Of a stretch of DNA of 64,000 bases, positions 1 to 64,000 are shown piece after piece. Position 1 is the stretch's first letter. Each line of letters opens with the position of its first letter. This DNA comes from Auanema rhodensis. Taxonomy: Eukaryota > Animalia > Nematoda. The stretch covers positions 12,152,001 through 12,216,000 of the forward strand of contig OZ059898.1 in NCBI GenBank assembly GCA_964057225.1, in the 5' to 3' direction. A program made the position numbers and the translations under genes. The notes beneath the pieces are model-generated. The model was not told the DNA's origin and did not search any database. It saw only the letters and a list, made by a program, of their open reading frames with translations.

Positions 1-112
1 GAGAAAGAGAGAGATAGAGAAAGAGAGAGAGAGAGAAAGAGAGAGATAAAGAAAGAGAGAGAGAGAGAGAGAAAGAGAGACACATGAATAGAAAGAGAGA
101 GAAAGAGAGCGA
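1..112. repeat. Imperfect (GA)n microsatellite
   Basis: GAGA/GAAA/GATA run at the window start. Confidence 0.95.
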
Positions 113-433
113 TACAAGAGATATAACTGCAAAAATGGAAGAAAAAAAAGAATTTCCTTATTGATATACACATGGAAGTATCGATATTCATGCATGTATA
201 AAAAAATATCGGGTTTTCAGCATAGTTTTCGAGGATTTATGAGTTTTCAGCATGGTTCTCGAGTTATAATCGGCGTACTTCTTCGAACATAAGCTAATGT
301 AAGCTTGAAAGGCAAACTTAAAAATCAGTATATGATTCATACAAACAATCAGATTATCTAATTTAGTTGAAATCAATATTCGTATCGATAATCGTAGGTA
401 ATGACTTGCAAGTATTGTATATAAATCTATTTG

Positions 434-1215
434 AGTATTAAATAATATATTGAACATATAGAGAGACAATCACTTTTTTTCTTCAACTTAATAACCGTCG
501 ACAGAAATTTATTGAACATTCTGTGAAGTAGGAGGAGCTAAGATTAAGCAGCAAAATTAACTATGTAAATGTCATAAAAAGTTTTATAATATTAAAACAT
601 AATATTTTTGCGTTTCTTTATGAAGTATTAAAAATTATTTGAAGTTACTCTTCAAATACTTCCAATGATTCAACTTCTCATCTTAGTTTTACTTCAAGAA
701 GTCCGATATACAGTCATGTGCAAAAATCTTCGGAAACCCATATGTTAGAAGCCCCAGAAAACCCCTTCAAACTACAAAAAAAAACCTTTTTCGTAAGGTC
801 ACAAAAATAGTGTTTTTTTGACTATTTTCCTATTATCCTTTTTGAGATTAGGAACATGTTAATTTATTAAAAATATTTTAAAATGATTCTGAGCAGAAAA
901 CTTGATAAATAACTAAGTTTTTATCTGCAGCATAGCTTCAAACAAGTAGGCCCCAACATCTGAATCATACTGAATATCTATCTATATCTATATTTCAATT
1001 GTGAAATTATGTTTTTTTTTTCAGAAAACTTACAATGTTTGATTGTTTTTATTTTAAAAAGTTGTTTTATTTTTATTTTTATTACTCAAAATACATTATT
1101 TTCGAATTTTTTTGTATCAAATGTTTTAAAATAAAAATTTTTATTGAATATAATAATGGAATAACTATACATTTTGTATTTATATTTCTTATAATTAGTT
1201 AAATTAATTGAAAAA
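434..1215 (+). repeat. Upstream segment of Srsx copy A, duplicated (with an internal deletion) at ~8412-8920 upstream of copy C
   Basis: Near-identical blocks in both places, e.g. agtattaaataatatattgaacatatagagagacaatc and aaacttgataaataactaagtttttatctgcagcatagc. Confidence 0.9.
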
Positions 1216-2617
1216 ATGATTCAGATGTCTGATACTTCAGTTACAATAGTTAAAGTAAGCTTGGCTCTTTTCAATGTTCTTGGTACATTTGGTAATTTAA
1301 ATATAATTATTGCAACATATAGGTATAAGGAACTGCATCATAAATGTGGTAAATATTTGTTTCATTTCATGATTTTGAAACAAAAAAAAAGGAAATAATA
1401 AAGTTTTTTCTTTATTTAGTTATATATTTCAGCAATTCTATTGGCTTTCTTAGCTCTCACAGATCTTTTATCACTTTGGTGTGAACTTCAATCGTTTATA
1501 CGTTTAGTTTTTTCATTTTATGAGACAAAACGTATTTCATGTTTTTGGTTCAACATCATCTATATCTATGTTGAACCTTTTGAAGTTTCATGCAAATTAT
1601 TGGTAGGAGTTGATCGAATCTTGGCTATAACTATACCAACTCGGTAAGAATGATCAAGATACTTCATCTGATATGCTTTCAGGTATCGTACTTGGCACAC
1701 AAAAACATATATATTGATTATAATAGCTCCTGGTGCAATATTATCTTTAATATTTCCTGTATAGTTTATAAAAATAAAATAAAATATTTAATTTATTTAT
1801 ATTTAAAGATATTTTCATATTTTCAAATGGATAAAGAGATTGTTCCAATATGTGTTCTTCCTACATCTATGCCTCCTAAAGTATCACAGTGGTGGAATTA
1901 TTTTAATTTATATTCTGGAGTTGTAACTCTTATTTTATATATTATAACTTATGTAAAATTATATTTATTTAGTAAGTTTTACTCAATTAAATTCCAGAAA
2001 ATCTTAATTTTTCCAGATCCTTTTAAAGGGGATAAACGACAAGATATAAAACATAAAAATATATTAAGTACTTTAATGGCTCAAGTTGTAAGTTTTTCAG
2101 ATATTTTCATCACAATAGAATTAAAAATATTTTACTAATTATCCTCCTTAATCCTTATTAGTTATTTTGCAGCTAATTTTCTTTTTTTCTTCCGTTTTAT
2201 CTGCACTTATCATACTCCTAGTGAGAATGATTAATGCTGAAGCTGCAGTAGAAGCTGAGTTTTTGGCTGTGATACCAGGTAAAATTGAAAAAATTACTTC
2301 TATGCTTATCATCTTCTTATTGTTAAAACAAAGTGATTGAATAATCCAATATTGAAACAACTGTTGAAGCATTATCCATTAAAATTTTCGTGAAACTAAT
2401 CCTATTAGACAGAAATATTAGACAGAAATAATAAAAAATTATTTAATTTTTCTATAATTTGTCAGGTTTAATTGCATATTCATGTAATTTCTATGTTTAT
2501 TATTGGCGTAGTACTGAATATCGTCGAACTTTTAATCGTCAACTACTATGTGGACGATTTAATGAAAAATCCTGGGCAACATCAGTAAGTAGTGTGATAA
2601 CACGAACAACTTCTTAA
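1216..2617 (+). CDS. Serpentine chemoreceptor GPCR, class Srsx (copy A), 7 exons
   Basis: Spliced ORF MIQMSDTS..GNLNIIIATYRYKELHHKC..FLALTDLL..VGVDRILAITIPTRYR..CVLPTSMPP..NFYVYYWRSTEYRRTF..TTS*; GT-AG junctions keep frame; motifs typical of 7TM Srsx. Confidence 0.9.
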
Positions 2618-4487
2618 TTCAAAATGAAACATTAAGAGTTTGTATTTCATTTATTTTATTTTTTTTTATTTGTTTTTTCTTTTAATTAATTGATTTGATT
2701 TGAAAATTTAATAAAGAATATCACCAAATATCGCATGAAAGAGCATGTTTACAACATTAGTTTGCACATTAGATCAGATAAATAGCATAAATAACATAAA
2801 CAACAACATATTTATACAATATATACTTAATTTATATATAAATAATTATATTAAATTAATAATTAAATATATCAATAACATATATATATATGAATTATTT
2901 ATTTTTCAAACTTATTTCAGATGATTCATCCCTCACATATTATGACCAACTGATATAAGAAATACTATTTCTTCTATATTTGTTAAAAAACAAATTAGTT
3001 GTTCGATTTTTCTAATAACTTAATAGTAATCATAAAAAATATTATATAATATAGTATATGAAAATAGATTAAGCTGAAAATGATTTTTGTTTATTGTGTA
3101 TTGTTCACTTAAAAATAAAATTTATATTTCTAAAAATACGTTGTATGTGTGAAAATGACGGAGTTTCAGGGAGAATGGAAAGATTTAAGTTTTCTTCGAA
3201 TTATGCCATTAGATTTTTGATTTCAGTACTGTTTTTATTCAAAAATAACTCAATAGATTGTATATGAAAAAAGTAATTATCATTCAAATGATTGTTTGTT
3301 TCAAAATAAATAATTTTATTGTTCAGAATGATTAACGAAAATTATCATTTTGGTTTAAAAAAAATGATCAATTCAAATAAAAAAATTGAAGTAACCGTTA
3401 ACTACAATTTGTTTTTTTTTCTTTCAAAAATCATGTTCATTTTTGAAATTTATTATAATATATGCATATATAGATTAAATATAATTTTATTCGTAGTATG
3501 TCACTTCACTCGAAGATGTCAATTGAAATGTTTCGTTCTATCGCTCCCGTCTGAAGTAAGAATTCAAAAATATGAGGAACGAAATAAAAAAAATTATTAT
3601 TATCTTATTTTTTTTTGAATCAATCGAAATGTTTTGAAGAGTAACATAAATCTTTGAAGATTTAAAACTTCCTATTTTACAATACTGTATCGTTAATGAT
3701 CGGTTACCATATTATTTATTTTTAAAATAATATAAACAATAATGTACTAATGTATTTTACATTAATATATATATTTATAAATATATATATATATATATTA
3801 TTTAAAACAATATTAACAAATCATTTTATTATTTTAATTATTAAATATAATTTAAATATATTAAACAAAACAAAATCAAAGATTAGAGAACATTTAGCGT
3901 CGAAATCTTAAATTGTTTCGTGTAAGATAATCATATTAGTATTTAAATTTATTTTATAAATATTACATAATAGTTATCACAATAGACTATAATTGTAAAT
4001 TTTTCAATGAAATTCTTCAGTATAATATGTTTTTCAAAAAAAATTTCAAAGATAAAGGTTTGTACTTTTATAAGTTCATGCTTATACAGTTTCTCTTCGC
4101 TTTAGTCTCTCTTGGACAGTTAAATATAGGTAAAACTGAGAGTACCAAAATCATCTAATTGATGAAAATATTATATTAATAATTATTTTCAAATAATATA
4201 TTCTAATATTTCTATAAATACTTCTACAGTAAATCAATTACGTGTTTTGAAACTTTGTAATCTTAATTCCGTATCATTTTTTTAAAAATAATTATAAATT
4301 CTTTTGTAGTTCTTATATTATATTTGCATTTTACTATTTTCTTCCTTTTAAAATCCTGACGTCAAAAAAGAAATACTATTTATGAATTATTGTCCTCTTG
4401 ATAAATGAATTATTAAACCCTTTTATCTTATAATCATATAAAGTTGTTTATAATATAATATATGTGTGCCAGCATAGTCTATTTCCT

Positions 4488-4494
<7 letters not shown>

Positions 4495-4530
<36 letters not shown>
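4495..4530. repeat. (TC)n microsatellite
   Basis: Direct inspection. Confidence 0.95.
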
Positions 4531-4535
<5 letters not shown>

Positions 4536-6173
4536 CTTTTTTTTTATAAAACTTATATTTATATGTTTTGATCTATTTTACTGATCTATGTTTAAATGTT
4601 CTTTTAGCACCTGAGAGTAGTATATAAGACAAGGAAATAAGAATTTTCAAGGTTCTTAGGTACGGTGATACAAAATCCTTATTGTTTTTTTATTTTCAAT
4701 TTATTCAAATTATTGTATAGAAATCAATTTAAATAGCACAGACTAAAGAACTAATTGAAAACACGCTACTCATTACATGTGCATGTTGAAGAAAGAAAGA
4801 ATAGTATGTTGCAGAGTGAGTTTGAAACAAATTGATCATTGATTTCATTAATCATATCATATATAGTAAATTTGCAAAAAAAAAGTATTTAATGTTCAAT
4901 TTCTAATATATGCACATACATATTGTTTTTTTTTGAAACAAACATAATTTATTCCATCTTTATGAACTTCAAGAATGAATTTTATGAAATATTGTTTCAT
5001 GAACAGTTAGTTGCTGATGTTTGATATCCCATGTTATTTCATAAGACACTAATCTTATGTGTGAACAAATATTTTGTGATGGTTTATGAAAATAATTTTG
5101 AATTTTTTTGAATTTTTAAAGTATAAACTATATATTTTTATTTTTTTTATTATTTAAAAACTAAATTTAGTAAAATTTTAGAAGATTTTATTCATTTGTC
5201 TCTCTTGATCAAATAATTAATTGAAGAATATAAAGTAACAATATCATTTAATGATAAATATTCTTTATGTTAAATATTTTAAAAACAAATTTATTCTTCA
5301 ATCATTAGTTATTGTTTTCATTTTTTTTTTTTAACAAAAGGGCTGTGATTGCATAAAGTGATAACTTTTGTATTTGCATGTATTCATGTATATATACATA
5401 TATAGATATATCTTTACATATTTATGAAAGAATTCATCCTTCTAGAAATAATTTTTTTAATTTTTATAAAATTTAATATATTTGTATAAATAATATAGTT
5501 AATGGTATAGTTTTTTTTATCAAACTTTTATACGAGAACTACTAATGTTCTGATAAAGTACGACTTAACTGGAAAACTTACGGATAAATAGTTGACTATT
5601 GCTGGTATTGCTCACAAATAATTTCGAGCTTATTCGATATATTCTCTTATATTCTGGTCTACACCTATACAAGTTGATTTCAGCTTATATTCACTTTATA
5701 TTAATTTATTATCTTTTTTTTTCAAAATTCAAACAAAACACTTAAATAATGTTGTGTATGTTTAATTTTTATTTTTCAAAACTCCTACATTACTAAAATC
5801 AAGTGATGTTATATAGTTTATATTATAAAAAAACTATCAAATAAGAATGTTGTGGGTTTTTTGATTGTTTCTGTATAACTATATACTTATAATTCTTTGA
5901 AAAATACTTTTTTTTTCCAGATCTGTTAAGAAAACAGAACAATAAATATCGCCCACTTGGCACTTGTACAACATTCAAATCTGTATTCCTGTGAGTATAT
6001 CCTAATTTGCTCAAAACATATACATATATACTATATATATCTACTTGATTAGCAGAAAAAAATAAAATTGTGCTTCTTTTTCGATATAACTACGAAACTA
6101 AAAAAAAACATTCGAAAGAAAAAAGGATAATCATGACAACAAATTTTGTTTCTTACGAACTTAGTCGTTATCG

Positions 6174-6211
<38 letters not shown>

Positions 6212-6401
6212 ATCTGCAAAGAGACCAATGTGTTTCCACAAATTCCATTTTTCTTGGAATCTTGTTCCTTTTCTTATTTATTTATTTATATAGACTGTTG
6301 ACTACAATTAGAATTATGTGTATATGTCATAATTTAGTTGTGATTTTCGATTTTCTCGCTTTTCTCGAGTTTTTTTTTCATGTTTTTGAATTAACATGAT
6401 T

Positions 6402-7861
6402 ATGATTCAGATGTCTGATACTTCAGTTACAATAGTTAAAGTAAGCTTGGCTCTTTTCAATGTTCTTGGTACATTTGGTAATTTAAATATAATTATTGCA
6501 ACATATAGGTACAAAGAATTACGACATAAATTTGGTAAATAGTTTGATTCAAATGGAAATAATTAATAATCTTTAAAGGAATTTTGTTAGCCACCTTAGC
6601 TTTGGCAGATCTGCTATGTCTTTGGAATGAGCTTCAATCCTTGACTCGTTTAGTGTATGATATACAGGATACCAAACGTCGTACATGCTTTTGGTTTAAC
6701 ATCATGTACATCTATATTGAACCTTTTGAAAATTATTCAATTATGGTTGTTGGAATGGATCGCATAATAGCTATAAGTTATCCTGGAAGGTACGATAGAA
6801 CATCAACTTGTTTACCTATCATTAATCTTTTTTAGATATAGGTCATGGAAAACAAAAACATATATATTGATTATAATAGCTCCTGGTGCAATATTATCTT
6901 TAATATTTCCTGTATAGTTTATAAAAATAAAATAAAATATTTAATTTATTTATATTTAAAGATATTTTCATATTTTCAAATGGATAAAGAGATTGTTCCA
7001 ATATGTGTTCTTCCTACAGCTATGCCTCCTAAAGTATCAAAATGGTGGAATTACTTCAGCTTATATATTGCAACTTTAACTATATTCCTATATATTCTAA
7101 CTTATGTAAAATTATATTTATTTAGTAAGTTATTAGTTAATCAAACTCTAAATTTTCACATATTTTAGATCCATTTGCCAGTGATTTGACTCAAGATAAG
7201 AGACAAAAAAGTATTATAAGTACATTAATAGTTCAAGTTGTAAGTTTATAAAATATTTTTAGAAATATAATTATAGATTAAAACATTTAAATTATAATTT
7301 ATTATTAAATTTGAAACAAAAAGATACAATTTTCTTGTGTTTGTTGACTTTTTTTGGATACGTCATCATAATTAGCATAATAACCCACGTGTAACAATTA
7401 ATATTCCTGAAACGAAATGTGGTGGGGGGAAGGTCAATATTAATTATGAATTATATACTAAATACAGAAAGGTTTTACCTTTTTTTTTTAATTGAATATA
7501 AATATAATTATTATATTATATTATAATTATAAAAATAATACTTATTTTTTTAGGTAGTTTTCTTTTTTTCTTCCGTTTTATCGTCATTTATCATACTCAT
7601 AGTGAGAATGTTTAATGCTGAAGCTGCTGAAGAAGCTGAATTTCTGGCTGTGATACCAGGTAAAATTTGCCTAAATATTATAAAAAATGTTTCTTCTTAT
7701 GTATAGGGTTGGTAGCGTATGCATGTAATTTCTATGTTTATTATTGGCGTAGTACGGAATATCGTCGATGTTTCAGACGCCAATTATGTGGTCGTGGATA
7801 TGCATTATCAAAAATATCTGTAAGTAGCATACCAATGAGAAAAGTTACAGCAATTTATTGA
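6402..7861 (+). CDS. Srsx GPCR (copy B, more diverged), 7 exons; alternative in-frame ATG at 6396
   Basis: Same intron positions as copy A; LATLALADLL..VGMDRIIAISYPGR..NFYVYYWRSTEYRRCF..TAIY*. Confidence 0.9.
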
Positions 7862-8920
7862 ATAATTTCTTATTTTTTTTCTTTCATCTTTGTTTTATAA
7901 GTTCTTCTTGTTGCATGCTCATTAATTTTATTTATTTTTTGTTAAAAAATAAAAGAAATTTATTAGAAAGAAAGATGAAGAATAATTAATGAATGAATGT
8001 ATGTATGTAATTGTGTTTTTTTAACATTTTTATTTGTTTTTTCTTTTAATTAATTGATTTGATTTGAAAATTTAATAAAGAATATCACCAAATATAGCAT
8101 GAAAGAGCATGTTTACAACATTAGTTTGCACATTAGATCATATAAATAGCATAAGTAACAGGCATTTGTTGACAATAAAAACCATATAAAGGAATATTTT
8201 TTTCCTTCTTCTTTCAGAATATGCATACAATACATACTTAATAGATGTAACATATATCTTCAGATATGCAACATAAGCTTAAATATATTTTTTAAGTTGA
8301 TATACTCTAAGCGAAATTTTTTTTTAATTTTTTACATATATTTATGTATTATATTTGTATTATGTATCTGATATTATTACCGAATTGAATTAAAATAAAA
8401 TTTTATTGGAAAGTATTAAATAATATATTGAACATATAGAGAGACAATCACTTTTTTTCTTCAACTTAATAACGGTCGACAGACATTGTATGAAGTAGGA
8501 GGAGCTAAGATTAAGCAGCAAAATTAACTATGTAAATATCATAAAAAGTTTTATAATAATGTTTTTTGACTATTTTCCTACAATCATTTTTGAGATTAAC
8601 ACAAAACTTGATAAATAACTAAGTTTTTATCTGCAGCATAGCTTCAAACAAGTAAGCTTCCGCATCTGAATCTTACTGAATATCTATCTGTATCTGTATT
8701 TCTCTTGTGAAATTATGTTTTTTTTTTCAGAAAACTTACAATGTTTGATTGTTTTTATTTTAAAAAGTTGTTTTATTTTTATTTTTATTACTCAAAATAC
8801 ATTATTTTTGAATTTTTTTGTATCAAATGTTTTAAAATAAAATTTTTATTGAATATAATAATGGAATAACTATACATTTTGTATTTATATTTCTTATAAT
8901 TAGTTAAATTAATTGAAAAA

Positions 8921-10828
8921 ATGATTCAGATGTCTGATACTTCAGTTACAATAGTTAAAGTAAGCTTGGCTCTTTTCAATGTTCTTGGTACATTTGGTAA
9001 TTTAAATATAATTATTGCAACATATAGGTATAAGGAACTGCATCACAAATGTGGTAAATATTTGTTTCATTTCATGATTTTGAAACAAAAAACAGGAAAT
9101 AATAAAGTTTTTTCTTTATTTAGTTATATATTTCAGCAATTCTATTGGCTTTCTTAGCTCTCACAGATCTTTTATCACTTTGGTGTGAATTTCAATCGTT
9201 TATACGTTTAGTTTTTTCATTTTATGAGACAAAACGTATTTCATGTTTTTGGTTCAACATCATCTATATCTATGTTGAACCTTTTGAAGTTTCATGCAAA
9301 TTATTGGTAGGAGTTGATCGAATCTTGGCTATAACTATTCCAACTCGGTAAGAATGATCAAGATACTTCATCTGATGATCAAGATACTTCATCTGATGAT
9401 CAAGATACTTCATCTGATATGCTTTCAGGTATCGTACTTGGCACACAAAAACATATATATTGATTATAATAGCTCCTAGTGCAATATTATCTTTAATATT
9501 TCCTGTATAGTTTATAAAAATAAAATAAAATATTTAATTTATTTATATTTAAAGATATTTTCATATTTTCAAATGGATAAAGAGATTGTTCCAATATGTG
9601 TTCTTCTTGCAGCTATGCCTCCTAGAGTATCAAAATGGGCGAATTATTTTAATGTATATTCTGGAGTTGTAACTCTTATTTTATATATTATAACTTATGT
9701 AAAATTATATTTATTTAGTAAGTTTTACTCAATTAAAGTCCAGAAAATCTTAATTTTTCCAGATCCTTTTAAAGGGGATAACCAACAAGATATAAAACAA
9801 AAAAATATATTAAGTACTTTAATGGCTCAAGTTGTAAGTTTTTCAGATATAACAATGGAATTAAAAATATGGAGCTTTTTCCGTTTCTATACCCCCCGTC
9901 TTAAGCCCCGCCCCTTTTGCCGTTAGGCACATACTTTTATTAAAATGTGATACCTATATGAGATACGGTGGTATCCAGATATCCACAAATGTTCCATTTT
10001 TTTTTAGAACTTTCCTTCTACAGTCTTTTATGGTACATCTCGACTTATTTCGAGCAAAAGAAAGACTCATTTTTCGTTAACATCGCTCACATTCGTTAGA
10101 CTCAAAGACTATACCTTTTTCTTGCAAGAATTGAATGGCATCAGCTTCAGTAAGAAGCCGTTCTTTTGGAGCAAACATTTAGACAAAAAATGGTTGATAA
10201 TGTAGATGCAATAACCAATAATGATTTAGTTTTTATATCATAATATATTCAAGGTTTATTACACTTATTATAGATATCCCCATAGGGGGGGAAACCCCCC
10301 CAAACCCCCCCGTTTTAGGAAGGGAAGCCGAATGGTAGAAAAGTATGCGCCCAACGGCAAAAGGGGCGGGGCTAAAATCGGGGGGTATAGAAACGGAAAA
10401 AGAACCAAAAATATTTTACTAATTATCCTCCTTAATCCTTATTAGTTATTTTGCAGCTAATTTTCTTTTTTTCTTCCGTTTTATCGTCATTTATCGTACT
10501 CATAGTGAGAATGATTAATCCTGAAGCTGCAGTAGAAGCTGAGTTTTTGGCTGTGATACCAGGTAAAACTGAAAAATTACTTCTATGCTTATACATTATC
10601 CATTAAAATTTTCGTGAAACTAATCCTATTAGACAGAAATAATAAAAAATTATTTAATTTTTCTATAATTTATCAGGTTTAATTGCATATTCATGTAATT
10701 TCTATGTTTATTATTGGCGTAGTACTGAATATCGTCGAACTTTTAATCGTCAACTACTATGTGGACGATTTAATGAAAAATCCTGGGCAACATCAGTAAG
10801 TAGTGTGATAACACGAACAACTTCTTAA
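8921..10828 (+). CDS. Srsx GPCR (copy C, near-identical to A), 7 exons, transposon in intron 5
   Basis: Exons collinear with copy A; spliced frame appears open; ends ..RTTS*. Confidence 0.88.
9355..9417 (+). repeat. 3 x 21-bp tandem repeat TGATCAAGATACTTCATCTGA in intron 2 of copy C
   Basis: Three exact units; copy A has a single unit at the same place. Confidence 0.95.
9871..10406 (-). mobile_element. Non-autonomous Merlin (IS1016/IS1595-like) DNA transposon, 536 bp
   Basis: ~68-bp imperfect TIRs with GG...CC termini; 8-bp TSD AAAAATAT (9863-9870 and 10407-10414); empty site in copy A (ttaaaaatattttact); internal transposase remnant. Confidence 0.9.
9954..10178 (-). pseudogene. N-terminal zinc-ribbon fragment of a Merlin/IS1595-family transposase
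   Basis: MFAPKERLLTEADAIQFLQEKGIVFESNECERC*RKMSLSFARNKSRCTIKDCRRKVLKKNGTFVDIW..; CxxC..RCxxxxC..GTF pattern, one internal TAA, no DDE core. Confidence 0.8.
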
Positions 10829-12498
10829 TTCAAAATGAAACATTAAGAGTTTGTATTTCATTCATTTTATTTTTTTTTGTTAAAAAATAAAAGAAATTTA
10901 TTAGAAAAAAACATTTAAAATAAATATTTTATTCGAATTAATTAATTCCGGAAGTTAATTATAAAAAAGTCAACTATATTGATTTGTATATACCATTTGA
11001 AATAGTATTGATGAGAATTAATTTCTTTTTTTCAGGTAGATAGAGAGAGAAAGTGATCTTCCTAAGATTTTAAAAGATAAAAATCCGTCAGTTTCTTCAA
11101 TCAAAATGTATAATTTATCAACTCAAATGCAGAGTATGTATGACCTTGAAATTTGCTTTTGAAAAACAGTTTCAGATTGAAATTCATAAGGAATATTTTA
11201 GCCTTCATACTCTGACTACTCAATGACTTTGATATATTATTTTCTTCAAGGAAATTAACGACGATATCTTTCACACCTTTTTCTATTTCTCTTCATATTT
11301 CATTCGACACTTCAGAATTTCTAATCGAAGTTATGAATCAGCAAAGAGTTCTGTCAATTGGACATCATGATGATAATAATGATATTACTGTAATAACTAT
11401 TTTAAGAATAAAATCATCAAAATATAAGTTTTAGTTTTAGTACTGAATTGATACATACGATGTGTGTATGTTTCAGCAATTTGTGTTTCAATTACCTTTT
11501 TTTTTTGAATTTTTCATCTCAAAATACCTTGAAAGACAATTTTCATCAATTTCATTCAAATGATTATCTTGATGGATAATCTAAATGTCTGAGAACAGTT
11601 GCGGTCACTAATTGTACTTCTTTCACTGGAGAGAACCGTGCAGTTACAGTGCTATATCGAGGAAGGAATCACCTTTCTTTCTTTCCTTAACCTCTTTTTC
11701 ATGTGATGAAATGAGTTCTACTACTGCATTTCATTTGAAAGATGTCTACTTGTTTGATATGTCTTCAAGCCCTCTATACCATTGCCTTTACCATACCACT
11801 ATCTTCGAATCCACATTGAAGAGTGATGTGTCATCAACTGGTTTCACCAATGGCCTGACCCACATGAGATGGACTATTACGCTGTCAATTCATCTTTTCT
11901 ACATCCTCACACGGAGCAGCAAATGATGAACTAAAGAAGAATTGCCTTATTTTGGTTAAATTTTTGAAAGTTGAACAAATAAAAATGCTCGAAAACGTGT
12001 ATGATGATAACAGAAGTTTGAGAAAACGTCACCAAATCTCTCGAACATTATTATCTTTCTATCTTTTTTCTCTCAATTTTCACTTATGTCGTGCTCGTCT
12101 TCTCTTCTTTTTTTCTTAACATCAGTGCTTGAACATGTTGTGGCTAGGATAGTGTACTGTTAGTCATCAACCAGACTTCGTTACAGTTCATTTTGAACGT
12201 TCCGAAATAATTTGATTTTCCTATTCGACATTGCTTGATCTCTCAATCCACTGCTATTCCTTTCAGGACATTCTATGCTATTGTCTACTGATTCATTTCA
12301 CTGATAATGAATAACCTTCAAATTGATCTTAACCTGTCAAACTCTTTCTCTCTCTCTCTCTTACGCTTTCCCCCTCCATCTAGTTAGCTCAAATTGATAA
12401 TCATTATAGCTAAATGTCTCATAATCATTAATCATATCAATTTTTTAATGATAATTTTTTATTTAAATTAATATTTATATTTCAGTTAATTACATGAT

Positions 12499-15400
12499 AT
12501 GATATTATTTATATTATATTTATTTATTTTACCTTTTATGATTATTGCTCATAATCATACGATACATCCACATATTGTACATGATGCTGTAAGTTTATCA
12601 TCATTATGACGTTTCGTTTTTAAAAAAAAATAACAAAATAGCTGATCAAACACTCAAATTCAAGTACTTAAGATTAGTGAAGAGTTATACTATTAAGCTT
12701 ATGTAACAATGTATTCATTGATTATTCAAAGATTCAAAGAAATTCTAAATAAGATTCAAAGTTGTCTTTTATTTTCAAATATTTTATTGATGTAGGTTGA
12801 ACCACCATTGAAACGTGATGAACAGGGAGCATTCACTTCAACATCTATTTTACCTGATTGGTCAGATATTAAAGTTAATGATCATTATTATATTGAATTA
12901 CTATTGGGTATCGATGCTGCTGTGGTTAGTTATATATTTAATTATATGAATATACCTATATGTTGAATATTATATTTAGGCTCGATATTACGGTCATGAT
13001 GAAGATAAAATACTTTCAGCTTTAACATCATTAATGCACGCTGTTAATATGGTTAGCTTTATTATAATTAAAACTTAATTTAAGCATATGTTTAAGTATG
13101 CTCATAAGTTAAATATTCATATTGTGGTTGTTGATGTTGTTCCAATTCGTGGATACAATGTATCACTGGAGCAATTTCTGGAATGGCGACAAGAGACTGA
13201 AGATTTGGTAATCATTCACATGCTTTATCCAACTTATGCTGAGCATACTGTATTTGCAGACTTCACATGATGTAGCTATGTTAATGAGACATCGATATGA
13301 AGGTGGTATTGCTTATGTCGATGGAATTTGTAAAAGAACAGCCGTAGGACTATGTGGAGTACGTATATTTCCTATCTATCTTTTTTCAAATTATTCCTAT
13401 AATATGTATAATTAATATAGATCATTACAGTTTTTTCCTGAAGCGCCATATGAATATGCTTCAGTTTTCTTTCATGAGCTTGTTCATTTAATTGGCTTAT
13501 CACATGATATGACGGTACCCTGTACTTGTTCAAAGAAAAATCGAAAAAACTGCTTGAGAATAGAGTAAGTTCTTGGCTTATTTCATTTTTTTTCGATTTC
13601 AACCGATTAAATGAAGTTGTGGGGGGGGGGGGGGAGGTGAATATGACGTAAAAGCAGGCATAGTTCGTAGGCGTCAACTCACGTTAAGATATCAAATTAG
13701 CATATCAGTTTAATCATAACACGTTTATTTCAATTTATTTTACTGCAAAAGCGGTCGCATTCTCCGGATATTTCAATTGAATTTTCAAATATGCTTAATA
13801 ACATTTCTATATTTCAGTGGCTTTGAAAAAGATTGCAGTGCTCAAGCTTTAGTTGATCTTTTGCCTAAGGCAACCTGTTTATCATATCCAAAAGAGCCAT
13901 TACCGAGAACAACAATGTCAGTGTGCGGAAATGCTATTGTTGAAGACGAAGAAGATTGTGATTGTGGGCCAGAAGGGTATGTTTCAGCTTTATAATTATT
14001 TTTTTACATTTTTTCTGACAAAAAGCGGAAGAAAAAAAGATAATACATATCAACTACTATGGAATTAAGAAAATAAATTATTAGTTATTGTCATAGATCA
14101 TAAGTAACAACTAGTTTGTCATCGGAATCGGATAAAAGCTAATTTATCCGCCACATTGAGCTATCAATGAAGACATAAAAGGCTTCCATTCAAATTACAT
14201 TGAGCTATCAAATATGAGAGATTCTCCCTCTCTTTCTCTTTTTGTACCTTTCTATCTCTCTCAATCTCTTTATCTCTTTCGTCCTTCATTTTGTTAGCTT
14301 GATATATGAAGAAATGCACAAAACTTCATAATCATGCACACACGTGTTCGAAGTGTTTGGTATATGTAGTCTAATCAGTGAATAATTTTTGCAAAGTTTG
14401 AAATATTTTAAATCAAAAGTGCACAATCAAGTCTTTTCAAAAGAAAAAAAACTCCGTCCAGCTTATTAACATTTCATTTATGGGTTATTTGAAATCTATT
14501 ATAGTATCTCTTTCAAGTTAATCCAATTTCTACACATTTAACTTTGATCTTGCATAATTCTTAAATATCAATCCAAATGCATACATATGTATGCCTCGGG
14601 AGGTTTGATTACTATGCCGTTACCGCCACAACGTTTCTTCCCTTTATACTATACTATACTATACTATACTTTACTATACTTTACTATACTATGAATACAT
14701 ATTTATTTCAATTATTATTATAATTAATAAACAAAACAATGAAATGATGTTTTCAGACAATGCTTTAATATTTTTTGTGACGTGAGATCGTGTCGTTTTG
14801 TGGTTGACAGAAAATATTTGTATTCCACTTTTACATTTGGCTCAGCTGCATTCATTTGCTTAATTTTGTTAATTATAAAGTAAGAATTATTTATTTTTTA
14901 TTTAATAATATAGTTTTTTTTTAAATATTTTATCTTATTTATTTATTTTTCTATCTTTTTTTTTCAGACGTCTATTTTGCTTTAGAGTAAAATCAGTCAG
15001 CAGTACTTCATTTTTGATGTAAGTTTCTCAGCATTAAGTTCATTCATCTCATTTGTTGTTCTTTTGATTTTTACTCTCTTTTCTTTTATTCGTAGCTTTT
15101 CATATAATATTTGTTTCAAGCTTCAATTTTCAATGCTTTTTTCATTATTTCTTTTCTTTTTTTTTTTTAATTTTAACTTTTTTTTTTAAAAATCAAAAAC
15201 GGAAAAAAAACGTTTTGCTATACAATTATATATTTTGTGGTAACCCAGGTGATTATTTTAAATATCTCATCTCATTCCACTCAATAATTTTGATTACAAG
15301 ATTACCATATATATTATCTTTAAAGCTATTACATTGCTTTATAGAGTTTCATTTAGATAATATATCTCTCTCTCAATTCTCTCTCTCTTTTCATTTATTC

Positions 15401-16306
15401 TTTATCATTACTTATATCTAAATGATATAACCATATCCTATTGTTTACAAAAATATGCTTGCTTTCAGTGATAAGAAGCCATTTTCGGACGAGAAGCCTC
15501 AAGTGCCAATCTCTTTCATGAGCTCATTGCCGAAACTTCGGTCAGACACTGAGATAACGGTCCTGCCGAGCTGTGCCATGCAATTGCCCTGTTTAGGTAA
15601 GTATATGATCATTTATATATATGTTACATGTTTAATTCAGTTCAATTATTCATATATTTCATTTGTAGCTCCAACTCGTTCAGCACCTAAACGGCCAACT
15701 GGAAATATTCTGGATATGCAGATTCCGTTAACGCATAATGATATCATAACTTCAGAATATGTTAAAATGAATCCGATTAAAAATCCGATTTTAGATTCCT
15801 CAGGTGAGATAATTCAATTGAAGTTTGACGATGTTTTGGATATTTGATGTATTATAGTCCGTTTACCATGTATCAATCCAAGTTTATCGTTATCATCAAC
15901 ATCATTGAAATCATCCTTGGATTCTGTTCGCCAATCACATCGAGAGAAATCTGATAGAAAATTGGAAATTAGTCGGCCGATTGCTTTGATCGTACAAAGC
16001 AAATCAACGGAAGATTTCCTAGAATCCTTTGAAGAAGCATCCAGAACATGGCGTATTCCTAAGAAATCTTCTGATGACACTGACAGACAGTCTAAGGTCT
16101 GTTTATGATTGTGATCTTTAAATTGAAATATTTGAACTGTTTATAAACTGTTTTGATTATCATTTCACTTTTAGACATTACCCCGAGCTCCTCCAGTGCC
16201 AGAAAGGCGGACGAAGCCATCGCTGGCTTCACTAAGTCAGATAAGTTTGGGAGATTGCCCAATACCGAATAATAAGAAGCATATGTATGATTTACCGCCA
16301 CTCTAG
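12499..16306 (+). CDS. Membrane-anchored ADAM/reprolysin (M12B)-like metalloprotease, ~13 exons
   Basis: Signal peptide MILFILYLFILPFMIIA; YYIELLLGID; GIAYVDGIC; zinc motif HELVHLIGLSHD; CGNAIVEDEEDCDCG; TM FTFGSAAFICLILLII; Pro-rich tail ending MYDLPPL*. Confidence 0.88.
13621..13634 (+). repeat. G14 homopolymer in an ADAM intron
   Basis: 14 consecutive G. Confidence 0.95.
14644..14692. repeat. (TATAC)n pentanucleotide repeat in an ADAM intron
   Basis: atact/ttact units in tandem. Confidence 0.9.
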
Positions 16307-17129
16307 ATGTTTTTTTAAATAATTTACCAATTTATTCCTTAACTATGCTGGTCTTCATCATCGAAATACTGGTCCAACAGCATATTTTTTGCCAAAATTT
16401 GAATTTTTTTTTCAAAAATGTGAATATACATGCATATGTTTATGATGTATTCATAAATAGAAAACTGTTCTCATGAATTTTCAAATATGATCTCATATCT
16501 TATATTAGTTCTCTTAATTTGATTTTTAAATTTTAGGTTAAATAAAAGATTATAGTAACAATTTTATTTTTTTGTTGCAAGATAGCACATTAAAACTTCA
16601 AATTAATTTTTTTTAATTGGCATCGATGAGACAACTGTATTAAAATAATTCCAATTGGAGATCAAAGAAAGCATTTTCAATTTTGCAGAAAGTTCAAGTT
16701 TAAAAATGTTAAAATGTACAGATGCTTAAACTGAACCCAAGCTGCATGCCACGATATATGAGAACAGAGTACAACGATAGAAAAAGCAAACGAATCATGG
16801 CAATCATTCGGCTAATTGAAGACAAAAGTATTACAGTAGAGAAATTATGAATTTTAATTTTAATTTTTAGTTTTTAAAATAATTTTTAAAAATAATCTTT
16901 TGAACATACATATATAATTTATAAAAATTATGGATATAAATCAGCTGCTACGTTCTTCTAAGCAAAATTGTTCAGTTTTTTGCCGTAATATTTCAATCTT
17001 CAGCTGTTAGTTCATGAATGAGTGTGCGTGCTGAAATGAGAGTGTAAATTGAGACCAACTGTGTGAGTGACTGAAAAAGCTTAGCAGCCGTATGATCTTC
17101 CTCAATCAGTCAGATATTTTCAATTCCTA

Positions 17130-19676
17130 ATGAATGCTTTCAAAAGCAAAAGGTTTGTTCAAATCGTTTATTCATCTTACAGTTGTTTTATGTGATCCAG
17201 AGATTATTTGATTTATTTCAGAGGAAAAACATCCTATTATCATCAATCTCTATTTCTAATTGTTCTTTTACAACTGAATATAAGCGCTTATTCACACGTA
17301 CAGCATATTAGGATCAATAAAACAAGTTGTTATGGAACATTTGAAGGATTACGTATCAAAGTAAATGAAACTACAGCTGATGTCTTCTCTTCTATACCTT
17401 TTGCATTGCCACCTATCAATGATTTAAGATTTGAAGTTAGCTAATGAATAATCTTCTTCTTCTTCTTAAACAACAACACTTCAGTATCCTGTGTCTTTAA
17501 AGCAGAATAGAAGTCAAATTTGGAAAACAGATGGTGAACACAACTGTAAATCATGTATTATCGTCTGCTTTACAATCATTATTAGACCACATTTCATTTG
17601 CAGTTGATTCCAGTGATTATCAAACTACTGAAGACTGTTTGTATATGAAAGTTATATCTCCACATGTAGATGATATCGTAATGAAAATGAATTTTTGTTG
17701 CAAATCATTGGTATATATGTCTCTGATTGCAGGAAACAGTAGAACGATTTCCTGCAGTTATATGGATTCATGGAGGATCATATCGAGCTGGTTCTAAGAA
17801 TATGTATATGTCAGAGAATGTTATTAAGCATTTTTCAAGTAAAAATATTGTCTTCATGTCACCTAATTACCGTTTAGGAGCCTTAGGTATCAATTATCAA
17901 TATTATCTTTATAGATATTAGATATTATTCCAGGTTTTATGACATTGAATCATAACGATTTTTCGGGTAATTATGGATTAGAAGACATTATTAAAGCTAT
18001 TGAGTATTGGTTTTCGTTTCTTTTCTTTTTTTTGAACATTTTTTGATATTCTCAGATTTTTTCTTGATATAGCTGATATATTCAATGTGGATAAATCTCG
18101 AATAACGATTGCTGGGGAAAGTGCTGGAGCAGCACTTGCTTCAATCCTTTCAGTTAGTCCGCGAACAATGGGTAATAGGCACAAGTGGCTTAACCATCTT
18201 TTCATATTTCCTATCTCAATAGGCTTATTTCATTCGGTCCTATTAGTGTCAGGATCTTCTCAGAACACGTGGGCTGTGCGTCCAAAAGCTACACGAATAT
18301 CATCTGAATTAGTAGTTCAACAATGCGAATGCTCAAGGTACATGCTACATATGATTTTGAAGATTCAACTTTTCAAAATTAGAAAGACAGTATTGGAGAT
18401 AAAACAGTGTATGAAGATGAAGCCTACATCATGTATTTTGGATATTTATTCATTACTCATATATCAAATACAAGAAGTATATTATATTTAATTCAAAATT
18501 TGATCAATAAGGATTAAGCTTGAACGTTTTAGAGTTGGTATGAATGTTTACGTATGGGAACTACAATAATGACGCCAATTATTGATGGTTTTCGAGGTGT
18601 AAAGAGTATTTTACCTGAATATCCTGATGAATTAATCAAAAAGAATGCCAGGTATTTCTATAAATATGTCTAATAATGTCCCAGACATACATATGTATCA
18701 CCTCATCATCTGTATCAGAAAGCCTGTTCTCCTCTCATCAACCGCTAATGAAGGACAAAATCTGCGAATTTTTAACAATATTCGTAATATTTTAATTATA
18801 ATTTATTTAACATAATAATAATTATTATTTTTTAGTTAAATATATTTGCGATAAACAAATTAGTTGCACCGAGCAATTTTCGCGAATGATTGATAGTTTG
18901 GTATCATGGAATATATCAGCGAGACATGATGTAAGCTTTACATTGATATCAAACTCCAGGTTCATCATGGTTATAAGCTATAGATTCAACGACTTCTACG
19001 AATGAGATATATCACATCAGATGTCACAACAGAAGGAAATACCACGAAGGTTCAAGTTGGTAATCTATTAACAAGTATGACGATGTCATCTTTGTTTTTT
19101 TGAAAAAAAAATTAATTAAGGAGATATGACATCATCTCTATATCATGAAGCTTTATTGAATGCTCAAAGAAATGTGACTGTTTATGTTTTAGAAAATCAT
19201 CTTCATCAAAATGGTTTCATAACGAAATATTATATTTTTGGGAATATGGTATTCGTTTCAGAGCTTACAAGTCATGGACATGATACTGCTTGCTTATTTG
19301 GATCAAATCAATTTCATTCTGGATGTGAGAATTGTCTGGAAAAAGATGGATTTGGTAATAAATTTGGTGAAATTCTCTCGGAATTTATCTTAACCAAGTT
19401 TATTAAATAATTATATTATTACATATAATATATAATTTAGAAAATTGAATAATTTTCATCCATTTACTGTACCAAATAGAGTTGCTCATTATGTTACAGA
19501 ACAGGATATTAAACTAATTGATTGGCATACGGAAGATTACTATTTTTGGTATTATTTTTTAAATTATTTTTCTTCTTTTTTTTTTTATTTAAAAAGTATT
19601 AAAATCTCATTTCAGGTATCAAACTATACCAGCACTTCAGGAACTATTTACAAAGAAATCGAAAAAATTATCATGA
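17130..19676 (+). CDS. Type-B carboxylesterase (COesterase), multi-exon
   Basis: SIPFALPPINDLRFE, TEDCLYM, VIWIHGGSY, PNYRLGALG, GNYGLED, catalytic GESAG, acid TANEG, His TSHGHD; ends ..KKLS*. Confidence 0.92.
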
Positions 19677-19809
19677 AAATAGAGAAAATTTTATTTTTTA
19701 TAAATCATTAAGAATAGTTTATATGTTTACGGAATGAGCAGAAACAAAATATTTTCATAATATCGTATCTTTGTTTATAAGATTTCTCAGAATATTTTCA
19801 TATTCAATA

Positions 19810-20790
19810 TCATAACTCTCCGCGTTGACGTGATTTTGCTTCGTCAGATAACATTTGTACCAAGTATTGCAGTTTTTTGTCTAAAATCAGTGAATTAATA
19901 AGATATTTTATTAAACAAAACAAGAAAAATAATAAATAAACATACTTGTGAATATTCCCATATCGGTGAGAATGGGGAATGTGCGAACGATGGCTTCGCG
20001 ATCACTATCATCAAGAGTACGGAAACGCTTCTCCTGAAACAACACATCAATATCAATTATGTAATAAAGTAAGAAAGATAGCATATAGCTTAATTGTTTT
20101 TTGTTGTTGATAAAGCTGATTAGAAATAACAACATACCTCATTGCCAGCTAATTCATCTAAACGAAGATCTTTCCCTTGAACAGCTCTTGCGTGAAGCTT
20201 TCGCAATGAATTAATGGTCTGAATATATTGATTATAGTATATATTCTTTATATTGTTAATAGATATTTATATATAAATATCTTTATAAACTTACATCTAA
20301 GACAAATTGCTTTGGTTTTTGGCCTAATTGTGATATTTTATCTCCAAAGCTTTTTATAATTGCAGTAGATAAAGCCGTTAAACGTGGATTTTCTATAATA
20401 CGTACTGTCATAAAGATGTTACACAGCTTAAATTGATTAACCTATTAATACAGCTGAGAAGAAATCATCTTTTCTAGCTAATTCATAGAGTTTTTCCTAA
20501 ATTATTGTGGATTATTTTCGTATGTTCCGCATATTTTATGCTTCTTTACCCTATCTTCTGGAGTAAGTTGTTCAATAGCTTTCAGAACATCAGCTGGTAC
20601 AGCAGCTAAAACAATATTAAAATGAATTTATTGTTAATATATTATATAATAATAATTATAATAAATAAAATTAAAACTTTATGTTCTAACCTTTGATTTT
20701 AAGCATTTCATTCTCATCGATCTGATCTTGAAATGAATTGATGCTCGGAAATAATGCCATAAAAGGAAGTATCAGGAAAAGTTGCCGCAT
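19810..20790 (-). CDS. Nematode fatty-acid/retinol-binding (FAR, Gp-FAR-1-like) protein, 7 exons
   Basis: Signal peptide MRQLFLILPFMALFPSINS; VPADVLKAIEQLTPEDREKLYELA; KISQLGQKPKQFV; RFRTLDDSDREAIVRTFPIL; ends RQRGEL*. Confidence 0.75.
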
Positions 20791-22230
20791 TTCTAGAAGG
20801 CAATATCGAATATTTACTAAAAGTTTTTAGTGTTTAAACGAAAAATAAGGTTAAAGATTAAATTATTTAAACATTTATAAGCATAGAAAAAGAAAATACA
20901 TACAACCTTTTGGTTATACGATTGTAGTTATCAGAGATATACTTAGATTTATGTAATAGAGTTAGTATAATATTAGGAAATAGACACAAGGGTTAAGTGA
21001 ATGGTCTCCAAGCAACAATTAGCTTTCAGGGACATGCAGCAATGAGAATCGAAAATGCATGTGTGTGTGTGAGTGTGTATGAGTATAGAGCATGTCTCTT
21101 CTATTCCTAGCTCATTGTCTCTCACCCTCCATCCTTCCTTTCTATCTATCTCTCTCTCTCTCAATAATTCTTTTCCTTCCTCTCTTAATCCCGCCTACTC
21201 TCTCAATTTCATCTTTGTCGTCTCTTTTTCCTTATTTTGCTCTTATTTCTCATTCATGTATCTCTCTTAATGTTGCCCACTTTCTCACTTATTGTCTGCA
21301 AGCCTGCATCCTCTTACCCTATTATAGCGTAAGCTTAGATCTGTTTTGACAACGGACCTCTCAATCTATGTTGAGTCATAAATAAAACATCATAAATATC
21401 ATTTTCATCTCTTATTGTATACTTAATCTTCTGACATTTCTAAAAGATGTACTGTATAATCATGAAGTCTTAAGTATTCATATTAGGTTGTCATGTTCAT
21501 CATATATGATTCACATCACATTATGTTCACATGAAATGACAATTTTTTATTTCAGAAGTGCATCCTCAAGGAGTCAAAAAACAAGAAACTTAATCTTTCT
21601 TCTTTTTTCCAGACAAAAAAATGACGACATAGGTCAGAAATCAACTGTTCCATTAGCACCTGTTAGTTCAAAAATTTTCCCATATAATACCGTGTACTCG
21701 GACTCTCATTCAGTTCTTATTTCTGATTTTAGTTCATTTGTTCAAAATGTTATCATATGTTCTTGAATAAATTTATTTTTAATTTATTTTTTTTTCTCAA
21801 AAAGAAAATAAAATATTTATAAATCTAAGTCTTATTTTATTAAACACAATAGAATATTAGAAATTTAATATTTCAATATTCAATTTTAGTATTCAAAAAC
21901 TTATCATTTTATAAAATATTTGAATAATTAAATAGACCACAATTACATATATTATATCAATATTATTCATTTTGTAGTGAAAAATATACAAAATTCTTAA
22001 AATACATCAGTTATTCAGTATATTAAGCTAATCTTACGAAAAACTTGATGTCTCTCTTACATTTTTTCTTCACTTTTTTGTATGTTTTCATTAATAAATT
22101 TGCAAAAAATTAAATAAAATTTAAAAAAACTTTACAAAAATGTTTTGTTTCGCCTCCTTTGACTTTTTTGTGGAATTTTATTGAGAAATATAGTTTACAG
22201 AGCTTATCCAGATAACGTATCGTCGTAAGC

Positions 22231-23187
22231 ATGGTCAAATACGTTCTTACCTATTTCCCTATTCGAGGAATTTGCGAGTTTATCAGACAGGTACTTGGAT
22301 TTCATCATATTTTTTCCTCAAATATGATTTATTTCAAAGATTTCCTTTTCAGATGTTCTATCTTGCTGATGTAGAATATGAAGATAAGCGTATTACCAAA
22401 GAAGAATTCTTCGAGGTTGTACAGAAGAGTAAGTTAAACTCATCAGATGACTTTCTATACTTATACCTCATTCAGATTGTCCATTTGCACAAGTGCCTAT
22501 ACTTGAGGTTGATGGACGTATTATACCACAATCTGTTTCAATCGCTCGTTACTTGGCCAAAGAATTTGGTAAAAATATTATCGTTCTCAAACATCTTGCT
22601 AATTTATAATTGATTATCAGGAATGTTATATGGCAAAACTAATTTTGAACAAGCATTATGTGATGCTATTGCTGACCAATACAGAGACTTTGACCAGAAG
22701 ACAAGACCATATCTCTGCAGAGCTTATGGTTTCTTCATAACATGCAGTCCAGAAGAAACTGTATTATATTATATGTTATAATTAAGAGAATCCATAATAT
22801 TTTAGGCCAGATATCGAGATGAACTTCTTCTTCCAAATCGTGATAAGTATTTGGCATATCTTTCTGACTATCTGGATAAAAGTCGAACTGGTATACTATG
22901 CTAGTCTGACTTCTAAACATCGTTTACAACTTTAGGATTTCTGACTGGTGGAGAATTCACCTTTGTTGATCTGATTGTTGCTGAGCAGACTGCTGCTCTA
23001 CAAACATTCGTACCAGAGTATGCTGAAAACTTTCCAAAGGTTTCATTTTTGATTAAGCTTTATTCTTATTCTGAACATTATAAAGCTCACTTCTTCCCAT
23101 TTTCAGATCAAAGCTCATCTCGAAAAGGTTCATGCAATTCCCAAACTGAAGAGATGGCTTGAAATTCGCCCCAAAACTCCATATTGA
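22231..23187 (+). CDS. Glutathione S-transferase, sigma-like class (GST-a)
   Basis: MVKYVLTYFPIRGICEFIRQ..PFAQVPILEVDG..PQSVSIARYLAKEFG..FTFVDLIVAE..RWLEIRPKTPY*. Confidence 0.95.
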
Positions 23188-23561
23188 GCTTCAAAGCTGT
23201 CCTCCGACTAATCTTCGATTACATTTTCTTTAATCTTGCAAGCAAAAACTTATATTTGTTAAACCAACGTGAATTTGTGTATGCTGATATCGTTTCTCAA
23301 TTTGAATAAAATAATCATTTAATGTTTTTTTTACACATTTATATACATTAATACTATAGGAAAAACTTTATATTATTGACATATTTCAAGTTTCGTTGCA
23401 AACGTTGTCTCTTTCTCTTTCATACAAGTTAATACATACACACATACATGTGTATGTTTAAATATATACAAACATAGACATTTCTACCATTTTTCATCGT
23501 TAAAAATGGTTTTGTTGAGAATTTTAATGATTTTATATATGTTTATATCTATATCTCTATG

Positions 23562-23569
<8 letters not shown>

Positions 23570-23599
<30 letters not shown>
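23570..23599. repeat. (TA)n microsatellite
   Basis: Direct inspection. Confidence 0.95.
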
Positions 23600-23601
<2 letters not shown>

Positions 23602-23952
23602 AATAGAAAATCAAATTAAGAATCTAAAATTTTACAAAGAAAAGCTTTTCTTGTTCTGATTTCATTGAATGCCACGTGTAATATGCGTGAATTTGCCTGG
23701 CAACCATAACTCTTATTTATAATCTTGTTATGGCTTTTCAATGCCTTGTATTTTTTTATATTTTTTGTTAAAATATTATATGTTAGTATATTTCTATAAT
23801 ATCTCATATCGTTCTAAAACTATACATGTACAAATCAATATTTCATATTTTATTTATTATTTATTATAAGAAAAAATATAAAAAAATTAACAGATCTTTG
23901 TCCAAATTTCTGCTTGAGCTATTGTAAAGATATATTAGAAGAGATGTGAGTG

Positions 23953-23957
23953 AGAGA

Positions 23958-24025
<68 letters not shown>

Positions 24026-24070
24026 TTTAGATAGAGAAACTTACAGAGAAATGCACTAAGAGAGAGAGAG
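23953..24070. repeat. (GA)n microsatellite between the GST genes
   Basis: Direct inspection. Confidence 0.9.
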
Positions 24071-24451
24071 AAACGTTTTGCATTGTAAAGCCTTTCCGTA
24101 ACTCCAATGTAATTATCTACTTATGTGACTTACATGTTTGTTTATCTATTTTATAATGACAATGGGACATAACTTGTTTTAACTTTTTGAACTTCACAGA
24201 AACAATTCGTCATATTTGCAACATAATTTGAAGTTTTAATCTACTATTAACGATAAATTGTTGTAATTTTCTTGTATTCAAACAAATTTATTCAGTACTA
24301 TTTGAATTATCTCGTAATGATTTTTGTATAATAATTTAAAAATTGAATGTTCGAAGATTTTTGACCTTTAATTATGTTTCTTGTTTTCTTTCTTTTTTTT
24401 CCATTAAAACGTTCTTGGATAAAATTTTTAAAAAAATTTGTTGAAGCTACA

Positions 24452-25382
24452 ATGGTTAAATATGTTCTTACGTACTTTCCAAATCGAAATATTGCTGAAG
24501 TTACCAGACAGGCAAGATCACGAGATGTTTATTTCATATTATCTTCAATATTAATTCAGATGTTCCATTTGGCTAATGTACCTTTTGAAGACAAACGTAT
24601 ATCAAAGGACACATTTTCTAGTTTAAAGCATAGTAAGTACATGTAATTATATATTTTTATATAATATTTTGATATATATGTATAGCTTTACCGTTTGAAC
24701 AAGTTCCAATTCTTGAAGTGGATGGTCATGTTATTCCTCAATCAATAGCTATAATTCGATATGTTGCTAAGGAATTGGGTACAAGATGTTTGATAAGCTT
24801 ACTTGTTTTCATTCTTAGCCTATTATAGGATTTTACGGAGAGACACTATTTGAACAAGCACTTGTGGATGCTATAGCTGATCAATTTAAAGATTATTCAG
24901 TTGAGATCAAACCATACTTATACAGAGTTCGAGGCTTAATTCCCGGAACAACTGAAGAAATTGTAAGATAAATCTTGCTGCTATATCCAAATCTGCATAA
25001 ATCCTTAGGAAGTACTAAAGAATGAATTACTATTTCCTGCTCGTGATCGTTTTCTACGTTACATGACAGACTATTTAACTAAAAGCTCAACAGGTATAAC
25101 AGTGTTAGCATACAAACTTTGTTGTAAGATTGATGACTATAGGCTATATAGCTGGAGGAGATCTCACCTTTGCTGATCTGATATTAGCTGAACATATATC
25201 AGTTATGAGAGCATTTCTTCCTGAATATACATTCAATTTTTCTGAGGTATCGTAACATCTTATTCTATTTTCCTAAAACTGTATATGAGTATATGTTTAA
25301 GATTAATGATCATCAAGAGCGTGTTCATGCTATTCCTAATCTGAAGAAATGGATTGAAACTCGTCCACATACTTCATTCTAG
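24452..25382 (+). CDS. Glutathione S-transferase, sigma-like class (GST-b); first intron GC-AG
   Basis: MVKYVLTYFPNRNIAEVTRQ..LPFEQVPILEVDG..PQSIAIIRY..LTFADL..KKWIETRPHTSF*; same intron positions as GST-a. Confidence 0.95.
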
Positions 25383-25790
25383 TAATATGAATCCTCATCG
25401 ATTAATGTATGATCTACGTGAAATTCACGTGGAATATATAAAATGAATAACAAAATCGTTTTTGATGTTTGAAGACAAGTAATCGGTTGAATATCTTGAG
25501 TACGAATATTTAAAATACAAAATAATATAATATATTTAATATATATCTATCTATATACTATATATATAATTCATTTATTAAATATTTTGTTGTCTATTAT
25601 TATTAATTAATTCAATTATAATAAACATTCATTAATTTATATGATTTAAAAAGTGATAAAAGCAAATTATATTAATTATAACAGGAATTTGCATCTGAGC
25701 GTAAACGATATGAAGCTTTGAGGCAATTGTTCAGAAAATTTTGAAAAATTAGCAAGAAAGATGACAATTAGCATTTAAGTCACCTAACGA

Positions 25791-27066
25791 TTAAGATGTA
25801 TCTATACTTTTCTCAAATTTGTTTCCTCGTAATAGTCGATGAGATACGATGCTTCTCTCACTCATTGATGGCCTATCTGAAAAACAAGGAAAGAAGGGAA
25901 ATGATTAAATGAATGTTAGTGAACTTACTTAATGATATCTTTTGTGTCAAATCCACAGTTGTGTAGTCGTTATCTGAAAGATATTCAGAATCAGAGGCTC
26001 AAATCTTTTGTCTTTCAACAGACATAAGCTAATATTTTGGTTGTTGATTTTTTTTGTGTTTGTTTGTTTGTTTGTTTACATTTAATATTGAAAAAAAGAA
26101 ATTTTTATTCATACCACTATCGTCAGAAAAGAGTTGAGATGTTTTTCTCTCCTTATCTAATGGATTGCTGAATGGATCATGCTTCATATCTCTGAATATA
26201 GTTTGAAATTATAATAAATATTTTATTTATATAATATTTTACTCAATTAATTCGTCTGTTGATGAATCATTATATTCGGAAATGAATACGGGATCGCCTG
26301 AAAATATTTAGCTATTTTTATTCAAATATTATAATTGCTAAATATAATATTATAGTTAATATAAATTTATTTTTAATAAAAATTTGTATATTTATATAAT
26401 TTTGTTGATATGAATTATAAAATATAATTTTTATCATTACCGACGACATAATGCTCTTCATCTGAATCAAGTAATTCATGACGTAAATTCTCATTATCCC
26501 ATATAGGCATGTTATATTGCAATGTTGTTGTGTCTTCTGATGGATGGTTTATACGATCTGAAAAGCATCCGTGTGGGAAAAGAGGAAAGAACTTCAGCTT
26601 CATCATCATCATCATCGTTGTCGTCGTATGTTGTTATGCATTGTACGTACTACGTATGTATAATGATTATGCTGCTAATGAGGATACAAACCTGCATCAC
26701 CTAATCGTTCTTTAAACTCTATTGGTGGTGGTAGTGGAGGCTCTTCATAGCTATCCGAAATCTAAAGATCACATCGAAAATTTGATTTAAAAATAAAATT
26801 CTAAAAGACTAGAATGTGTGCAAGAGATATTCTATAAAAAGAAGAAGATAGCTTGGCCTTACTTTACGAGCTGCTTCTTTCATTATCTCTTCGAAAATTA
26901 TATCAGCATCTCGTTGTTGCTGATGTGAGCTAGCTCCTGTAAGATTTGGACGAGATGATTGTTTCAATGTATATGAGTCTGAAGCATTATCACCTTTCTC
27001 ATCTCGTTTCCATTGTGAATCCACCTTTTCTTTGTTGTTCTCTTTACGTCGAACTGAAGAATATAC
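25791..27066 (-). CDS. Uncharacterised acidic, low-complexity multi-exon protein; 5' end uncertain (may extend to ~28770)
   Basis: Small exons with GT/AG ends: VYSSVRRKENN..DIIFEEIMKEAARK / ISDSYEEPPLPPPIEFKERL / ..PIWDNENLRHELLDSDEEHYVV / ..LLRGNKFEKSIDTS*. No family recognised; not every junction phase checked. Confidence 0.6.
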
Positions 27067-28286
27067 CTATGATTTGAAAAAGAAAAAAAACAAAAGAATT
27101 GTAAAAGACAGATGTCTTAATCTCTAATCTGATAATACTCTTTCATGTATATATTCTAATAATTATTATATATTTTAATCCTTTTTTTTTCAAATCTACA
27201 AGATAAGCTTTAAAAACCAAATCAAGTTCTTTTTCAAATTCAATAAAATTTTGGATTACAAGCTCAGACAACGATTAGGTCAAAATTCAAAATGAAACTT
27301 CATTTCAGTTGTAGATTATTTAAGATTTTCTTTTACCAAAATTTCGGGAATGAAAAATAATTAATAGAACAAACCTCTGAGATACTTTAAGTGAAATAAC
27401 CCACAATTCCTATCACAGGGCCATCTAGGGCAGTAGATAGAGACACCGTTGAAACGACGATACATATGGATTTATTTAATAAAAGTCTTAATTTTGAAGT
27501 AAAATTAAAAAATTAGTAAAGTTGAAACAGAATGAAACTATAGAATATTCTCAAATAAGATAAAGGTGAAAGGATTGTGGAGACATTTACATTACGAGAT
27601 CTGAGTTGTATCTCATATAATAAAAGTTGAAGGGAGAATCAGATAAATACAATATAGTGGACGATACTTTGGGAAAAAACAATAAACTAATAAGTGAATC
27701 AACTTCAACCGAACTAAAAGTATGAGAAGAAAAGAAACCTCAGGACATCTATAAGATTAGTTCAAGATTGAGAAGAAAGCCTGAAAGATGATTATGAAGA
27801 GCAAGATGTAGATAAAAGGCAAACGAGAGGAAGAGACAAAGGTGTGTGGAGGGTACAGCCAGCCCTCTGATATAATAAGAAGGTGAGACGAAAAGAAGAA
27901 TTAAGTCAATAGAAGGCATGAAGAATACAATCAAGACGAAGAAGAGATATCACATGAAAATGAAGAGAAAGATGGCATGGCAACGAAACCCAATTGGAAT
28001 ACCCCATACCCCTGAAGACAGAGAAGGAGGTGTAAAGGTACGAGACACAGATAAACGGAAATATCAATACACACAATAGATAGTTAGTATATCTATACAA
28101 ATGGTTAAATAGGAATTTAAGTATAGTTCTTACAAAGCAAAGACAAAACCTCTTTTGAAAGCATATAGATATGTTGCGAAGCCAAGCAAAATGTTCGTAA
28201 TTAGCTGTGCAGGATAAACAAAATAGAAGTAGATGATACTATGCGATTAAAGGATGAAGTAGGATCAGAGGATAGGACATGAATCT

Positions 28287-28287
<1 letters not shown>

Positions 28288-28328
<41 letters not shown>
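28288..28328. repeat. (GA)n microsatellite
   Basis: Direct inspection. Confidence 0.95.
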
Positions 28329-28331
<3 letters not shown>

Positions 28332-29788
28332 TGATAGTTACATATAAATAAAGGAAAACTATATTCAACCTTTGACGAATATCAAGAACTGTCAATGCTT
28401 CACTACGTCACCCTCTGAATTATTATTTTTTTCTTAAAATCATCAGCAAAATTTTTTTTTTATTTAATATATAATATTTCAAATCTTTGTTTTTCATCAG
28501 TAACATAATGAACTAATTATCTACTTATTTAACTACTAATTATGGAACAAGTTTATAATTCTGATACTATACAATGAAATAGATTAGGCTAAATCAGCAG
28601 ACCTAATTAAGCTTTACCAGATTAATATGAATTACTTCATCATAATTGTTATCAAATACGTTTACTAATATCTTGAAGCTTCAAAATTTTGTGAAATACC
28701 AAGGTGTTTGGCTGAATGTAGGCAGAAGATGAGACGTATTACCTGACGAGAACATGCTCAACAAGCTCATCAATGTTGTCGAGCTAGCGTTTCGAATACA
28801 ATTATATCTGATCTTCCTTCAATCACATTCACAATCCTAATCGTTCATCTTCCGAATACGATTCAAAGTTTAAGAAAAAAGATGAAAAATAAACTGGTTT
28901 GTTCTAAATGCTTAATGACAAGTTGATTATAATACGTCTGGATGCTCAAGTTGCAGCAACTTGAAGCTCAACCTGATCAAACTTTATTGAGTATATGTCT
29001 ATAAGATCAATATGATATTTTGATACTTATACAATATTTTTTTATAGAAAATATCAATTTTTTTTTGTTTTTAAAATATTTCACTATAGCTTTTCTATCA
29101 TTTGATAAATTATAATATTATTTTTGAAGAGAAAGAGTGTATCAATCGTCTATCAGGCGTTTCCGTAAATGAGCATGAACATACATAGTTATTTTTAAAT
29201 ATTTACAATAAAATCACAATGATATTTTCATTTTTTATATTGAAAGTAAAAAGATTTGATTGCATACAACATCTTCAATGCACTTTACAAATGTTTTTTA
29301 CAAAAAAAAATTAAAGTTGTTCAATGTGACAATATTTACAACGATTGCAGTCAGTTTCTTTCCAAACCACAGAAAAGTATAATCAGGTCGGCCTTTGATT
29401 CATTCAGAAGAAAAAAAAGAATATTAAAGAGTGTGAGAATGATAGAGATGTTAAAGAAATGAAAACGTCATTGTTGATTGTACAGGAAACTTTTTGATCG
29501 CTGAGATCAACTTTTGGATTCAAGCCACTCCTATATGACATTTCCTTTAAATGGAAAATTATCTTCTTAACCCTATTCTCTTTAGTTACTTCAGCAGAAC
29601 TATTCGAATTGATGATGAAATTATATTTTATTTTTCCTTTTACCTTATACTCGTATAGTCCTCATCAAGCATTAACTCTCTCTCTCTCTCCCTCTCTCTT
29701 ACTCTCTCTATCTCTCTATCTCTACAAACTGTATATCATCTCTTATACTACACACATCTTCATTTTAAAAGCAACAAAATGTTTCAGA

Positions 29789-30235
29789 ATGATCAGTAAA
29801 AGTCCAATTGTTCTAATTATATTTATTCTTTTTATAATAATAAATAATATAACTGCTGCCGTTATACAAGGTAAATTAGAAATTTTCCCTTTTTTACGGC
29901 AAAAAAAAAATTTTAAAACCTCTTCATATAATATTACAGGATATCGTGCCTATGACAATCAGGGAACAGTGTATTATCCACCAAATTATAATCACATTCA
30001 ATACTATCAACAGCCCCAATTTCCATATGATTACTCCAGACAATATGCTGCAAATCCAAGCAATTCATATTCTTCAGCTTTCTATCAACAACCATATCCA
30101 ACATATCAACCATTTCAATCGAACTTCAACCCACCCGGCTTATTTGGTCTACGTCGACGATCCGGACATTCAGATCGTTACGGAGGAAATTTGGGATACA
30201 GTTATGGATGTATAGGCAGATGCGTCGGAGGATGA
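29789..30235 (+). CDS. Small secreted Tyr/Gln/Pro-rich precursor protein, 2 exons (intron 29871-29939)
   Basis: TTTCAG directly before ATG; hydrophobic signal MISKSPIVLIIFILFIIINNITAA; YQP-rich body; GLFGL-RRR-SGHSDRYGGNLGYSYGCIGRCVGG*. Confidence 0.85.
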   Translation: MISKSPIVLIIFILFIIINNITAAVIQGKLEIFPFLRQKKNFKTSSYNITGYRAYDNQGTVYYPPNYNHIQYYQQPQFPYDYSRQYAANPSNSYSSAFYQQPYPTYQPFQSNFNPPGLFGLRRRSGHSDRYGGNLGYSYGCIGRCVGG

Positions 30236-33200
30236 TGTCATACATCTTTCTGTTACATATGATTATGATTGTGTATGTAGTACATTCGTTAGTAGATTTG
30301 AACTTATAGAGCGATGTTCAAAGAAAAAATCTCATAACTCCTACTGATGATACGATGAAATACGATAACAATTTTATTTAAATTCACTTGATTATATACA
30401 TATTTTATCAGGGAATGGTTATATAACGTAGTTAAATTTCAATATAACATATACATATGTCATATATTGTATTATATTATATTTCTTAGAGTACATACGG
30501 GTTATATTTATTTGAAATAAAATATATAATTTACTTTACTCGTGTATGTCTTCGTTGATGTTATAAGTATTGTATATAATTCATAGATATTGACATAATC
30601 ATAAGGAACTTTAGTCAATGATAATTCATAAATCAAGTTCTTTTATGGAAGAAAAAATTCAGTTTACTACTGGATGATTAAGTGAAATGGATATATGGTG
30701 TTACATCTTATTCTGATCATTATCATGAACATTTCAACAGAAAATCTTGGATGATGTCATTGTATTAACTCTATTGGTAAACAATATCTCTTTCCCTCCT
30801 TTCCCCCAGCTCCCCACCCCTTCTCTCTCTCTCTTTCTTTCTGGAAATGAATTCCCCTCTATATTTCAATCGTTAAGCTTTTCTCTCTCTCCTAACTGAG
30901 AGCTTGGAGAATAGAGTAAGAGAAATAAAAAGATAGAGAGTGAGAAAGTTAATAGATGAAAGAGAGAGAAAACGTTCTATAAACCATAATGTTTATAAGA
31001 ATTTCTCCATTTTTTTTATGTTCATCTGGCCAATGATCAATAATTCCATGTAGAAAGTAAATATTAATTCAAAAATAATTCTAGTTTATACCTGCAACCG
31101 ATCTGACTGCTAGCAGAAGAATAATGTAAACATTCCACGTAATTCACGTACATATTTTCATTTTTTTCCGTCCAATCACACTAAAGTTTGAGCTGTCATC
31201 GAGAATAGTTCTATCATTCCAAGATCTCATTTGGTTGCAACTTACAGATAATTGAATTCAAAGAATATATTGACAGTATATGTATTTCTTCTTAGTATAA
31301 GTCCACAATGTGTTATATCTAAAAGACTTCTTCAAGAATTCTGTAAATAACTTTATTTCTGACATCATCACACATTTCAACATTCAAATATATTTTTAAA
31401 ACTTTCAATCAACGTCATCATAAAGCTTTATTTGAATAAATATGAAAGAAATACAATGATATATATATATGAATTACTTTTACTTTTTACATTCAATCAA
31501 TTAGTTTATTAATTTTGATTATTCAACTTGATTATTGGTCAATTGCATAAAATCATCAGAAATTATAATTTTTGGTTGTTTAAATATAGAACAAATTTTA
31601 TCTTTTTAATTGAAACATTAATCAATTACTTACGGTAAAACATTGGTAAAAGTTATAGTTAGCTATTGAATTAAATTTTTTTTTAAATATGTGCAGCAAT
31701 TTATATATTTTATTTATCAAACTAATTATAAAGTCTATATACTCCCCGACAAGAATAATGGTTCAAAATATAATTTTTTAAGCAGAAAGAAGAGAGAAGA
31801 AAAAATGATGAAAACTAATCTTTGATTACAATAGAAGTTTGCAAATTTTTTTTTCTTCATTAAATCAAAAATTGTTCATATTTTATTACTCAGCATAGAT
31901 GATTTGTGGAGTTAATACTTAAATTTTTCTAATTATCTATTCGTTTGATAGTTTGTTAGCACTAGCTGGGTGGAAAAAATTATTATTATAACATTTTCTT
32001 TCATTAAAAATGAACTTTTAAAGTATTTTTAGTAATTATGTTCTAGAATTGAACTCTTTCTAGTCATCAATCATATCTGAATATCCTAAGATGTTTGCTC
32101 ATGTTCTCATGCAAAAGTGAGAACACACATCTTAGATCAGGTTGATCACATTAATGATTTTAAGATGTTTGGATGCGTGTATGTGTTAGTGGAGTCATCG
32201 TATTCGATAACGAAATTGGAAAAAAAATATTTTTCCCTTGTTCATCTTATCGAGGATGATTCTTGTAAAACCAATTTAATACGAAGCCATGCGAGATACA
32301 TTCCGACGAAATCAGCTTGAATAAGTATTTGATGCTGAGGCCCACTTGATTTTTGCAAGAATCCACCTGTCTAGTGCTCGCCCACACATTGCTAAGCGTC
32401 CACGCTCGGTCCGTCAGAAGCAGAAGAATCATAACCAGTTTAATACCATTTTCCTCTCAATACTTCGGCAAAATCGTTGCATCATCGCTACAAGAAAGAG
32501 AGTGATGAGATTAATGATCAGATGAGAATAGGTACACTTAAATCTTCTATTCGTATGTTTTAATTCTAACATAAACAATCAGCGAGGAAAAAACGAAAAG
32601 TTGTCTAAACAAGCTTTTAGAGTCAAATGATCAGCAAGTGTCAATAATGAGCAGAGATAGAAATGATTCTTAATGATGAAAAATCAAAAACATCCCTTTT
32701 TTCCCATTTCATAAACCAATGACTAAATCAAGCACAAGACTACAACATATTTCAAAATTATTTCCAATGATTACTCAGACTTCTCGCGAATGGACGCCCG
32801 TCCGATTGTCAGTAAGTAAACTGAAGCATATATCTGCAAGACCTTTTTTTGCTATACTTCCATTCGAAAATTTGACGAAATATATACTTACGACGACAAT
32901 TTATCAAACAAATTCTTTAGAAATTCTCCAGAACAATTCTATAAAGACTATCACATCAAACTCGATACATTGAGAATAAATAGATTTGTGTCTGTCTATA
33001 TGTTAGTGGGCTAGTCTAATTCTATGTTTAACTGAGATCAAACTTCTGGCTTCACTCCAAAAAATATGATCAATGTTTTGGAATCCATGCTGCAGCTCCC
33101 ACCCCCCCCCCCCCCCGACGATCCTCGGTCGTTAGCCAGATTCGCCCTGCCTGTTAATTTCTGGATTCGCGTTGTCAATTCGTTGATGATGGATCATTTG

Positions 33201-34631
33201 CATTGCAGAAGTGTTTTCCTAGTTTCTTTTTCTTCTGTTGTTCCGCGAGAAGTTGAGATTACCTTCATCTGTATCTGTTCTTTCCATCTTGCATCTATAG
33301 TTTGACCAAGTTCTTGTCAGGAATTGCCGCAAAAAAAGAAATATTTAAGCAATACCAACAAAGCATTGCTTTTACATTAGTTGAGAAGACAATTTGTAAC
33401 AGCAAGCAAGACTTCATGCTAAGGAAAGAGAAAAGAAGGGAGAGAGAGAGAGATAGACAGAGAGAGGGTAGAGACTGACTTCGGCGAAGGAAGCATGAAT
33501 GACATAGCAAAAGAAACAGCGGAGTGCACAGATCGCCGTGTGATCTGTGATGTTGCTGTTCTGCCTCGTCTCATCATCACAGATTGCTGACCAACCGCCA
33601 TACACCATCATGACTTTGTTGATCCATTTTGATAATTATCTGAAATTAACTTGAATGTCGCAATTAGAATGCAAAGATCTAGATAATATCTCCAATGTTT
33701 TCTGTGTTTATTCGGTTGGTTTTACCATGATACTAATACTGCTACCGGGTTCAACGAAACGCCATGCTTCGCTCGTTTTTGGCACTCTTCTAAGCACTCT
33801 CATATTCGCTCTTCTCGCTCTTCTCTCTTCCTCTCTCTCTCTTTCTGTTCATTTTCCCTTCTTTATCTATCTTTCTATCACTTTATATTTTCTCTCTCTG
33901 TATCTCTCACTCCTTTTACTGCACTCTTCCTATCCTTCTCTCTCAATCGCTATTACCCCCATCACATTTGGAAGTTTGATTTTTGATGTGTGAAGCATCA
34001 GCTATCGACTTTGTATGTTTAAGTGATCTAAGAGTATAACTGCTTAGTATAGCTGTTTTAGGTAACCCAAATACAATCGTCTACGTACTACTATAATCTT
34101 CTGTATTTTAATTCACATTAGATGGTTTATTTCCGGAAAAAAACGACTTGTTTGTCATGTATCACAATGTTTTTTTCATCCTGTCTTCTTTGTGTATCGG
34201 ACATCCTTTCTCTTTGCCTCCTACTTCACTTTCAGTTCTAATTCTTCTTCTAGCTCTCTACTTGCCATATATCCTAACTAGTAGTTAGCAAACATACGAG
34301 AACCCCGAATCATCATCAGCATAATCGTCGTCATCATCGACATCTGTTGTATCCACAGAATTTCATTTCTATTACTGCAATTTTGAAAAGTGTAATTAAC
34401 ACTTCTTTTTCAAAAAGCTTTTCATCACTTTGCGTTCAAAATTTATTTTCCAATTTAATCAGTTCTATCTATCGTCCTGTAATATTGCTTAGTTTATAGA
34501 TCACTTCGTCATCACTAATTCAGCTATTCGCTTATGCCCACCCCCCCTCCACTTGATACCCCTGGGTTCAAAGTAGGACATTAGATTCTTGTCCAGATAC
34601 AATTTCTCCCAGCTTTCTCTGTATCCTTCCT

Positions 34632-34633
<2 letters not shown>

Positions 34634-34712
<79 letters not shown>

Positions 34713-34716
34713 CTAT
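34634..34716. repeat. Compound (TC)n(TATC)n microsatellite
   Basis: Direct inspection. Confidence 0.95.
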
Positions 34717-34902
34717 CTTCATATCTCTTTCATTCAATACCACGATTTTGCCATCTTATTCTGAAAGCGGTAACGGTCTTCTGTTGAACTTTTGCCGGTT
34801 CGACAGATAGACATGGGAATGATGAAAATAACTGGTTCAAACCTACATAGATAGCTTTGGCTTAGTTGCAGAACGAAAAAAAGAATGTCACATATTAGCT
34901 TG

Positions 34903-34912
34903 ATGACGTCAT
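34903..34912. promoter_or_regulatory. CRE palindrome ATGACGTCAT
   Basis: Exact 10-bp palindrome containing the CREB/ATF consensus TGACGTCA. Confidence 0.4.
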
Positions 34913-36585
34913 AGTATCACTACTAGTTCAGTCATTCATATATTACAGTCTTATTAAGTTTTCTTTTTCATACTCAGTCTCTTACTATCTCTACTTTATC
35001 TATTTCTTTCTATTATATTTCTATATCTTGTTTCTCTTTCATGTAACACCTCTACTCATAGCTTCTTATCTATTTATTCCATAAAATTTTTTTTTTTTTT
35101 ATAAACTTCTATCAATATTCTATATATATATATAGAATATTTATTTTTATAGCATTTAACTTAATTATAATATTATTTTAATTTATTTATAAGGTTATAT
35201 ACATAATTAGTTACTGACTTAGTTATATATAGTATATTCATATATATATATATATACGTCAAAGTTATATAAATTCAATTTCTCATTAAAAGATCAAATT
35301 TATTTGATAAATATATAAAACTTCTTTTCTTCATCATTTCTAGTTGATGATGGAAAAAAAAGAATGTGAAAATATCATTCAGGAAATAGAATAAATTTTG
35401 ATTCAATTAACTTTATTACAAATTTTTTTTTCTTTTGGCATTATGTTTCATGAAGAAATATCAATATTATATATTAATTTAGAAAAGGATAGTTAGATAT
35501 GCATTTGAACTTTTACATATCTACTATTGTCATTTCATAGTACATGTAGTTTATGTTGAATTAATCGAAAGAATTTAATGAAAATTAACATAATAAAATA
35601 TTAAATGATGATCGTATTAGAAGAAATACACATCAGACACAAAAAAAATGTTTGAACCTTATCGTAAAAGCATTGCTAGGATGATAGAAAAGGTCTTGAT
35701 TTGTTGCAGCCAACTGAACAAATCAACAGTGTTTTGTCCATTTTTATTGGAAATGGAAAAAAAAAGTTAAACGAAACAAAGACTGATGTTTGAACTCTTG
35801 CCGGATCATAAAGAAGAATATGATCCTAATACTGTTAAGATTCACCTGTATGTCATGTGGTACGTATGTTCATAGGTTGGAGTTCATCTTGAACTCTTTC
35901 ATAAATCTTAAATGCCAATCTGGCAGTGGCAATCACATCTTATCGATATTTTTTTCTTTTCGGAGAGAGATTAAACGATAATTTGTTTTCAGAGGCAGAC
36001 AAAAAAAAGAAAACAAAAGATCAAAATGATGAAAAGGTTATTAATATCTTAAATTATATACATATACTATATGTATTTATAGTATAATATACAAATTATT
36101 GAGTATAAATTGGCCAGTTGAATGTATCATACACAAACGTGTAATCAAGCCATCAAGCCTACCAAAACCGGAAAGGACACATGAACGCTGATCATCAAAA
36201 GCTTAGGTGTGTCGATGTGTAGATGTAAACTGTCTGCTGCCTGTATGACTATGATGTGTGTGTGTGTGTGAGTGTGTGTGTATGTAAGTCTGAGTACGGT
36301 TATGTGTACGCACGACTAGAAATCTTTGTGTGTGAGTATCTGTATACGTGAGTGAGTATGTGCATATATGTATGAATCTATATGTTTTCAGCTTCAATTT
36401 TTGATTCTTCAATATTTCAAATTTTAAAATATTTGATCTTTATTTGAATCAAAAATGTAACATTTTACTCTTTTTTTTTATTTAAATCGTTATGGTTACT
36501 AATATTCATTATTATTTATGCTAATTTTCACGTACAATTCCGTGAATTATTAGTTGAACTCATGCAAAATCATTTAGTTCTGTTT

Positions 36586-36595
36586 ATGACGTCAT
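36586..36595. promoter_or_regulatory. CRE palindrome ATGACGTCAT (second copy)
   Basis: Exact 10-bp palindrome next to a CT-rich island. Confidence 0.4.
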
Positions 36596-39500
36596 GATCG
36601 GTTGACCACTACCTTTTCTCTTTTTAATTTTTTTCTTATTTCTCTTATAGATATTCACTATTTTGGCCTGTATCATTATTCGTTTTTTCTCTGTTTCTCT
36701 CTCTCATTCTCTTACTCACTCTTTCTCTCGATCAGAACCGTTTTTTTTTTTGCAAAAGGAGACGATGTTATCTGTAATGTATGCTCATCAAGCTGTTCTC
36801 TCTATCATCTATGGTCACTTATAGTCAGTCACTCAGCGTATCAAGCGATCTTTTGCAGAAACACCAGCTGACTATGTTTCTCTTATACTCACATCATTTC
36901 ATCCTAGCCTTCATAATGTAATATCACTTACTTTGATCTACTCTCATAAGTCTCGCAAGTTGTATTTGAGCAAATCTCGAGGCGGCAAAAAACATAACGT
37001 TTGATATCTTCTGACAAAAATTAAAAAAAACAGATCGATATCATCTTATGATAGTTTCATAGCTTATCACCATCATGATTCTCTTGTCATCATTTTATCT
37101 GAATATCATTGAGTCATCCTCGGTAACGAATTCTCTCTTCATTTCCTTTATTATCTTTTTTTCTATAATATCTAGCTCTTCTCTCGCCATCTTTCAATTT
37201 CTTTGTTGATTACTTCTTTTCTATTTCACTGCTCTTTGATCATTCTCCTTTTCTATCCAGGCTATAGCTTCACATAAAGAATATCTTGATCATCATCACC
37301 TAACTTTTCCTTTACTCCCTATTATTTTTCTTCTTTTTCATCTATTTTTCACTTTATTTCCAACATCAACAGAGATTAAATGCCAATATAAGCTATCTTA
37401 ATCAGCTGCTTCATCATGTCCATTTTCTAATCATATTGTTAACTATAAAAAAATTTATAATGTTCATTTAGCGCATTAAATTCTCAATCTATATATATAA
37501 CTTTATCAAAATATCCATTAATTTTTTCTGAAAATAGCCTTTTTATGTAATTTCATAGATCAAAATGTTTTATTTGTTAACTGGAACATAAACATTTGCT
37601 GTATGTAGTTAGTCAAGCTCATAATTCCACTCCATTTCCCTTCCTATGATCAGAAAAAAAGCATTTTTGGGGTAAACCTTACTTTCTAACACTCAGCTTC
37701 CATTTACTAACAAAAACAACTAATCAAAGTACAACATGGAATTGTTTCTCATTTTTACTCTTTTCAACTTTCATACACCATCTACCTTCATTTCCAAAAA
37801 GAACAATACAAAAGATATGTTGTAATAGTCTGAAGAACATCTCGATCTGGAAAAAAAAAAGTTGTCTTTCAAACGATACGTCATATTATCCGGCCGTTCA
37901 GTTTTGGAGAAAAAATTTTATTTTTGGCCCATATCACTAGAATGCCTTCTCTTCTATTTGATAATTTCATATGTTATCTCAACATAACTTATACCTGAGA
38001 ATGATTAAAGAACCTGATCTGTGGTTTGAATTAACTGATTAGAGAACACAGGCAATTGCTATTGAATATCTCCGCTAATATTTATTATTCATGTCATATA
38101 AGGTTTTTATGCGAAAAGTTCAGGTAGCAAGTAATGGATGACGGTCATTTCACTTATAAATCTTCCATTATGTCATAATATTTGAATTTAAATTCAATTA
38201 TTATTAAAAATAGAATATTTTTATCACATATGTAAATTATTTAGAATTAGTTATATAATATAGTTATGCGATAATCCAATCACAGACGTTGCTATTAATG
38301 TCATAGAGAAATGTCTTAGAGTCTTCAAAATTTTATTTTTTTTCTCTATTGCACCCCACACGCCAACTATCTTCTCTCTTCCCCCACCCCACCCTCCATC
38401 TTCTGCCTGATGCTGCTGTCCTGATCTCCGATCCAATGCCAGATGTTTGATGTTTCTGTTCAGCCTGTTACTAGCTATGTTCCGCTGCTAACGTTGTCGT
38501 CGTCGTTGTCGTCGTCGTCTGCTGAGCTGAGATCTCTACTTGTTAAATATATTTTGATGTCCTCTCTAGAAAGTTGTCTTCGTTTTATGTGCGTGTCTAG
38601 CACTCTCTCTCTTCATATTTCTTGTATTTTCATCATTTGGCCCTATATGGAATCACAACAACCTCTTAGTACATCAGTACAGAATTTTGATCGACTACAA
38701 CACTTCTGCATCGTATTTCCTACCTGATTGGCTAATCACAAATAGTTCAATCTAAATGAGCTCTTTTGATGCATCGAAAAACAAAAGTAGAGGTTCTGAT
38801 GATGATGCTTTATCAACTTTTCTATTATCTCAATGTTCTATGTAGAATTTGTTGTGAACGAACTTCATCGCATATTTAACCGTAATTTAAACTTGGTGAG
38901 CAATATATTAATTAGAAATTAACAAACAATCGCTGTTTTTCCTTCTATTACCTCTCATCCCTTTTCAGCATATTATTAATTTATATATGTTTGAGCAGAT
39001 AGCAGCAGTTATATCCAGAATAGGCTTATTTAGGAAGTTCATCTTTGATCGTAGATCATAACTCTATATGTAGAAAGCGAAATAGGATATACTCACATTT
39101 GAATATATTCGTTGAGAATATTCGCTTTCTTGCTTGTTCTTATGCAGTTACCTCGCTTACCCTTTCTGCTTCTCCCCAACTTTAGCTTTAAGGACTCTCT
39201 ATAATCCGTTTACACTCCTTCACCTATTCTCTATCTCTCTCTCTCTCTATCTCTATCTCTCTCTCTCTTTCTCTTGCTCTTTCTCTCGTTCTTTCTCTGT
39301 TTCTCTACATAGCCTTCTCTATTATCTCAGTTCAAAAAGTAAGTTGGCGACTTTTTCGTGTAAAAATAGCTTATGAATGATATATTTTCTATAGAATTTG
39401 TGCTCTATTCTAGCTTTCTTGACCTTTTCTTTTTTCACCGGATACAATTATCAGATCTAGTTTTAATCTCTCTTTAACTATCTCTTTTTTCCTATCTATT

Positions 39501-41846
39501 TTACTTGGCAAACATGTATTTTCATCACAATATTTCAACTACCGATCTCACCCTAATGATGTCAAGCAAATTAGATAAAACTTCAAGAAGGTAGTTCTTC
39601 TATTTCCTGATGATGATGAAGATGTTGATGATGCTAAACGAACATCTCTCTTTATCTTTTTTTTCTCGTAGCAACTCACTCTTTTTCCTTTTCCAATTCT
39701 CCCCTTTCTACTCATTAAAGAGTGACTGCATTGCCTTTTTTTGACCAATGATGATCAGAAAATAAAAATTTTCATTCTTGAAACCATGACATGGTGTGTC
39801 TTCAGTTTAGTTTTCCTTCCGTGTAGCATTCACCTAGCTAAATGAATGACATTTCGTTTTTGAATTGTTTATCCTGCTAAATCTCAAAAAGGTATTGAAT
39901 GATCAGCTTTTTCCTTTTCAAACATTTATTTTGCTATAAGATTAAGTGTACTTTGGCCAATTAATTATCCAGAAGTTTCATTATTCTCTTATCAAAAACA
40001 AAAAAAAATTGAAAATATGAAGCATTTGATAGCAAAGGTAATACATCAATACTCAGTAAAGACCATTCTAACAACATTTTCTCTCAGAACAATCAACAAG
40101 TTCTATAGGCTATCTAACATTTACCTCATAGTACTACGCAATTTACTTCTAACATAGTATCGCTATTCTTTTCTATTTTTTCATTCATTTAACTTATATC
40201 TTGCGGTCTTTCAATGACGATAATGATTTCTGATTCCCGAACGCTTCATGATCATCGTTTTTACTGATCAGAGGTGAATTATTCTGCCCTCCACATCTAG
40301 CTTACCCTCTTTCTCTTGCACTCTCTTTCTCCTCCCTTCTTACTCTATGTTTTCCCTCTCTCTCTCTCTCTTTTCAGTTTTATACTTTCTTTCTTTCTGT
40401 ATGTTGCTTTTCTTTTATATAAATGCATGTTCACAGAGTTTCATATCTATAATCATCTGGTTAACATACTTGCATGTCGAACTATTCACGTGAGAGACAG
40501 CCATATAGTTCAAAGATTTCCTTTTCTTCTCAATTAATTTAGCAGATAGCATTTAATTAGATGATATATACAATACGATTTAATTATATTGTTTTTCATA
40601 TTCTCTTGCTACTCAGTATATTTGAACTATATTTTCTCAAACTTTACTATCTTTCAAACATTTGTTATTTACCTTTTTTTGGTACATGCAGCCAATATCT
40701 CAGCTTTTTCTTATTAGCTTAACAGTTTTTTTTCTTCTCCTCAATTACTATTACATATGATAGTACTATCATGATAAAATGAAAAAAAATTGAAATATTC
40801 CAAAACAACGGCAATTTCCCTGATTTCCCTATTCGTGTATGTCATAGTTAATGCTATTAAACTGTCTTATAGTTCTCGAAAATGTTTTTTTTTTATTTTT
40901 CTTCTTCTATTTCATTTAGTTTGGGTTGACTATGTTATGCGTAAAACTGTTTCAAGCATTATTATATTTTTATTTTTGTCATCATTTGACTCTTAATCAT
41001 CCAAATAATATATATCTTTCATTTGAAATGCAAGTATCAATATGCAAACATAGCCAAGAGAATCATTGCGTACTTCAAGCTTGTGTGATGATCAAAGATC
41101 GGTTAAAGTATTCACATGCTGAATGTTACATCTGGGATAAGTTTGCATATTGAGAGTATTCCAGATTTTGCCACCAGTCAAGCTCATAATGGGCTATCCT
41201 GTGATAGAACAAAGCCCATAGATTAAGACCTCGCATATTGTACTCAGGACTATTACAAGTTGGGCTTCATTTGCGTTCTATTTTCTATTTTTCGCACTCA
41301 AGCTAACTTTCTATCCATCTCTATTCATCATGCTTCTCATGCTTTTTCTAATTTTCATCACTCTGCCTCTCTCGCCTTCTCATCATAACCCATTTCATCA
41401 ACATCTCAGCTTATACTCTTATGTTATTCAGATTTTGCAACTAATATGGCATCCAAATGAGTATCTTACTTAGTTAATCGTTATTCACCTAACTATCATA
41501 TTGAAAACAAGCAGATTTATTTATGAAAATGTAACTGTTCACAGACCATTTGTTCGCAATTTTTTTCAATATCTGCCCAATTTAATTTTTCCTATTCTTC
41601 TTCTCGTTCAACTCTCTTTCGTGTACTAGCTCTTCAGCTATCTTCTCATTTCCAAAAGATCAATCTGTTACCAATGTACTGCATCACATCGTTTTTACAT
41701 TTTATTTGGAAAAATTGTCATTTCGTTGAATCAACTTATCTTCAAATTTCAGTTCATCCTATTGAGCTTGTTGCTGCTTCCCGTAACTCATCTAGATACA
41801 ATTGGATAACGATAAAGAATATCAGAATTCTCATTACATACAGAAC

Positions 41847-44147
41847 ATGATTCTTTCTGAGATGTTTCTTTCATTTCCACATCATTTTTCAACTGCAATA
41901 CCTGTACTTCCACCAACTACAGCTACAACAACTAACACATTGGTAACAGATGCCATGACAGCTACTTGCAGTATGGAGCGTAAATCATCCAGTACAGAAA
42001 GTTAGTATATTTTCACGTTTTTTATGATAAAATATCACTAGCTAGTCTTTCTCTTGTATTGAAATACTATTTTCAGAATCCCGACCTTTAAGGTGTAATG
42101 AGCTTTGTGCTGTCTGTGGTGATCATTCAACCGGATATCACTATGAAGTACCTAGCTGCAATGGATGGTAAGCTAATTATCCTAATCTTTATAATCTATC
42201 AATTTTTTAATTTAGTAAAACTTTTTTCCGTCGCACAATTATTTCTGAACGAACATTTAAATGTCATAAAAATGGAAATTGCATGTTTACCAAAGGTATT
42301 TAATCTTCAGAAAAAAACTATTTTAATCGGTTTTCTGAACAGATATTCGATGTGCGTGTCGTTCATGTCGTTTCAAAAAATGTCTTGAAGTTGGTATGAA
42401 TCCACGCGGTAAGATATATAATAACAAATAGCTGATTTCAATATTTATACTTTTAGCTATTCAAACCTCAAGACCAGGCTTCTCTCCCAAAGAAGCTTCC
42501 CCTCAAAATTCATCCAGCCCAGAACCGGTAAATATTTTTGAAGAACTGTCTTCTGTTGTACTTAACTATTATGTTCAATGACGTCTTATTACAGAACTTG
42601 AAGAAGAGAGCATATGATATCAATTCATTATTAGATATGCAGAAAGCATCTTGTTCTAATTCAAATCAGCTATGCTCAGCATCCACATCAGTCTCACCAT
42701 CTTCCTCTCCTGAACCGAAATCCAAATCCCTGGATAAAGAGCAGGTGAAATATTATTTTGTATCTCAAATACAAATGTAAAAGCAAAAAGTTGTTTTTGT
42801 AAAAACATTTTTGGGTGCAAATTGTGATATTATTTGTCAAAAGCTTAGTACAAACTTGAACATGTCCTGATACCTGATTTTCAACGACATTCTTCTATTT
42901 TTATTTTTAATTTATACTTTACAATTACAGATTCAACGCATTAGTGAAATAATGAATTTGGAAGATCGTCTTGACTATCTCCGGAAATCCACCTTTTCTG
43001 CCTCAAATAATCTATTAGATCTGTTAACAAAGCCTTGTGCATTGGATGATATTAGTAAATATGAGGTGATTATTTGATTTATTATAACTTAATCACAATA
43101 CATATTTCAGCCTTCACCATTGCATTTTGTTGGTAATCAAGAAATTGATTTTGATAAAGAATCAACTTACGTCATAGAATATATTAAATCATTTAGTTGG
43201 TTTAGAGAAATGTCGTTTGGTGATAAAGTAAGTTAAGGCATTCTTGAGTTTCTTAATTGCAAATCAAATTCTATATAACATCAGGCTAACTTCTATATTT
43301 TATAGTGTACATTACTATGTGATCGAGCACCTCCACTTGTTGCATTACGGATAGCATACCGTCGAGCAACCCGGCCTCATGACTTCAATGACTCCTATAG
43401 GTAATTTTTCATATTCTTTTCAAAAATTGTTTAATATAACATTTCTGATTGAACATATAACTATATTCTTTTATTATTTACTATGACGCTTTTCGTTTAT
43501 GATATTAGAATATAGTATGTAGTTCCACGTCGATGTTCTCCACGTGAATTTTTGAAAAATAACTGGCAAACTATTTATATTCATTTTACATATTTTTATT
43601 TTCTAAACTGGTTGCATTCACATAAAATATAAAAACTTTTGTTTCTCACTTAAACTCGGTTATTTCAGTTCAACTTTGGAAACTGTGGTAAATGCTATTC
43701 AGAGACTAGATATTGACCGGAAAACTTTCGCTCTTTTAAATATTATTATGTTATTGGATTGCTGTAAGTTTTGTTTTCTTACAAACCAACTATTTGATCA
43801 ATTCTATGAAAAAACAATATAAATATATGATAATTGTGCATAACATATCAATATTTCAGCTAGTTACGTTCTGAGCACTCAAGCCAAAGAAGTATTATGT
43901 GAAGAACGAATGAAATTGCTCTATTGCTTAAGGATGAACTTGTTTAAAAAGTACGCAGTATCATCTCTCTGAAATTACTAACTAACAATATTACAGAGCT
44001 TCTTCAGCAGCCGCAGGCTTGTTGGCTGATCATTTGTCATTAATGTGGACGATTTTGGAAGTCTCAGCTAAATTACGCTCAGAAATAGTCAAGCATGTTC
44101 CTCAAAATTGTTTGACTCGACAACTCATTGACGTGGGATCTTTATAG
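41847..44147 (+). CDS. Nuclear hormone receptor (nematode supplementary NHR, CNGCKT P-box), DBD plus divergent LBD
   Basis: [95 protein letters not shown]; ends GSL*. Confidence 0.95.
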
Positions 44148-46196
44148 AAACCGATTACTTTCATGAACAGAATCTGTTTTATTTAATAAATAATTTATTT
44201 TTTACTTCTTTATCTTCATTTATTACGTATAAATGTATCAATAATTGTTCATAATATTACGAAATAGCGATAGCATGAGCAGTCTCTGATATTATTAATT
44301 GTGAGAAGACAAAAGAGAATAATTATTAAATATATAATTAATACTAATAATGAATACTGATTTATGATAAATACCCATATCTACCATACTTCTATCCAGC
44401 CTCTAAGCTATGTTGCTCAAATATCAGTCAGCTTTCTCCATATTAGCGAATAGCGTAAGCAGACAGCATTTTAGACATTTTCAAATTAGTATTTTATTTT
44501 ATCTCATATTATACATATATATATGATCTTTACATATTTATATATTTATATATGAAGAAAATGTTGTATATATACTTTTTTATTACGAATATTATATGTA
44601 TGTTTGAAGTCAGCATCGCAAAATTTGTTTGCCTATCCTTATTGCCATTGAATCAACTCTTCTTTCTTCCATCTTATTATAGTTCTACATAGCTTTTTTC
44701 CCTAAATTTTATAAAAATATAAGCAAATTTTGATGAAAAAAACTTGATAGAGCAATTGATTCTATTCCTTACATCATATTCATTTGAGCCTATTATACAT
44801 ATATCACTTATTATTGCTTCAACGAGGTCTATGAAGAGCATGCTATACTAGATTGATTTAAAATCAACAAACTTTTATATTCTATTTCCCAATATAATGA
44901 ACCTAATTACAAAATAAACAACTTCTATTCATATTGAAATATATACTACATAAACTATATATTTATATTATATATAATATGTATTTAAACTTCAAACCTA
45001 CATATAGAAGTTCTTACTTTGATATTTCAAATTTTATCAGTTTTTAAGTCGAATAAACACCTTTTTTTCATATTCCGGGTGGCTGAAAGCCCAAGAAAAT
45101 ATGATTATAAATAGATTCCCAGATGTGTTGAACAAATTAATTCACTTCCTCAACCATGGTTCTACTCTTATCTGATATTGTTAACTAATTATTAACTAAG
45201 AATAAGAATTTTAAACCGATACAACATTATAAATGAATGAATGATATATTTTTTTCACATTGTGCAATCGAAACATATCACAAAAAATACAAGAATTTAA
45301 AATATAAATCTACCAGATGTATTTATTGACGAATTTATACATATATATATGACCCACATTTTTTAGATTTATCCTAAGATATGATCTATTGTTAAGAAAT
45401 GATTTAGTCTTCCATTGGCATACAACCATTCTTTCGCATTTATTCATATAAATGACTTACAAAATTTACGTCAATCTTCACTTTCTTTATCGTATCGTTT
45501 TAACCTTATCATGTTACCATCAGTTATAAAATTTGGAAAAAGAAGAAGCTTAAAAGTATAAAACAATTTCTTGAAAATGAGAACGGGTCGCAAGATCAAA
45601 AACATCATCAGCGTGACAATAAAACTTATTAGGAACTGGACAAGAAATATATATATACATATATATATGTATTGACTTTTCAATATAAAATACTTATTCA
45701 TATCTGAATTCATTTCTATAACAATAAATTAATTTTTAATTTTTCTCTGCTTCTAAAATTGATTTAAACAAATGCTCATCTTATCAAACATATTTTTTAA
45801 GAAATACTAGTTTTGCCAAGTTCGGTTTTTCAAAAATAAAATTGCCCGCGTTAATTGATTACAAACATTTATGAGAAATATGAAATATTTTTTTAATATT
45901 TAAATCAATTTAAATATATATTTATATTTCAAGAAATACTTTCCACTAAAATTGATTTTTTTGATGGATCTTTGTTTTCAAAACAATTGCTATATATTCA
46001 TGTTTGCTTTCCAGCATAGTTGCGTGCGTCCGCTAGCGGTCGGGTTCGACAGAAATGATGGAAATTATTAACACTACGTTATTCAATATTTTTTTTGTAT
46101 ACTATATATAAATTATATAATAAAATTATTATCTTTTTTCTTTATTTTAATTATTTAAATTCATTACAATAAAATGGTTTTTTTATTTAGAAACAC

Positions 46197-48000
46197 ATGG
46201 AGTTAATGAAATCACCAAGAAAAATTAGGACTATAGGTTCACATGAATTGTCTAGGTGTGTTAAAGAGTTTTTTATTATGAAAATAAATTATTACATATT
46301 TTTAAAATGTATAAAAAAGATGTTGGCATTTTTATAATGTTAATTTTAAAATTTTAGGTCTCCAAGATCCTCAGAGAATGAACTTAATTTTTCTTCAGAA
46401 GATAAAGATTCCCTTATTTCAGTTATATCTTCTACGTACGAATCTAAACCAAGTACGAGGTTTGTTGTTCTATTCATATATATTGTTTTTATTTTATATT
46501 CAGTGACTCGAATGAAGATAATACATGTTCAGACGAATCATCATTATCAAGTGATTACAGACTTTCCGAAATCACACTTCCTAAGTATTTATTTATCATT
46601 AGTCCAATTAAAAAATTTTTTTTCAGGGAATTTCGTATGAAAATTACACGTGGAAGGCCAAAAAAACAAACTCAAACTTTTTATTTTAATCAACGTCCTA
46701 ATGAAATTCCCGAGAATAATACATTTAGGTAAAAAAATGTTTTTAAAATTATTTATATCATAATTTCTATTTTTAGTGAGCGTAGGAAGCGTGGTAGGCC
46801 GAAGAAAAAGTTTTGTTTCTGAGTCGGTTCTATTTTTAATTTTTTTTTTCAGTTTGCCAAGCTTGAATTCTAATGTAGTACCTACCAAAATTATTGCACC
46901 GTAAGTTTTAAGTTTGTTAAGTTTTAAAAAAAAAAATTTAAATTTCTTCAGGGTGCCAAAGATTCCTAAGAAACGAGGACGTCCTCCAAAATATGGATTT
47001 CCCATCAGAATAGAAAAATCTGTTACTAATAATAACCTCATGCAGTATTAAATTCAAATGTTTCTAATAATATGAGAATAGCTTTAGATTAAATACCGCT
47101 TCTGATCTAACAAAGGTACTGGCTGATGTTAAAAATATTTCTTCCATTATTCTCTCAACGCGTAAAGCCAAGGAGACTGAAACATCGTCCGAACCGTAAG
47201 CAAAATGAGATTGTTAAAATTAATTGGTGCTTTTTTTCAAGATTGAAGAAGAAGCGTGGGAGGCCTAGAAAAATTCCTTCACCTAGTGAAGAACCAATTA
47301 AGCATGAAATTCAGCCTGAAAAGTAAGTAGTTTTATATGTAACTTTATTATTTTTTTCTTAGAAGTTTTGAAACGATTAGGAAAAGAGGTCGTCCTCTCG
47401 GTTCCAAAAATAGTGAATGTAGAATAACCAAGAAAATAGATAGGTGAATTATAATTTTCATACTTTCAAAAGTTATATTACTTTCAGAAATCAGGAAGGA
47501 TCTTTTTTCGATATTAGATATGGGTAAGCATATCACTGTCTCTAGAATTTTTAATATCATGCTATTTCTTTTTTTGATTTTAATTATTATTTCTAGAAAT
47601 AGAAGATCGGCTAGAGTTATTAGTCCAGAGTATAATAGGTTAGCAATTAGTTTTGAATATTTAAAAAAAGACCTTTAAGTCCTAGTGTTCTAAAGCAGCG
47701 AAAAACTATTAATTTGCCTATGGAAATACCATCTGAACAACATATTCCAGATTTCGATAGAGTAAAATTATTTCCAAGTTATTGAGCAGCAAATTTTTTC
47801 ATTTAGGATGATGCGTTAATGGATTTATTAGCTCTATATAATACAGTTCCAGATAACAAAGTAGCTCTGTTCCATATGCAACTTAAAAGTTTTATTATAA
47901 CCCTCAAGGAAGTATGTATATTTATTATTACGAAATTTATATTTCAAATAATTTTCAGGTCGTTCCATGCTTTACTCGTGACTCATCCCCTCGTCTTTGA
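46197..48000 (+). CDS. Multi-AT-hook chromatin protein with a conserved C-terminal helical domain
   Basis: Starts MELMKSPRK; five hooks TRGRPKK, KRGRPKKK, KRGRPPK, KRGRPRK, KRGRPLGSKN; ends DDALMDLLALYNTVPDNKVALFHMQLKSFIITLKEVVPCFTRDSSPRL*. Confidence 0.85.
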
Positions 48001-48363
48001 GCACTAAATTTCACCAGATGCTGTAATCAATCGGCAGATCATGTTAATTGTTTTCGATCCTTGTTCTCTTTATTTTATGACTGAAAGTTGCTATATCGAA
48101 TATGTTTTCTACGCACTTGTTACTATAAATTATGCAATTTTCTAGCTACATTTTAAATAAAAACTTATATGAAATTCTTCAAAATATAAACAAATTATAA
48201 AAAAATAGCAGCCTAGATATATTACGTCACTTTTGCGCGGGTTTTTCGATCTCGAGTTTTGATCCAGGTTTTGTATTCCTGATTAACAGGAGATTGCGCT
48301 CTGATCGTAAATTCATTTTCCATCAAGTTTCTTATTTAAAGTCGCTTTTTCTCTTGTACTACA

Positions 48364-49716
48364 ATGACTGATACTCCTAGCAAATCTTCTACGAAGCTGA
48401 AACGGTAACTTTTTAATTTTTTTTAAACTTTTTAAATTAATTAAAATTTAGAACTCTTCCTCGACATGGTGTTTTTGAACGCGTGGTGCCCAAAAGAGGA
48501 GTAAAAAATTAGTACGTCTATTTATATAGAGAAGTTTTTAAATAAGTTATTCTAGTGATTTCTCCGAATTTTTTTTAAAAGAAAGATCAGGACAAAAAAT
48601 TATATTAGTTGATATTAACAAACAAAATGGATCTGATATTGGAGTACAAAATGCAGAGAGCTGTAAACATGACGAAAATATGAGACCCGAAGGACCTACT
48701 ACAAGAAGTTATACTATGGAAACTATATCCAACACAAAATTAGATGACAAAAAGGTGGACACGCAAAACTTGGAAACAAAAGTGTTGTCCAAAAATAAGC
48801 TAGAGAAGGAAAAGCTGAAGAAGAAAAGGCAGCAGAAAAATCTTGAACAGAAAAAGCTTGAACAGAAAAAGCTTGAACAGAAAAAGCTTGAACAGAAAAA
48901 GCTTGAACAGAAAAGTCTTGAACAGAAAAATGAGAAGAGAAACCCAGAGAAAAAAGGGTTAGAAAAGAAGTTGAGCAAGGCCAAAAGCAGTGCGAGACGA
49001 GAAGACAGAAAACCAGCCCAAACAAATTCTAATACGAAAAATATAGTCAAGACTAGGTCTGGTAACAAATACCCGAGAAGAGATGAATCGTCAACGAAGA
49101 ATCTGAGAAGGCAACATTCTTCGTTAGATCCTAAAAGGCTGGCTAACATTACCCAAAATAAAACCCTTAGAATGTCTAAAACAGCTGACAGGTAAAGAAT
49201 TTTCAAATAATTAATATTATAATATATTTACAGAGCTGTGCGTAGGGAGAAATTAAAAGCTGCACGGTTCATTCGCGGGTATATCTTTCCGTTATAAATG
49301 TTTCATAATTTATTTGTTTTAAGAGTTGATATCAGAACTAGTAGCAGAGGATTGCCAAGGTATCATTCAAAATAATTTCTTATACTTTTTCTTTTCAGTC
49401 CTCGAGCTGTTAACGCTAAAAGCACGATTACCATCCCAAGGACTTTGCCAAACTTATCAATGATCAGAGCAATATCTCTTGTTAGAATTTTCAATTTTTA
49501 AAATTTAAACTAAAATTTTCAGCCAGATGCTATTAATGATATTAAATGTATATATGAAATAGTGGATGAGAATCATTTAAATCTATTCCATTATCAATTG
49601 AAGCGAATTGCCATGTCTTTAACAGACGTATGATATTTATCTTTAACAAACTTAATTGATATCTGCCATTTCAGAATATTCCATATTATAACAAACTGTC
49701 AAGTCCTCGGTTGTAA
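48364..49716 (+). CDS. Lys/Arg-rich protein with KKLEQ repeats; paralogue of the upstream AT-hook gene
   Basis: Starts MTDTPSKSSTKLKR; large basic exon to ~49191; ends PDAINDIKCIYEIVDENHLNLFHYQLKRIAMSLTDNIPYYNKLSSPRL*. Confidence 0.85.
48833..48930 (+). repeat. Coding 15-bp minisatellite CTTGAACAGAAAAAG (~6.5 units, LEQKK)
   Basis: Four exact units plus variant flanking units. Confidence 0.95.
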
Positions 49717-49968
49717 TGTTTTATTATATTATTTTATCATATATATATCAAAGCAGAGAAGCCATAGTTTATTTGGATAATATATATCGAAAGACATGCG
49801 ATTTACAATAAACGTTTCTTATTTATGCATTCACTACAACATCTTTTGAAAACTATCAAATTTATTTGACAAAATGTTCTAAACGGCATATTGTACAGCA
49901 AAGCAAAGCATTATGAAGCAAAGTGTATTGAAAGCATTTAGGCAAGCTGAGATCGTATTGAGATCGTT

Positions 49969-52900
49969 TCAATTGCGGGAATGATCAATTAAAGTATGTG
50001 AGTAAGTGCCAGGTTGGAACACCATTTCCAGCTGGTCAGATTCAACCTTACGTCCACCATATCTGTTTTTCAAAATCTAAAAAAAATATATAGGAGTCAG
50101 AATATTATGAAACTGCTTACATAAAGGAATTTACGGAATTTTGCCCGATCCTTATCATCTCTACGTCTTTGGATAGCCAATACATTGTCTGCTTCCTGTG
50201 TTACTCTAGCCGATCCACCAAAGTGTTGGATATCCAAGTCTGTGTCAGACTGCAAAATAGTATGTATATGTTAAAGGTAAATAGCAGGATACATCTGTCT
50301 TTCTAGGATGAACCACCATTGTTACATGAACTTGATGTTCACTAGCCATCTTCCGCATCAAACCAACAAATCGATCCTTAACACATATCAATTCGAGACG
50401 AAAATAAAATGTGAATGCTTTACTTGATGATGGAATTTCTCAAATCCACTTGAACTATCGTCAGCCATTGTGGTCTGGTTAACTAAGAATTGTAGATTAT
50501 CAATAACAACATGTTGACAACCATTATTAATAACGTGTTGACTTATAGCCTGGAGTTAGACTAAGGTTAGAAGACCAGTGAATTACTACAAACCTTTGCT
50601 ATGTCAGTAATATTTTTGTTCATAAGAAACTCATCAGTTTTCAAAATTGTTAATGGTCCCTTTGTTCGCTCAAATTTATCCAGCCAACTGTCGATAGCAC
50701 TGCTATACTCCACTCGGTACAAAGGCAGTCTATAAAACGACAGTTAGAGGTGCAATACGATGCGCTTGCAACATTCAGATCGTGAAAATGCTGGACCAAC
50801 AATATTAAAAGCAGTATTTGAGACAACAATATATCTAACATAAATTCACATCATGTTGTTCAGTTTCGAATTTTTTCACGAGTAAGCGCTTTATACGTAG
50901 AGGAAGCAACTTCATTTTTTTAAAGATTACGGTACATTGGCGCTTATTTTGTGGAAAAACACGATCTGAAGCCCATCCTTGAGCTAAGAAACTTTTATAC
51001 TTAGAAATCTAACATGCACAAGTACCGTAATCTAAAACCAAAAAGGCACAAAACATATATGGCTGCTTACTTTATCCCGTTTCTAAACGTCAATGTGCGC
51101 GCGAGGCTACGTAGATGTGACGGACTGCAGAATTAAAAGAGATATTAACTCATTTTTCTATTCCAACAAATCAAAAAGCCCAGCAATAACAAAAAAAAAT
51201 ATTAACTTACGCTGCATATTGGACTAACATCCATTTGAGAATCTTCTCTTCTGGCATTTCAAAACTACAGAACAGAGTTCGTACCTAAACACAAACAACG
51301 TAGTTGAGGTTAAATAGCGGAAAATCATACTCCTTGAGTAAAGAGATCCAGCGCATATTCGCATAAAAATGTGGTTTTTCCAAACCCAGTACCTCCTGTA
51401 AGAACCGTCAGCTCACCTGGACGGAAACCAAGAAGATATTTATTGAGAGCAGAAAACCGTTTCCACTACAATATTGCACATAATATTTAGAGACAAAGGC
51501 ACACAGTCAAACCTGAGCTAATCCGTGCTGACGACTAGTAGAGTGAATGAGATCTGCTTTTACTTCTTCTCGAATATCAGTCATGGAGCGGAAACCCTTG
51601 TCACGCATCCGCACCTACAATAAAATATTAAAAATTCTGAAATTTACAGCCACATACAGATCGGGAAGTTATAGCCTGCTTTACTTCTAAGTTCCGATTA
51701 TTACGAACCATTTCAATGGGTCTATCAGCAACTCTGAAGAAATATATTTAATGCTTATTGAACTAGATATAATTGTTTTCTCACTTCACAAGAAAACAAC
51801 GAGAAGCATTCAAGGCAGCTCCCCATTCCTTTGCATAATCCAAATGTCTGATAGGAAACCAAAGGTAAATTTGATCAAAGTCCTCTAAATAGGGAAAGAC
51901 AGAGCTGTCAACACGTTCTCCTTGAGGAAGAGCAAAAGCAAGAGCTCCATCAGTGGCTTCATAAATGGCCAGAGCATCACTGGAAGCAATAATTTCAAAA
52001 TATCAGTAATTTAATGAATTACCGTTCATTTGTTGTTAAAACTACCATTCTATCGGATGCTGTAACCATGTGATAACCGAAAATTCCACTGAACTTTGGC
52101 CTCGGTCTAAAAATATTGATGCACATTGATCGAGTAACATGAAAATATACAATGTTTCGTCGTGAAGAGGATAATTCTCTTTTTCCATCTTTGGCCCTAT
52201 TTTTCTAATTGCTTTCAATCCAGAAGGAATTCGAAGACGTGACGCAATCCCTCTATATCTGAAAGAAATCGCAGTTTTTAAAGGAACTTATTGGCTTCTA
52301 GTGAATTTAACGCTTCATAAAAAGAACCGGAAGCAAGACAGAATGTGGAGTCAAAGTGATCGATATATACCTTGAGCTACACGTGCAAGCAGTATAGGTG
52401 TTAGCCCAATGAAATGAAATTTGTGAGCCTTACCTGGGATATAGAACAGCAGGTTGATCGTAGCCATCAATATGGCCTCTAACATTATATCTCGATAATG
52501 TATCAATGGAAATTCTCTGAAACTCAAATTTAGACAACTATCACGTTTTCATCACCCACTTCGATCCCAAGCATGATCCTTAGTTGTAACATATCATTCA
52601 TTTCAAGTCCAATCATTTCCCCAATATCAACACTGTCATTCCACAGATATTTGACTTGGGGATCCGGCTGATAAGGAGCCGAGGACATGCCTCCTTCGTC
52701 AGATGACCCTCCTCCAAGAGCTCGAGGTGATGGGGCGTCCGAACTGGAAAATGAGATAAAAATGAGGTATTTTAACAGGGAAAAGAATATTTTTTGTTCT
52801 GAATTATTAGAATACGGATTTTAGGAGAGATTAAAAGGTAATATTCCTAGAAATAACTAATAAAATATATTCGTGTATATACAACAAGAGAGTTTTGAAA

Positions 52901-55900
52901 GAAATACACAGTGTTCTTTGTGAATGTTGACAAGCAGGCTTCATAATAACAATACAAGCACAATTCAGCCTGCCAAAGGAAGAAAATGCAAAGAACGGAA
53001 AGCGATTGCCGGATATGTGGCCAAAGAAATCTCAAAGAGGTATACGCCAGATTCTAAGTGAGAAAAAAAGAAAATCTCTCGTGATATTCTTGACTGGTAG
53101 TCTAAATTATTAAGCTCCGATCTATTTTCAGAACCTCGCAGCATAGAAGCCATCATCGAATGATCCGAGACTGCTATCTGTTACGGGATAGCAATCTCCT
53201 ATAGGTTGCTCGTCGTCTTCATCATGGAAGAGATTCAATTCATCGTCGGGAGTAGCTAAGTTATCGTCAAGAAATGCTTTGTCAGAATTGTCTCCGTCTT
53301 CTTCCTCTTCGACATCAGTAGTCGAGTCGTCAAAATCGACATTATACTTTTTTCGAATTTGACGAATGGGGTAATTACGAAAAACTATGTCAGAGTCGGA
53401 GTCCGAATCGAAAGGTACCTAAAAGATGTAATAGTTGTAAAGCATGAGAGCAAGAGAGAGCATGAATAACCTCTTCAGGTTCGGGTAAAATGAAGAAATC
53501 ATCTAAGTCTATCCATGTCACAGACTTCTCTTGCTTCGTTTTTTTACTTGCAGTAGGAAGTATCTTACTATAAGCTGCGGAAGGCTTAATTTATCAAAAA
53601 TAGAGTTACTTAAAGCCTTACCGTCGTGATCTGCTATGTCCGGATCATAATCCGAGCAGATCGAAGGCAAGATACCAATTTGATCTGCTGTATGGTGAGC
53701 AAAACTAGTTTTAGATCGGAAAGGAATTTTTGCAATACAGAGCAGAAAATAACAGACGAGTGCAGAATATTCAGCAGTCACTAAAAGGTCCAGTAGCTAG
53801 AAGGACCAGAAGCTATTTGCTGGAGTTACAGCCAAACAATTATAAAGCACGAAAGGCGTTGGTGTTCATATGAACACTAAATGAAAAAATCACGCCCTTG
53901 CCTCTCTTTTCTCTTGCTCTCTCCTTCGTCCTTCTATGCATGTCATGATGACTTGTGGCAACCCCAAGCGACAATTATTTCTGTTGTACCTCTCTATAGT
54001 GTATTGCACGCTGGGATTTGCACAACTCATAGATCAAGCTAACAGCTTGTTCCGCCTGGTTCGTCATCAGAAGGTATTTAAAGTCAGTGTCCACCTGCCC
54101 GATTGGCTTGAATTATATGATCTGGGTAAGATCATTCAAGTGCTACATTGAAAGACAGGAGGAAACATATATGTAAAAGTTTTTTCAGATTAGTTATATT
54201 CTATTTTAAGTCCTTCTTGAATAACAACATTGATTGAGACATTGAATTCAACAAAGAATAATGCGTAATGCATTAATATAGAAGTGCATTCCTGCAGAGT
54301 TGAGGATGGGGAAGCAATTTGAAAAAAATTTGCATTCTTCTGAACATAAACAGAGAGGTGGAAATCAAAATAAATTCGCAACCTCGATCAGCGAACTACT
54401 GTAGCGAGAAATCAGGTAATATTGTTTTTGTTGTTTTTTGGGTCATGTTTAGAAGTGGGTAGAACAACAAGCATCTCGCTTTTAGGTCTCTCCAAGAGTT
54501 TTCAATAGGGAGCAGCATGCTGCCTTACTCATGAAACGACACCCCATGGAGATACACCACCTACACCACAATAATTTATAAAGTCCCTTCAGGGTTTTCA
54601 TATAAAGTTAATATTGGATTCAAAAAAAAAGGAATGATTGAGACAAAACTTATAAATCTTCCTCAGATGCGGCTCTTGATGTAAAAGAACTTTTACCTAT
54701 CCGGACTATCAATTATTTGATGTCAAAAATTAATGAAACCGACAACAAAAAATCCACCGTAGTAAGATCCGTAAGGCTTTCTGATTTAAAGAAAAGGAGG
54801 AGCATATCAGGAAATCGGACACTTGCTTGATATGTAAAGTAAGGTTATATGCATATGAGTGTATATACGATTTTGAAAAGTAACTAGTAAATCACAGAAA
54901 GCCAAGAACATTGAATTTCTCGATTGGCCGGTCTTCAAAGAAGTAACCGGAAAGAATGAACTAAATAGAAATGAACAGATAACTTGTTGCTCACTTGAGT
55001 GCTGCAAGTATAGGATGGAAATAGCAGACGTTCTAGATTTTCTAGATAGGAAAAAAGCTTTTAATACTAGGTAGCCAAGACATTGGCATTACCTGCTTTG
55101 AGAAAGACAGACAGACAGAATCAAAAAGAGTGGGGCAGGACATATAGGTCCAGTTATACATATACGGCAGTAGAGCCTGAATACTTTCCGAAAGGAAACT
55201 AATCGAGCAAAAGAATACATGTTACTGAGAGTTTGTAGAAAGAAAAGGGCAAGAATAATCATGAATAAAGTTAAGGAAGTATACTCACAATGAAAAAGGT
55301 AAAACCTCAAATTTTGAGATTTATACAATTAAACTAGGAAATTAAAAATAATGAAATTAAAAAAACTTACTCATCTCGTACTCGCAAATGACGATCCTTT
55401 TTTTTGGAACTCATCTGATTGTACTTGGACATGAGATTCAGATAGCTGACGTTATCATATAAATCAGAATCAAACTGAAAATGTTAATAATTTCAAAACT
55501 TTCAGAACTGCTATTATGGATACGAACATCATCAGGACTCTCCATTCTTCGAAGTGTTTCTTCAATTTCCTTTTCTTCTTTTGTAGTTGTTTCGTCGTCC
55601 TTTGTTGTTTCAGTCTTTCGAACAGTTACGCGTTTCTATAAAATAAGTTCATAAACAGATTTTGTATAATTGGATTATTAGCAATATTTCAACAATTATT
55701 CTAAAGTTGTAGATAAATAGAAAAGTACTTGTTCAAACTTAGGATAAGCCATAAAGTTATTATAAGCTAGCGGAATTTAATAAATGTCAACCTAACTCTC
55801 TGTTAGGGAGTGAAGCCCAAAAGTCAGATATCTGACATAGCTGCCTATTTAAGGCTAGCATATTGAAAAGAAAATGAGCGAAATTGTTAAATTTAAGTTT

Positions 55901-58439
55901 AATATTAGATTTACCTTATCCTAATCAACGTTTTTTAATATGCAATAACTCGAAAAGAATGAATGGCCTACAGCATTGAATACTTGAAACCGTTCAATTT
56001 GTAGCAAGGATAGGGAAGCCAAAGGTTTGAGTACAATGAGGCTAAAGGTAGCAATACAGAGTAGGCTGGGCAAGACAAAGACTGAATATAAATCGTTTCC
56101 GATATGGCCTTTCCTCGTCCCCGGCTAATTTACTTGTAATAGATCTGAACCTTGATATTCTTAAAAATATACGAAATGCTGGCAACAAGATTATATAAGC
56201 TTTGCGAACATCATCGCGCACTTTAAAATTTAAATTACTTTCAAAGAAAAATGTTACTTAAATATCGAACTATACGAAATTGAACAATTATGAGTACGTT
56301 TTGAAATGCAACCGCATTGTGCATTTAGTCAAAGAAAAATGAAACGATTTTATGGAGTTACGTGAACCACGTGAACTAGAGGAAAGTTCAGACTTGGACT
56401 TCTAGTATAAGAAGAATCAAATCAACTTAAGAAACTCTGAGCAAAGTTAAAACATGGGTTAATAATAATTTTTTCGCTCAGCCAACCGAAAACAATTAGA
56501 ATCCCACATCTGCTATTGTTTCGATTATAATGATAGTTGCAGGAAGTATAAGCAACGAAGGAAGTAAAGTACAGAGTGCAAAGGTTTTCCCGGAAGACGC
56601 TAGCAATGGACGTGAAATTGTACAGTTGAAGAGCTTAACTTGATTCAATTTGAGCTTTGAACTAAACTACGCAAAGTTTACGGAGGAGAACAGATTGTTA
56701 CAATTGAGACAACTTGCATGACTGTACTATATCAAGGAAAACACAAATTGTAAAGCTTCTAGGAATATGCCAAAAGGTTGGAGATCTAACCTGACCACAT
56801 TGCCATTCCAGAACTTTGTCTAGACGATCGGTTTGAGGCTGAAGCTGCTCCCAAAATCGACGAGAAGCGAGATGGCGATCAACTTGAGCAGCATACATGG
56901 ATATGCCAGTTCAAGAAGAAACTGCCAAATTTCTTGATAGAAATTTCTTTTTATGAACCTGCTTTTAATCTCGCCAATATCCGGTTAGACTCTCAAATAA
57001 GTTTTATTCCTAAGTGTGGAGGTGTGCTAGTCGAACTTTCAAAAGCAATAGACCGGCAAAAGGTGTCAATCCCTTGTCGCAGGAAGCTAGCCTAATTAGC
57101 CGTGAAAATCTGCATGGTATTACTAAGTTGAAATAGAGTTGAACAATGAAAAAAGTCTAGCAATGGCAAGTAAAGAGGAAGGAAAAAAGAAAAAGGAATG
57201 TAAACAGCTGTAAACCTTCTCTGATCCATTTGTCGAACTAGAAGAATCAGTCGATTTTTTATTACTCATCTGATTTTCATCTGAAGAACCCTTCTCTTCA
57301 TATAAGTCATCAGCTTCTTTTTGACGATCATTAGAGCACTTTAAACAATCACGTTTCATAGCCTATCGTAAAAACTTTTGTAATATTTTCCGAAGCGAAA
57401 TTAACGAAATTAATGGACAGGTAAACGAGAGAAAAAAAACAATGAAATATATAGAAAAAAGTTATAAGCTCGTTTCAAGCTCGTTTATACTTAACATTAA
57501 AGCTATAAAAGATGGAAAAAGGGCTTAAGTAGGGGAACAAAGGACATCAGAAGGCGGGACAAGAAAAAATACTATTGAACTTTCTTTCTACGTCTGTGAG
57601 CAATATTACATTTCAAGTGGTTCTAATAGAAATGATATAAAATAGTATAGTCGCCGTCGAAGACAAAACATTTTGGTTCATAGAAGTTAGGGAAAGGTAA
57701 AGCTCATGTCATATGTCAACCAATATATGAGTGTAATTAGAGGCATTTATACTCCAAAAGCATTAATAATGAGGTACCCTTAGCTTATTGCAAAAAATAT
57801 AAATCACACATAGTCCCAGAGAGCTTTCCTTCAAAAATATTGACATCAAGATTATACCAATATGACTTATAAGCTTAGTGGTCATAATGAAGACAAATTG
57901 AAAAAAAGTTGACAGATTTTTCAGCTCAGCATTATAATTAATGAATAAGTTACTAACCTTATAATTAAGAAATGGTTGAGTAGCATCACATGATGTACAT
58001 GTCATTTGTCCATCAACCGTGGAAATCATATTGGATTGATTTGCACCACATTCCAAACAATCAGTTCGTATAAAACGACGATACTCCTGAAAAAATTGCA
58101 CATTAAAACCATAAAAACAGAAATTATTGAATTTTGAATTCTATTTTCATGTCTTGGTGTACCCGTTCAGATTAGAACATATCGATAAAGGAAATGAGTG
58201 GTAGGAATAAACTTATATAATAGTGCACCAACTTCTTCTAAAACTGATTCTTCTCTGGTTTCAGTTAACATAGATTTCCGTTCTAGATCTTTAGAAGGAG
58301 CTTGTAAAGCAGCTAAATCAACGTCTACATCATCTTCGTCGTCGGAACGTGGAACAGAAAACGAAATGGAAGAAGCATCAGAGAGGTGGCGAGAATACTG
58401 ATAATTCGAAGGCAGCCGACTGGTCTTCATTGGGGTCAT
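49969..58439 (-). CDS. twnk-1: Twinkle mitochondrial DNA helicase (SF4, T7 gp4-like); possible further exon 58651-58746
   Basis: [41 protein letters not shown] (Walker A), TLFCSFEM (H1a), [10 protein letters not shown] (Walker B), [20 protein letters not shown]; degenerate TOPRIM region; Zn-domain exon 57958-58086 (CLEC..CTSC) joined in phase via 57216-57362, 55528-55635, 55371-55474 to the exon starting at 52743. Helicase part secure, 5' joins inferred. Confidence 0.85.
53128..54560 (-). CDS. Six-exon coding chain nested on the same strand in Twinkle intron 52744-55370 (nested gene or alternative 3' end)
   Basis: Exons 54529-54560, 54383-54398, 53990-54106, 53622-53796, 53471-53574, 53128-53418 join in phase, 735 nt, with a single terminal TGA; acidic tail and KSVTW motif. 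The last two exons are strongest; the two tiny exons are weak. Confidence 0.6.
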
Positions 58440-60743
58440 CTAGCTCATTCGACGACGTGTCAACTAGTAGCCTATAGCAGTTGTCATAGCCAACTACGAC
58501 GGCAGGCTGCTGACACAAGCCTAAAATGAGAGCAAAAGGGCTTTCAAGCTCGGCCCAGGTAGTCGTGTGGAGTTGGTTTGTCACTCTATTCGTTTACTAG
58601 CGTCTCCAAATACACAGTGCTATCTAGTGTTCAACACTAGACTGACTTACAGACGATGTGAACGTCAACGACGACGATGCCAAGCGTAGAGAAGTCAAAA
58701 CACCAATACACAAACAGGGCTGCTGCTGTGTTGTATTGGCTGCCATATAAGAGCAATCATCGTCTGGAATGTAATGTGGTGGAATAAGAAGCCGGTACCT
58801 ACACCATTACCAAACACGATGGCACAATCGCTCAATATCCCACGAAAACAAAGCCGAACTAGTAAGCACAATTTCAATTGCATTAAATTGGATGCTCTTG
58901 AGTTATTTTAAACCCTTTATTTCGAGCTTTCCGAAAATTTGATCTTTCAAAGTAATGTTTCAACTCCTATAAGAAAAAGGCAAAGGCAAAATGAACACAA
59001 CTGATCAGTAAGCGCTACTCACATCCTGAACAGCAGGGTCTCAAAAATCTCGAGAAGTCAAATTATAGCGCAAGAATAGGTGGTTACAACTACTCAAAGA
59101 AACAAAAACCCAGTAGCACGTTAAGGGTTAGATGAAGACTACAACTCGCCTCAAAATGAACTTTTTTATTGCTCAGACCATCCCAGCTTTTAGACATCAT
59201 TTCAGAGGTTGATCCATCTATACTACTCCTACGAAGAATCAAACTCATGGTGTACCTAAACCTAAGCAAAAATTAAAACACAGAAGCCGTACAATGCACG
59301 TTAACTGATTAGCTAATCACTCAAGAAAGTCAGTTATACATTTTTAAAAGATCAATTAACTTCAAACAGAATCAATTATAAGAAGGCAAACCGCAAGGAC
59401 CGTTAAGGTATAAAAAATGGAAGAGAACCAAAATCCGTGCTTACTGGGTAATTATTGTTTGAAGGAAAGTCTTAAGGTAATAACATCCATGAATATTTCC
59501 GCATATGACAGAAATCTAATCCTTTTTGATGGCTTAGCAGAACTACATCTGCATATAGCTTCCAAAATATTATGTTGTACGATGAGCAAAACAGATCACT
59601 CAAATATCTCACTAAAGCTAAAGCAAAAAAAAGTAAAAACCTACGGTATCAGAAAATTTAATAGAATTTTCTTTCAGGTACTGTATTATATCTGTCCTGG
59701 TAGGAATCAACTGTTCTGCTTCAGCATCTACAATTATCCGTTCCAGAACTGTCATGCTTTCATCCATATCTCTTTTTTTTTCTAACTCCTAAAAAAACTG
59801 CTGTGCAAGCATTACAAATATTCAAATGTTACCACTTCTTCTAGGAAAGATGACAACCCTCTCGTGTTCATATACTGCAAACATCTTGGTTTCACATTTG
59901 AATTTAGCAACTAAAAAAGGGAAAAATAATTTATTGCGCATATGTAAGCTTCTAAGATCAACCGCTCATCAAAATCATTTAATCGTAAATAATTTGAGTT
60001 TTGTGGTTAGCTTTTCATGTTGTATCACCTCGTAATCTATTGTTCTATTAGATGTGTTAGGAACATTTCTTACAGCATAACAGAGTGCAAGTTTCAATCT
60101 TCTCATTGGCAGACCTATGCTAACACTAAGTTCTAAAATCCCAAACTGACATCAGTATCAATCGCAAAAAACAAATCACGAATTACAAGTACGAGTATCA
60201 CAGTTATTTATTAATCCGTTGTAATGATTTCTATCCGCATACAACTAAACACAAACTAAACGACGCGAAAACAGCAGCACCGTGAAGCAAGGCTCACAAA
60301 ATCAGTTTAACAAGCTGATTATTTGTGGTTTACCATGAAAATTCAAATATATCAACCAGTAAATAGAAAACAGTGATCTCAAAAGACCCAAAACATTAAA
60401 CTGTAACACAGGAAAAAGCAGAGAAGGTCGAGTTTGATACAAAGACTATATACTAAAAATATTAAAACTAATCTTTCTCCGTTTACAATTAAACATCTAG
60501 CTAAGAGATCTACATAAATATTCTTAAAAGGATAAAAATGTTAAGCAGATCTAGGGAAAACTCTAGATGAAAAATGAAACAATTTGAAGTGATCTCTGAT
60601 GGAATGGTTTGATGTAGCATAATAATGAAATCATAAATGTTCGGCAGAATATCCTGAGAAAACAATGCTATTTTTACCGGAGGTAGACTTTATATGATCG
60701 AAATGCTCTAACAGTTCACCGAGGACTCTGTATGGATTCGCAG

Positions 60744-63700
60744 CTACGTATCATCATGCCAGTCATCATTATCGTCAAACTCGTCATCTTTAGGAGATCC
60801 GTACAAAGGAGATTCTACTTTTTCGCAACTATCCTTACAAGAATCATCCCGAGTTGGTGACCATGTGAATGGTTCCAATGGCTCAACCCTGCAAAATGTA
60901 AACGTACTAAAATCAGATTGACGAATATACTAACGGAGTTCCAAAAGTACGAATCTCTAACACATGATCCTGTCGAGAAACTGACAATATATGACTTCCA
61001 TTTTTATCTTTGATTCCATTCGAACGTTCCTATATATACTTTGAAATGAATAAAAAACCAGCCAGTTTTACCTCCAACAGTAGGTGCAAATGAGCAATAA
61101 ACTCTTCTTGTTTACTAACTACCATTTGTAGTGCCAAAAATTTTTGTTCAGCAGCTTCATTATGCTCCATCAAAAGCTATCAAGGAAACACATATACCGG
61201 AAAAACACAAACTGACTATTTTACCTTAGATGTTCTATCAACCATCCTCTGCAGTTCTGAGCTTCGCCCACATTCATTTCGTAAGTGTACTTCAGTCTCT
61301 GCCCATTTGGCCCTAGAAATGAACAAAGAGTTAGGTGAAACAAAATTATCATTTCGAACTTGTCTCTTTCGAAATTCATTCTATCTCTATCCCTTTCCTT
61401 CCGTAACTTTTCTAAATCAGACTTTAGTTGTCGAATCTTTTCATCAACATCAGGTGTTCGCATTCGTTCATCCTCACGACGGAAATCATTCTGAACCGAA
61501 TATTTAAATGAAATAATAATAATAATAAAAATCTGACCATTGCTACAAGCTTATCCCGCATTTGTTGATTTCTAGCTACAGCTTCGTTGAGAGAAGTAAC
61601 TTTTCGCTAAAATCAAAAATGAAAAATCATTAATGGTAGCACATCAAACCTCTAAATCAGAAATTTGTGAATCTTTGAGTGCAGCAATCTCTGCTGCGTC
61701 ATCAGATTTTCTTTTTAGTTCATCAATCTATAAAATTAAATTAAATCTTAATAATAATATAAAATCGAATTATATTTAATCACACAAAATTAACTAACAA
61801 GGCCTCGCCAATGTTTAGCATTTTTCTCAGCTACTGCAGTTCTTTCCGTCATTTCAACCAATTGAGCCCTCATAGCTTCCATGTTCTAGACAGATTAATA
61901 AGAAATATACAATTATTATGAATCTTACCTTCATCATTTCGCTTCTCTGTTGATCTATTTCAGATTCACGAGCTCTCTGCTCGCGAGCCTTTTCATCGTT
62001 CTTTCGCCTCATATCCGTAAGAGCTTTGGTTAGTTCATTTCTAAAAAAAAAGATATATTTAGAAATTTGTAAATGTTATTTACTTCTCGTTAAGTAGCTG
62101 ATAGTGGTTCTGCTTTAGAGAGAAAGACTCTGTTTCGGTAGCCTAAAAAGAAATCCATGATGATTAGAACCGTAGAAATATAACCTTCTGATGTTTCAAT
62201 TTCGCAAAAAGCTTTCGATTACGATTAGCATGAAGTAAACGACAACTTCTTTCATAAAGTAAATGCTGATTAACTAGCTGTAGCCGAGTTCGAAGAATAT
62301 CTCTCTGAACAAAGATAATATTGATACAGTAAAAAAGATAAACCAAACCTGCTGTTTCACATCTGGCAAACCTTCAGTTATATGAGCCATATCATCGTAA
62401 ATTTTTCCTGGAAGTTTATCAGCTAAACCAAGTTCCTTCAAACAGTTATGAAAATCCTAAAAATAGCCTTTATGTTGAATTAGACAAAGCTCTAAGTGTA
62501 CCCGACTAGCATCCATATATGAGACCCGTCGCACTTCATGTTCTCGCTCAAGTGTTGAATCAAGCTGATCATCTAAACTTGATAATGATCTTAGAAATAT
62601 GAAAATAATGCTTACAATATTTGTTATCAATAGGTAGAATGAGCTTTAAATATGGAAATTGGTCAATAAGTGAAGATTGCTTAGGCACAGTTTTTGACTC
62701 TATCTCAGCTCGAACCTAAATTTCTTCGTTTAAGTGAACAAACGGAATCAAGCTTACCTCGTCAGCAGGCGCTTTGGCGTACATTTCCCCCATAATATTA
62801 GGACAAGAATTAGTCCTTTCAGTAATTTTGCAACAAGTGTGATGTTTGTTGGTAGTCCATTCATTAAGCGTGTCAGGCTCGATGGTTGGACATTCACTAA
62901 CAAATCTTTGTCTAGAACAATATTGAAGTAAAATTAGGAAAAAACTATTACAAAACCTGTTAATCTTGCTGAAATATGATGTAACGGAAAAACGACTTCT
63001 AACACCATCCATAGAATCATTTGGGTTTTCTCCATTTTCGCTAACCTGAACTTCAAAATTAGTCGATAAACAAACTGATACTCACTATATCAGTTCCTGT
63101 TTCCACTGTACTTGTCCTCTCTTTATCATCAGAGTTTGGATTACTGAAGAGAAACGAAGTAGAGCGTGAACGAACAACAGAATTTTCTTCTTGTTCAGCA
63201 GCAAATGCAGCAAATGCAGCCCTTTCTCGCACAGCTTTAACAGCAGCCTAATTACGAATATTTTATTGTGAAAAAACAATAAAACACATACCTTTCTATC
63301 TTCCAACAGTTTTAAATTCTTCTGACGGAAAGCTACTTCGATTGCTTGGGGAGAAATGATATTACAGTCTGGTGGAATTACTGTAGGCGTAGGAGCAAAT
63401 GACTACAAGAAACCATTTGAAAAATATTTAAATGATTAATACCTTGTTCATATTTAGATTAACTACAGTAGAAGCAGATGGAGGTGAACCAGATTCATTT
63501 TCTGTGAATAAACTTCTAGCAACTGATCTTAATGATTCAGCAGGGGTTCGCTAAAAACAGAAGCAAATGTCCAGGAAAAACATTAAAATGAAAAACTTAC
63601 AATTCCATCGTCATCTTCATGCTCTGGTGGTATTCCAAAAGCCTCCTCTGCAAGCTCAGCAGTATCATTCTGAAAATAATACTAAAGAAACACATTGCAA

Positions 63701-64000
63701 TAGGGGATATACATCAGGATAAGTCACTTCTTCAGCTTTTACTTCTTCAATATATGGAGTTGGGTTGGAATTTCTGAAAGAATTCTTATTCTACATATAG
63801 AAGTGAAAACACTTACCTATTAGCCGATCTACTACTAAATATACTGAAGAGTCTGAATCTACCTTCATTACCAGTGGATCTTCTTCTCTTAAATCACATC
63901 CATTAAAAAATAGTTGGAAGAATAGAAATACCTTATTCTTATCTTCACTTTTAATAAGTATAGGGTCACAATCATCAATATTCCCACGTTTCATGCTAGG
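60744..64000 (-). CDS. TSC1: TSC1/hamartin-like coiled-coil protein, 3' part (gene continues beyond the window)
   Basis: RDILRTRLQLVNQHLLYERSCRLLHANRNRKLFAKLK matches the hamartin signature (L..QLLYER..R..HA.RNR.L); preceded by an S/P-rich linker (ERTNSCPNI) and followed by long coiled-coil exons; ends DDWHDDT*. Confidence 0.8.

Follow-up and report, generated by a model that had tools for sequence, protein, structure and literature searches.

A probable E4-type alternative 5' module of the Twinkle gene twnk-1 in an intron of Auanema rhodensis

The Twinkle locus and its distal 5' end

The window, i.e., the whole 64,000-nucleotide stretch of Auanema rhodensis DNA analysed here, carries a gene for the helicase Twinkle (nematode twnk-1) on the minus strand. 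Searches with sequence from the window used one exon at a time. A Pfam scan of every exon-sized open stretch gave a single match, to P-loop/DnaB in the helicase exon. In a search against solved structures, the Toprim exon aligned with residues 267-334 of human Twinkle and the matches of the zinc-ribbon exon, to S27e-type zinc ribbons, were all weak, while no match was obtained with the exon at 52743, the first exon shared by the two isoform kinds discussed below.

The distal, zinc-finger-containing (E1-type) 5' end of the gene closes with an exon encoding the motif DLYD.VSYLNL, which is 91% identical at the amino acid level in Auanema sp. JU1783. A preliminary description of the locus had joined this exon (donor 55371) to the shared exon (acceptor 52743) across a 2.6-kb intron. 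Both sites are indeed phase 2 and this model is correct, as in other nematodes the DLYD.VSYLNL exon lies directly N-terminal of the shared SDAPSPR/DP.I..W exon. This order is found in the proteins P0005, P0009, P0010 and P0011 and in C. elegans P0059 and P0073, and the two segments also adjoin each other in annotated C. elegans isoforms and in an intronless O. dentatum contig. The idea that 52743 is only a trans-splice site, with Twinkle starting at ATG 52688 and the upstream exons belonging to a neighboring gene, was rejected because in homologs the DLYD exon immediately precedes the shared exon.

Further upstream, the exon at 56898-56791 had been described as an orphan ATG exon that might feed a gene interleaved with Twinkle. 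It is a real, conserved coding exon (81% amino acid identity and dN/dS 0.10 versus JU1783), but its phase-0 donor is no less compatible with the next Twinkle exon (55635) than with the proposed nested chain. An in-frame TGA lies four codons upstream with no AG in between, so it is not an internal coding exon. Most simply, it serves as one more alternative first coding exon, spliced to exon 55635 at its phase-0 acceptor.

The coding chain in the 2.6-kb intron

The same description had chained six open pieces (N1 to N6) within the intron into a separate coding unit. The chain has AG/GT borders, keeps its phase and comprises 244 codons plus a TGA, and a same-strand coding unit is indeed present. 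As coding sequence, however, the chain holds only for its 3' part, namely the final 36 codons of N4 together with N5 and N6 (Table 1). For N1 to N3 and the 22 codons that open N4, the collinear locus of JU1783 shows no similarity in either DNA or protein, and for the N1-N3 region (53990-54560) none was detected in JU1783, Diploscapter pachys or Mesorhabditis. Open stretches of 40-90 codons are frequent in this AT-rich intron, and these upstream pieces are therefore no more than expected by chance.

Table 1. Features of the A. rhodensis Twinkle locus in window coordinates (a slash marks an exon border)
Feature	Positions	Strand	Remarks
First exon common to both isoform kinds	52560..52743	minus	Phase-2 acceptor ttttccag/T
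Intron between module and shared exon	52744..53134	minus	391 nt; holds a very highly conserved non-coding block, 53044-52875
Donor GT (53134-53133) and TGA (53130-53128) of the six-piece chain	53128..53134	minus	Stop intronic if the unit is an E4-type module
N6, acidic exon	53135..53418	minus	94 codons + 2 nt; phase-2 donor GCGAG/gttctg
N6 as first chained	53418-53128	minus	Runs past the donor into TGA
N5, core conserved motif exon	53471..53574	minus	Acceptor phase 1, donor phase 0
N4, conserved part; first conserved coding stretch of the module	53622..53730	minus	36 codons; phase-1 donor GACG/gtaagg
N4 as first chained	53796-53622	minus	Only last 36 codons conserved
Acceptor-like site ..aaatagct..tctag (AG 53798-53797) and ATG-less leader	53731..53799	minus	Leader 66 nt; acceptor-like site conserved
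Conserved non-coding block upstream of module	53835..53914	minus	77.5% identical to JU1783 L007 9731-9809
N3	54106-53990	minus	Unsupported as exon
N2	54398-54383	minus	16 nt; unsupported as exon
N1	54560-54529	minus	32 nt; unsupported as exon
Final exon unique to the E1-type (distal, zinc-finger-containing) 5' end	55371..55474	minus	Phase-2 donor GATGA/gtaagt
'Orphan' ATG exon	56791..56898	minus	Conserved ATG, phase-0 GT donor

The three retained stretches show the pattern of constrained coding sequence. Compared with JU1783, the differences at the first, second and third codon positions number 12/5/17 in the conserved part of N4, 6/5/18 in N5 and 28/20/52 in N6, with dN/dS values of about 0.07-0.19 at saturated dS. 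The conserved part of N4 is 58% identical at the amino acid level (L007 9916-10017), with an in-frame indel of 6 nt, and D. pachys is interrupted by an intron at the corresponding position, in the same phase as at its donor. N6 is 55% identical, contains 29 Asp/Glu and no Met, and is probably disordered. The motif ILPEPEE/VPFDSD spans the N5/N6 junction, as in relatives that lack the intron, and the core N5 motif is identical in both Auanema genomes. A profile was built from nine E4-type N-terminal modules of other nematode genera, with Auanema excluded. Among the 2,003 ORF pieces of the window, N5 was its only match (E 6e-7, at 53590-53393), and the module signature [KR]xVxW-ID-x-D-[DE]-[FY]-x-I-L-P-x-P-x-E-x-P-[FY]-D is present. 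The module stretches gave no match in the Pfam scan.

The donor at 53135 and the shared acceptor

The acidic tail ending in GFYAARF had been taken as the end of a protein. This ending reads through a conserved splice donor, GCG AG/GTTCTGA, and the TGA lies two codons beyond the exon end at 53135. Retention of the intron would yield exactly this ending of the 244-codon chain. The donor is phase 2, like the Twinkle donor at 55371, and both are compatible with the acceptor at 52743. An AG/GTT phase-2 donor is found at the same position in JU1783 (L007), D. pachys (L003) and M. spiculigera (L004). In these relatives, the frame runs on past the donor for 4, 6 or 15 codons of unrelated sequence before it meets a stop. 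The junction from 53135 to 52743 is predicted for A. rhodensis from this conservation and from gene models and transcripts of other species; the predicted junction codon, AG+T, encodes Ser and is followed by SDAPSPR. The M. spiculigera module and shared exon are separated by an intron of just about 67 nt, too short to accommodate a separate 3' end.

The conserved block within the corresponding A. rhodensis intron matched no Rfam family, and its predicted RNA folding is without unusual stability (z -1.35 and -0.12). Searches of the animal's own genome found the module and this block in single copy, which ruled out that either is a repeat or transposon.

Counterparts in other nematodes

With tblastn of Twinkle representatives, two N-terminal classes were found, both joined to the same downstream exon. 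The first carries the zinc finger and DLYD.VSYLNL (P0005, P0009, P0010 and P0011), and the second is module-like (P0003 of D. pachys and P0007 of M. spiculigera). The order of DLYD.VSYLNL exon, module and shared exon (SDAPSPR..DP.I..W) is collinear on the Twinkle strand in the window and in the D. pachys, M. spiculigera and JU1783 loci. Orthologous module-plus-helicase models with the same donor/acceptor pair exist in JU1783 (P0038, GCA_943334845.2), D. pachys (PAV91526.1) and M. spiculigera (CAJ0583622.1). P0038 joins the module to the shared exon through the very junction predicted here. P0003, P0007 and P0038 were predicted automatically, and P0038 is probably incorrect at its 5' end. Its initial ATG is out of frame and lacks conservation in the window. 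Every protein found with the module motif is a Twinkle helicase, and when the last module exon was used in a word search, no short stand-alone relatives emerged. In Gnathostoma (L005), no module-like sequence was detected in the equivalent 2-kb intron.

Transcripts point in the same direction. In a strongylid, the E4-type form is an uninterrupted ORF in five recorded transcript contigs, which stem from three or more SRA runs. Transcript P0041 joins the module to the equivalent exon (..S/LDAPSP), and the sister contig P0119 represents the E1-type form with identical downstream sequence.

This type of module is already known, being annotated in C. elegans as the E4 isoforms of twnk-1 (F46G11.1; NP_001355546/NP_001355547, P0099 and P0097). 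Four RefSeq TWNK-1 isoforms exist, two of which begin MEDELDSDLYDRVSYLNL..RDD/SDAPSPR and two MDDYTILPSPDEAPFD..DFDFS/SDAPSPR. E1 and E4 are described as alternative-first-exon isoforms that have their own promoters, have been cloned as cDNAs and differ in their disordered N-termini (bioRxiv 10.64898/2026.06.10.731382). The C. elegans E4 segment occupies the same place between DLYD.VSYLNL and the shared exons and has the same core motif, DDYTILPSPDEAPFD, as the A. rhodensis module. In both species an acidic, disordered tract precedes an identical junction, ..S/SDAPSPR, and the E4-type form coexists with an E1-type form on the same acceptor. The two species also differ. The C. elegans E4 isoform begins within the motif, at the Met of WID-M-DDY, 54 residues before the shared exon; A. 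rhodensis has a Leu codon (TTA) in place of this Met. The A. rhodensis module is longer, at about 165 codons in three exons, lacks an ATG, and includes [KR]xVxW together with a basic stretch at its N-terminus. Also, the distal front end of A. rhodensis retains a four-Cys zinc-ribbon exon that is absent from the four C. elegans TWNK-1 protein isoforms compared. The human TWNK gene likewise gives rise to helicase isoforms by alternative processing. However, human Twinkle and Twinky have C-terminal differences that arise by alternative splicing and do not stem from an alternative first-exon module.

Interpretation of the intronic coding unit

The shared phase-2 acceptor, the C. elegans isoform junction, the strongylid transcripts and the unique profile match of N5 together make it very probable that the coding unit in the 2.6-kb intron is an E4-type alternative 5' module of twnk-1 and not a separate nested gene. 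Transcription would start, or trans-splicing would occur, within the intron, near the block at 53914-53835 and the acceptor-like site at 53797. The mRNA would then contain the conserved part of N4 (53730-53622), N5 (53574-53471) and N6 (53418-53135) in this order, and the phase-2 donor of N6 would join acceptor 52743, as the distal donor 55371 does, leaving the stop at 53128 in the intron. The predicted product is a full Twinkle primase-like/helicase protein in which an acidic, probably disordered extension of roughly 165 residues replaces the presequence, the zinc finger and the DLYD.VSYLNL front end.

It is highly improbable that the unit is instead an independent same-strand gene nested in the Twinkle intron, with its own start, the stop at 53128 and a poly(A) site, and with acceptor 52743 used by Twinkle only. 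The phase-consistent chain that terminates in TGA would agree with such a gene, and a 3' UTR plus a nematode operon-type spacer could be accommodated in the 385 nt that separate the stop from the acceptor. The annotators of JU1783 and D. pachys also divide the locus into two genes, but these split annotations attach the module to the helicase rather than to a stand-alone product. No stand-alone homolog without the helicase was found, the module has no ATG of its own, and both the C. elegans isoforms and the strongylid transcripts link the module to the helicase. The stop shortly after the donor (two codons here) recurs in four genomes with unrelated read-through tails, and the short M. spiculigera spacing between module and next exon also speaks against a nested gene. 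The further proposal of a zinc-domain protein without helicase fails on the same ground, as every homolog found belongs to a Twinkle helicase protein.

The module could also be an internal cassette, in which a phase-0 donor of upstream Twinkle exons or of the 56898 exon (57958, 57216, 56791 or 55528) is spliced to acceptor 53797 to give a long isoform with both front ends. In the window, the frame is open all the way back to this acceptor (from 53796), so an upstream ATG exon could feed the module, a route that would also provide the missing ATG. In addition, the C. briggsae/C. brenneri models P0069, P0102 and P0113 hold both the DLYD exon and a KAVSW..DDYTILPSP module. This arrangement is nevertheless judged very unlikely. 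In JU1783 the frame is closed by an in-frame TAA, which precedes the conserved start of N4 by two codons without any intervening AG. The leaders also differ in length, with 53 nt in JU1783 and 66 nt in A. rhodensis. The modules of D. pachys and M. spiculigera begin with their own ATG, and the nearby acceptor in these species is out of phase with the donor of the DLYD exon. The first 22 codons of N4 are also not conserved. The prospect that the module is a decaying remnant of the Auanema lineage, untranslated after loss of its ATG, with any E4-type transcripts starting at ATG 52688, is smaller still and can hardly be entertained. In its favor are the about 165 codons without an in-frame ATG in both Auanema-clade genomes and the presence of out-of-frame ATGs. 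Against it, the frame is intact over this length in both species with indels in frame, the differences lie mainly at third positions with dN/dS well below 1, the introns cannot be aligned, and the core motif is identical in both species.

Translation start and 5' leader

For an E4-type module, the missing start codon is the only peculiarity. In-frame ATGs are absent from the conserved part of N4, N5 and N6 in the window and likewise in JU1783, so that the module does not fit the normal definition of a first coding exon. Out-of-frame ATGs are present, and the first in-frame ATG of the reading frame (52688) lies within the shared exon. The modules of Diploscapter and Mesorhabditis begin MTRRR.., and their ATG aligns with ATT 53727-53725 in A. 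rhodensis; the second start, used in C. elegans and strongylids (WID-M-DDY), is Leu. The region 53731..53799 is a probable trans-splice or 5'-UTR acceptor followed by an untranslated leader, which cannot be aligned as protein with that of JU1783 and corresponds to the 22 codons at the start of N4 as first chained. The upstream block at 53835..53914 contains no conserved ORF, its inner ATG being CTG in JU1783, and may serve the E4-type transcript as an internal promoter or 5' control element.

The about 165 ATG-less codons are kept under purifying selection in both Auanema-clade genomes, and in JU1783 the TAA in the leader leaves no other entry to them. Tentatively, translation of E4-type TWNK-1 in the Auanema lineage might begin at the conserved near-cognate AUU 53727-53725 in an AAAAUU context, although this is considered rather doubtful. 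If true, a helicase isoform would have shifted lineage-wide to non-AUG initiation, presumably keeping its level low.

The RVxF-like motif

The consensus for RVxF-type docking to protein phosphatase PP1 is [RK]-x(0,1)-[VI]-{P}-[FW]. The motif KSVTW, noted earlier in the chain, is present and fits this consensus, and the RVxF-like motif is conserved in four genera. Across the orthologs, the aligned position is occupied by KSVTW, RAVSW, RNVRW, KAVSW and RRIRW; the first four all match the consensus, in a disordered region and with acidic residues following. PP1 docking by the [KR]xVxW motif is a putative function, suggested by the sequence. In C. elegans, the annotated E4 isoforms begin C-terminal to the motif, and Twinkle is a mitochondrial matrix protein whereas PP1 is not. 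The function may instead lie in the neighboring acidic [FY]-x-[IV]-L stretch, which is better conserved.

Implications

The chief value of this analysis is corrective, in that a suspected nested gene is very probably the ortholog of a known alternative-first-exon isoform of nematode Twinkle. It also indicates that the public annotations of Auanema JU1783 and D. pachys divide the Twinkle gene in two. Judged from sequence comparison, the E4-type module is old, with counterparts in Caenorhabditis, strongylids, Mesorhabditis, Diploscapter and Auanema, and it bears a conserved short linear motif with a putative function. The sole oddity of the A. rhodensis module is the absence of an ATG start codon.

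Conserved Part of the Chain and Its Place in Twinkle

The window is AT-rich (30.6% G+C), comes from a nematode genome of 181 Mb and carries the Twinkle helicase gene on its minus strand. Inside a 2.6-kb intron of this gene, a chain of six open pieces (N1 to N6) had been read in a preliminary description as a nested or interleaved same-strand gene. A sequence check confirmed its AG/GT borders and kept phase over 244 codons plus TGA. Phase consistency by itself is weak evidence, because two pieces measure just 32 and 16 nt and open stretches of 40-93 codons are common in this intron, as seen in an ORF survey of the window. The pieces were also tested by blastn and tblastn against Auanema sp. JU1783, the nearest relative in the searched collections. 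No counterpart of N1, N2, N3 or the first 22 codons of N4 was found there, and these were rejected as chance. The last 36 codons of N4, together with N5 and N6 (the module), were retained. For these three parts dS against JU1783 is saturated, and dN/dS is well below 1 where calculable. In addition, the N4/N5 intron has phase 1 and stands at the same place in D. pachys, and a module motif spans the N5/N6 junction. What had been spotted is a real feature, but its assembly and its interpretation were wrong.

Features of the Twinkle locus (window coordinates unless a locus is named; codon differences by position 1/2/3)
Feature	Position	Strand	Observation
P-loop/DnaB exon	51465-51328	minus	domain match
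Toprim exon	52002-51784	minus	aligns with human Twinkle residues 267-334
Conserved 170-bp block	52875-53044	minus	inside N6>shared-exon intron; 85% identical to JU1783, core ~95%
N6	53418-53135	minus	55% amino-acid identity to JU1783; 28/20/52
N5	53574-53471	minus	73% amino-acid identity to JU1783; 6/5/18
N4, last 36 codons	53730-53622	minus	58% amino-acid identity to JU1783; 12/5/17
Conserved non-coding block	53914-53835	minus	upstream of N4 part; conserved with JU1783
Short intron blocks	57061-56977, 56115-56048, 55223-55179, 54956-54914	minus	74-82% identical to JU1783
'Orphan' exon	56791-56898	minus	ATG and GT donor conserved; dN/dS 0.10 vs JU1783
ATG-initiated open frame	58227-58439	minus	82% amino-acid identity in JU1783; 8/7/38
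Split twnk-1, JU1783 (L007)	4086-8596 and 10001-13596		two annotated genes
Split twnk-1, D. pachys (L003)	3022-6979 and 10001-14441		two annotated genes

Searches were run with single exons or database proteins as queries. Searching a representative library with the Toprim exon yielded 25 Twinkle relatives from nematodes, each of which was compared with the window by tblastn. Proteins from Steinernema, Gnathostoma, Pristionchus and Oesophagostomum (P0009, P0010, P0011, P0005) match the DLYD.VSYLNL exon (55474-55371), and their match resumes in exon 52743-52560 (the shared exon) at most a few dozen residues later; the four-Cys exon 58101-57958 is also matched by P0009 and P0014. The 568- and 595-residue C. 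elegans RefSeq TWNK-1 isoforms read ..KFRDD|SDAPSPR.. at this join. Donor 55371 (GATGA|gtaagt) and acceptor 52743 (ttttccag|T) are both in phase 2. Given these homologues, the splice 55371>52743 proposed earlier is sound, and the chain sits within a Twinkle intron. The O. dentatum Twinkle protein is encoded on a 1,620-bp genome-assembly contig (L006, KN576260.1) that looks like cDNA; its intronless ORF of 468 codons is a cDNA-like or retro-copied sequence.

The Module as an Alternative Twinkle Front End

In the Twinkle models of D. pachys (P0003) and M. spiculigera (P0007), tblastn revealed chain-like sequence in place of the zinc-finger/DLYD front end, joined to the same downstream exon. The module motifs are RAVSWIDANEYLILPNPNEIPFDE in P0003 and RNVRW..DIDDFLVLPPSDDE in P0007, and the window counterpart runs into |VPFDSD. 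Both loci follow the window's exon order: zinc-finger, Z3 and DLYD exons, then a module-like exon, then the shared exon. P0007, used in a word search, found the JU1783 model P0038, which has an N5 motif identical to the window's and joins the module to downstream sequence at a locus collinear with the window. Four RefSeq TWNK-1 isoforms exist in C. elegans: two start MEDELDSDLYDRVSYLNL and two start MDDYTILPSPDEAPFDHSDDE.., the specific part of the latter ending ..DFDFS|SDAPSPR. These are alternative-first-exon isoforms, in which E1 has exons 1-3 and E4 starts at exon 4, with separate promoters, cloned cDNAs and distinct disordered N-termini (2026 preprint, bioRxiv 10.64898/2026.06.10.731382). 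A profile of E4-type modules from nine species, Auanema excluded, matched one of the 2,003 ORF pieces of the 64-kb window (53590-53393, containing N5; E 6e-7). In a strongylid, Logan transcript contigs (five on record, drawn from three or more SRA runs) hold the E4-type form as one uninterrupted ORF, and a sister contig has the E1-type form with the same downstream sequence.

In the public annotations of JU1783 and D. pachys, twnk-1 appears as two genes, a small zinc-finger 'gene' (215 and 245 aa) and another that holds module and helicase; P0038 is annotated to begin at an out-of-frame ATG, which the window does not share. Tylenchid models (P0031, P0012, P0047; Meloidogyne, Globodera) have an alternative N-terminal region of another kind and of much greater length (..FLFRLP..DPDEAFVVVER..), which substitutes for the DLYD front end in Meloidogyne and comes after it in Globodera. 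The E4-type module may have a distant counterpart in this region.

Ends of the Module and Rival Readings

Three rivals were weighed: an independent gene nested in the intron, a cassette into which upstream exons would splice, and a decaying remnant. Even taken together they appear quite improbable. The nested gene relied on the TGA at 53130-53128. The last module exon reads ..GCT GCG AG|GTTCTGA; its final base, 53135, is the second of a split codon, so that this TGA falls inside the intron, past the donor. Exon 52743 supplies the third base of that codon, AGT (Ser), and the frame continues into SDAPSPR. The phase-2 donor AG|GTT is also present in JU1783 (ACCAG|gtttaa), D. pachys (GAGAG|gttgag) and M. 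spiculigera (ACTAG|gttgca). Past the donor, the four genomes reach an in-frame stop after 2, 6, 4 and 15 codons, in unrelated sequence. GTT donors are normal at this locus (57958, 57216, 56791, 55528, 53471). A separate 3' end has no room in M. spiculigera, because its module-to-shared-exon intron is ~67 nt.

At its 5' end the module opens with ATG (MTRRR..) in D. pachys and Mesorhabditis, and the C. elegans and strongylid E4-type start is the Met of WID-M-DDY. At these positions the window has ATT (53727-53725, context AAAATT) and TTA (Leu), respectively. No in-frame ATG occurs in the module parts of N4, N5 and N6 in the window, the first in this frame being at 52688 in the shared exon; the JU1783 module likewise lacks one and keeps ATT. 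An upstream ATG exon could feed acceptor 53797 in the window, since the frame is open there. In JU1783 a TAA stands two codons ahead of AAA ATT with no AG between, and by its sequence an upstream ATG exon cannot feed the module frame. As for a decaying remnant, the module frame is under purifying selection in both species. With ATG absent from a frame so constrained, both Auanema-clade genomes would be explained most economically by near-cognate initiation at AUU, a reading held as less likely than not; an unrecognised upstream exon in the window species or an assembly error in JU1783 are the alternatives. The conserved non-coding block upstream of the N4 part, with a conserved ..aaatagct..tctag site, would be as expected of an internal promoter together with a (trans-)splice acceptor.

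Conserved Motifs and Other Elements

The [KR]xVxW motif is conserved as KSVTW (both Auanema-clade genomes), RAVSW, RNVRW, RRIRW and KAVSW (several Caenorhabditis models), and it fits the RVxF consensus. Conservation is highest, however, in the stretch after it, D-[DE]-[FY]-x-[IV]-L-P-x-P, which is acidic, and the annotated C. elegans E4 isoforms begin downstream of the motif, so that [KR]xVxW is a possible PP1-docking site.

The 170-bp block is more conserved against JU1783 than the flanking coding exons and is single-copy in the genome; Rfam and folding searches gave no family and no unusual RNA stability. A 45-codon ORF on the opposite strand (52924-53061, plus) overlaps it and is also retained in JU1783. 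Possible roles for the block are those of a splicing or promoter element within the intron, or of a tiny antisense gene. The 'orphan' exon, for which no counterpart was found in either D. pachys or Mesorhabditis, probably gives Twinkle one more alternative first coding exon, specific to Auanema, which feeds 55635-55528 in phase 0. The open frame 58227-58439 is coding, given its identity and difference pattern. The four short intron blocks have no obvious reading frame and are candidate regulatory elements for the choice of 5' ends.

Apart from the detail of its start codon, the module is an orthologue of a known isoform architecture, whose E1 and E4 forms have non-redundant roles in learning (bioRxiv 10.64898/2026.06.10.731382).

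Follow-up and report, generated by a model that had tools for sequence, protein, structure and literature searches.

Alternative first exons of a predicted Twinkle gene in the nematode Auanema rhodensis, one of them with a leader that carries short upstream open reading frames

Translation of eukaryotic mRNAs can be controlled by upstream open reading frames (uORFs), as in leaders of the GCN4/ATF4 type and by minimal uORFs that consist of an AUG and a stop. A UAG codon can also be recoded, as at the amber/W site of hepatitis delta virus where ADAR editing turns UAG into a tryptophan codon; stems of 6–8 bp are short for ADAR. In Caenorhabditis elegans the Twinkle gene twnk-1 (F46G11.1) gives rise to isoforms E1 and E4 from alternative first exons, which are driven by separate promoters and whose products differ in function; they differ only in 40–50 N-terminal residues, and both are needed and are not interchangeable (bioRxiv 10.64898/2026.06.10.731382). 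The C. elegans protein TWNK-1 localizes to mitochondria although it has no canonical presequence (bioRxiv 10.1101/497305). Alternative first exons of twnk-1 are therefore already known, and the gene described here, located in a window of 64,000 nucleotides of the Auanema rhodensis genome (contig OZ059898.1), is a further example of a known arrangement. It is a member of that family in a nematode related to C. elegans and its N-terminus is likewise varied by first exons, but here there are three of them, all joined to a zinc-finger exon, whereas this exon is missing from the C. elegans proteins P0060 and P0065, which begin at the level of exon 3/4 of the window. Furthermore, exons 1a and 1b have no similarity to any Caenorhabditis protein retrieved, and the isoforms are known here from sequence and RNA contigs. 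The N-terminal isoform diversity of twnk-1 that is functionally important in C. elegans thus occurs in another rhabditid lineage as well, in a different form.

The gene lies on the minus strand and is predicted to be the nematode Twinkle gene, an orthologue of twnk-1. Homology searches were made exon by exon, and the exons were never joined into one protein. In Pfam the Walker A segment (51465–51328) matches AAA_25 (E 5e-6) and DnaB_C (E 1e-4), a P-loop domain of the type found in SF4 (DnaB-like, T7 gp4-like) helicases, and a segment of the primase-like N-terminal region (52002–51784) retrieves 25 homologues with a best E value of 7.5e-29. PF03796 and PF13481 are present in full-length homologues, which their sources call SF4 helicase, twnk-1 or Twinkle; the best full-length match is a protein of Auanema sp. 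JU1783 (about 64%). The N-terminal region (segment 52002–51784, exon 2 and exon 1c) is colinear with other Twinkle proteins, and exon 2 is homologous to residues ~70–150 of the nematode ones.

The RNA evidence consists of assembled spliced contigs of four samples (X1 to X4) rather than raw reads, and such contigs reveal neither where transcripts start nor their strand, nor do they capture rare forms. Among these contigs the joints 59645/58086, 59150/58086 (GC-AG) and 58233/58086 are present; that is, three mutually exclusive 5' exons (the 1c chain, 1a and 1b) are each spliced to one common acceptor at 58086 (Table 1). The corrected gene model has three alternative first exons, one of them SL1 trans-spliced and followed by a conserved GC-AG intron. 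This last one is exon 1a, where 8 loose letters beyond 59263 in the X1 contig, together with the AG, read as the last 10 nt of SL1 joined to a 3' splice site in RNA, a short match to a leader that occurs in at least 1267 exact copies in the genome. Conservation was assessed against one relative, the locus L005 of Auanema sp. JU1783, where the DNA alignment spans 58807–57953 at 73% identity and counterparts of all three first exons are present. At the amino acid level exon 2 is 91% identical, exon 1b 81%, exon 1a 50% and exon 1c 33%, and both the open reading frame (ORF) and the GC donor of exon 1a are kept (L005 4933–5034). Exons 1a and 1b were not detected in the loci of Diploscapter, Heligmosomoides, Necator and Mesorhabditis; exon 1b being undetectable in Diploscapter, Necator and Mesorhabditis, its conservation rests on one relative.

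Table 1. Features of the locus, in window coordinates
Feature	Position	Strand	Evidence
Probable canonical first coding exon (exon 0), 26 codons, GT donor 60028	60029..60106	-	ORF and donor; putative junction
Canonical exon 0b, 26 codons	59833..59910	-	Loose letters of X4 and X1 contigs; 24-codon counterpart in Auanema sp. JU1783
Canonical exon 1c, 48 codons, TRT(D/E)I...L...I.F motif, spliced to 58086	59645..59788	-	Joint in X4 contig
Alternative first exon 1a, 33 codons, ATG 59248, SL1 at AG 59263-62, GC donor 59149-48	59150..59261	-	X1–X3 contigs, joined to 58086
Conserved non-transcribed block, probable internal promoter, contains proposed exon 58746-58651	58560..58810	-	No contig in four samples
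5' leader of exon 1b	58440..58559	-	Contigs; 58559 is the minimum extent, at least 120 nt
60-nt hairpin in leader	58457..58516	-	-24.6 kcal/mol, z -2.72
uORF, 7 codons, ATG 58487-85 to TAG 58466-64, in frame with main ORF	58464..58487	-	Sequence reading
Minimal uORF, ATG, one codon and TAG, stop abutting main ATG	58440..58448	-	Sequence reading
Exon 1b coding part, 69 codons, phase 0, GT donor 58232-31, spliced to 58086	58233..58439	-	Contig joint X1–X3; homology to Auanema sp. JU1783
Common exon 2, Twinkle N-terminal zinc-finger motif	57958..58086	-	Contig joints; acceptor for all three first exons

The upstream chain would supply the canonical N-terminus. The joint of exon 1c is found in a contig of 2449 nt from X4, and a separate X1 contig also covers this exon. 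Loose letters of both samples beyond 59789 match the genome from 59834 upward, and the 77 of X1 terminate at the acceptor 59910. Exon 1c is colinear with residues 47–83 of protein P0014, immediately before the match of exon 2, and an alignment was made of it with the N-termini of nine further nematode Twinkles; its counterpart in the relative is L005 4416–4559. As for exon 0, we infer its junction to the downstream chain from the open reading frame and the donor. Its peptide has a basic and amphipathic beginning in which nothing acidic precedes residue 24 (four K+R and none acidic among the first 20, hydrophobic moment 0.68), and is probably a presequence-like start. The annotated gene of the relative opens with a similar exon, also of 26 codons (L005 4086–4163). 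BLASTP of the exon 0 peptide against the peptide of that exon gave no alignment; by eye the two share length, phase, position and a start of the form M-basic-basic-L-K-x-A-L. Canonical animal Twinkle (TWNK) has an N-terminal presequence, and the upstream chain here likewise has an acid-free basic start and then, like other nematode Twinkles, the conserved TR(S/T)E(I/V) motif and zinc-finger region, although the presequence is here a putative one. The canonical presequence would thus be encoded on exons 60106–60029, 59910–59833 and 59788–59645, at a distance of 1.3–1.7 kb upstream of three UAG codons from which a sequence-only reading of this DNA had sought to derive it. That reading had started from the premise that Twinkle needs an N-terminal mitochondrial presequence; the upstream exons carry a presequence-like start, and the C. 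elegans protein is mitochondrial without a canonical one. The presequence of this Twinkle thus requires no recoding of stop codons, and a false lead is removed.

The UAG codons in question stand at 58496-94, 58466-64 and 58442-40, in the frame that runs from a potential acceptor at 58520, the last one immediately before the ATG at 58439. It had been proposed that an exon at 58746–58651, which does encode the 32-residue peptide given for it and does continue with GTAAGT, is spliced to 58520, and that editing or readthrough of the three stops then yields a long presequence. Most likely the three UAGs are ordinary stops within an untranslated leader, which belongs to an alternative first exon that is conserved, with an internal promoter and a uORF-bearing leader serving an N-terminal Twinkle isoform. 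They would be located in the 1.56-kb intron (59644–58087) of the canonical transcript, which would hold both the internal promoter (~58560–58810) and exon 1b, consisting of a leader of at least 120 nt and a 69-codon ORF from ATG 58439 that is spliced from 58233 to 58086. Two of the UAGs would close uORFs, one of 7 codons and one of AUG plus one codon, the latter UAG touching the main AUG, and these uORFs together with a stable, structurally non-conserved fold would most likely hold down or tune the translation of the isoform. Its predicted start, rich in Ser, Thr and Arg and then acidic, would replace the canonical presequence and the conserved helix motif. The leader of exon 1b is thus a small candidate element through which translation of an isoform of a mitochondrial helicase may be controlled.

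Transcription of exon 1b is seen in the contigs of all four samples, which extend over 58232–58559 in X1, to 58553 in X2, to 58520 in X3 and over 58284–58502 in X4. Those of X1 and X2 are colinear with the genome across 58520, and no splice joint at 58520 was found in the four samples. Beyond the contig ends at 58559, 58553 and 58520 coverage is zero up to exon 1a, being absent at 58560–59148 in every sample; starts are not visible in contigs, and the true start of the leader probably lies a little upstream of 58559. The proposed splice from 58651 to 58520 therefore finds no counterpart in these data, as no contig lies over 58560–58746 and two contigs traverse the supposed acceptor.

Within the exon, the 69 residues are aligned along their full length with L005 5686–5892, and the coding DNA is 74% identical with substitutions at codon positions 1, 2 and 3 numbering 8, 7 and 38 (pN 0.09, pS 0.81, synonymous sites saturated). 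Because 81% of the amino acids are identical while synonymous sites are saturated and substitutions concentrate in this way, the sequence comparison clearly points to purifying selection on the ORF in its own frame. An AUG at 58430 inside the ORF is also conserved. A search for homologues of the 69-residue peptide among proteins of 38–120 amino acids found none, a size range that makes the search uninformative, and Pfam gave nothing meaningful for the peptides of exons 1a, 1b and 1c or of the proposed exon 58746–58651. The same selection bears on the possibility that exon 1b transcripts are unproductive or regulatory, whether as targets of nonsense-mediated decay through their uORF-laden leader or by promoter interference with the canonical transcript, and that the ORF gives no functional protein. 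Two uORFs and a stable fold do precede the main AUG, which has a poor context (T at -3); but the signature of selection on the ORF speaks against this explanation, and so does a contig depth that resembles that of exon 1a, poor measure though contig depth is, so that we regard it as improbable.

The leader itself is 80% identical between the two species, above the adjoining coding DNA, and this degree of identity despite saturated synonymous sites argues that it is constrained. Its substitutions are distributed over codon positions 1, 2 and 3 as 6, 9 and 4, which is not coding-like. The sequence-only reading had also considered three in-frame uORFs: two of them lie inside the contig-covered leader and are placed alike in the relative, while the first (MAAN...) lies outside the transcribed part. 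For the 7-codon uORF start, stop and length are kept and the peptide is identical at 3 of 7 residues, and the minimal uORF is kept in place as ATG ATC TAG ATG. The positional conservation is what may be expected of regulatory uORFs; as each would survive by chance with a probability of about 1/4 at 80% nucleotide identity, the fact that both are kept says little about a function. The likeness to leaders of the GCN4/ATF4 type and to minimal AUG-stop uORFs, drawn from general knowledge, lies in the short uORFs in a conserved leader with the last stop adjoining the main AUG; it differs in that the uORF peptides are not conserved, and the leader is known here from its sequence. The uORFs may repress translation, or they may permit reinitiation at AUG 58439 or at the conserved AUG 58430.

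The 60-nt hairpin described before folds as claimed (Table 1), a stretch of 91 nt reaches -32.8 kcal/mol (z -2.98), and the small 6-bp hairpin -5.6 kcal/mol (z -2.15). Among the stops described as set in stem-loops, it is the first TAG alone whose A is in a stem; the second is mostly in an internal loop and the third in a hairpin loop. The covariation expected of a conserved structure did not appear, since the counterpart in the relative has a different fold (-18.4 kcal/mol, z -3.39) and RNAalifold on the two sequences found no compensatory pair and kept none of the long-range stems of the hairpin; a conserved hairpin is rejected on these grounds. An Rfam scan of 57900–60200 (E up to 1) returned no family, and a tRNA scan of 57900–60300 no tRNA.

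Upstream of the contig ends, the block 58560–58810 is 72% identical to L005 5306–5565 despite saturated synonymous sites, and we infer that it is a probable internal promoter. The proposed upstream reading frame within it is broken in the relative by two 1-nt insertions and TAG stops. The block may instead be a genuine non-coding 5' exon, joined by splicing from 58651 to 58520 in unsampled tissues or stages, which would give exon 1b a longer spliced leader. Its conservation would agree with this, as would the GCAAGT of the relative, which could act as a GC donor, and its AG, displaced by one base; and the contig of X3, which ends exactly at 58520, could point to a minor form that uses this splice site. 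On the other hand, 58560–58746 is uncovered in four samples, two contigs cross 58520, and conservation is highest in the 3' half of the would-be intron, where a block at the contig starts is fully identical, which is unlike an intron. This alternative, too, is improbable.

Recoding of the UAGs, whether by A-to-I editing or by programmed readthrough, would extend the exon 1b protein upstream. Its long version needs an untranscribed exon and a frame broken in the relative, where moreover TAC stands in place of the first TAG and another 1-nt indel lies immediately upstream. The only form that the transcripts allow would start at AUG 58487 and pass the UAGs at 58466-64 and 58442-40, adding 16 residues, a basic LTRRR stretch among them. 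The two uORFs share the frame of the main ORF, both of their UAGs and AUGs are kept in the relative, the leader is strongly conserved and structured, and low-level editing could escape the contigs. Against this, the exon 1b contigs of the four samples contain no letters that differ from the genome and show the genomic A at all three TAGs (rare variants may escape contigs), where A>G changes had been anticipated; substitutions from AUG 58487 to the main AUG are 5, 4 and 1 at codon positions 1, 2 and 3, the reverse of a coding pattern; and the peptides differ, with 3 of 7 and 3 of 5 residues identical. In the predicted fold neither of the two conserved UAGs has its A base-paired, and the stems of 6–8 bp are short for ADAR and are not kept as a long conserved duplex. 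As in hepatitis delta virus, UAGs lie near base-paired RNA; the locus differs from the amber/W site in having no A>G in the contigs, short and unconserved stems, an unconserved upstream frame, and one of the three UAGs missing in the relative. The proposed editing or readthrough across the upstream exon is abandoned on this evidence, and recoding in any form is very unlikely. Just as unlikely is a low-level leakiness of the UAGs at 58466-64 and 58442-40, through which a minor product from AUG 58487 with its 16 extra basic residues would provide two differently targeted isoform forms per mRNA, a switch that the conserved leader would serve.

The presence of three in-frame TAGs does not exceed chance, for at least three TAGs occurred in that frame in 6% of dinucleotide shuffles and in some frame in 16%, and at least three in-frame stops of any kind in 25%. 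The other open frame (58584–58378), which had been named as a possible conserved coding frame, has no ATG and is stopped and shifted in the relative, and it is the main frame that carries the coding signature. An origin from a repeat or mobile element is rejected, as both 58233–58760 and the 30-nt conserved block 58569–58540 are single copy in the 181-Mb genome. In the automatic annotation of the relative, the gene is split or truncated.

The three in-frame TAG codons upstream of the Twinkle ATG at 58439 are stops in the leader of exon 1b, and an internal promoter with exon 1b as an alternative first exon is the simplest account of them. Such a promoter would yield, behind a leader with structure and upstream open reading frames (uORFs), an N-terminal variant of Twinkle. 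One RNA study, with four samples (X1-X4), includes this stretch; its assembled contigs are spliced and are thus RNA, and transcript starts and rare variants are not visible in them. Spliced contigs join three different upstream exons to the common exon 2, and the TAG-bearing region is within intron 59644-58087 of the canonical form.

Exons at the 5' end of Twinkle in the window and in locus L005 of Auanema sp. JU1783
Exon	Window position	Strand	Observation in the window	L005 position	Observation in L005
Probable first exon (counterpart: exon 0 of L005)	60106-60029	minus	junction inferred		
Exon 0				4086-4163	26 codons; annotated gene start
Exon 0b	59910-59833	minus	junction seen through loose letters of two contigs	4296-4367	24 codons
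Exon 1c	59788-59645	minus	in a 2449-nt contig that extends into 59833-59910	4416-4559	33% identical
Exon 1a	59263-59150	minus	joined to common exon by a GC-AG intron (contigs)	4933-5034	50% identical; TTTCAG acceptor two bases before ATG; GC donor
Exon 1b (ORF in L005)	58559-58440 (leader, minimum extent), 58439-58233 (coding)	minus	contigs colinear from 58232 to 58559 (X1), 58553 (X2) and 58520 (X3), and over 58284-58502 (X4); GT donor at 58232	5686-5892	81% identical, all 69 residues
Exon 2 (common)	58086-57958	minus		6018-6146	91% identical

The nearest sequence compared is Auanema sp. JU1783, whose locus L005 holds all pieces in order. Between the two species, synonymous sites are saturated (pS 0.55-0.84); a fraction of 0.31-0.67 of third positions is identical, or 0.45-0.67 if only the well-conserved exons are counted. 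With a pN of 0.09 and substitutions of 8/7/38 at codon positions 1/2/3, the exon 1b ORF is, judged from this alignment, protein-coding and under purifying selection. Exons 1b and 1a were not detected in the Diploscapter, Heligmosomoides, Necator or Mesorhabditis loci. DNA similarity extends past the ATG, window 58807-57953 aligning to L005 5309-6151, and the remaining intron is unalignable save for short blocks. The leader is 80% identical and the 250 nt upstream of it 72%, and the coding part of exon 1b, at 74%, is below the leader; a perfectly conserved block, single copy in the genome, lies at the contig start point. This conservation of the leader is non-coding, with substitutions of 6/9/4 at codon positions 1/2/3 over 58520-58440 and 5/4/1 from AUG 58487 to the main AUG, and with JU1783 having TAC for the first TAG (58496-94), closely preceded by a 1-nt indel. 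The suggestion that the TAGs close three uORFs, candidates for translational control, holds for two of them, ATG 58487 to TAG 58464 and ATG 58448 to TAG 58440 (the latter stop abutting the main AUG), which are kept in place and length in JU1783, and not for the third. In both species the leader has a more stable predicted fold than its shuffled versions (z -2.4 to -3.4). Any factor bound by the conserved leader, and any role of its uORFs, is putative.

The sequence-only reading had proposed splicing of an exon at 58746-58651 to a TTTTAG acceptor at 58520, with A-to-I editing or readthrough of the UAGs giving a long presequence. Its account of the letters stands: 58746-58651 (minus strand) translates into the described 32-residue peptide followed by GTAAGT, the frame from 58520 meets TAG at 58496-94, 58466-64 and 58442-40, the third of which adjoins the ATG, and the 60 nt of 58516-58457 fold at -24.6 kcal/mol (z -2.72; matched by 3 of 200 shuffles), the predicted fold of 58520-58430 (91 nt) reaching -32.8 kcal/mol (z -2.98). 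Of the three stops, only the first TAG has its adenosine within a predicted stem; the second is mostly in an internal loop and the third in a hairpin loop closed by 6 bp. Against dinucleotide-preserving shuffles (81 nt) the trio is unremarkable, at least three TAGs occurring in this frame in 6% and in some frame in 16%, and at least three in-frame stops of any kind in 25%. Recoding fails because the exon is not seen in the RNA contigs, no RNA letters differ, the frame is not conserved and the premise is wrong. Across the four samples, 58560-59148 is uncovered by any contig, no joint occurs at 58520, and every contig equals the genome at each TAG, as far as contigs, which cannot show rare variants, can tell. 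In JU1783 two insertions of 1 nt, together with TAG stops, disrupt the frame of the proposed exon, and the hairpin is not kept, with no compensatory pairs found. The other open frame, which would have spoken against this reading had it been the conserved coding frame, lacks an ATG and is stopped and shifted in JU1783. In X3 the contig stops precisely at 58520 without extra letters, and in two other samples contigs continue past it; a minor spliced form or coverage may be the cause.

Homology searches were run exon by exon. The Walker A segment in the downstream exons matches AAA_25 and DnaB_C, and segment 52002-51784 matched 25 homologues from many nematodes, named in their sources SF4 helicase domain protein, twnk-1 or Twinkle. 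Exon 2 matches the zinc-finger region (about residues 70-150 of nematode Twinkle proteins) and exon 1c the stretch immediately before it (residues 47-83 of the retrieved protein P0014), with a motif, TR(S/T)(E/D)(I/V)...L...I.F, common to nine other nematode proteins and the JU1783 locus. Since these two exons match Twinkle N-terminal stretches in order, the canonical N-terminus is located upstream, on exon 1c, exon 0b and a probable first exon at 60106-60029. This last exon has four basic residues at its start, is free of acidic residues up to position 24 and has the highest hydrophobic moment among the three starts.

For exon 1a, the X1 contig carries 8 extra letters beyond 59263 that, with AG, read as the final 10 nt of nematode SL1. 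Exact SL1 copies number at least 1267 genome-wide, in a tandem array of ~252-bp period (G000:C3:6741531-6768501 and beyond) that carries the canonical 22-nt SL1. The GC-AG intron of this alternative exon is conserved, its donor at 59148-59149 (GCGAGT) being GCAAGT at the same place in JU1783 (L005 5035-5040). Between exons 1c and 1a, an intronic block of 86 nt (59448-59533, minus) is 83% identical to L005 4656-4741 within otherwise unalignable intron, which makes it a possible control element of exon 1a.

In C. elegans, twnk-1 has alternative-first-exon isoforms with separate promoters, which differ by 40-50 N-terminal residues and are both required and not interchangeable (bioRxiv 10.64898/2026.06.10.731382), and TWNK-1 is mitochondrial though it has no canonical presequence (bioRxiv 10.1101/497305). 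Features of the Auanema rhodensis gene itself are three first exons joined to a zinc-finger exon that Caenorhabditis proteins lack, SL1 trans-splicing with a conserved GC donor at one of them and, at another, a leader that exceeds its own coding DNA in conservation.

Further downstream, 53131-53590 (minus) belongs to the annotated JU1783 Twinkle protein P0050, 20 residues in a row being identical. In C. briggsae a counterpart sits within P0059, a twnk-1 isoform, flanked by the DLYDRVSYLNL and SDAPSPR exons. The stretch seems to represent alternative exons of Twinkle, internal or 5', and not a separate gene. Public annotations split Twinkle into two genes in both JU1783 (L005 4086-8596 and 10001-13596) and Diploscapter pachys (locus L002, 3022-6979 and 10001-14441), one for the N-terminal part and one for the helicase part, the latter starting in exons of the 53131-53590 type. 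The Necator americanus Twinkle model is almost intron-free, 716 aa over only 2265 bases (locus L007, 6001-8265), as against the ~10-kb gene here.
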